Source: a virus (lineage: Duplodnaviria; Caudoviricetes). Taken from it: 30,692 nt of DNA. Location of the stretch: positions 1-30,692 of the IMG/VR virus record IMGVR_UViG_3300025809_000080; one strand, written 5' to 3'. Every line of letters starts with the position of its first letter. Position 1 is the first letter of the stretch. Below, piece after piece: positions 1-30,692 of the stretch. A program made the translations under genes and the position numbers. The notes beneath the pieces were generated by a model, which saw only the letters and a program-made list of their open reading frames with translations, was not told the origin of the DNA and did not search any database.

Positions 1-3000
1 TCAGCATAAGACTTGTATCGCTCTATAGTTTCAAAGTGATTCTCTAAGGTTGTTGTAAAGTCAGCGTTAAGTATAGATACGTCACCCGTCAAATCAACCC
101 TCTCCTTTAATGCAGGGGCTACTTGAGCATTAAACACGCCGTTGAAATCTCCTTCATCTAAAAGCTTAGAGTCAACCTTGGTTTTTATAGTCTGAGTAGG
201 AAAGTAGTTTTCTACATAGCTTAAGTTTACATTGTTTACATCTGAATATACATCATTGGTTTGCTCAAAGTATTCATTGCTTAAATACTCAACCACTTTA
301 TCTGTGAACTCTACAACTTCTTTACCAAGGATGTTTTCAATTTGTTTTAACTTCTCATCAGTAAACCCTTGATTCCTCAACTTTTCTCTTTGCACACTGT
401 TTTTACTAAGAGCGTATATCCGCATTAATTGGTCAGCGTTAAATAACACATTATCTAAAGGTCTCTTTCTAACCTTCTTACCTTTTTCTTTAACCGTTAC
501 GGTTAAGCCATTAAACTTATGTACGCCTGTGGCTAGTTTAGATTGAATGTCCTTGTAATTTTTAATGCCATTTATAGAGCTTGCAATCTCATCCATCTTA
601 GTACGAGTACTCTGTAATCCTTTAGCATACAAACTCTCCATGGCGTTAAGGGATTCGTATACATTCTTAGTAAAGAACTTACCAACCTTGTCCAATCCAT
701 TTGTTAGAGTACCTAAGTGCTTTAAGTTATTAGCTATACCTGTTAAGAATTTACCCGGCTTGGTTAAAGGAAACTCAGACACATAAAGCTTGAAAGCTTT
801 ACCTAGCTGACCACTCATCAACGCATTATATCTTTCATTCTGACGAGCTCTAAGCTGCTCTTCAGTCAGTGGTGAACCGTCCTCATTGTAAAGAGCTGAG
901 TATCCTTGTTGTATATTGGAGTCAGCCTCATCTCTAAGAGCCTTCACCTCAGCCTTCTCAGCCTCAAGTTTTTCTTTTAGTCTAGATATTGATTCAGAAC
1001 GAGCTTCCTTTAAGTCTTTTAATAGTGCTTCAACTTCTTGAACACTCATGTCTTCTACGCCTTTGAATGATTCAAAAGCAATGTAAGCGTCAAGTTGGTT
1101 TTGCTCTTTAACCGTAAGCTTTCCTTCCTTAGATAACACCTCATCAATGTCAGGGAAGAACTTCTTCTCTATTGATTCAGCGTCAAAGTCGCCCTCAAGG
1201 ATTCTCTTAAGAACTCTTTTAGCTGCAGCAAAAAACTGCTGTCCTTGTGCATCTAACCCTTTACCTCTAGCTTTATTACTGTCAGTAATAGCTTTCTTAG
1301 CTTTTTCGGTAACAAACTTTAGAATATCTTTTACAACACCCTTCTTGTACTTTCCTTCTGAGTCGTTGAATACTTTAGCTACATACTCAGTGAAAGCGTC
1401 TACAGACTTAGCTTTAGTCACGTCAGTCTTAGCAAACTTTTTCAATATAGCAGATGCTTGCCTTTGAGTAAGAGTACCTTTCTTAATTAAAGCGTCAACC
1501 TCAGCGGATAAAGCTTGCTGCGTATCAGCTATAAAATTCTTAGCATCCTTCGCAGCCTTAACAGCCTCTTGCAACCTAATCTTTAACAGCTCACTTTCCT
1601 TCAGTGTTACCTTCTTAACATCTCTTATAGCACCGAGCAAACGACTTGGTGTAGGAGCTGTCTTCTCCTTTAAACCAAACTGCTTACGTATATCTCTCAG
1701 TAATTTTTCTCGAACTACATCGGTAGCTGTTTCATAAACACGAGAACCTTTAACATATTCAGCTACGTTGTCCATGATGTCGTTAAACTTAACACCACGT
1801 TTCTTTGATTTTTTAATAATACCCTCTACTTCATTAGCTAATCTATCATACCCCGGCACTAACTCTTCTGTAAGCTTAGGCTTTGGTGCTGCGGTCTTCT
1901 CAGTAGCAACAACCTCAGCAACCAACTCAGGCTTTACGCCCCTCTGTGTAAGCAATGCACTAATAGCTGCGTCTGAGTAACCCAAACCACGAGCCTTCTC
2001 AACGAATGATTTTACCTTGAAGTTAGATAGCTTCGTACCCCTACTAGAAGCGTCTGCCTTTTTAAATGCAGCCGAAGACTTCATCTCAGCTCTCTGTTTT
2101 TTTGTGGTTTTAATTTCCTCACCACTAAGTATGTCAGCTAGAGCAGTTCCTAGAAATTGGTCAAGAGTTAAGCCCTGAACATCTTCAGCCGTTAAGTCTT
2201 TGGATAGTTTAAACTCCTGTTTTATGTAGTTCCATAAACCAAGTAACCACTCAGTAAACTCACTCTTTAAGGCTCCTTGAGTTATAGTCTCACCCTTGTT
2301 ACCGATAAGAATTGCTAAGGCTTCATTGGCTGCTTTAGCTACATCACCATTGAATACCTCAAGTTGCTTCTTGTATACATCTGTTTCCTTTACTAACTCA
2401 ACACCTTTATTGTATATCTCTCTCCCTTTTTCAGTTGTCTGAAGAAAGTCAGTCCATACGTGACCCATCTCATGTATAGCTGTATTAAATATAGCCGACT
2501 CTGAGTTGTGAATATCAGGGTTAACATAAACGTCACCATTAACCGTTACACCGTAAACAACTTCCCCGCCTTTTAAATACTTCTTAACCCCTTCCGAGTT
2601 CATAACCTCGTTAAACTCTTTTGAGTCTACAGACAGGGTTACGCTTGGGAACGCTTTTCTTAAAAAAGAAACAAGCTTATTTACATTGTCAGTATTAGAG
2701 CTAGTTACAGCACCCACATAATCTAGAGAAGGTATACCTATACCAACACCTGCTTGCTGACTTAGTATGCTAGGCGCAGACGCTTTAGCTCCCTTAGACT
2801 CCTTTTGAATAAGTACCTTAAAGCTTTTCTCATACGCTTTAGGATAAGCTTTTTCCATAGGCACAGGATTTTCTAGTACACCAATTGATTTACCCTTCAC
2901 GCCGTAAGGATAGTTTGGATGCGTAGTCTCTAGCACCTCAGGGTTTAAAACGTCAACACCTACCAATGAAATTACACTACCAATAGGCACGTTTCTTAAT

Positions 3001-6000
3001 TCAGGGTCTGTAATTGTGTCAGTTATTACACCGAGGTTTAATTTTGTTTTAGCCTCGCTAGGTTGACCTTTCAATAAAGCTAACACGACAGGCTTCTTTG
3101 ATGCTGACGGAGTTTTAGATTTAGCTCCCGGAGTATTAGGGGTGCTAGATGTAACCTTTCCCATAAGCAAAGTCCTAGCGGGTAGTGAAATTTTCTTAGC
3201 AAACTCACTAGATAAAACTTGGTCAATAGACGTAGCCCCTGAATTAGATACCTGATTTTTAATTCTACGGTAAAGCCCTAGGGTTTTTAACTGCGACTTA
3301 GAAGGAGATTCTATTGAGCTTAATTTTTTAATCTCTAAATCCAACTCACTCTTTAATGCTTTAAGAGCCGCCTTTTTATTCTTAGAGGGTAGTGATTTTA
3401 TATTATCAGACAAAACTCTAAACGTAGCCTCGTTGGAAACTACAGAGCTCTCACCCATCTTAACAATATTCATTGGCACTAATCCATTATACTCAGGGTT
3501 TGCAGCCCACCAATCGTCAAACAAAGACTTGTTATCTTCGTATACCTGCTTAGCTTTTGAGATTATAGTGTCAGCCTCTTTAGTGTCTACGTTAGCCCAA
3601 GCAAAGTTCTCATGCCCCTTAGTTCCGTTAAATCCTACCGCACCCTTAAGGTTGTCAATAGTGTTGCCCGTTTCAGGGTTAACAGTATCACCTGTAGTAA
3701 GTTGGTCTGTTATGTTAAATATAGTTGGGATACCATCTACAACCTCTAATGTTGTAGAGTTTAAGGGTGTGTCCGTTCTTTCATTTAAAGCATTAACATC
3801 TATAGGGCTTGAGGCTTCAAAGCCTAGTTTAACATCTTTATTTGGTGACTCTATCTCGTTAATAACGTCAGTAACCTTAGCTACTTCTGACTCGTCAATC
3901 TGAGATTCTACCTCATCTCTTAATCTAAATTCAGGACCTTTATCAGCTAACTTTCTACTTCTTTTAATTTCTTTTTTATTGAAAATAATCTCAGACCTCA
4001 TCTCACGTTTCTTCTCCTTAATATCTTCTTTGTAGATATCTAGTTGATTTTTTTGGTCTTCCTTGAACTCAGATAACTGCTCTCTTAAATTCTCTAACTC
4101 ACTCAATCTTTGAGTAAGGGTTAGGTCTTTGTTTTCTTTTGTTTCTTTTATTAACTGCTTCAGCTCATCAACACCTGCTTTGGTGTTCCCTTTTTCTATA
4201 GCTATCTCTTCCTGAATGGTTTCAATCTCCCCTTCGTACTCCTCAGTAACATCATCAATCATTTTCTGAACTTCCTCTTGCTCAGTAAGCTCAGGTGCGA
4301 CTTCCTCAGCAACCGTCTCTTCAGGTGCAACTTCCTCAGTAATCACATCATCTAACTCGGTTAAATCTAACTGCTCGTCCGCAATAGCTTTATCTACCTC
4401 GCTCTGTAGCTCCGGAGAGACATCTTGTTCTTGTACATCTTCTTGTGCAACCTCTTCGGTAACTGCTGTGATTTCGGTGTCTCCTTCTCGAACTCCTTCG
4501 CTAACTGCGGCTTGTTCTTGTACATCCACCGTCTCTGCGCTTGGCTCTTGAATGGCATCTGTTTCTTCTGTTAATGGGTTCTCTTGGAGATTCTTTATCT
4601 CCTCTCTTATGACTTTAGCTCTATCCTTAGCTACCTGATTGTCTTTACCTTTAAGGTTATTTAACTCTACCTGAAGCTCTGTGATAGCGTCAAGCGTAGG
4701 TTGGTTCATCTCAGGGTCAGCCTCAGATATATCTCTCTTAGTTACAGCCTCTTGGTATTTCTTTGTGTACTCAGCCTGTAGCACATCGTCATTAACAATG
4801 TTAACCTCAGCCTTAATTAAATCGTTAGGGTTAGCCTCTCTAATAAACCTAGCCATGTCAGGCCCTGATACTGCAGCATTCTTATCTTTACCATTTATGT
4901 GGTACTTAGGGGCCTTGTATAGACCATAACCCACAGTTAATGGAGCTGTGGCCGTACCTGCAATACCTTCAAAACCAATCTCAGCAACGTCCATCTCCTG
5001 ACCCGCAACCAATCTACCTGCAACCTCACCCGCAGAACCACCTACAGCTTCAACAGTACCACCTGCGGTAGCACCTAAAAGTTTTCGACCTGTAGATTTT
5101 ACAACGCTAGTAGTAAGCTTACCTGCAAGACCGCCCGTGATAGCATCAATAGTACCAATTGTAAGACCACGCCCTACAGCTTTAAAGCGAATCTCATCCA
5201 TCGCCTCCTTGTCTCCCAATACAGCTCTTATATTCTCAGTGGTCATAGGCTTGTCACCAAGCTGCTCTTGCAGTAGCTCAGCATAAGTAAGGCCTGTCTC
5301 AAGTGTAGTACCCGCCATACCCATAGCACCTATTAAAGCACCGGCAGGTCCACCAACTAAAGCACCACCCGCTGCACCACTTGCTGCGCCCGCAAGGACT
5401 GCAGGGGTAGCCATAGCGCTAACTGACGATACAAATAACTGTGGTATAACGGTAGGGTTCTTAGCCACACCTTTTACAAAGCCTAGCCAACCGCCACCAT
5501 TCTCTTGATAAATTTTTTGGAAATCACGCATCTCATCAGACTCACCCATAGACTGCATGCGCTTTTGTGCAGCAATAAATTCTTGGATGTCATCATCTGA
5601 AACGTCAGAGCCTTTTGCAAACAACTCTAAAGCCTCGTCAACAGAACCACCTTGGGCTTGACCTGCTGCTCCTGCTCTATAGATGTCACCAAACAAATCG
5701 GTAAGTTCGTTCTTACCGAACACCCTCTCAATGGCGGTAGACTTCTCTAATGAAATCGGTTTATCACCCTGATACTGTCTACTTGGTTCTGCATCCTGTA
5801 CAACAGTATATTCAGAAGGTTCTTCAAGTGTGATAGACTCCGAAGAAATAACCTCTTCCTGCTGCTGTGGTATAGTAGAATCCGTAACGACCTGCTGAGA
5901 AACTGAAACCGAATCTTCTTTTTTTTTTACTCCTACTAAAACAGAGAAATCTTCAAAAGACTTTTGGTATCCCTTCTCTTGCACGTAACCGTAGTTATCG

Positions 6001-6110
6001 GCTAATACGTTTTCATTACTTTGTAGTAACGCATTAAACTCTTCAATAGATTTTTGATAACCTTTAGATACAGCTCTATCGTATAAATCTTTTAATACCT
6101 GCTCGTTCAT
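1..6110 (-). CDS. Giant internal virion (ejection/cargo) polyvalent protein with zincin-like HExxH motif; >2036 aa, 3' end beyond the window
   Basis: Translated by hand from ATG 6110 (MNEQVLKDLYDRAVSKGYQ...) and open to the window edge (...ERYKSYA). Absent from the ORF track because it has no stop. Contains a Gly/Ala zipper at ~5310-5400, an acidic linker at ~4200-4570, and HEMGH at 2460-2474 with a distal Glu (NEALA) at 2322-2324. Confidence 0.9.
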   Translation of the reverse strand, partial: MNEQVLKDLYDRAVSKGYQKSIEEFNALLQSNENVLADNYGYVQEKGYQKSFEDFSVLVGVKKKEDSVSVSQQVVTDSTIPQQQEEVISSESITLEEPSEYTVVQDAEPSRQYQGDKPISLEKSTAIERVFGKNELTDLFGDIYRAGAAGQAQGGSVDEALELFAKGSDVSDDDIQEFIAAQKRMQSMGESDEMRDFQKIYQENGGGWLGFVKGVAKNPTVIPQLFVSSVSAMATPAVLAGAASGAAGGALVGGPAGALIGAMGMAGTTLETGLTYAELLQEQLGDKPMTTENIRAVLGDKEAMDEIRFKAVGRGLTIGTIDAITGGLAGKLTTSVVKSTGRKLLGATAGGTVEAVGGSAGEVAGRLVAGQEMDVAEIGFEGIAGTATAPLTVGYGLYKAPKYHINGKDKNAAVSGPDMARFIREANPNDLIKAEVNIVNDDVLQAEYTKKYQEAVTKRDISEADPEMNQPTLDAITELQVELNNLKGKDNQVAKDRAKVIREEIKNLQENPLTEETDAIQEPSAETVDVQEQAAVSEGVREGDTEITAVTEEVAQEDVQEQDVSPELQSEVDKAIADEQLDLTELDDVITEEVAPEETVAEEVAPELTEQEEVQKMIDDVTEEYEGEIETIQEEIAIEKGNTKAGVDELKQLIKETKENKDLTLTQRLSELENLREQLSEFKEDQKNQLDIYKEDIKEKKREMRSEIIFNKKEIKRSRKLADKGPEFRLRDEVESQIDESEVAKVTDVINEIESPNKDVKLGFEASSPIDVNALNERTDTPLNSTTLEVVDGIPTIFNITDQLTTGDTVNPETGNTIDNLKGAVGFNGTKGHENFAWANVDTKEADTIISKAKQVYEDNKSLFDDWWAANPEYNGLVPMNIVKMGESSVVSNEATFRVLSDNIKSLPSKNKKAALKALKSELDLEIKKLSSIESPSKSQLKTLGLYRRIKNQVSNSGATSIDQVLSSEFAKKISLPARTLLMGKVTSSTPNTPGAKSKTPSASKKPVVLALLKGQPSEAKTKLNLGVITDTITDPELRNVPIGSVISLVGVDVLNPEVLETTHPNYPYGVKGKSIGVLENPVPMEKAYPKAYEKSFKVLIQKESKGAKASAPSILSQQAGVGIGIPSLDYVGAVTSSNTDNVNKLVSFLRKAFPSVTLSVDSKEFNEVMNSEGVKKYLKGGEVVYGVTVNGDVYVNPDIHNSESAIFNTAIHEMGHVWTDFLQTTEKGREIYNKGVELVKETDVYKKQLEVFNGDVAKAANEALAILIGNKGETITQGALKSEFTEWLLGLWNYIKQEFKLSKDLTAEDVQGLTLDQFLGTALADILSGEEIKTTKKQRAEMKSSAAFKKADASSRGTKLSNFKVKSFVEKARGLGYSDAAISALLTQRGVKPELVAEVVATEKTAAPKPKLTEELVPGYDRLANEVEGIIKKSKKRGVKFNDIMDNVAEYVKGSRVYETATDVVREKLLRDIRKQFGLKEKTAPTPSRLLGAIRDVKKVTLKESELLKIRLQEAVKAAKDAKNFIADTQQALSAEVDALIKKGTLTQRQASAILKKFAKTDVTKAKSVDAFTEYVAKVFNDSEGKYKKGVVKDILKFVTEKAKKAITDSNKARGKGLDAQGQQFFAAAKRVLKRILEGDFDAESIEKKFFPDIDEVLSKEGKLTVKEQNQLDAYIAFESFKGVEDMSVQEVEALLKDLKEARSESISRLKEKLEAEKAEVKALRDEADSNIQQGYSALYNEDGSPLTEEQLRARQNERYNALMSGQLGKAFKLYVSEFPLTKPGKFLTGIANNLKHLGTLTNGLDKVGKFFTKNVYESLNAMESLYAKGLQSTRTKMDEIASSINGIKNYKDIQSKLATGVHKFNGLTVTVKEKGKKVRKRPLDNVLFNADQLMRIYALSKNSVQREKLRNQGFTDEKLKQIENILGKEVVEFTDKVVEYLSNEYFEQTNDVYSDVNNVNLSYVENYFPTQTIKTKVDSKLLDEGDFNGVFNAQVAPALKERVDLTGDVSILNADFTTTLENHFETIERYKSYA
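4291..4344. repeat. 24-bp direct repeat with 30-bp period, encoding EEVAPE twice
   Basis: tcaggtgcgacttcctcagcaacc (4291-4314) versus tcaggtgcaacttcctcagtaatc (4321-4344), 21/24 identical. Confidence 0.8.
4394..4558 (-). CDS. Overprinted 54-aa basic protein in the +1 frame of the giant gene (MPFKSQAQRRWMYKNKPQLAKEFEKETPKSQQLPKRLHKKMYKNKMSLRSYRAR)
   Basis: ATG 4558 to TAG 4394-4396, purine-rich leader, 17 K/R. The N-terminus matches my recollection of small free-standing phage proteins starting MPFKSxxQRRWMY. Confidence 0.7.
   Translation of the reverse strand: MPFKSQAQRRWMYKNKPQLAKEFEKETPKSQQLPKRLHKKMYKNKMSLRSYRAR
5824..5928 (-). other. A10 slippery tract (5919-5928) and -1-frame extension RRFGFSFSAGRYGFYYTTAAGRGYFFGVYHT*
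   Basis: GTA AAA AAA AAA GAA in frame 0. The -1 frame stays open to TGA 5824-5826, has no ATG of its own, and has 11 aromatic plus 6 Gly residues and no acidic residues in 31 aa. Confidence 0.5.
5928..6107 (-). repeat. Two 30-aa tandem repeats at the N-terminus of the giant protein
   Basis: NEQVLKDLYDRAVSKGYQKSIEEFNALLQS / NENVLADNYGYVQEKGYQKSFEDFSVLVGV. Confidence 0.8.
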
Positions 6111-6125
6111 TATGTTTATCTTTTA

Positions 6126-7901
6126 CTATAAGTTACTGTAGTCTACTTCCTTGGTTGGTGATTTTTTTAGAGGCCTACCTCGGCTATCTGTATTTTTACT
6201 TGAATGAGTAGATGTAATTTTGTATTTTGACTCAAAGCCTTCGGTGTCTCCCTTTCTAACTGCATCAAATATTTCTTGCAAGTCGTTTAGGTACGCTCTA
6301 GTATTTTCTATATCGTAACCTACCTCAATATTAAAGTCTCCTATTTTCAATAAAATATTTTTAGTTCCGGAAACTTCTTCAGTTGAGGTCCTTAGGTTAG
6401 AGAAGTTTCTAGATAGTAACTCGTTAGTCAACTCAACAGCTTTTTCAGTATCTTGACCACTAAAAGCTTCATCTACCTTTATATTACTATTATCTTCTAA
6501 TATAAAGAAATCTTGCAATATAGGTGTTACTTTCTCTATCACCTTACCTCTTTCACCCCTACCCGGTTCAATGTTAATCTCAAGCTCAGCAAATCCTTCT
6601 GATGGTATATTAATATTTCTAGGCTTTACCTTATCCGAAAGGTCAGCAGCTAATTGTTGAGATGATTTTCCTGTAATATCAATCGTCTCAAGTCGTGTAC
6701 CACCCTCTTTATCTTCGTACTCAATAAGTATAGAATCCTCTTTTTTGTCTATAGATAGAATTATATCTTGACCCTTTTTTGCATCCTTGTTATACCTTGT
6801 GATTAAGCGCTCAGCCGACTCCGAAAAATTATCACCACCTAATACTATAACATCTTTAATATCTTTCTTGTAATTAGCAGTCCTATCTTGAATACTAGCA
6901 ACCTCAATCTCACTTTTAGTTACCTTAGGTGCGGGTGTTTCTTTACGACCTAATCTACCAAGTATTGAATCTTTAAGAACCTTAGAGGCTTCCTTCTCCT
7001 GTGCCTCTGTTAAGTCAGGAACTAATACACCACTGCCCGGATTCTGAGGGTTTGGTATCATCATTATAACACCATCCTTACCTCTATCTTTCTCATCCGT
7101 AGAGAACGTGTACTCTTTATCTGTATTATCTGCCAACACACTCGCAGCCGTATAACTACCTGTCTTTAATTTAGCAGCAACATCTTTATCAATTGCTTCT
7201 TTAAATTTAGGGTTTTCTAATTTTGATGTAACTGAACCTCCACTTGCAAGAACTTGTTGAAAGTCTTCCTTATAAGTGTCAAGCGTTTTACTTGCCCAAT
7301 CCTTTACATCAACCCTATCAATCTCTTGGTTGACACCACTCTTCAAACTAAACACTGAAGCTATGTCTGTATTAGACGGAACGCCGTCTACTACCTTAGC
7401 CACTAAAACCTCACCGGTCTCAGGGTCTACAATAATCTGTGATTTAGCGGGGTTAGCAAAATCTTGCAGCCTACCATTATTCCATATCTCAACCTGAGAC
7501 GCGTTGGTGTTAGCCCTCTGCATGTTCTTCTCAAAGTTGGTGTTGAAATTTTTAGCAACCTCAAACAGGTCAGTTGTCCCTTGCTCAAGGTTAGCTTTCT
7601 GAGCATAGTAATCCCTAAGCTTAAGCTCTCCGCTTTTAAGCTTCTGCTCCTGCATCAATCTTGTTTTTGTTGCAGCTTCAGCAAAAGAGGCCATCCTATC
7701 GTTAGCTGATTGGTTTTGACCCTGAGGTGTGTCCTGCACTGTGCGTAAATACTTCTTAGTATCCTCTGCAATCTCAGACTTTAAATCCTCTCTACGATTT
7801 CTTTCTTCAGATAATCGAGTAGAAAAATCTTTACTTATAGCACCCCAATCTACAGTTACTTTGTCAGGGCGTTTATCAAACTTATAATACGACTTTGCCA
7901 T
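6126..7901 (-). CDS. Internal virion/ejection protein, 591 aa
   Basis: Long helical, charged ORF lying between the small pilot-like gene and the giant cargo gene, the usual podovirus ejection-protein order. Confidence 0.7.
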   Translation of the reverse strand: MAKSYYKFDKRPDKVTVDWGAISKDFSTRLSEERNRREDLKSEIAEDTKKYLRTVQDTPQGQNQSANDRMASFAEAATKTRLMQEQKLKSGELKLRDYYAQKANLEQGTTDLFEVAKNFNTNFEKNMQRANTNASQVEIWNNGRLQDFANPAKSQIIVDPETGEVLVAKVVDGVPSNTDIASVFSLKSGVNQEIDRVDVKDWASKTLDTYKEDFQQVLASGGSVTSKLENPKFKEAIDKDVAAKLKTGSYTAASVLADNTDKEYTFSTDEKDRGKDGVIMMIPNPQNPGSGVLVPDLTEAQEKEASKVLKDSILGRLGRKETPAPKVTKSEIEVASIQDRTANYKKDIKDVIVLGGDNFSESAERLITRYNKDAKKGQDIILSIDKKEDSILIEYEDKEGGTRLETIDITGKSSQQLAADLSDKVKPRNINIPSEGFAELEINIEPGRGERGKVIEKVTPILQDFFILEDNSNIKVDEAFSGQDTEKAVELTNELLSRNFSNLRTSTEEVSGTKNILLKIGDFNIEVGYDIENTRAYLNDLQEIFDAVRKGDTEGFESKYKITSTHSSKNTDSRGRPLKKSPTKEVDYSNL

Positions 7902-7903
7902 TA

Positions 7904-8512
7904 TTATCTAAATTTACCTTGAGCACCCTTTACGCGTCCTTGATTAGTTCCTGTTACACCTGCAAGTTTTTGCTGAGGGTATAACTCAGACATCTCGTAC
8001 AACCCCATACCTGTATCAACTAATCCTTGGGTTGCGGACTGCATAGAGGTAGCTTCTAAATTAGCAGCTTCAGCAGCAGCTATACCCGCCCCTTCAGCCT
8101 GAGCTAAATCAAGCTCAGCCCTTTTTGTAGCCAAAACTTTTTCTTCATCAGCAACAGCTTTCTCTAAAGATTCAATGTCTTGGGTTTGTTGAGTAGTAAT
8201 TGCTTGCTCTGCCTTCTGAGCTTGACCAAGAACTCTACCTGCAGTAGCTGCGGCTAGCCTAGGGTCACCCTCTCGGCCTACTTCAATTGCTTGAGCAGCT
8301 TGCTGAGCAAGTGCCTCACGCTGTCTCTCATACGGTTCTTTACTTATGCTAAGCTCCTCTAAGTAGTTGACTTCTAGTTGTTCTCTTGCCTCAGCAAAAG
8401 CTTCGTCAGCTAGATTTTGAGCTTGTTCCCTTTCCTTTCTTGCTTTAGAGGCTTGCGAGAAAGACATTCCCGCTGAAACTAAACCTGACATAGCAGCTAA
8501 TTCTACTCCCAT
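7904..8512 (-). CDS. Small internal virion/pilot (ejection) protein, 202 aa
   Basis: Hydrophobic Gly/Ala N-terminus (MGVELAAMSGLVSAGMSF) followed by an Ala/Gln/Glu coiled coil. Positional and compositional analogue of T7 gp14 / P22 gp7. Confidence 0.7.
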   Translation of the reverse strand: MGVELAAMSGLVSAGMSFSQASKARKEREQAQNLADEAFAEAREQLEVNYLEELSISKEPYERQREALAQQAAQAIEVGREGDPRLAAATAGRVLGQAQKAEQAITTQQTQDIESLEKAVADEEKVLATKRAELDLAQAEGAGIAAAEAANLEATSMQSATQGLVDTGMGLYEMSELYPQQKLAGVTGTNQGRVKGAQGKFR

Positions 8513-8514
8513 AG

Positions 8515-8925
8515 TTATATTTTTAAAAGTAATTCTGTTTGATTTTTAGCCCCAACACTAAATCCCTTACCCACAAAATGATTTACGAGTAAAGGGTTGT
8601 TGTTGTTCGCAAAAATATATTTCTTATCCATGCTCTGCGCTACACCAATCAAGCTATCTAGTAAATAGTTAATAGCGTTATTGCGGTGTGGCTTCTTTCT
8701 ATAATCCTTATTGGATATAATCCAATCTATCCATGCTATCTTTGAGTTGGTGTCATACAAAAAACCTGCGCATATAGGTGTATCCTCATCCCAAATCATT
8801 AACCCCGACAATCCATCCTCAGGAAGAAACTCCTTGCTTGGAGCTTGACCTCCCCAATCGTTCCACCACCCTACTAAGGTGTTGTCATAATCTTCGGCTC
8901 GTAGTGCTTTTGTGCTAAATATCAT
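8515..8925 (-). CDS. Putative GNAT-fold acetyltransferase-like protein, 136 aa
   Basis: PICAGFLY strand, WIISNKDYRK (motif A-like) and a C-terminal 'F..KGF' motif. Sits just before the ejection genes, like T7 gp13. Confidence 0.65.
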   Translation of the reverse strand: MIFSTKALRAEDYDNTLVGWWNDWGGQAPSKEFLPEDGLSGLMIWDEDTPICAGFLYDTNSKIAWIDWIISNKDYRKKPHRNNAINYLLDSLIGVAQSMDKKYIFANNNNPLLVNHFVGKGFSVGAKNQTELLLKI

Positions 8926-8932
8926 ATAACAA

Positions 8933-8940
8933 CAAAGATA
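8933..8940 (-). promoter_or_regulatory. Bacteroidota-type -7 promoter element TATCTTTG
   Basis: TAnnTTTG in a 22-bp intergenic gap, 7 nt before the ATG at 8925. Confidence 0.65.
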
Positions 8941-8947
8941 CTAAAAT

Positions 8948-9736
8948 TTAAGGATAGCTTTTCATTGTTTCAGACTCAATAGCAAAAAGCTCACTAGGGC
9001 TTGTCACTGTGCTTGGAAGTGTTAAAGTTACCTCAGCATAATGGCCCATAACCCCCATTGATTCAGCCGCGGTATCCTTAGCGTACATTATAGACGTGCC
9101 GGAAGTAACGGTGGTTCCGTTATGCGTAACGGTTAAAACTGAACCATTATTTGCAGATACGTTTGAATAAGCAAGATTCGTAACCTGACCTACAAATATC
9201 AGGGAGTTAGCAAAACTATCATACCTATATATGTAATCCCCAATACTAAGACTCGTCTCTGAAAGAAAAAACTTCATGCTACCTACATTTTGAGTGTATG
9301 GAACACCTAAACCACCAATTGTTCTTGAGTTTAACTCAGAGCTTGATATTGTAGATACGGTATCACTAACACCTTGATTTCGTACATAGCCAAAGTAGTT
9401 ACCTTCTTTTTTTACAAACTCATCGGAAGGTATCTTACCTAACTGAGAGTTAACGTCAGTTAAAATATCAGCCGTCCAAGCATCAGTAGACTCTAAGTTA
9501 ATTGTTTTAAATAACTTATTCTCTAGTGGGGATTGATTTATTACAGTCTTAATCATTGAGCTGTAAGTAGTTTCATAATACCTGTTATGAATGTCGTTGG
9601 TATTATGCCTATATAGTTGACCACCTTTAAACGTGTAAAAATAATTATTCATCCCAATCATATAGTCAGGATAGTAGCTGTAAAAAGAAGGAAATCCCTT
9701 TGAACCTTCGCTGTATGTTAGTGTGTAATCTGCCAT
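8948..9736 (-). CDS. Tail protein, probably the detached C-terminal part of the muzzle/stabilisation protein, 262 aa
   Basis: TLTYSEGSKGFPSFYSY..YFYTFKGGQLYRHN..KLFKTINLES..KKEGNYF..ELFAI motifs resemble the C-terminal region of tail stabilisation proteins (from recall). Confidence 0.65.
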   Translation of the reverse strand: MADYTLTYSEGSKGFPSFYSYYPDYMIGMNNYFYTFKGGQLYRHNTNDIHNRYYETTYSSMIKTVINQSPLENKLFKTINLESTDAWTADILTDVNSQLGKIPSDEFVKKEGNYFGYVRNQGVSDTVSTISSSELNSRTIGGLGVPYTQNVGSMKFFLSETSLSIGDYIYRYDSFANSLIFVGQVTNLAYSNVSANNGSVLTVTHNGTTVTSGTSIMYAKDTAAESMGVMGHYAEVTLTLPSTVTSPSELFAIESETMKSYP

Positions 9737-9737
9737 A

Positions 9738-10751
9738 TTAACAAGCTTGTATTTCTGTTACTACTCCTCCTTGAACTCTAAATGAACCAAAAGGCACAGC
9801 TACTCCTTGTAGATTTGCTCCACTAGTTTTGTAATACCCATCAAATAATATTGCAGATGCGTTAGCGTCTTGAAACATAAAATCTCCTATGTTTATTATT
9901 GAGCTTACAGTGGTGGTTGCAGGTCCGTGAAAGTAATCTACAAATATAAAACTATAACCACAAGCATCTAGATGACTCAATATTGTTCCCGGTGAACAAC
10001 TTATTGCGCTCAAAGCCACAGGAGCATTTACGTTTACTGTTACTGAAGCTGCAGTGCAAGGTAGATATAATTGACTTAATAAAGTAAAATCAGTTGCGCT
10101 TGCCTTTGGTATGTATGTAATTAATGTATCGTTTAAAGTTTGATTAGTTAAAGCTGTAGGTATTTTATTTGCATTTGTAGTTGCTATAGAATTTCCGGTA
10201 GCTTGATAAGAATCAGACTGAGTGTTGTACTCAAATTTATCAAAACTCATATCAGTAGTAGACCAATTTGAACAATAATTATTATAGTCTCCCCACCAAA
10301 AATATTGAGGTATTGATTGGTCTGCGGTTACTATAGGACCTGAGTAAGTAGAAGTGTTACCTCCCCTATTAGAAAACCTACCATATCTTTGTTGCGAGCT
10401 TGTATTTAAAAAAAACAATCCCACAGGTTTAGATTGTGCAGATGGCGCGGTTATAACTAAGTTAATAGCCTCAACTCTTATAGCACCAATATCAGTACCA
10501 AAATTTGTATATATCTCATACAATCCTTGAGGTGCTATTGATAAACCCTGAATAGTTGATGGGGCTAAGTCTGTACACTGAGGGCAAGTTAATACAGGGC
10601 CGAGGCCCACTGACGCGGTTTGATACCTCGTAACAACACCGTCTGAATAATACCCTGCAATAGCAAGAGTTGTCATATCTGAATCTGTAAACACCGCCGT
10701 TGCAGTGCTTAAGTCTGAGCCGTTTAAATAATAATCTCCAAAATTAGCCAT
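9738..10751 (-). CDS. Beta-rich tail-associated protein, 337 aa (start corrected from 10757 to ATG 10751)
   Basis: TAATG overlap with the upstream stop. Thr/Ser-rich, with related modules at both ends (FTD...GYYSDG...C and FQD...DGYYK...GVVTEIQAC). Confidence 0.7.
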   Translation of the reverse strand: MANFGDYYLNGSDLSTATAVFTDSDMTTLAIAGYYSDGVVTRYQTASVGLGPVLTCPQCTDLAPSTIQGLSIAPQGLYEIYTNFGTDIGAIRVEAINLVITAPSAQSKPVGLFFLNTSSQQRYGRFSNRGGNTSTYSGPIVTADQSIPQYFWWGDYNNYCSNWSTTDMSFDKFEYNTQSDSYQATGNSIATTNANKIPTALTNQTLNDTLITYIPKASATDFTLLSQLYLPCTAASVTVNVNAPVALSAISCSPGTILSHLDACGYSFIFVDYFHGPATTTVSSIINIGDFMFQDANASAILFDGYYKTSGANLQGVAVPFGSFRVQGGVVTEIQAC

Positions 10752-13700
10752 TAGCAATCACAATCTTTAACTGTTATAGTAACACCTGCTGCGGTAACAG
10801 GGGTAAAAGTAGGGTAATCTGTAGAGCAAACATCTACAGAAGAATTACCTAATAAAGTTTCAGCGTTAGAGCCTCCGTTGTAACCTACTGTAATAGTTGT
10901 ACTACCTGAATTGGTTACTGTATAAGTAGTTGTAGCTTGCGAACAAGAACATTCACAGCATACATCTGCTAAACTAGAAGCGTCAAAACAAACAAAGCTT
11001 TCAGGCTGTCTTCGTAAGTCCCATACTAAATATAAGTATTCATAAGCTCCTGTAGGCATAGTAAATGTAGCACTAAACTCATTTGCACCATTATTATTTG
11101 GTGTCAGAGAGGTTGCCGCACCAATCAAATTCAATAAGTCTGCTGACGTATTTGCGTAGTCTGTATCAGTATTTAACCACAAAAACCTGTCTTTATTATT
11201 TAAGTTATAAAAAGTTTCAGCATTAGCACTTGTTCTTATGGTAAGGTCATTTCCTTTTACAGGTATTGAGCCCTGCCCTTGGTCTCCGATGTATGTTTGG
11301 TAAAAAGAAGCATGTGCAGCATCAGTACTGCTAGTAAATTCTATAATATTGTCAGGACTGAATACCTCTGAAGTACCACCATCATAACTCCAAAAACAAT
11401 TTAACACCTTACTCGCGTCACTATTATTAGTAAGTACAATAGTTCTTATTTTTTGCGCCGTCCCCTCAGGGCATCCTGAAGTTAAATCAATAGTTGCATC
11501 ATTTTCCGAACTATTATTTTGTATAGATATTAATGCTTTTGTTGGGGTTGTTTTATCTTTATTAAGAGTTCTAGTTTCATTACCTGTTATGCTTGGGTAT
11601 ATGGAAGTGCTGCCATCCCAATTTATTGATACCGTAAATTCATCAGCTCCTGCAGAAAAAATAAATGGAACATCGCCAAGCGTTGTTAATAAGTCTACAC
11701 AAAAAGATTTAGTTCCGCTAGGCTTTAATGAGAAAGTTTGCCTTTGACCACAAGGAATACACTCCTCTTCTTTAGGTAGTAGTATGTCGTTGTTAGATAA
11801 AACATACTCATTCATGTAAGGGTCATAACCGCCAAGCTTTTGAGTTTCAAAGCTATCAGTAAATAAGTCTCTAAACCAACTGCGCATTCCAAGCTCTGAA
11901 ATAACATTAAGACTTTCTGATGGGCCGTCGCCTTTTAACTGTATAACAGCGCCTCGCTTAGCATCTGTAAAAAACTTACTGCTACCATACGAGGCAAAGC
12001 TCTCAGTATTATCACTAATACCGTAGTCTTCTATTCTAGCTATCTGCTTACCTAACACCTCAGGTACAGACGTTAAAACACCACCACCACTTGCGTCTGA
12101 CAATAAATTTGTACCCGAAAGAACGTAAGATATTTTATCTTCCTGAAGGGTGAGTATATTTGTTTCACGAGCAAAAAGCTTGTTTACAGGTCCAAAGGAG
12201 TCCTCTAAGGCTTTAAAATTAGCTAACCCTAAGTTGAACTCGTTTAATCTATTTAAGTTCGTCTCATCATTGTATATACCACTATAAGTAATATCACTGC
12301 TTCTATGAGCTCTTTTGTAGTCCTGCTCTGAAACTGTAGTCACACGATTACCTAAGCTCATAGCTCTTCCTTTTACAGAATCTCTAATAGTATAACTCTC
12401 TACTCCGTTACCAAAAGCATAGCAGTTAGAAAACTTAAGGTGTAGTATAGCAGGCTGTGTTGCGCTTTGGTCTTGGTCATCAGGGTCAGCAAAGTTACCA
12501 CCATCTAAGTGGTATCCTGTAACTGTATCAATTGGATACGAATCTTGACCCTCATACCAAACGTCAGGTAAAGCGTCTGTAGGTTCGGTTTCAAAAACAA
12601 TAAGATTAGTTTCTCCTGCTATAAATATTTGAAAGTTAGAGGTAATACTTGAAGTAGTACCGCTTGCACAAGATTGATAACCACTAATCAAAAGCTTTAT
12701 TTGGTTATCAGTTGCGTTTTTAAACCACTGCAACCTTCTAGTTGAAGAGGTTCCGCTTTGTTCAAATGCAGTTATTTCCGCAGTAGTGGTAAGTAATGTT
12801 GAGTTGTAAACAAAGTCATTAGGTAGTAGGTTTGATACATTCTCACCATTCCATAAAGCTATAATATCTACGTAGTCTTGGGAAGCTGTAACATTAGCTG
12901 TAAAGTTATACTCTAACTTATTGCAATTTCTATCTCCTACATAGTTAGTTCCCGCCCTGTACCAATCAATGCTAATATTAATTTGAGAACCTCTATGTAT
13001 AAAAGTATTTGTGTATGGGCTACCACCACCTGAAGCGGGGGTGCTAAATCCATCATACTCAAGATAAGTAATTGTACTAGGCACGTTTTGCTCAGCCGAT
13101 TGAATACCTGATTGATTGAACGAAGAACTTGATGAGCCTGCTGCAAAGTTAGTGGTCATCATCTTCATATAAGTTCCTGCGGGAACTGTTATAGCGTCTC
13201 CATTTGAGTCCAAAACTGTTATAAAATCCTCTGCCTGAGCTTTCTTTTCCAATACAGTTGCTTGAGCACAGCTCCTTAACGGCCCTGTTGAGTCTCGTTT
13301 TACGATATATCTATCACCCTCTTCAACCTTAGCAATGTTCTCACCTTCCAATAAGAAGTATGTAAAATCGCTTTCAGAGTCTTTAAAGTAAATGTTTGAG
13401 TAAATAGTTTCGTACTGCTCACCGTCAGGTTTTATCACAAACTTATATCTCTTAGCAAAGTCAGGAGCTAATTGTGATGGGGGTATATTTACAACCACCT
13501 CATTTTTAGTCGGACTTGCTGAGCAGGGAACGTAAACTGTATTCGACTCACTCACCAAAGCTGTCGTAGCCCTGTTAAACCCATCCATATAAACAATACC
13601 TATCTCGTAACCTCTGTTACTATGAAGGCTCGCAGAGCTTGGCTCTTGTTGAAAAGAGAACTCAGCCTCAGCTATATCAAAATACTCAAAAGCTAAGCTA

Positions 13701-15382
13701 CCTATAACAGGTAGAGCAGGGTCGTTTGTATATACCGCTGCCAAAACAACTAGACTCATCTCCGTACCTGATGAAGGACCTGCAATGATAGGTTGTTCAA
13801 CAGCAGAAATACCGCTGCTATAAAGACTATAGCCTCCTTGAAGAGTGTCTGACAACGCGCAGTTATATCTATCTGTTAAGGTTTGCCTTTCACAAGCTGT
13901 ACTTATAGGCACTATAGAAGAGGATAAGCCTAACTTATCTTGAAAGTCCGTGCTATTTAAAAGCTCTGTTGTATTACTAAAGTTCTGAGGGAGTATGTAT
14001 GTAAACCCAAACTCCATGTTGTTATTTGTAGATGCAGGTAAAGTTGCAGGTGCTCCATTAAAACTATTATGTTCTAGCCTAAAGCTAAATGAAAAGGCAG
14101 AGCCCGCTGTTAACTTATCCTGTATGTTTGATAAATCTACAACCACATTACCAAGTGTAGTTACAGGAGAAGCAGAGTTGATAGTGTATCCGACATTGTT
14201 AAACCCATTATTAGATAATGCGTTAAAACCAATATCTGTGCTGTTAACATCTACAGTGTAAGATAGTCGAGTATTTTGACCGCCACGTTTTAAATCGTAA
14301 CCCTCAACGTAGTTACCGTACATAATACGGTTACCCATTAAGGTTTGTGTTTTAGCAAGTAATGGTACGTTATCATACAAACGTAATATCTCACCCTCTG
14401 ATAGTATAGTAAATATCTTACTATCTGTAAATAAATACGTATAATTCGTGTTGTCTAAGTAGTTTAAGTCTTTCTTGTTAAGCTTCTCAATAACCTTAAT
14501 AGTTCCTGAGTCAGACTCTTTAAATAATATCTCAACACTTTTTACTTGAGAGCCGCCTGTAAAAAAGGTAACCTCAGCAGTGTTTATACTATTTACCATA
14601 CCATCGTTTACACCGCTCTCAGGTGAAAGCTCAAATGGTTTAGGTAAAAAACTTGGATTGGTAAACTGTGATGTAGCTGAGTACTCGCCGTCAGCGTACT
14701 CATACCTGTAACCAAAGCATATAAACCTGTCCTGCATAAAAGTATCAGTAATGCTTGGGTTGTCAATACCTGTAACCAAAGGTGCTTGAGCAGGTGGGTC
14801 TAAAATTACTAATATATCATTGTACTCAAAGTTATCGCTACCCGTGATTGAGGTTGGGTATCCGTAACTTGAGTTTACATTTATCTTTCTTGGTGGATTG
14901 TAGTTGTCTGTAAAAAACAAAAAGTTACCAACCTTATTTACGTTACTAACAAGGTAACTAGAATTAAAGTTTAACGTGGTGTTTGTAGGGTCATCATCGT
15001 TTTTAAAACTAATAACGTGGTACTCTACTGACTTTACATTTGTATTATAAGACACAATAAGGTCAGCTTTATTTGTACTTGTATTTGTACCTGTATTATT
15101 ATCGTGTATAAACCAATATATAGTTTCATTAGCACCATCCTCAAAAGCCCCAATACACCTTGCATTAGGACTTAAGTCATACTGTACATCTGAGTAAGTC
15201 CCTAAGTTAATTGCAGTTAAAAGCTCGTTACCCTTTGATGACTCTACAGAACCTATCTCAGATTCTTCAGTAGAACCAAGACGAACATTCATTGCGTCCA
15301 CATACTCACCGTTAGGTACAAGCCGTTCATCGACAGACTTATTCATCCTACCGGATATAAAGTGCCTTTTTAAGTTAGCCAT
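10751..15382 (-). CDS. Tail muzzle/stabilisation protein (crAss muzzle / P22 gp10-like), 1543 aa, with a Cys-rich C-terminal extension
   Basis: N-terminal GRMNKSVDERLVPNGEYVDAMNVR, plus LFFTDNYNPPRKIN, GNRIMYGNYVEGY, GNGVES..IRD, YGISDNTESFA and FFTDAKRGAV. Follows two ring-protein genes. Confidence 0.85.
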   Translation of the reverse strand: MANLKRHFISGRMNKSVDERLVPNGEYVDAMNVRLGSTEESEIGSVESSKGNELLTAINLGTYSDVQYDLSPNARCIGAFEDGANETIYWFIHDNNTGTNTSTNKADLIVSYNTNVKSVEYHVISFKNDDDPTNTTLNFNSSYLVSNVNKVGNFLFFTDNYNPPRKINVNSSYGYPTSITGSDNFEYNDILVILDPPAQAPLVTGIDNPSITDTFMQDRFICFGYRYEYADGEYSATSQFTNPSFLPKPFELSPESGVNDGMVNSINTAEVTFFTGGSQVKSVEILFKESDSGTIKVIEKLNKKDLNYLDNTNYTYLFTDSKIFTILSEGEILRLYDNVPLLAKTQTLMGNRIMYGNYVEGYDLKRGGQNTRLSYTVDVNSTDIGFNALSNNGFNNVGYTINSASPVTTLGNVVVDLSNIQDKLTAGSAFSFSFRLEHNSFNGAPATLPASTNNNMEFGFTYILPQNFSNTTELLNSTDFQDKLGLSSSIVPISTACERQTLTDRYNCALSDTLQGGYSLYSSGISAVEQPIIAGPSSGTEMSLVVLAAVYTNDPALPVIGSLAFEYFDIAEAEFSFQQEPSSASLHSNRGYEIGIVYMDGFNRATTALVSESNTVYVPCSASPTKNEVVVNIPPSQLAPDFAKRYKFVIKPDGEQYETIYSNIYFKDSESDFTYFLLEGENIAKVEEGDRYIVKRDSTGPLRSCAQATVLEKKAQAEDFITVLDSNGDAITVPAGTYMKMMTTNFAAGSSSSSFNQSGIQSAEQNVPSTITYLEYDGFSTPASGGGSPYTNTFIHRGSQINISIDWYRAGTNYVGDRNCNKLEYNFTANVTASQDYVDIIALWNGENVSNLLPNDFVYNSTLLTTTAEITAFEQSGTSSTRRLQWFKNATDNQIKLLISGYQSCASGTTSSITSNFQIFIAGETNLIVFETEPTDALPDVWYEGQDSYPIDTVTGYHLDGGNFADPDDQDQSATQPAILHLKFSNCYAFGNGVESYTIRDSVKGRAMSLGNRVTTVSEQDYKRAHRSSDITYSGIYNDETNLNRLNEFNLGLANFKALEDSFGPVNKLFARETNILTLQEDKISYVLSGTNLLSDASGGGVLTSVPEVLGKQIARIEDYGISDNTESFASYGSSKFFTDAKRGAVIQLKGDGPSESLNVISELGMRSWFRDLFTDSFETQKLGGYDPYMNEYVLSNNDILLPKEEECIPCGQRQTFSLKPSGTKSFCVDLLTTLGDVPFIFSAGADEFTVSINWDGSTSIYPSITGNETRTLNKDKTTPTKALISIQNNSSENDATIDLTSGCPEGTAQKIRTIVLTNNSDASKVLNCFWSYDGGTSEVFSPDNIIEFTSSTDAAHASFYQTYIGDQGQGSIPVKGNDLTIRTSANAETFYNLNNKDRFLWLNTDTDYANTSADLLNLIGAATSLTPNNNGANEFSATFTMPTGAYEYLYLVWDLRRQPESFVCFDASSLADVCCECSCSQATTTYTVTNSGSTTITVGYNGGSNAETLLGNSSVDVCSTDYPTFTPVTAAGVTITVKDCDC

Positions 15383-15384
15383 AT

Positions 15385-16308
15385 TTATTTAATCCACTTA
15401 GATTGCCCTCTTAGATTCATTAGGAGTCTACCGGGGTGTATGTTACTAATTCTTATTTTAGCATTACGTAGTAGTGCTGACTTCTGCTTTCTTGCACGAG
15501 AAACTATGTACTCCTGAACACCAAGCTTGCTATTAAGTATAGCGTACTGAATGTATGCGTACACGTACTCCTCAAACAACTTGTTTACAGTAATGAGAGA
15601 GTTATTACCACCCTCCATACCATCAGAAACATACTCTAATATAACAGACCTACCTGCCATTGTAGAGTCAAAGTTTATAACACCCGCCTTAGAATCTATC
15701 CTGAAGGTTGGGTTAGCATTTGCAGTCTCTGTATTTAAACCATAACGAGCACCTATAGCGTAGTCAAAATACCAAGCACCATCACAGCAGTAACCTTCAT
15801 TACCGTTGAATGGGCTAGACTCGTTTAGGTATATACTCTTCTTAGTTCCTTTAATCCTAGCAAGGTCAAAATCTGAGAACTCAGGGTTTAGCACCTCGCC
15901 GTTCTCATCAAACAATAAAGCCCCGCTATTATCTTTAAGATACGCTTGAGCAGTAGTAGCTTGAATGTTTTCAGTTAACGGAAATAGCACGCCGTTCTCA
16001 AACATTGATACCCTAACCCAATTAACATAGTCCGAGGGAAGCACGTATCGCACCGTATCCGGCAGCGAAATCTCTAACGCTTTGATTTCCTTGAACGCAT
16101 CATAGTTAAGCTCTTGAATCGCACGTTTTGCGTGGAATATAATCTTGTATCGCTCCTCGTTATTTACAAGGGAATGATTCCCTTGGTACATAAGCATGAA
16201 GTTTGTTACTATATCCTTTAGGCTAACGTACTGATATGAACCCCAATTCTTATCCTCAGGATTAGAGCCGTTGTTTTCGTAATATTCGTATTGAGATATA
16301 TATGCCAT
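15385..16308 (-). CDS. Tail ring/structural protein, 307 aa
   Basis: FHAKRAIQELNYD, LPSDYVNWVRVS and ILEYVSDG motifs typical of ring/adaptor proteins. TAATG coupling to the upstream gene. Confidence 0.75.
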   Translation of the reverse strand: MAYISQYEYYENNGSNPEDKNWGSYQYVSLKDIVTNFMLMYQGNHSLVNNEERYKIIFHAKRAIQELNYDAFKEIKALEISLPDTVRYVLPSDYVNWVRVSMFENGVLFPLTENIQATTAQAYLKDNSGALLFDENGEVLNPEFSDFDLARIKGTKKSIYLNESSPFNGNEGYCCDGAWYFDYAIGARYGLNTETANANPTFRIDSKAGVINFDSTMAGRSVILEYVSDGMEGGNNSLITVNKLFEEYVYAYIQYAILNSKLGVQEYIVSRARKQKSALLRNAKIRISNIHPGRLLMNLRGQSKWIK

Positions 16309-17003
16309 TATTGTTGCTCTATATTATTTTGTTGTTCCTGTTTATTAGCAAAATCAACTACCATGGTCTCACGAATCTCAACCCCTGCGTACTTAAGTAT
16401 CTTATTCACCAACTCGTTTTGATAGCTAAGGGGTAGCTCAAAATCCTCATAATCCCCCGCACTTGGATTAAATATAGGTACATTACTCCCTACTGCGGTA
16501 TAAGTCCACTTGGGCGTTGAAGGGTATCTAATATATCTTGCAGTTGCTTGGCCCGAATTTGGTGTAATCTTTATAACACCTCCATCTTGAGTGTATACAG
16601 GGAACTCATCACTTGGAGCTGTAAGTGGGGAAATTTCTAAAGCTGTAATCTTGCCTTGAGAGACTCTTTCAACCTCAACATTAATATTATTAATACTTAT
16701 TGTAATCCTATTTATATAGTAATAATTGTTAGGTAAAACGTGTGTTCCGTAATTACTCGTTAAAGTTGAGCTCTCACTAAACAAATCTATATCCTCAAGT
16801 ATTCCTTTTGATATGTCAGCGTAGTCAGTTCCTGACCTACGCGCGTTCTCTGAGTTTATCTGAGTATTGTATTGGTAAAATAAGTTCTCGAATATTTCAA
16901 GCTGCGCTTGCTTAGCGTACAGGTTAAAATCCATTGGAGATAAATACCCGTAGTTATTCTTATTTAACACAGCAAGTACTGTGGTTCTAACGTCATCTAT
17001 CAT
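16308..17003 (-). CDS. Tail ring/adaptor (tubular protein A-like) protein, 231 aa
   Basis: VLAVLNKNNYGYLSPMDFNLYAKQAQLEIF, LPNNYY, YIRYP..PKW and DFELP..LVNKILKYAGV. Confidence 0.75.
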   Translation of the reverse strand: MIDDVRTTVLAVLNKNNYGYLSPMDFNLYAKQAQLEIFENLFYQYNTQINSENARRSGTDYADISKGILEDIDLFSESSTLTSNYGTHVLPNNYYYINRITISINNINVEVERVSQGKITALEISPLTAPSDEFPVYTQDGGVIKITPNSGQATARYIRYPSTPKWTYTAVGSNVPIFNPSAGDYEDFELPLSYQNELVNKILKYAGVEIRETMVVDFANKQEQQNNIEQQ

Positions 17004-17018
17004 TATTAAATCTTTTCA

Positions 17019-17026
17019 CAAATATA
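17019..17026 (-). promoter_or_regulatory. Bacteroidota-type -7 promoter element TATATTTG
   Basis: TAnnTTTG 15 nt upstream of ATG 17003, directly after a terminator U-tract. Confidence 0.7.
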
Positions 17027-17029
17027 CGC

Positions 17030-17056
17030 AAAAAAAAAAGAGCCCCTATGGAGCTC
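17030..17056 (-). terminator. Intrinsic terminator after the fibre/decoration cluster
   Basis: GAGCTCC-ATA-GGGGCTC followed by T10 on the minus strand. Confidence 0.85.
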
Positions 17057-17082
17057 CTCTTTCAACCTATTACATTATAACA

Positions 17083-18597
17083 TTAAGATGCTACAATGTC
17101 GGTGATAAGGACAGGAGACTTAATCTCAATAACCTTACCTGTGTTATTTGCGTTAGCAGACTCTACGATTGCATTTTGGAAGAAGTTCCTCATCTGTACC
17201 GTTGAGGTTGCGTCAGCCTCTGCATACGTGATAGTTACAGTGTCAGCTCCATCAGTCAGACCGTTGTTAATTACAACCGTGCTGTTTGTTGGCGCACTCA
17301 CTGTAGATACGTTATCAACTCCGATAAGCTTCGGTTGATTCTTAACCTCTTGGAGCTCTATATCGCTTAAGCTAATGAACTCATCCGTAGCACCTGTGCT
17401 CTTTACGTTAACAAGAAGGTTAGTGCCGTTAGCCGCTGCTTTATATCTAAACTCATTCTCTCCAAGCTTTGCGTCAACAGTAAGGTAATTTACTCTATCA
17501 AAGATTTGAAAGATAACACCCTCTGATTTGCTTAGCACGTTAAACTTAAGAACCAATTCAGTACCTGATGAGTAGGCAGGTGTGTCAGTACCTATAATGG
17601 CATTAGAAGACCCCGCTGCGGTTGTTAACGTAGCGGTTCCACCACTAAATACAGCAAACTCTCCTGAAGCACCAACCCCTGAGCCACCTCTATTCCACGC
17701 GTAAGCAAACACGTTAGTAGGTTGGATTGAGATGTTGCCATAGGTGGTAGTACCTGCAGTATTAAAGCCTGCTCTAAACAATAACTTAGTGTTACTAGCT
17801 TCTTTTATAAACGTGTAGTCAACAGAGCCTGAGGCGGTTGGAATAGTAACACTTGTACCATTTAAAAATAAAGCTTCATTACCAATATCACCGGTTACAC
17901 TTTCTATTTTAAGGTTAACCTCCACTCCGTCAGGTATACCCGTTAAGTCATACCCCGCTCCTTCGTATATTCCGCCTGATACTATTACAAGCTTTTGGCC
18001 TACAACATCTGTTGATGTAGCAGGATAACTTGCGTCAGCCGTAGACCACCCCGTTAAAGTAGTTACATCGGTATCATCATCAACATCTAAAAACGAAGGG
18101 TTGTCAATATACTCAACCTGACCTGTTTCTTTTAATTGAAAGTTAAAAAATTCTGTAGTACCCGCAGTTAACCTATTAAAGTATAAAAGTGCAGTTGTTC
18201 CTTTTGCTTTAAACTCTAAGGATAAAGCGTTTCCTGTTAAGGTTATGTCAATATCACCACTTAATCCACTTGCTTTATAGTAAGTCTGAATGTCTGTAAT
18301 ATTTCCTGAAATCTCACATGTGAAGTTATATACTTTGTCTACCGTTAATCCTGCTGCTGTGTACTTTACACCATCACTAGCACTATCAGCTACAAGCTTT
18401 ATCTTATTATCCTCTATAGTCGCTGAAACAGGTGTTTCCGCTAGAGTCCAATTAGGTAAAGACGATACATCAGTTCCGTTCGGAACGTCAGTAAAACTAC
18501 CATTAACTATTATCTCCGGACCTAGCGTTGCAAACTCAGGGTTCTCTAATATGTCGTTACCTATGTACGACTTGTTTAGTTTTAAATAATTCGCCAT
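17083..18597 (-). CDS. Fibre/decoration protein with three CBM-like beta-sandwich domains (nested), 504 aa
   Basis: NPEF, NGSF and NPSF domain starts with matching FQLKE / ISIQP / IELQE ends. The C-terminal ~85 aa resemble the neighbouring 97- and 101-aa proteins. Confidence 0.75.
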   Translation of the reverse strand: MANYLKLNKSYIGNDILENPEFATLGPEIIVNGSFTDVPNGTDVSSLPNWTLAETPVSATIEDNKIKLVADSASDGVKYTAAGLTVDKVYNFTCEISGNITDIQTYYKASGLSGDIDITLTGNALSLEFKAKGTTALLYFNRLTAGTTEFFNFQLKETGQVEYIDNPSFLDVDDDTDVTTLTGWSTADASYPATSTDVVGQKLVIVSGGIYEGAGYDLTGIPDGVEVNLKIESVTGDIGNEALFLNGTSVTIPTASGSVDYTFIKEASNTKLLFRAGFNTAGTTTYGNISIQPTNVFAYAWNRGGSGVGASGEFAVFSGGTATLTTAAGSSNAIIGTDTPAYSSGTELVLKFNVLSKSEGVIFQIFDRVNYLTVDAKLGENEFRYKAAANGTNLLVNVKSTGATDEFISLSDIELQEVKNQPKLIGVDNVSTVSAPTNSTVVINNGLTDGADTVTITYAEADATSTVQMRNFFQNAIVESANANNTGKVIEIKSPVLITDIVAS

Positions 18598-18598
18598 C

Positions 18599-20287
18599 TT
18601 ATGAAAGTGTTATAGCTGTTATTACTAGTACCTCGTTATTTTTGTGGTCTCTAAACGCGTCTAAAGGAATATCTAATCTGCTTGCCGTTGCTGACTGAGT
18701 GTTAAGCCTCTCAAGGTACTCCTCAATAACACCTGCTACAAAGAACGTGTTAGTTGCAGGGTTAAGCTGCGTTAAGGCAACCTTATCTGCGTTAACACCA
18801 CCTGCAAACCAAAATGAAGTCTCCTGTGGGTTGCTTGCATTCTCATCATACTCAGACATAATGTAGTTATCCGTTCGCACAACCTGATTACCTCTCGTGT
18901 CACCATTAGCTGCGAATACGTTAAAGAACTCACCTGCCGTAGAGAAGTTGTCATTAGACATTAGTAATACATTGTTATCTAAAATCTGTTTAACAACACC
19001 CTCTGTACTTGTGGATGTATTGAAGATTACATCACCCTCTTTTACTGATTTCTTAAATCCACCATCAGTTACCTGTAGATAATTGTATTGAACCTCAGTA
19101 ACTGAAAAGTTGGCAATCGTAAATGTATCAGTACTTTGACCAACAAGTTTTATTCCCTCAGCTTTACCCGCTACATCTTCAAGAACAGCTATAAAGTCAA
19201 AGCTAGTATTTCCTGTTGAGGTTGTAACTCTTTGAGATGAAGGAACACCACTAAAGTACCCCGTATTACTTATACCTGCATTTGTTGTGCCGCCTAATGT
19301 TTTATTAAGTATATCAAACTTAACCCTGTAAGTTTTACCAAACTCAAGATTAATTTTAGAATTAGAAGTAGCATATCTAGGGCTTGAGTTATCACCTATA
19401 AAATTTAACAAAGAGTTTGCCGCACTCCAATTTTCTTCTAAATCAAAAGATTGTGTGTACGGAGAAGTTACTAAGTTAGAGCTTTCTACATAAGGAACTT
19501 CTTTTACGGATACGCTTGATAATGAAGCTACCCCACTAGCAAAAATCTGAAAAGCTGTACCGTTACTTACTAAAACGGTATTGTAAGTTCCGTTAGCACT
19601 TACAGAGTCATCACCTGACTTAGTTCCACTAGCAGCGGATACACCTAAAGAACCTGAACTGTAATCTACAACAGTCCACTGTATTGCATATTTCTTACCT
19701 GATTCCAAACCCATTGATTGAATAAGTTTGTCATTATTGGTAGTTGCGTGAACAGCTTTACCATTACCACTTACAGTCCAATTTGTTCCGGACCAATCAC
19801 TAGCATCTTCAAAGTTCCCATTCGTAGCCAATTCAGGTGAGCCATAGGTAGGCGTTTCTGTAGCTGCTATTTCTTTTATTGAAACGTTACTTATTTCAAA
19901 AGAAACTCCTGCGTCAGTTGTATAAAAATCAAACCTAGTAGAAGGTGAGGGAGCAACCACTTTTTCTGTATACGTACCCGCGACACTTCTAGGTGTAAGG
20001 TTTTTTGAGTTTTGAAAGCTTGCAGTTACGCTACCGCCCGAAATGCTATCTATCGTAAACGTAACTACATAAGCTTTTTGAGATATTGTTACAGATTGAT
20101 AGGTAGGACTAAAAGCAGTTGAACTTGTACAAACCAACTTACCACCTACTATTGATGTGTTATTACCAAAAGTCCACCCATCTGTTGGGTCGGAAAAATC
20201 TCCGTTTACAAGCTTTTCAGGCTGCGCCGTGAGAGGTGTCCTATTACCATTTGATACCGTTAACGGTATTCCTAAATATTTTGCCAT
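18599..20287 (-). CDS. Fibre/decoration protein with three tandem CBM-like domains, 562 aa
   Basis: PEKLVNGDFS..W..ISNVSIKEI, PELATNGNFE..W..LSSVSVKEV and NLVTS..W..IANFSVTEV, followed by a VKEGDVIFNTS small barrel and a ~97-aa tail. Confidence 0.75.
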   Translation of the reverse strand: MAKYLGIPLTVSNGNRTPLTAQPEKLVNGDFSDPTDGWTFGNNTSIVGGKLVCTSSTAFSPTYQSVTISQKAYVVTFTIDSISGGSVTASFQNSKNLTPRSVAGTYTEKVVAPSPSTRFDFYTTDAGVSFEISNVSIKEIAATETPTYGSPELATNGNFEDASDWSGTNWTVSGNGKAVHATTNNDKLIQSMGLESGKKYAIQWTVVDYSSGSLGVSAASGTKSGDDSVSANGTYNTVLVSNGTAFQIFASGVASLSSVSVKEVPYVESSNLVTSPYTQSFDLEENWSAANSLLNFIGDNSSPRYATSNSKINLEFGKTYRVKFDILNKTLGGTTNAGISNTGYFSGVPSSQRVTTSTGNTSFDFIAVLEDVAGKAEGIKLVGQSTDTFTIANFSVTEVQYNYLQVTDGGFKKSVKEGDVIFNTSTSTEGVVKQILDNNVLLMSNDNFSTAGEFFNVFAANGDTRGNQVVRTDNYIMSEYDENASNPQETSFWFAGGVNADKVALTQLNPATNTFFVAGVIEEYLERLNTQSATASRLDIPLDAFRDHKNNEVLVITAITLS

Positions 20288-20291
20288 AGGC

Positions 20292-20585
20292 TTAAGAATA
20301 AACTATTGATGAAATCGCTCTAGGTGGAACCTGTAATGGAGCAACCTCTTTCCAATTTGAACTATACAAGTCTTGAATAACTCCAAGAATCCAAACCTTC
20401 ATATCGTGCGCTCCTACGTTAGTAGCGTGAGTTATTGTTATGGTATCAAAACTATCATTATCAACTTCTTGAAATATCTTTAATGTTAATAATGTAGTTC
20501 CTGCTGTTGCAACAGCCATGATTTTTTCAACATTTGAAATTATTACGTTACTCGTTCCGTCGTTTAAATATATATACTTTGTCAT
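20292..20585 (-). CDS. Small putative virion protein, 97 aa (paralogue family)
   Basis: MTKYIYL...DTITITH...M..W....W...ISSIVYS, the same pattern as the 101-aa neighbour. Confidence 0.7.
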   Translation of the reverse strand: MTKYIYLNDGTSNVIISNVEKIMAVATAGTTLLTLKIFQEVDNDSFDTITITHATNVGAHDMKVWILGVIQDLYSSNWKEVAPLQVPPRAISSIVYS

Positions 20586-20587
20586 AA

Positions 20588-20893
20588 TTATGTTAATGTA
20601 ATGTTAGAAATTGAATAAGGAGCATCAGAAGCTGATACATTATACATCGGCTCTGACCAAGGTCGTTGATTAGCTGCAATAAATTGCTTAGTAACCCAAT
20701 CAACCATAGCGGTATCTGAAGATGAAGGCATTGGGTCGTGAGCAATAGATATAATATTTATATCTGTATTTACAGTACCATACCTTACCTGAGTTACAGT
20801 ACTACTACTTGTTTGTACTTTTAACATCTCTGCAATAGGTATGATAAGTACCTCGTGCGATGGAATGTCGTTTACTTTGATAAATTTTACCAT
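20588..20893 (-). CDS. Small putative virion protein, 101 aa (paralogue family)
   Basis: MVKFIKV...NIISIAH...M..W....W...ISNITLT, with an A-rich leader. Confidence 0.7.
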   Translation of the reverse strand: MVKFIKVNDIPSHEVLIIPIAEMLKVQTSSSTVTQVRYGTVNTDINIISIAHDPMPSSSDTAMVDWVTKQFIAANQRPWSEPMYNVSASDAPYSISNITLT

Positions 20894-20933
20894 TGTTTTT
20901 TCTTTTTAACTATATAAATGATTAATAATGAAA

Positions 20934-20941
20934 CAAAGATA
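20934..20941 (-). promoter_or_regulatory. Bacteroidota-type -7 promoter element TATCTTTG
   Basis: TAnnTTTG 2 nt after a terminator U-tract and 40 nt before ATG 20893. Confidence 0.7.
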
Positions 20942-20943
20942 GC

Positions 20944-20971
20944 AAAAAAAAAAGGAAGCATTTCTGCCTCC
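20944..20971 (-). terminator. Intrinsic terminator after the 250-aa gene
   Basis: GGAGGCA-GAAA-TGCTTCC (GNRA tetraloop) followed by T10. Confidence 0.9.
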
Positions 20972-20978
20972 TCTTTTA

Positions 20979-21731
20979 CTACTTGGTCTCTGCGACCTTC
21001 TCTAAGAACTCAAGGACGTCAAGTCCCTCATCGCTCTGTAGGTATGACGACACCACATACAGCGGGTCCTCACCGAAAGGTATTGTCAGCATACGCTTCT
21101 TATTGCTTGGCGTATTAAAGAATACATCCTTCTTGTTGTTTCTAAACGTTAACACGTTCTTATCAAAGAACGACTGAACCTTAGAGTCAATCTGAAGCGA
21201 AGCGTCTCCTACAACAGCTAAGAATGAGTGTGGGTCTTGCTTAGCGAATAAAAGAATATCTCTCCTAAGCTCTGCCGAAGTGATGTTGCTTGGGTCTGTA
21301 CCAAACGCTACACGGGTTACGGCCTCTATCTGCTCTATTGAAAGCTCGCGAGCTGCAATTAATGCATCAACCTCTACGTTAAGGTCTTCTACTATCTCCT
21401 TAGCCTCTTTAGCTTTGTCAATGGTAGCGTACTTAACACCATTAGATGGGTGTATCTCTAAGAACTTTTGTAATACCTGATTTGTTTTTGGAACTGTAAG
21501 GAAGCCGTCATCGAATATGATAGGCTCTAATATTGCATTCCCATCCTGCTCGTCCTCAAACGGACTCTTTTGGTTTCTTGCGTATCGAAGGGCTCTGTTC
21601 TCTCCTTTCTCCTCATCAAACCATAGCAATGGAAATCTTCTTGTGTTTCTTGATGCGAGCATAAATGATAACGGAGTTGTATTCCCTAATAATTTATACT
21701 GCTTGTCTACGTACTCTACTGTTTTTTTCAT
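20979..21731 (-). CDS. Conserved phage protein downstream of the capsid gene, 250 aa, function unknown
   Basis: Clean ORF bounded by two terminators, with an AT-rich leader (AATTAAATTCAAATG). Confidence 0.8.
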   Translation of the reverse strand: MKKTVEYVDKQYKLLGNTTPLSFMLASRNTRRFPLLWFDEEKGENRALRYARNQKSPFEDEQDGNAILEPIIFDDGFLTVPKTNQVLQKFLEIHPSNGVKYATIDKAKEAKEIVEDLNVEVDALIAARELSIEQIEAVTRVAFGTDPSNITSAELRRDILLFAKQDPHSFLAVVGDASLQIDSKVQSFFDKNVLTFRNNKKDVFFNTPSNKKRMLTIPFGEDPLYVVSSYLQSDEGLDVLEFLEKVAETK

Positions 21732-21750
21732 TTGAATTTAATTAGAATTT

Positions 21751-21790
21751 AAAAAAGTAAAAGAGAGTCCGCTATAACGGACTCCCTTTT
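21751..21790 (-). terminator. Intrinsic (possibly bidirectional) terminator after the major capsid gene
   Basis: AAAAGGGAGTCCG-TTATAG-CGGACTCTCTTTT followed by ACTTTTTT. Confidence 0.85.
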
Positions 21791-21797
21791 TAATATA

Positions 21798-23240
21798 CTA
21801 CTCTTGGAATAAGAAGAAGTTGTTTGCACCTAAAGTACATACAGCTCTCTCAGACAAGAAGTTAACCTCCATTGCATCCAAGCTAGAAGTAGCTGCGCCA
21901 CCTGCTGAACCTGTAATCCAAGTCTTGTAACGTCGGTCTTCAGTTTGTGAAGCACGGTAACGTACATGTAAGAAAGGACGCTTAGCGTTCTTACCTAAGA
22001 TTTGGTCATACACTGAAGTTGAACCTGCAGGAACTAACAATCCGTTAATTTTTCCTGAACCTGCTCCTGATGGTAAACCACCACGCATAGTTGGGTCATT
22101 CAAGTATTTCCAATCAGACTTGTAGAAGTCATAACCTCTTCGGAATCCTGTGAATCCTAAGTTAAGAGCCATCTCTTCGTCATTGTCAAATAGTCCGTAA
22201 GACGTACCACCTGCACCGTAAGAGTTCTGAGCAGCTAACATGTCATCAACATCGAATCCGAACTGACGGTCAACGAAGATTACGTTCTCTTCAATAGAAC
22301 CTTGCTTGTCAAGACGTTGGATAACAGCGTCAAAGTCACCCAATACGTTAGGGTTACCACCTGACCATACGTTACCTCTGTTCTCTACAACGTAGAATAC
22401 ACCTTCAGAACCTTTGTTACCTGCATCACCTGTTGCTGATGCTGCACCTGAGCCTGCTGCTGCAGGAACCGCCTCCAACATAGATGTTTCTAGGTAGTCA
22501 TCAAAACGAAGACGAGTTTCGTGCTCAGACTTCAAGTACCAAAGGTATCCTGCCGCACCATTCTCTGTAGTAACTTCAACCCATCCGATTTGAGCCATAT
22601 CAGAACCTGATACTGCATACTTATCTTTAAGGATGATTGGACTGTTTTCAAAGATTTCATCAGAAGCCTCTAAAGAACCTGCCATACCATTCGTTCCTTT
22701 CTTAAACTCAGAACCGTAAATAAATACAGTTAAGGTTGCGGTGTTACCAAACGCTTGACCTGTACCTTCATAATAAGCTACATTGAAAGTACCTGCTGCT
22801 GTATCAACCAAAGTTACAACCCCTTTATTGCTTCCTGAACCTGCGTTGTCAGAAATCATAACTGTATTACCTACACGAATAGCAATAGAACCTGCTGTTA
22901 AGCCAATATTCTGTCTATTAGGGTCAAGAACATCTGCTACTGTAATAGTTGCAGTACCTTGCGCTGCTGCTGCACCTGAGCTACAGTTAACGTATTTAGT
23001 GTGTAGTCTTCCTTGCTCTGCCCATTTGATAAGGTCTGAGTTAGAAGGCATCTCTGCTCCAACCAATCGTAGGAAAGATGCTACGGTACGATTACCGTAA
23101 CGCTCGAATTCCTTCTCGTAAGTATCCGGTAGATACTGACTTAAGAAGTTAAAATCTGTAATGTAATTAGTCGCTGTCGGCACTTGTTGTGCTGAGGGCT
23201 GTAAATCAAAGCCCGGACTAGTCTGTACTGAACCTGCCAT
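21798..23240 (-). CDS. Major capsid protein, 480 aa
   Basis: Follows the scaffold gene and precedes a strong terminator. WAEQGRLH, IYGSEFKKG, PIILKDKYAVSGSD, GFTGFRRGYDFY and FLSER..C..GANNF motifs. Confidence 0.88.
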   Translation of the reverse strand: MAGSVQTSPGFDLQPSAQQVPTATNYITDFNFLSQYLPDTYEKEFERYGNRTVASFLRLVGAEMPSNSDLIKWAEQGRLHTKYVNCSSGAAAAQGTATITVADVLDPNRQNIGLTAGSIAIRVGNTVMISDNAGSGSNKGVVTLVDTAAGTFNVAYYEGTGQAFGNTATLTVFIYGSEFKKGTNGMAGSLEASDEIFENSPIILKDKYAVSGSDMAQIGWVEVTTENGAAGYLWYLKSEHETRLRFDDYLETSMLEAVPAAAGSGAASATGDAGNKGSEGVFYVVENRGNVWSGGNPNVLGDFDAVIQRLDKQGSIEENVIFVDRQFGFDVDDMLAAQNSYGAGGTSYGLFDNDEEMALNLGFTGFRRGYDFYKSDWKYLNDPTMRGGLPSGAGSGKINGLLVPAGSTSVYDQILGKNAKRPFLHVRYRASQTEDRRYKTWITGSAGGAATSSLDAMEVNFLSERAVCTLGANNFFLFQE

Positions 23241-23258
23241 TTTTTTGTTTTTTTAAAA

Positions 23259-24359
23259 TTATTTTCTTTTAATACTCCTAATCTTTAAACCTCGACCTGA
23301 GTCACTGCTCAAAGACCTAACTTGTGCTCCTGATTTAACAGTTGAAGCAGGGGCGTTGCGAGTTGTCATATTAATATTCTTAGTCTTCCTCATAACATCC
23401 TCTGTCGCATTTGCTTTACCCTGCTCATAAAAAAATTGAGCAAACTTCTCAGGATTCATTGCAACGGCTAGTGCTTTGTGGTATCCTGCAGCGTCATTCA
23501 TAAGTCCGTTATCATCCAAATACTTGTTAACAAAATTCATTGGTGATAGCTGAGCCTTCTTTACTTCCTCTGCACTACCCGGATTAAAAGTGACTTGGTC
23601 TTCTCCAATATTGAACTCAAAACCTTTGAACTCATTGTTAAAAACCTCGTCAGTCTTTTGTGAGAACCACTCAGACTTTCTTTTTGTCTCCTCTTGCTGC
23701 GTTGCCGCCTCATTCAAATACTGCTTATACGCTTTGTACTCCTCATTCTCGCCCTCAGAGATAGCTTCCTGTCTTGACTCAAGTGGTTGCTTGTACATCT
23801 CCTGCTGCTCGGTAAAGTAGTTCTTAGCCTTAGCAATAGCTTTTTTCTTTGCCACCTTGATTTTCTTAATGTCCGACTCTTCATCTAAGTCTGCATCGTA
23901 GGAATACTCATCCATTAACGACTGAATGTCGTCATCGTCAAGAGCTGTTTCCGTAGCCTTAAGATAATCTCTTAGCAAAGATTCAGGGTTTACCTCATCA
24001 AAGTCCTGTTGTAATTTAACATAGTCACTGATGCCTCGCCCTGTTTCTTTTTTATACTTAAAATAAGCAGCTACATCCTCAGGTAGTTCTTCTTGAGCTT
24101 CTCGCTCTACAAACAACTCATCTACTGATGTAATCTCCTTATTGTATCTTTCTTTAATATGTGAAAGAACTTGCTCCTCGGTAATGCCTTGCGGCTCTTG
24201 CTGCTCAACCTCTTCGGCTTGCGGTTCTTCTATTACCTGAGTTTCTTCTGTTGGTGCTGAGTCCTCAAACTGCTCTTCATGCTTTTCTAGCAATTCCTCT
24301 TCCACCTCCGCTGTAGACTTCTGCTCTACACCGTCTAACGCTTTTACTTTAATTTCCAT
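23259..24359 (-). CDS. Capsid scaffolding protein, 366 aa
   Basis: Very acidic, helical protein with a basic C-terminus (LKIRSIKRK), immediately upstream of the capsid gene. Confidence 0.75.
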   Translation of the reverse strand: MEIKVKALDGVEQKSTAEVEEELLEKHEEQFEDSAPTEETQVIEEPQAEEVEQQEPQGITEEQVLSHIKERYNKEITSVDELFVEREAQEELPEDVAAYFKYKKETGRGISDYVKLQQDFDEVNPESLLRDYLKATETALDDDDIQSLMDEYSYDADLDEESDIKKIKVAKKKAIAKAKNYFTEQQEMYKQPLESRQEAISEGENEEYKAYKQYLNEAATQQEETKRKSEWFSQKTDEVFNNEFKGFEFNIGEDQVTFNPGSAEEVKKAQLSPMNFVNKYLDDNGLMNDAAGYHKALAVAMNPEKFAQFFYEQGKANATEDVMRKTKNINMTTRNAPASTVKSGAQVRSLSSDSGRGLKIRSIKRK

Positions 24360-24375
24360 TTGATTTGATTTTATG

Positions 24376-24383
24376 CAAAGTTA
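24376..24383 (-). promoter_or_regulatory. Bacteroidota-type -7 promoter element TAACTTTG
   Basis: TAnnTTTG 16 nt upstream of the scaffold ATG, followed by the A-rich leader CATAAAATCAAATCAA. Confidence 0.7.
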
Positions 24384-24402
24384 AACAAAATTTATTTATA
24401 TT

Positions 24403-24648
24403 TTAGACGCTTTTTCTTGTGACCCTACCTGCCTTGGTATTGGACACAAACTGTTTTTTTCTGCCGTACTTCTTTTTCTTTTTAGCAGTTGAAGCTCTTT
24501 CTGCTTTACTCATACTATTAGCTTTATTAAGTGGTAAACATCTATCAGGGTTCTTTTTATTCTTACTAGTACCGCACGCTCCTTTAATAGAACCGTCAGT
24601 CCCTATACGAACCCACTTCTCATCTCTCCACTTTTTAAGCTCACCCAT
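24403..24648 (-). CDS. Small basic protein, 81 aa
   Basis: MGELKKWRDEKWV..G.CG..P.RCLP, K/R-rich, TAATG-coupled to the upstream peptide. Confidence 0.8.
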   Translation of the reverse strand: MGELKKWRDEKWVRIGTDGSIKGACGTSKNKKNPDRCLPLNKANSMSKAERASTAKKKKKYGRKKQFVSNTKAGRVTRKSV

Positions 24649-24698
24649 TAGTACTTTGGTTTTTTAGGCTTCTTCTTTTTAGTTCCGTATGCTGCCAT
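24648..24698 (-). CDS. 16-aa Lys-rich micropeptide MAAYGTKKKKPKKPKY
   Basis: Exactly fills the gap between its neighbours, with TAATG stop/start overlaps at both ends (24698 and 24648). Confidence 0.7.
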   Translation of the reverse strand: MAAYGTKKKKPKKPKY

Positions 24699-24853
24699 TA
24701 TTTTTTAGATTTTTTAGCGTAGTTAGGGTCTTTACAATATTTACTTGCAGCCATGTTTGCATAAGCTGAAGGGTATCTGTCGAATGTTCTTTTTGCCCAC
24801 GCAATTCCTGCAGAGCATATCTTATTCTTTTTTGTTCTACCTTTTGTTGCCAT
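24698..24853 (-). CDS. Small basic protein, 51 aa (MATKGRTKKNKICSAGIAWAKRTFDRYPSAYANMAASKYCKDPNYAKKSKK)
   Basis: ATG 1 nt after the portal stop and TAATG overlap with the next ORF. Carries a YPSAYAN motif. Below the ORF-track cutoff. Confidence 0.8.
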   Translation of the reverse strand: MATKGRTKKNKICSAGIAWAKRTFDRYPSAYANMAASKYCKDPNYAKKSKK

Positions 24854-24854
24854 A

Positions 24855-27290
24855 CTACCTTGGGTTAAATTCAGCTAAATCAAACCCATCTAAGCTATCC
24901 TCGTTAGACTCAAAGTTCTGAGGCGGTAGGTTGTTCTTGCGCTGATTAATTAATTTACTCTGCTCTGTGTTCTGCTGACTAATGCGAGCCGACTTAGCAT
25001 CCTCTCTCTGATTCTCCCTTTGGTCTAAAGCTTGCTCGGACACACCACGTAACTGCATGTTAAGACTAAACTCTTTATCCATTAGCATGGATTTAAGCTG
25101 AGCCTCATTATTCATCTTCTCAATTTCAAAAGCTATCTCAGCTTGTTTGAGCTGCATCTTAGCTTGACTCTCCGCCTGAATCTTTTGCATAGCAACTTGA
25201 GCCGCCATCTCTTGAGACTTTAATTGCTGCTGAGCTGTCATAGCCTGCTTCTGCATAGCCATCTTCTCGTCACGCTCTTGCTTCTTAATTCTCTTAACCT
25301 TAAGTAATTGATTAGCAAGTTTTAAGTTTCTTATCTCTCTAATATCAATAGCGTCCTCTAAGTTTATATCACCCTTAGATAAAGCCATCTGTATATTCTG
25401 CTCAAGCTGAGCTTTCTCTTCCTCATCAGGAGACACCTCAATAAAGACTCCAAAGTCATAAATGTATAGACTGTTAATCTCGTTTAGGATAGATACATTG
25501 TACTTACCTATCTGATTAACAAACTCATCCTTAAAGTCGGCGTACTCTAGTATATCAGAAACCCTGTACGTTAAAGCTTCAGCTAGCGTCTTATAAATAT
25601 AAAGACTACTATCTAATATGTGCCTTGTAGCTGTGTTGGAATTTAACGCTGCTAGCTTTTGCACTCCAACCAAAGAATTAGGGTCAGGAGTAGAACCGTC
25701 TCTCGCTTCATTTAAGCCTGTTACAGCTCGTATCATTCCTAAGTAATGGTTATAGTTACCAATAAGCATTTGCGTTTTGCTAGCCCCTGAATTTGAGGTT
25801 AGCTGCTGAATAGGAACTTTACCTTGGTTGTAGTCACCATCCTGCGTGTAGCTTCTACCAATCACACTACCTGTTTGGAAGTATAATCTTAAAGCGTCCT
25901 CAGGGTTATACGCACTACCTGTTCCAAGGTCTACCTCATTTAATCCATCCGCGTCAATGTAAACACCGTCAGGTACAACTCTTGATATTACCTGCTGAAG
26001 TTTTAAGTGTGTTATCTGAATTAAATCAGCAAAAGGAATCATCCTTCTTACTAAAGATTCAATATTTCCTTTATACATTCTAGGAGCTACGGCTACGTAG
26101 TTAGAGATAGCATGCTGACTAGCAGACTTAGGTCTAACCATGTTCTCAGCCATCTCCCACTTAAGTAAGATGTTCGTCCCCATAACCATAACGCCTTCGT
26201 ACCAAACGTCAATAGTTTTCTCTACCTTCTCGAAGTTACCCTCATCCATCATCTCCACGGGTGGATTAAATTGGTCGTCCTTCTCAATCATCTTAGAGCC
26301 ACCATTATCATACACCTTCTTCTTATAGACAATCTTCTTAGTAGTCTTATAGTTGAAGTACATTAATGTAGCGGTATCCTTGTAAAAAATATCATTCTCG
26401 TAAAACTGAGCTGTGTTGTAGTAGTCGTACCAACTCTGACTGTACTGAGAGATTTTTTCAAAATCCTCATTAGTGAGCGATTGGTCAATCTTACTTAACT
26501 CAATAATAGGTACGGTTTTAATCTCACCCCAATAAAAACAATCTTTAAAGTGCGGGTCTTCAGTATAACTGTACACTACATTCGCGGGGTCTACATAACT
26601 AACCTTAACTCCTGCGCCCGGTAAGAACTCATGCTTTGCTACACCTATGCCTAATACAGTAAGGTCATAGTCAAATCTTTTCCTTAAGTCTACGTACTTA
26701 TTCTCTGAGAGTAAGGTGTCAATAGCAGTCTCCTCAGCTATCTCGATAGCCGGCTTGTAGTTTAAGTTCATGTACAAGGAAAGCTCCTCGTCATTATCAG
26801 GTAAGTCATCAGGCTCCATAGTAAACGGATTCATACCTGTATTCTTCTGTATCGTCTCAAGGATTGGTTTAGCAACCATCTGTCCTTGAATCATTTCCTG
26901 AAACTTACTTCTATTTTCTTGTGATATTGCATCCTCAGCGTAAGCCTTAACCTTAAATAATCTGTCAGACATTCCGTTAACAACGATGTCTACAAACTTA
27001 GGTAGGATAGGTACGGGAGTCCAATCAAGGTTTAAATATGAAAGGTCACCATCAACGGCAAGCTCAGTCTTATATTTTGCAACAGACTGTTCACCCCTTG
27101 CATATAACCTCAACCTATGAAAGTCTCTCCATTGGTCGTAGTATCTACATGAATTACCATCTCTCTTGAACCACTCGTACTGTATTGCTTGACCTATCTG
27201 TATCCCAAATTCTTCAGTTGCTTTTTCTGCATCTGAAACAAATTGACTAGGAAAACCTGCAGCCGATATGTTTACATTTACCTCTTTCAT
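24855..27290 (-). CDS. Portal protein, 811 aa
   Basis: Directly follows TerL. LDWTPVPILPKFVDIVVNG, VDPANVVYS and VTGLNEARDGS motifs, with a long Gln-rich C-terminal coiled coil (barrel). Confidence 0.88.
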   Translation of the reverse strand: MKEVNVNISAAGFPSQFVSDAEKATEEFGIQIGQAIQYEWFKRDGNSCRYYDQWRDFHRLRLYARGEQSVAKYKTELAVDGDLSYLNLDWTPVPILPKFVDIVVNGMSDRLFKVKAYAEDAISQENRSKFQEMIQGQMVAKPILETIQKNTGMNPFTMEPDDLPDNDEELSLYMNLNYKPAIEIAEETAIDTLLSENKYVDLRKRFDYDLTVLGIGVAKHEFLPGAGVKVSYVDPANVVYSYTEDPHFKDCFYWGEIKTVPIIELSKIDQSLTNEDFEKISQYSQSWYDYYNTAQFYENDIFYKDTATLMYFNYKTTKKIVYKKKVYDNGGSKMIEKDDQFNPPVEMMDEGNFEKVEKTIDVWYEGVMVMGTNILLKWEMAENMVRPKSASQHAISNYVAVAPRMYKGNIESLVRRMIPFADLIQITHLKLQQVISRVVPDGVYIDADGLNEVDLGTGSAYNPEDALRLYFQTGSVIGRSYTQDGDYNQGKVPIQQLTSNSGASKTQMLIGNYNHYLGMIRAVTGLNEARDGSTPDPNSLVGVQKLAALNSNTATRHILDSSLYIYKTLAEALTYRVSDILEYADFKDEFVNQIGKYNVSILNEINSLYIYDFGVFIEVSPDEEEKAQLEQNIQMALSKGDINLEDAIDIREIRNLKLANQLLKVKRIKKQERDEKMAMQKQAMTAQQQLKSQEMAAQVAMQKIQAESQAKMQLKQAEIAFEIEKMNNEAQLKSMLMDKEFSLNMQLRGVSEQALDQRENQREDAKSARISQQNTEQSKLINQRKNNLPPQNFESNEDSLDGFDLAEFNPR

Positions 27291-29537
27291 CTATCTTAGT
27301 AATTCACTGATTGACCCTTTGTTATTGTACTTAGCAAAGGTAACACTTATTTTTGACTGTTTTTGTTCGGGCTGATACGAGCTCTTCTGATTAGCCATAA
27401 TGGCTAACCCTGAGCTAATCGAAGCATCAAACTTTGTTCTATTGTTAATATCAAACCTAGCCCAATCCTCAAGAGTTCTAGCGAAAGGCATTAAGCCCAT
27501 CTCATCAGAATCCCTATACGCACCACTCATATCTATACCGACATGCTTTTCTATGTAAGACTCAATAGCTGAGGCGTGTGATTGCTTTACGTCCTCAGAT
27601 GAGTTAGGTATTCCCCCTAACTCTTTCTCTGTCTTTGAGAGTTTGTTAAACACCTTATCAGGCCTATTCATTGAGTAACCTCTGTAGCCTCTATTCTTAA
27701 AGTGATACAAAAGCCTTGGCTTGTTGTTCTCACAAAGAATTGGCATGCCGTAGAATATACACGCCATCAGAACCTCCTCAAAGAATATCTCTGCAGTCTG
27801 TGGCCTAGCTATATACTCTAAGAAAAACTCATTACTAGGAGCCTCATCCATGTTAAACTTAGTAAGCCCATGCAAGGAGCCGTTGGACCCTTTACCACCT
27901 ACAGTTCCTGATATATCATAGGAGTCACACCCAAATGAACCTATATGCTCATTACCCGGGTACTTGTTACCTCTCTTGCTTACAGACCTGTTCTGAAGAT
28001 TCTTATTAGGAATCCAACTTACCAAGAACCTACCACGAGTATCGGGGCTAAATACAACCTCAGTATCCTTTACCCCTCCCTTCCAATGGAATGAGCCACG
28101 AGTTACGTGGTGCTCTGTAATCAATGAATCGTTATAATCTATCTGCTGATATATTTTAGTAAGGTTAAACAACGAAGACTTGCTCTCATCTCTAAAAGCA
28201 TGCGACTCTGTTCTAGGGAACTGTCTGTAGAATTCATTTAAAGCATCAGCGTCACCCTTAAGTGAATCAACTTCAGCCTCCCAATAATCTACAGCCCCAT
28301 TACTTATCATCTCACCATCCACTCCTAACACGGGCTTATTAGGTTTTTTAAATACAGGCATCCCATATCTATCAATAAAACCCTCCATGTTCCACTCCAT
28401 AGGAATAAACAACGCGTACATACCACTCTTGGTTTGACCGTTGGCATTCCTAGTATTTACATCAGAGTCTTCGTAAAGTTTCTTGAAGTTGCTACCACCC
28501 TTAGATAGTGCATTTGATGTAGAACCCATCATGCACTTACCAATAATCTTACTACCCAAACGTAGACACGTTTTTGTTACGCGCCAATTGTTTAAGATAT
28601 TATTTGGCTTAATCCACTTACCGCTCTCATCGTGTACTAGTAGCAATAGCTTCTCACCATCATACGAGTTGTCATCCGTATTCTTCCAATCTATTGTAGT
28701 ATCCAACCCCTCAAGCTCCTCAGCTTCAGTGTCGTACATATTCTTCTTAGTAATCTTAGATGCAGGGATTCTAAATGCAAGCTCTGTCTTTGGCTTATCC
28801 ATACCATCCATGATTGGCTTGAAGAAGAAAGGTAGCCTGCTATTGATAGGGACAACCTTATCGGTAAACATCTTCTTAGCATCAGAACCTGTCTTAGATA
28901 GTATTCCTACCCTAGAATCTTTCGCTAGCGTACCCGTATTTACCGCTTCCGAGGACCCCATAAAAGAAAATCCTGAACGCCTTATCTTAAGGTAAGTCAT
29001 ACCAAAAGAACGCTTGTCAGCCTTTGATGCCTCCCAAAAAATAAAAAATATTCTGTTAGCTTCTCGATAGTCGGGATAACCTACATCTATACTAGTCCAT
29101 TGTAGATACATATAGTGTGAACCTGTTATGTAGGCCGGGTCACCATGATTCATGAACCAATACCCTTCCTCCCTTCTATCAAACTCAGACTCTATATAAT
29201 CAACCCATCTATCCTTAAAAGGTGACGGCATATCATTCCATTGAAATATAGAGTTTATTTTCTGCAGTTCTTTTGGGAACTCTTCACGCTCCCAATACTG
29301 CTGTGATTTTGCTTTATTCCTGCTGTAGCAATCTTTAGGCGTAGGAGGTAATCCTATTCGTAGTCCTGAGATTTCAACGACCTCACCTATCTGACCTGTC
29401 TTGGATATGTTTACAAAGTCATACTCCTCGTTGTACCCATACAACCAACTTCGGCTACCATTTTTTTTTGATAGTGGCCTTGAGGGGATGTAATCGGGAA
29501 TAACGCGATATAAGTTATTTTGACCTTCGTTCTGCAA
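27291..29537 (-). CDS. terL: Terminase large subunit, 748 aa (TTG start uncertain)
   Basis: Walker A variant LKIRRSGFS, Walker B LLVHDESGK, motif III GSTSN, nuclease FGCDSYD and C-terminal FDASISSG. Confidence 0.92.
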   Translation of the reverse strand: MQNEGQNNLYRVIPDYIPSRPLSKKNGSRSWLYGYNEEYDFVNISKTGQIGEVVEISGLRIGLPPTPKDCYSRNKAKSQQYWEREEFPKELQKINSIFQWNDMPSPFKDRWVDYIESEFDRREEGYWFMNHGDPAYITGSHYMYLQWTSIDVGYPDYREANRIFFIFWEASKADKRSFGMTYLKIRRSGFSFMGSSEAVNTGTLAKDSRVGILSKTGSDAKKMFTDKVVPINSRLPFFFKPIMDGMDKPKTELAFRIPASKITKKNMYDTEAEELEGLDTTIDWKNTDDNSYDGEKLLLLVHDESGKWIKPNNILNNWRVTKTCLRLGSKIIGKCMMGSTSNALSKGGSNFKKLYEDSDVNTRNANGQTKSGMYALFIPMEWNMEGFIDRYGMPVFKKPNKPVLGVDGEMISNGAVDYWEAEVDSLKGDADALNEFYRQFPRTESHAFRDESKSSLFNLTKIYQQIDYNDSLITEHHVTRGSFHWKGGVKDTEVVFSPDTRGRFLVSWIPNKNLQNRSVSKRGNKYPGNEHIGSFGCDSYDISGTVGGKGSNGSLHGLTKFNMDEAPSNEFFLEYIARPQTAEIFFEEVLMACIFYGMPILCENNKPRLLYHFKNRGYRGYSMNRPDKVFNKLSKTEKELGGIPNSSEDVKQSHASAIESYIEKHVGIDMSGAYRDSDEMGLMPFARTLEDWARFDINNRTKFDASISSGLAIMANQKSSYQPEQKQSKISVTFAKYNNKGSISELLR

Positions 29538-29796
29538 ATCCTTGTTTTGTATCCGTTCTATTAGGACCCTTAGATTCTATATCTAAAGTCTCCTGCTCTG
29601 AATCAATTCTTTTTAATATCTCAAAGGCATCGAATATAGAAAGCTTCTTTGATGCGGCTGCGTTCTTTAACTTATCTGCAGCAAGCTCATCCATAGGGTC
29701 CGGCTTTATAATATCCTCCTTAGCAACCTTAATGAGTTGCTTCACAGCCTTATACCCCGCCTCTATAATTTCCTTACGTAAATCTATTGAATCCAT
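29515..29796 (-). CDS. Putative terminase small subunit, 93 aa
   Basis: Small helical protein immediately upstream of terL and overlapping it by 23 bp. Confidence 0.55.
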   Translation of the reverse strand: MDSIDLRKEIIEAGYKAVKQLIKVAKEDIIKPDPMDELAADKLKNAAASKKLSIFDAFEILKRIDSEQETLDIESKGPNRTDTKQGFAERRSK

Positions 29797-29797
29797 A

Positions 29798-30361
29798 TTA
29801 CAACTTCATAGTTACCTGATGGTCGAATACTCTGTATAGGGTTTTATCATCCACCTTAAACTCATACTCACTGTCAGGGCTAAAGGTAACTAAGTCACCT
29901 TCCTTTATATCCTTTGACCTTAAGTAGTCATTAGGATACTTAACGCGACCTATTAAAGGTTCGTATTTACATGACTTATCTATAAAGCTTTCTACAACAG
30001 CTACAGGCTCTATAAAACAAAATCTATCATGACTATTCCATTCCCCATCCTGCTTGTATAAGTAGAATTGGTCGTTATCTACAAAGAATAAATCATCCTT
30101 AAAGTAACTCTTACCACTCTTACGTCTACCCTTCATGTCGTTGTAAAACTTAAACACGTTGTGATGTACTAGTAAGGTGTCGCCAATCTTTATATCTCCC
30201 GTATACCCTACAGGTGTCTCAACAACAACAGCTTCTCGGTTAGAAAACTTATGGTCTTCCTCGGAGGTACTAACGACAAACTCCATACCGCCAATGCTTT
30301 TGGTGTTGTTATATCTCTTCCCTTCTAAAGGGCGTACAATAAAATTAAATGGAGACTTCAT
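29798..30361 (-). CDS. Tandem GroES-like co-chaperonin, 187 aa (start corrected from 30373 to ATG 30361)
   Basis: Two GroES-like halves: FIVRP..AVVVE..IKIGDTLLV and FIEP..GRVKY..IKEGDLVTF..EFKVDDKTLYRV. TAATG overlap with the upstream stop. Confidence 0.7.
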   Translation of the reverse strand: MKSPFNFIVRPLEGKRYNNTKSIGGMEFVVSTSEEDHKFSNREAVVVETPVGYTGDIKIGDTLLVHHNVFKFYNDMKGRRKSGKSYFKDDLFFVDNDQFYLYKQDGEWNSHDRFCFIEPVAVVESFIDKSCKYEPLIGRVKYPNDYLRSKDIKEGDLVTFSPDSEYEFKVDDKTLYRVFDHQVTMKL

Positions 30362-30516
30362 TACGACCCACAAGCTTCACAGTCCTCGTCATCAATGCTG
30401 CAAGCATCAGGCTGTTCTTGGTCTTCTAAGTTGTTTACCCACGAATCAAACGTATCTTTTGCTGACTCTTCTGATTTCTTAAGTTGCTCTAAAGCATCTT
30501 TTTGGTCTTCGCTCAT
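30361..30516 (-). CDS. 51-aa acidic miniprotein ending in ACSIDDEDCEACGS
   Basis: MSEDQKDALEQLKKSEESAKDTFDSWVNNLEDQEQPDACSIDDEDCEACGS. ATG 1 nt after the upstream stop and TAATG overlap downstream. Confidence 0.8.
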   Translation of the reverse strand: MSEDQKDALEQLKKSEESAKDTFDSWVNNLEDQEQPDACSIDDEDCEACGS

Positions 30517-30517
30517 C

Positions 30518-30692
30518 TTAAAAATTTATATTGTACTCGATTGAAATTGGCATATTTGAATTGAATTCTTTCCAAAGAAGAATCTCGTCCTCCCTCTGAA
30601 TCCAAACCTTTATAGATTGAGAATCCTTATCCTGTTGAATAAGGTGTATCTTGTGAGAGCTGTTAAGTATATCCTGCCCTACAAGGTAATGC
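30518..30692 (-). CDS. Phage hypothetical protein, 5' end beyond the window
   Basis: Open frame ...HYLVGQDILNSSHKIHLIQQDKDSQSIKVWIQREDEILLWKEFNSNMPISIEYNINF* ending at TAA 30518-30520. Confidence 0.75.
   Translation of the reverse strand, partial: HYLVGQDILNSSHKIHLIQQDKDSQSIKVWIQREDEILLWKEFNSNMPISIEYNINF

Follow-up and report, generated by a model that had tools for sequence, protein, structure and literature searches.

Background

Embedded genes are already known in phages from the spanins. A classical overprinted viral gene is E of phage phiX174, and the genes for the internal proteins (IPs) of phage T4, whose products offer another comparison, are not known to be nested. For spanin genes of the lambda Rz/Rz1 type, the spanin study describes embedded, overlapped, and separated architectures and proposes that embedding arises from separated genes via read-through across the small gene; it found no spanin family that combines embedded members with overlapped or separated ones (PMC6139136). 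The T4 proteins IPI-III are described in PMC9026906 as small, basic, poorly conserved, DNA-binding head proteins, with a 10-residue N-terminal tag that carries diverse cargo into the head.

The MPFKS family of small basic proteins resembles Rz/Rz1 in that a larger phage gene contains a small one in its +1 frame. However, unlike Rz1, the 54-aa member analyzed here contains no lipoprotein signal, Cys, or hydrophobic signal, and the hosts are head and cargo genes of more than one family. Identity as an Rz1-type o-spanin was thus rejected, given the lack of a lipobox Cys or hydrophobic signal and a host gene of at least 2036 aa. Unlike the spanin families, the MPFKS family shows free, overlapped, embedded, and fused forms, and a single family with both embedded and separated members is new relative to the spanin study. 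The T4 IPs offer an analogy in being small and basic, and the N-terminal module of the MPFKS family may correspond to their cargo-carrying tag; in contrast to the 10-residue T4 tag, the MPFKS module is about 38 aa long and predicted to fold. The family and its arrangement appear to be undescribed in the open-access literature, as judged by searches that did not use the motif itself.

The nested gene and its genomic setting

The window, the whole 30,692-nt stretch of viral DNA analyzed here, covers the genes for the head, tail, and cargo of an aquatic phage, which form one block on the minus strand. The gene order (GroES-like, terminase, portal, scaffold-like, major capsid, ring and muzzle-like, a 591-aa gene, and a giant gene) is also annotated in Flavobacterium phage elemoF_6-3D (Elemovirus), in which the last gene is labeled "structural protein". 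The phage is Elemovirus-like, a Bacteroidota phage, and its scaffold-like protein matches phage records from Flavobacterium (68), Cellulophaga (4), Maribacter (1), and an uncultured source (1). Fourteen DNA runs, two of which are possibly its source, hold 87-100% of the sampled words of the stretch.

The giant gene (3..6110, minus strand) is cut by the window end and encodes at least 2036 aa. Residues 122-595 match phrog_32588, and residues 121-870 match just 1 of 50,697 phage records. The protein is likely a virion cargo or ejection protein, as suggested by its position and by the precedent of crAss001 (PMC10172136). The scaffold-like gene (23259..24359, minus strand) lies between the portal and major capsid genes, and the designation "scaffold" reflects this position and its acidity. 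Although this gene hosts an MPFKS gene in other relatives, the window's own gene is empty, and no MPFKS copy was found in 80 loci selected with it. The portal-scaffold slot of the window (24403-24853), a frequent site of free MPFKS copies in other phages, holds three small basic ORFs on the minus strand: one of 51 aa (24698-24853; phrog_27331), one of 16 aa (24648-24698), which is under the usual gene-calling size limits, and one of 81 aa (24403-24648; phrog_23735). These are linked through TAATG overlaps.

The nested ORF (4394..4558) lies wholly within ORF 3..6110, in the +1 reading, one base downstream of frame 0. The original prediction of a complete ATG-to-TAG ORF of 54 codons with 17 K/R at this position was correct; the strand, which it left unstated, is minus. 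The product has only 3 D/E and consists of a conserved two-helix module of ~38 aa followed by a variable K/R tail. The start lies beneath residue D518 of the giant gene, and the acidic linker over the nested gene corresponds to residues 518-573, with 17 D/E and 1 K/R among 55 residues in the host frame (frame 0). On the comparisons described below, the +1 frame is very probably a real, selected nested gene. An exact 16-bp direct repeat (4424-4439/4511-4526), which gives two MYKNK sequences, is present as predicted. However, it is not a family feature: two MYKNK occur in only 1 of 172 nested copies, and the repeat is private to the window copy and incidental.

The MPFKS family

A search with the 54-aa peptide gave 46 candidates, 40 of which are short homologues, and a 61-sequence profile run against 1.84 billion representatives matched 4600 clusters at E<=1e-3, of which 764 reach E<=1e-10. 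The stand-alone homologues that had been anticipated were found: free members occur in cyanophages, Streptomyces phages, and bacterial contigs. Named members include FlowerPower gp48, mycobacteriophage Barnyard gp9 (35.2 bits on the family profile; PHROG 1375), and 201phi2-1 gp383 (31.6 bits; PHROG 16759). As had also been expected, gene callers miss the nested gene. About 15 billion called proteins do not include the exact peptide of the window, and the family ORFs of elemoF_6-3D and of the cultured cyanophages S-CBS2 (L160:4001-4111) and P-RSP2 (L161:4001-4123), which are free in the latter two, are missing from the annotation, in GenBank for both cyanophages.

The 54-aa peptide has no match in Pfam or PHROG at E<=0.01. 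Family members match PHROGs 1375 and 16759 weakly; both are function-less, and their members seen here are free-standing. For phrog_1375, 50 of the 61 members match at E<=1, all weakly (best 1.3e-5; window peptide 0.01). A lead to DUF3008 (PF11450), which came from an Atlas feature score of 0.84 to a cluster that is 37% DUF3008, was rejected, as 0 of 61 members match it at E<=1. One subtype, which includes the cultured elemo copy, carries a Cys pair (CY...WDC) in the two-helix module (L133:5175, L151, L152, L155, L580:35256); the pair is possibly disulfide- or metal-linked. At another locus (L078:3001-3799), a free copy heads a run of four further small K/R-rich ORFs, two with Cys clusters.

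Arrangements of the small gene

MPFKS genes are found free, partly overlapped, nested (within giant genes or the scaffold gene), or N-terminally fused to larger proteins. In a broad set of 159 loci, the copy is free at 72, nested at 61, fused at 14, and partial or unclear at 12. The nested hosts form 7 multi-member clusters and 10 singletons that do not cross-match, although some of the GC-rich singletons may be chance; the firm minimum of non-homologous nesting hosts is two, scaffold and giant. In 25 of 66 scaffold-type copies, the +1 frame showed no second conserved nested ORF behind the first. Of the at least 507 viral loci retrieved with the peptide, the best 80 comprise 62 that are nested in a long frame and 18 that are not. 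Fifteen non-nested loci were examined, and 11 of them come directly after a long ORF with a relationship to either the giant gene or another nested host. At three loci (L052:2402-2837, L426, L010:3001-3017), the upstream gene extends, in the host frame, over 5 to 20 or more codons of the small gene. Such partial overlaps are possible engulfment intermediates.

To avoid ascertainment, 68 loci were selected by giant-gene residues 121-470, outside the overlap. Of these, 48 carry an MPFKS gene in the linker (including the window's twin contig, two loci cut by contig ends, and one with a frameshifted host), and 20 do not. Eight of these 20 records carry the gene elsewhere, seven within the acidic N-terminus of the scaffold gene (+1 frame) and one free after the giant gene. 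Of 42 long records, 38 of which had been selected because they contain a copy, 39 have a single copy, a 105-kb record has two, and 2 have none.

A quick capsid-protein tree (31-32 genomes) requires 7 changes among the four states, with a minimum of 3, and AU tests reject a single clade both for the free copies (p 4e-7) and for the giant-nested copies (p 9e-57). Because giant genes are mosaics of modules, these state changes may be module exchanges. Free copies lie inside a mostly nested clade, which counts against engulfment there, since a nested-to-free change or module exchange is equally plausible at that point as fresh engulfment. A module junction of the window's giant gene coincides with the nested gene (L397/G048 and L394/G047 versus residues 541 onward), and crossover within the conserved nested DNA might be one way in which giant-gene modules are exchanged. 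Nested and free giant genes align at 24-49% and in pieces only, and exact insertion boundaries were not found between them.

Possible role of the product

By analogy with the T4 internal proteins, we favor, at a probability of roughly 0.55, a head-internal basic protein with a targeting module. The product would likely be packaged inside the head. On the model of the T4 IPs, the folded N-terminal module would serve as a tag for prohead targeting, and the basic tail would be the DNA-binding part. AlphaFold2 predicts helices at residues 6-15 and 17-26, with pLDDT of 90-96 over residues 1-30 and low confidence for the tail. No solved relative was found by sequence (best E 0.067) or by fold (none with Z>=2), and structure matches in BFVD are to uncharacterized phage proteins. 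Weak structure matches (E>1) include small proteins of giant viruses (A0A3G5A2J1 and A0A5J6VIX9, from Harvfovirus and a Megaviridae sample). A predicted complex of the major capsid protein with peptide residues 1-40 gave an uninformative score of 0.00, which speaks neither for nor against the reading.

The neighbors of 45 hand-picked free or partly overlapping copies, tallied without a background control and with one locus left out and one mis-centered, are 14 head (terminase, portal, head-protease, or head-structural), 5 tail, 2 lysis, 7 other, and 17 unnamed. Barnyard gp9 follows the terminase and portal genes, and the BUCT555 small gene lies between the terminase and major capsid genes. In longer proteins, the module is N-terminal in 110 of 120, and the partners among the 50 scanned include, besides others, lysozyme, NUDIX, InPase, DUF5661, and ligase domains. 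A strict targeting propeptide would behave differently from the module in two respects: it is not N-terminal in the other 10, and in Barnyard gp9 it starts at about residue 9. Virion mass spectrometry (MS) bears on one distant fusion only, CBB_322, the N-terminus of which is a member of a distant subfamily (profile 17.8 bits versus 10.8 for the best of 500 shuffles, the best domain covering profile positions 1-21). CBB_322 was detected in virions with 30 unique peptides, according to Table 4 of PMC5259590. Two PHROG families labeled "virion structural protein" match the 201phi2-1 protein gp383 at their N-termini. However, gp383 lacks the MS-identified flag that its neighbor gp382 carries, which counts against a head-internal role.

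The same is true of four near-complete relatives (G007, G014, G047, G048) and of Calle_1 and phi18:3, in none of which an MPFKS copy is found, and of free copies on large chromosomal contigs of Acidobacteriaceae, Gemmatimonadales, and other soil bacteria (L472-L499, e.g. L483:4001, L496:4001), whose surroundings, by eye, are unlike prophages. L483 has neighbors that resemble Ku and a uracil-DNA glycosylase. Dispensability in at least four near-complete relatives and the chromosomal copies would fit a real nested gene whose product acts on the host cell (ribosomes, RNA, polymerase, membrane, or lysis) and not in the head, as would the position of FlowerPower gp48 between a peptidase and a holin, the lysis neighbors of 2 of the 45 free copies, and a conserved aromatic core that exceeds the needs of a plain polycation. 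Yet we consider such a role unlikely, if still a serious contender: of the 28 loci with a named neighbor, 21 belong to late structural or lysis blocks (14 to the head block); the two main hosts of nested copies are themselves head or virion genes; and the distant-subfamily fusion places the module at the N-terminus of a virion protein.

Acidity of the host frame and probable origin of the nesting

The acidic motif of the host frame (DAIQE..VDV) had been read as the shadow of the +1 peptide. This is borne out by a set of 98 loci selected by the host-frame motif (see below), but the acidity is not passive, since the equivalent frame of free copies is stop-ridden and net basic. In 56 free copies, this frame has 6.6 stops per gene, with D/E at 0.09 and K/R at 0.19, whereas the host frame of 172 nested copies has D/E at 0.28 and K/R at 0.07. 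At third positions of the small gene, G accounts for 51% in nested versus 23% in free copies, and the ratio of G to A before xAA/xAG is 1745:449 in nested copies (GC 0.364) versus 168:346 in free copies (GC 0.382). The acidity of frame 0 is selected, through the synonymous freedom of the peptide, and is not automatic; the lack of stops in this frame is selected as well, alongside the sequence of the +1 frame.

Selected acidity of the overlapping frame could also mean that the basic peptide and the acidic stretch are partners, with the linker chaperoning or carrying the peptide and the nesting coupling their synthesis. In line with this, nesting is always in the acid-capable frame, with none of the 159 loci nested in the other frame. 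Still, a partnership seems improbable. The hosts are non-homologous (scaffold versus giant, and 7 multi-member clusters without cross-matches), close relatives with free copies have giant proteins without a strongly acidic window, and the adjoining linker is acidic as well, so that ordinary linker selection suffices.

The direction of the event is the reverse of the predicted "overprinted" gene. The distribution of the basic gene is far wider than that of any host frame, and the host linker is therefore the later reading; by its distribution, the small gene is the older partner, and engulfment rather than overprinting describes its nesting. Classical overprinting, in which the nested frame is younger and narrower, was rejected on the comparison of 4600 clusters with a host segment (residues 121-870) present in 1 of 50,697 records. 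As in overprinting of the phiX174 E type, one stretch of DNA encodes two proteins, one of them in a tolerant region. However, overprinting involves a young, narrow nested frame, whereas here the nested frame is widespread and the host segment is variable and lineage-specific. We infer that a small gene already present, in free form, next to head or cargo genes became engulfed as the disordered linker or N-terminus of a neighbor extended across it. The nesting would then persist as third positions of the small gene switch to G, turning Lys and stop codons of the other frame into Glu, and the arrangement would spread with the exchange of giant-gene modules.

Probable translation of the nested frame

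Translation of the nested gene is likely to occur by internal initiation on late structural mRNA. An SD-like motif is found at 0 of 18 window starts, which fits a Bacteroidota host (PMC6847099). The determinants reported there for F. johnsoniae are A at -13, -12, -6, and -3. The region upstream of the nested start (4559..4579, minus strand) is likely an SD-less, A-rich initiation region with A at -13, -12, and -6; the C at -3, unlike the F. johnsoniae determinant, counts against the favored explanation. On a matrix from the 18 window starts (mechanical first-ATG picks, with two mis-set starts dropped), the nested start scores 2.36, within the range of the window's gene starts and above all 76 other out-of-frame ATGs of the giant gene. 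Across 194 nested copies, the frequency of A at -13/-12/-11 is 0.80/0.80/0.82; this matches the F. johnsoniae determinants, although acidic linkers are A-rich in any case. A scan for promoters and terminators gave results at chance level, and the RNA fold at the start site is not unusual (z 0.18). Contigs from two metatranscriptome runs of one study span the region, with neither strand nor translation visible in them.

Programmed frameshifting into the +1 frame would instead yield a truncated giant protein with a basic tail and no separate protein, and one singleton protein (P0106) does have a long N-terminal part ending in most of the peptide. This is very improbable: the Met is kept in 96 of 98 loci of the host-motif set and serves as the start of free copies, the median distance at which the +1 frame closes upstream is 5 codons in the 194 nested copies, and the bases upstream of the nested ATG resemble those of true starts.

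The cultured relative elemoF_6-3D (vB_FspP_elemoF_6-3D, a phage of Flavobacterium sp. BAL314) carries an unannotated 42-codon copy, nested in its giant structural gene (+1 frame, about codon 1221) with the ATG at position 52379 of NC_055853.1, and 68 elemo records are identical across residues 1-29 of the nested peptide.

Selection on the +1 frame

When the frame-0 synonymous codons of 39 unique orthologous segments are randomized, an intact ORF (ATG plus 36 open codons) is expected in 4.1 of the 39; it is observed in all 39. With a profile built from 15 non-nested copies only, 0 of 200 randomizations per locus reached the observed score. This set had itself been detected with the non-nested profile, and the unbiased test is the host-motif set, which was selected by the DNA pattern of the host-frame motif with free synonymous choice. 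A scan of 28 of 64 parts gave at least 119 loci, 98 of them unique; of the hosts, 53 are scaffolds, 16 match the giant protein of the window, 25 have matches to other nested hosts only, and 4 are unassigned. The conservation of the ATG and the open +1 frame that had been predicted holds in this set, chosen independently of the +1 frame: ATG is present in 96 of 98 loci and is followed by at least 30 open codons in 95 of 98. Host codons are frozen as Ala GCC (98/98), Asp12 GAT (98/98), and Val11 GTG (97/98).

The predicted suppression of synonymous variation in frame 0 is likewise evident. Among 33 pairs with at least 80% host identity, divergence at host codon positions 1/2/3 is 0.074/0.044/0.254 outside the overlap and 0.111/0.048/0.049 inside it. 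On a spanning tree of 32 cores, from which three loci with insertions were left out, +1-silent changes occur at 2.78 times their share and frame-0-silent changes at 0.61 times. Related sequences are non-independent, and no p-value is claimed for these tests.

Two equally basic +1 ORFs of the scaffold gene, starting at 23884 and 23713 (minus strand; 56 and 50 aa, K/R 0.34 and 0.32), served as negative controls. Their third-position divergence is ordinary (0.263 and 0.213; control 0.218), and of 49 orthologues, 1 has the first ORF open over 36 codons and 25 retain the ATG of the second. These ORFs behave as unselected shadows. An untranslated shadow or relic, meaning either the default basic +1 ORF of a Glu-rich frame, such as the two that acidic coding yields in the scaffold gene, or a decaying insertion, as the loss of start or frame in 3 of 98 copies might suggest, can be set aside as the least probable account of the nested frame, because the shift in codon positions holds among close pairs, four-fold sites are frozen, and default shadow ORFs fail the same selection test.

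Conclusions

A broader reading, which we hold only tentatively, is that MPFKS represents a single ancient family of head-internal basic microproteins, a "stowaway" class that comes to lie, time and again, in +1 under the acidic linkers of virion genes that are unrelated, namely scaffolds and several giant ejection proteins, writes these linkers through its own synonymous sites, and doubles as a capsid-loading tag. If so, a large share of aquatic podophage genomes would carry a systematically unannotated virion component. The usual account of nested genes is that new frames arise over old genes; the MPFKS family is an example of the opposite route. Its free, overlapped, embedded, and fused states coexist within one family, and two non-homologous hosts occur within one phage lineage. 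The use of G at third positions provides a measurable codon mechanism that lets a polycation and a polyanion share DNA, and the nested gene accounts for a recurrent acidic motif in phage scaffold and cargo proteins. Nested MPFKS genes mark a blind spot of annotation, and the cultured Flavobacterium phage group that carries a nested copy offers a system in which these ideas are directly testable.

Follow-up and report, generated by a model that had tools for sequence, protein, structure and literature searches.

A conserved A10 run in a giant phage virion-operon gene and the short -1-frame isoform that it probably produces

In the ejection cassettes of P22 (gp14-gp7-gp20-gp16) and T7 (gp13-16), three virion genes, each larger than the one before, come after an acetyltransferase-like gene, as they do at the locus described here; no short shifted isoform is known from these cassettes. 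Elsewhere, a run of at least nine A or T residues inside the long ORF of Thermus thermophilus dnaX gives slipped mRNAs and, from these, a shorter product with the same N-terminus; in that gene, either shifted frame soon meets a stop codon, so that slippage only truncates the protein (PMC5009743). The same source gives nine A/T as the reported threshold for transcriptional slippage and lists G_GGA_AAG as shift-prone. Very large proteins encoded beside virion genes are also described as phage polyvalent proteins, which combine several enzymatic/LPD domains in a single virion-linked chain (PMC5512222), in a paper whose main text does not contain the word "frameshift". Two homologues of the giant gene considered here (P0005 and P0050) carry an ART-PolyVal domain; no Pfam domain was matched in the 2036 aa of the giant gene that lie within the window.

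The window is the whole stretch of viral DNA analysed, 30,692 nt long, and the features of the locus are collected in Table 1. The giant gene starts with an ATG at 6110 and stays open for 2036 codons as far as the window end. Its positional counterpart in phage phi18:3, gp123, is annotated as structural by MS/MS. The operon is of the late structural, podovirus type and contains no tape-measure gene. Judging from synteny and from the 32-36% identity of one gene, the phage looks Pachyviridae-like, and its relatives include phages of marine Flavobacteria.

Table 1. Features of the locus, with positions in the window
Feature	Position	Strand	Basis or remark
A10 slip site, GTA AAA AAA AAA GAA	5919..5928	-	kept in 37/37 relatives
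-1 frame tail, 31 aa + stop, cationic aromatic-Gly, three beta-strands predicted	5824..5919	-	sequence, comparison, AF2 model
N-terminal two-repeat helical domain (aa 1-60), common to both isoforms	5931..6110	-	repeat identity, AF2 model, co-variation
Nested +1-frame ORF, 54 aa, own ATG (MPFKSQAQRRWMY...)	4394..4558	-	17 distinct copies
Giant virion-operon gene, likely last and largest ejected protein	3..6110	-	>2036 aa, cut by window end; phrog_32588, E 4e-75
Upstream 591-aa protein	6126..7901	-	last ~10 codons, 6129-6158 (...VDYSNL), predicted ligand of N-terminal domain
202-aa virion protein, first of three putative ejection proteins	7904..8512	-	phrog_13764, virion structural protein
136-aa acetyltransferase-like gene, unbiased anchor for locus collection	8515..8925	-	phrog_17252; homologue annotated as N-terminal acetyltransferase subunit

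An earlier note on this DNA had read the run as an A10 that follows two 30-aa repeats and opens into an aromatic-Gly frame, and its reading of the sequence is borne out. The run appears as T10 on the plus strand, and the window contains no longer T-run. The repeats comprise residues 2-31 and 32-61 and are identical at 15 of 30 positions; the AF2 model of this domain has four helices. The -1 peptide, which runs from 5919 to a stop at 5824-5826, contains 11 aromatics (6 F and 5 Y), 6 G and 4 R but neither D nor E, and its frame has no ATG of its own downstream of the preceding in-frame stop. The frame-0 codons TCG, ACG and TCG are those that give FG, YG and FG when read in -1. A shift at the run would yield a product of 95 aa, the tail of which is predicted to form a beta-meander (AF2 pLDDT ~74).

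The assembled contigs of six public runs that span the site all read A10 with no indel, so that the A10 does not stem from an assembly error in the window itself. All eight public runs examined are assembled contigs, two of which do not reach the site; none shows a length variant, and they are uninformative on slippage.

For the comparison with relatives, 56 loci were gathered through the neighbouring acetyltransferase-like gene, and 37 of these include the start of the giant gene; a first set of loci, biased by its search pattern, is left out of the main counts. All 37 starts carry the A-run (A10 in 36, an in-frame A11 in one), located 133-274 nt downstream of the ATG. In 651,828 nt of coding strand, every one of the 37 runs of ten or more A falls at the slip site. 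Lysine codons within the run are 92 AAA to 2 AAG, against 1791 AAA to 528 AAG elsewhere in the same genes. The frame entered by a -1 shift is open for at least 18 codons (18-49) in all 32 distinct cases, compared with 13% of 19,966 control positions, and retains the aromatic/Gly motif, R-YG[IF]x[IF]GRWF[IF]G in the relatives. The homologues thus behave as the earlier note had proposed, and the occurrence of A10 together with the -1 tail is far beyond chance.

Coding selection on the -1 frame is seen most clearly in the 25 distinct tails of the compact type. Identity among them is 0.63 in the -1 frame, 0.40 in frame 0 and 0.36 in +1, and the share of single-base codon differences that are synonymous is 0.70, 0.20 and 0.05, respectively; these pairwise values are not independent of each other, owing to shared ancestry. 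Codon usage is varied, with GGA, GGT, GGC and GGG for Gly, TTC and TTT for Phe, and TAC and TAT for Tyr. The Y, G, W, F and G positions of the tail are strictly conserved. The window's own tail belongs to a long-loop subtype and is not matched by the compact-motif profile. The expectation that frame 0 would be poorly conserved holds for the compact tails; in the window's subtype (15 distinct loci, third-strand block) the two frames look equally constrained, with an identity of 0.41 in both and a synonymous share of 0.37 versus 0.39. An alternative frame under coding selection, as expected of programmed recoding, is accordingly present, with selection equal to that on frame 0 in the window's subtype. 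From these comparisons, the 95-aa isoform is very probably real and selected.

A search by the motif alone gave 118 distinct loci, of which 66 have a run of A9-12 and 52 do not. In the latter, an in-phase A_AAG occurs in 43, as against 14 and 5 for the two remaining phases (controls: 6/50, 9/50 and 3/31). G_GGA_AAG, which is not the only in-phase heptamer among relatives, is found 23 times, and a hairpin begins 3-7 nt downstream in 21 of the 23 (mean z -1.5), in the position of a 3' stimulator. Since these relatives reach the same tail by G_GGA_AAG and a hairpin, the product, and not the DNA, appears to be selected. This bears on the proposal that the shift does no more than reduce how much giant protein is made, with the tail acting as a degron or the conserved element being a DNA/RNA motif such as a recombination or pause signal. 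That both frames are equally constrained among loci of the window's subtype, and that domains are swapped right at this cassette, would suit such a role; against it, two unrelated slip signals enter the same frame, and variation is concentrated at the third position of codons read in -1 (entropy 1.15, versus 0.75 and 0.50 at the others). We consider the proposal improbable, although a degron would be compatible with these data.

Two mechanisms could operate at the A10 itself. The conserved homopolymer of at least nine A/T in coding sequence (37/37; runs of 9-12) is what slippage calls for, and the comparative data point, with some preference, to slippage of RNA polymerase (+1 A) rather than to ribosomal shifting. 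A ribosomal -1 shift at A_AAA_AAA, resembling that of the G_GGA_AAG relatives and giving the same product, is the weaker possibility. The window's A_AAA_AAA does fit the in-phase X_XXY_YYZ heptamer, as had been noted, and an in-frame A_AAA_AAA is present in every phase of the run. Moreover, 2 of 32 runs end in AAG, selection is seen on the -1 product only, and downstream folds are slightly more stable at A-run sites than in controls (z<-2 in 9/65 versus 2/65). However, seven A's would be enough for the ribosome, yet the lengths of the longest upstream A-run form two groups separated by a gap at 8 (6 A in 7 loci, 7 in 7, 8 in 1, 9 in 16, 10 in 47, 11 in 2 and 12 in 1), and the run occurs in three phases among relatives. 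No stimulator was found at the window's site: simple stem-loop folding gives no 3' hairpin (z +1.1 and +1.8), and an SD-like 5' motif is seen in only 1 of 32 cases. The group offers a natural case where two recoding mechanisms appear mutually replaceable at one site.

The N-terminal domain falls into 36 clusters among 155 sequences, all joined to a single kind of tail. Its type co-varies with the end of the upstream protein: the last 10 aa score 17.1 within and 9.5 between domain types (n=95), whereas residues -35 to -25 score 9.8 and 9.0. This suggests a domain-peptide coupler, and the domain probably binds the upstream protein at its C-terminal peptide, a claim drawn from co-variation, part of which may reflect co-transfer of adjacent DNA. 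The co-variation also supplies a testable rule for the linkage of ejection proteins.

Our reading of the locus, to which we give a probability of about 0.45, is that slippage at A10 would divert a share of giant-gene output into the -1 frame and produce a 95-aa isoform composed of the N-terminal coupler domain and the aromatic-Gly beta-tail. The domain is predicted to hold the upstream virion protein by its C-terminal peptide, the conserved tail would dock on a constant partner, and the isoform would serve as an adaptor when the injected proteins are loaded or ejected. This adaptor role, at the procapsid/portal or at the envelope, is tentative. In phi18:3, gp122, a short ORF with the N-terminal domain, is unmarked by MS/MS while gp123 is marked, an observation that speaks against many copies of the isoform in the virion. 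Sequence and fold searches for a binding partner of the tail found none; the tail has no match in PDB sequences, Pfam or PHROGs and no fold match (best Z 4.2), the BFVD structure search returned kin giants only, and ESM Atlas matches were all under 0.9.

The diversity of domains on a single tail would also be expected of a superinfection-exclusion decoy, in which the cationic aromatic tail keeps the domain on the infected cell's inner membrane to trap the matching C-terminal peptide of incoming kin phages and the frameshift ties specificity to the phage's own domain type. The same domains do occur in membrane proteins: in P0104, helices 10-28 and 305-323 flank domains of two or more types, with 54% and 48% identity to their phage counterparts, and a relative on L228, which adjoins a D5-like primase and DUF6371, has a membrane part 81% identical over aa 1-110 with another domain type (58%). 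Such arrays might constitute a decoy defence. For the isoform itself a decoy role is unlikely, because the late-operon position fits assembly better, the tail has no transmembrane segment (maximum hydropathy 0.29) and is not a transmembrane helix, and membrane proteins of this kind number only three, with none in the 401 genomes searched with P0104 or in viral contigs.

The earlier note had suggested a membrane-active or beta-augmenting tail; if membrane-active, the isoform might be packaged and ejected first to help breach the envelope, or serve in lysis. The acid-free, Arg- and aromatic-rich predicted meander may resemble cationic beta-hairpin peptides, and it ends 3-10 aa past WFxG in 116 of 118 loci. 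Strict conservation of the Y, G, W, F and G positions is more in keeping with contact at a specific binding site than with bulk lipid, and gp122 is unmarked in phi18:3, so that we consider this somewhat less likely than the decoy.

The overprinted ORF at 4394-4558, also pointed out earlier, is conserved, with a synonymous share of 0.66 in +1 versus 0.20 in the host frame. In a wider and doubtful extension of our reading, the ejection proteins of a large phage group would be chained by interchangeable domain-peptide pairs; recoding, by slippage or by the ribosome interchangeably, would mint a membrane-docked coupler that blocks kin phages, host mobile elements would have captured coupler arrays in membrane proteins as anti-phage decoys, and the giant gene would, with the nested ORF, encode three selected products.

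Database records have to be used with care. Some protein records have the -1 tail as their C-terminus (P0008 and P0010; 23 of 23 profile matches); they are not taken as proof of expression, since short records with a +1-type tail are about as common, which is what errors at homopolymers in assemblies would give. The slip site accounts for the split annotation of the giant gene in four cultured phages (phi13:2, phi18:3, phi19:3 and Panino), whose records read A9. Nanopore and 454 sequencing undercall homopolymer runs, and the Cellulophaga phages were reportedly sequenced by 454. Panino was sequenced by Nanopore alone (PMC11590407), and the split genes are therefore not used as proof of essential recoding. 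The motif also matches 15 times in genome contigs; 5-6 of these matches are probably fortuitous, and so is L204 from the viral set. One strict motif pattern matches about 420 database stretches, which indicates a conserved protein, invisible to gene callers, in a common group of aquatic phages; the cultured phage-host pairs (Gundel_1, elemo, phi18:3 and Panino) allow testing.

Among known systems, lambda-type gpG/gpGT resembles the locus in that relatives use an in-phase G_GGA_AAG and that a morphogenesis operon yields two products with a common N-terminal binding domain (PMC5009743). No sequence likeness to gpG/gpGT was found, and both gene order and products differ: gpG/gpGT lies between the major tail and tape-measure genes and its longer product is the shifted one, whereas the operon here is podovirus-type without a tape-measure gene, and the shifted product is the short one, the unshifted protein having 2000-3900 aa. 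In the podovirus vB_AspP-H4/4 of Alteromonas, a gene for an internal virion protein (genes 39/40) has a putative -1 frameshift, but there the shift is proposed to make a long protein from an endolysin gene, with no short conserved-tail isoform (PMC5658483). Compared with Thermus thermophilus dnaX, the -1 frame of the phage adds a tail of 18-49 aa that bears coding selection, and it does so in a virion gene.

The minus strand of the 30.7-kb viral contig encodes terminase, portal and several virion genes, and the order of its last four genes (see table) is identical in cultured Flavobacteriia phages: Cellulophaga phi13:2, phi18:3 and phi19:3 and Tenacibaculum Gundel_1, these four being Pachyviridae, together with Flavobacterium elemo and Maribacter Panino. 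In phi18:3, MS/MS detection is annotated for all three large genes. The earlier note proposed that a -1 shift at an A-run following two N-terminal repeats of the giant gene yields a short isoform of about 95 residues, and the sequence agrees with its description. The run is present as placed, the two repeats share 15/30 residues, and the -1 frame, which has no start of its own, encodes 31 residues, of which 11 are aromatic, 6 Gly, 4 Arg and none acidic, giving a shifted product of 95 aa. Contigs spanning the site from six public runs also read A10. The GenBank records of phi13:2, phi18:3, phi19:3 and Panino (L086, L088, L090 and L091) have A9 and a giant annotated as split; this A9 is probably a homopolymer undercall.

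Features of the window discussed in the text
Feature	Position	Strand	Remarks
Last four genes, in order			136-aa acetyltransferase-like, 202-aa virion protein, 591-aa protein, giant ORF
Giant ORF	ATG 6110	minus	open for 2036 codons up to the contig end
A10 run	5919-5928		predicted shift site
Candidate swappable domain-peptide pair	6129-6158 + 5931-6110		C-terminus of 591-aa protein + N-terminal domain of giant; co-variation, 95 loci
Nested +1 ORF	4394-4558	minus	own ATG; conserved, coding selection in 17 distinct giants
Other A10 runs	17030-17039, 20944-20953	+	intergenic; coding strand has T-runs here; likely terminator tails

An unbiased set of relatives, gathered through the acetyltransferase-like gene, comprises 56 loci, mostly 40-50% identical, of which 19 stop short of the giant gene and 37 reach it (32 distinct, one identical to the window; two of the 37 were added by hand). 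All 37 giants carry an A10 run (in one case an in-frame A11) located 133-274 nt past the ATG, and the coding strand of the 651,828 nt covered has no other run of at least 10 A. Lysine codons inside the run number 92 AAA and 2 AAG, against 1791 and 528 in the rest of the same genes. In 32/32 distinct loci the -1 frame stays open over 18-49 codons, a length of 18 being reached by 13% of 19,966 control positions; the open length of the +1 frame at the same sites varies from 4 to 76 codons.

Among 25 distinct loci with the compact subtype of the tail motif (a count that omits seven loci, five of the long-loop subtype and two missed by the pattern), identity is 0.63 in the -1 frame, 0.40 in frame 0 and 0.36 in +1, and the synonymous share of single-base differences is 70%, 20% and 5%, respectively, these pairwise counts being inflated by shared ancestry. 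Three invariant tail residues (G, F, G) use multiple codons in these loci. Homologues thus behave as the earlier note anticipated, keeping the run and the -1 aromatic/Gly pattern over a more poorly conserved frame 0. The window itself is of the long-loop subtype, and its tail is not matched by the compact-motif profile. In 15 distinct long-loop loci, a pattern-biased set scored only in the block outside the pattern, both frames are equally constrained (synonymous share 0.37 vs 0.39); Gly is retained in all 15. We put the probability that a selected -1 isoform is real at about 0.93, and we infer its mechanism and function.

A search restricted to the tail codons finds 120 loci (118 distinct) of an estimated total of about 420. 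The motif is read in frame -1 relative to a long ORF; one match, L204, looks like chance. A run of A9-12 lies upstream of the motif in 66 loci, and in 66/66 no stop interrupts the -1 frame between the two. The remaining 52 carry classical in-phase -1 ribosomal signals, apart from five with none. An in-phase A_AAG is present in 43/52, against 14 and 5 for the two alternative phases and 6/50, 9/50 and 3/31 in downstream controls, and strict heptamers occur in 35/52, G_GGA_AAG 23 times. By the rule used, L117, L120, L177, L204 and L206 have no heptamer; some of them have G_GAT_TTT. The hairpin 3' of G_GGA_AAG has a mean z of -1.5 (below -2 in 8/21 vs 2/21 controls) and begins 3-7 nt past the heptamer in 21/23. 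At loci without an A-run, the -1 reading of the stretch separating heptamer from motif frequently contains CxC or RC, a pattern that may only mirror the GC-rich hairpin. At least part of this class is, by sequence comparison, the same gene family as the A-run giants, because 13/51 of its giants match them by BLAST over the short stretch compared, and the commonest N-terminal domain cluster is also found in five giants without the run. That two unrelated signals feed one peptide is difficult to account for without selection on that peptide.

For the window we favour polymerase slippage (+1 A) as the probable mechanism; ribosomal shifting on A_AAA_AAA is possible at this site. The A-runs measure 9-12 nt, a gap at 8 setting them apart from shorter runs, and they occur in three phases. 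No hairpin is detected at the window's site (z +1.1 and +1.8), the downstream folds of the A-run class have a mean z of -0.45, with 9/65 below -2, and an SD-like motif lies near the run in only 1/32. PMC5009743 reports a polymerase slippage threshold of nine A/T, and G_GGA_AAG and A_AAA_AAG as shift-prone heptamers.

AlphaFold2 models a database copy of the isoform with four helices plus three strands (67-72, 75-81, 87-93), at mean pLDDT 74 (65 from a shallower alignment) and pTM 0.44. The tail lacks a transmembrane helix, and no family or fold match was found in PDB sequences, Pfam, PHROGs or a fold search; BFVD yields only related giants. The N-terminal domain forms 36 clusters in 155 sequences, and to every domain type belongs a distinct motif at the C-terminus of the upstream protein ([VI]DYS-like in the window; GELD, GGxR, DAFGNP, KIFKAQ and DPLG elsewhere). 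In the 95/167 loci that form clusters of three or more and have enough sequence, the last 10 residues score 17.1 for similarity inside a domain type and 9.5 across types, against 9.8 and 9.0 in a control about 25-35 residues earlier. The domain is accordingly a putative domain-peptide coupler tying the giant to the preceding protein, and the isoform would be a coupler whose cargo is exchanged for an invariant tail. If made from the late operon in set proportion to the giant, it might dock the protein chain on a constant partner in loading or ejection. This adaptor role, which fits such a product, is our best reading, held tentatively. Since phi18:3 gp122, which carries the N-terminal domain, has no MS/MS mark, the isoform seems not to be an abundant virion part.

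Membrane proteins containing the domain occur among the 150 listed relatives of the isoform. Two helices flank two or more domain types in P0104; its relative on contig L228 (2802-3509) shares the membrane part, has a different domain type and adjoins a D5-like primase and DUF6371; P0070 is a further domain array. P0104-type proteins look, from their sequences, like candidate anti-phage decoys on a mobile element. If they are decoys, they would support the coupler idea and also make superinfection exclusion a serious rival to the adaptor, with a membrane-held isoform trapping the C-terminal peptide of incoming kin phages. Such proteins are few, and none was found in the 401 genomes searched or in viral contigs.

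The overprinted ORF that the earlier note placed in the same gene is also upheld, with its 17 copies, elemo included, lying inside giant genes. Their synonymous share is 0.66 in +1 vs 0.20 in the host frame, figures raised by finding copies through their first residues. It is present in 8/22 long-enough unbiased giants, within the part covered, and its PHROG match is weak (E 0.01). The database protein P0002 is identical to the window's giant over about 585 residues and then diverges completely: the giant's body is exchanged just beyond the nested ORF.

P22 (gp14-7-20-16) and T7 (gp13-16) have ejection cassettes whose layout we take the window's last four genes to share, and by this analogy those genes would form a cassette of that type. 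A literature search at the level of listings, over openly accessible articles, turned up no earlier report of this frameshift; relevant material could lie in papers behind subscription, in the original descriptions of the Cellulophaga and elemo phages, or in supplements such as proteomic tables. The word 'frameshift' is absent from the main text of PMC5512222 and PMC8776804, and the arrangement in PMC5658483 differs from the frameshift here. The recoding types themselves are already known; recoding near the 5' end of an ejection-type gene, the interchange of signals and the tail family appear undescribed.
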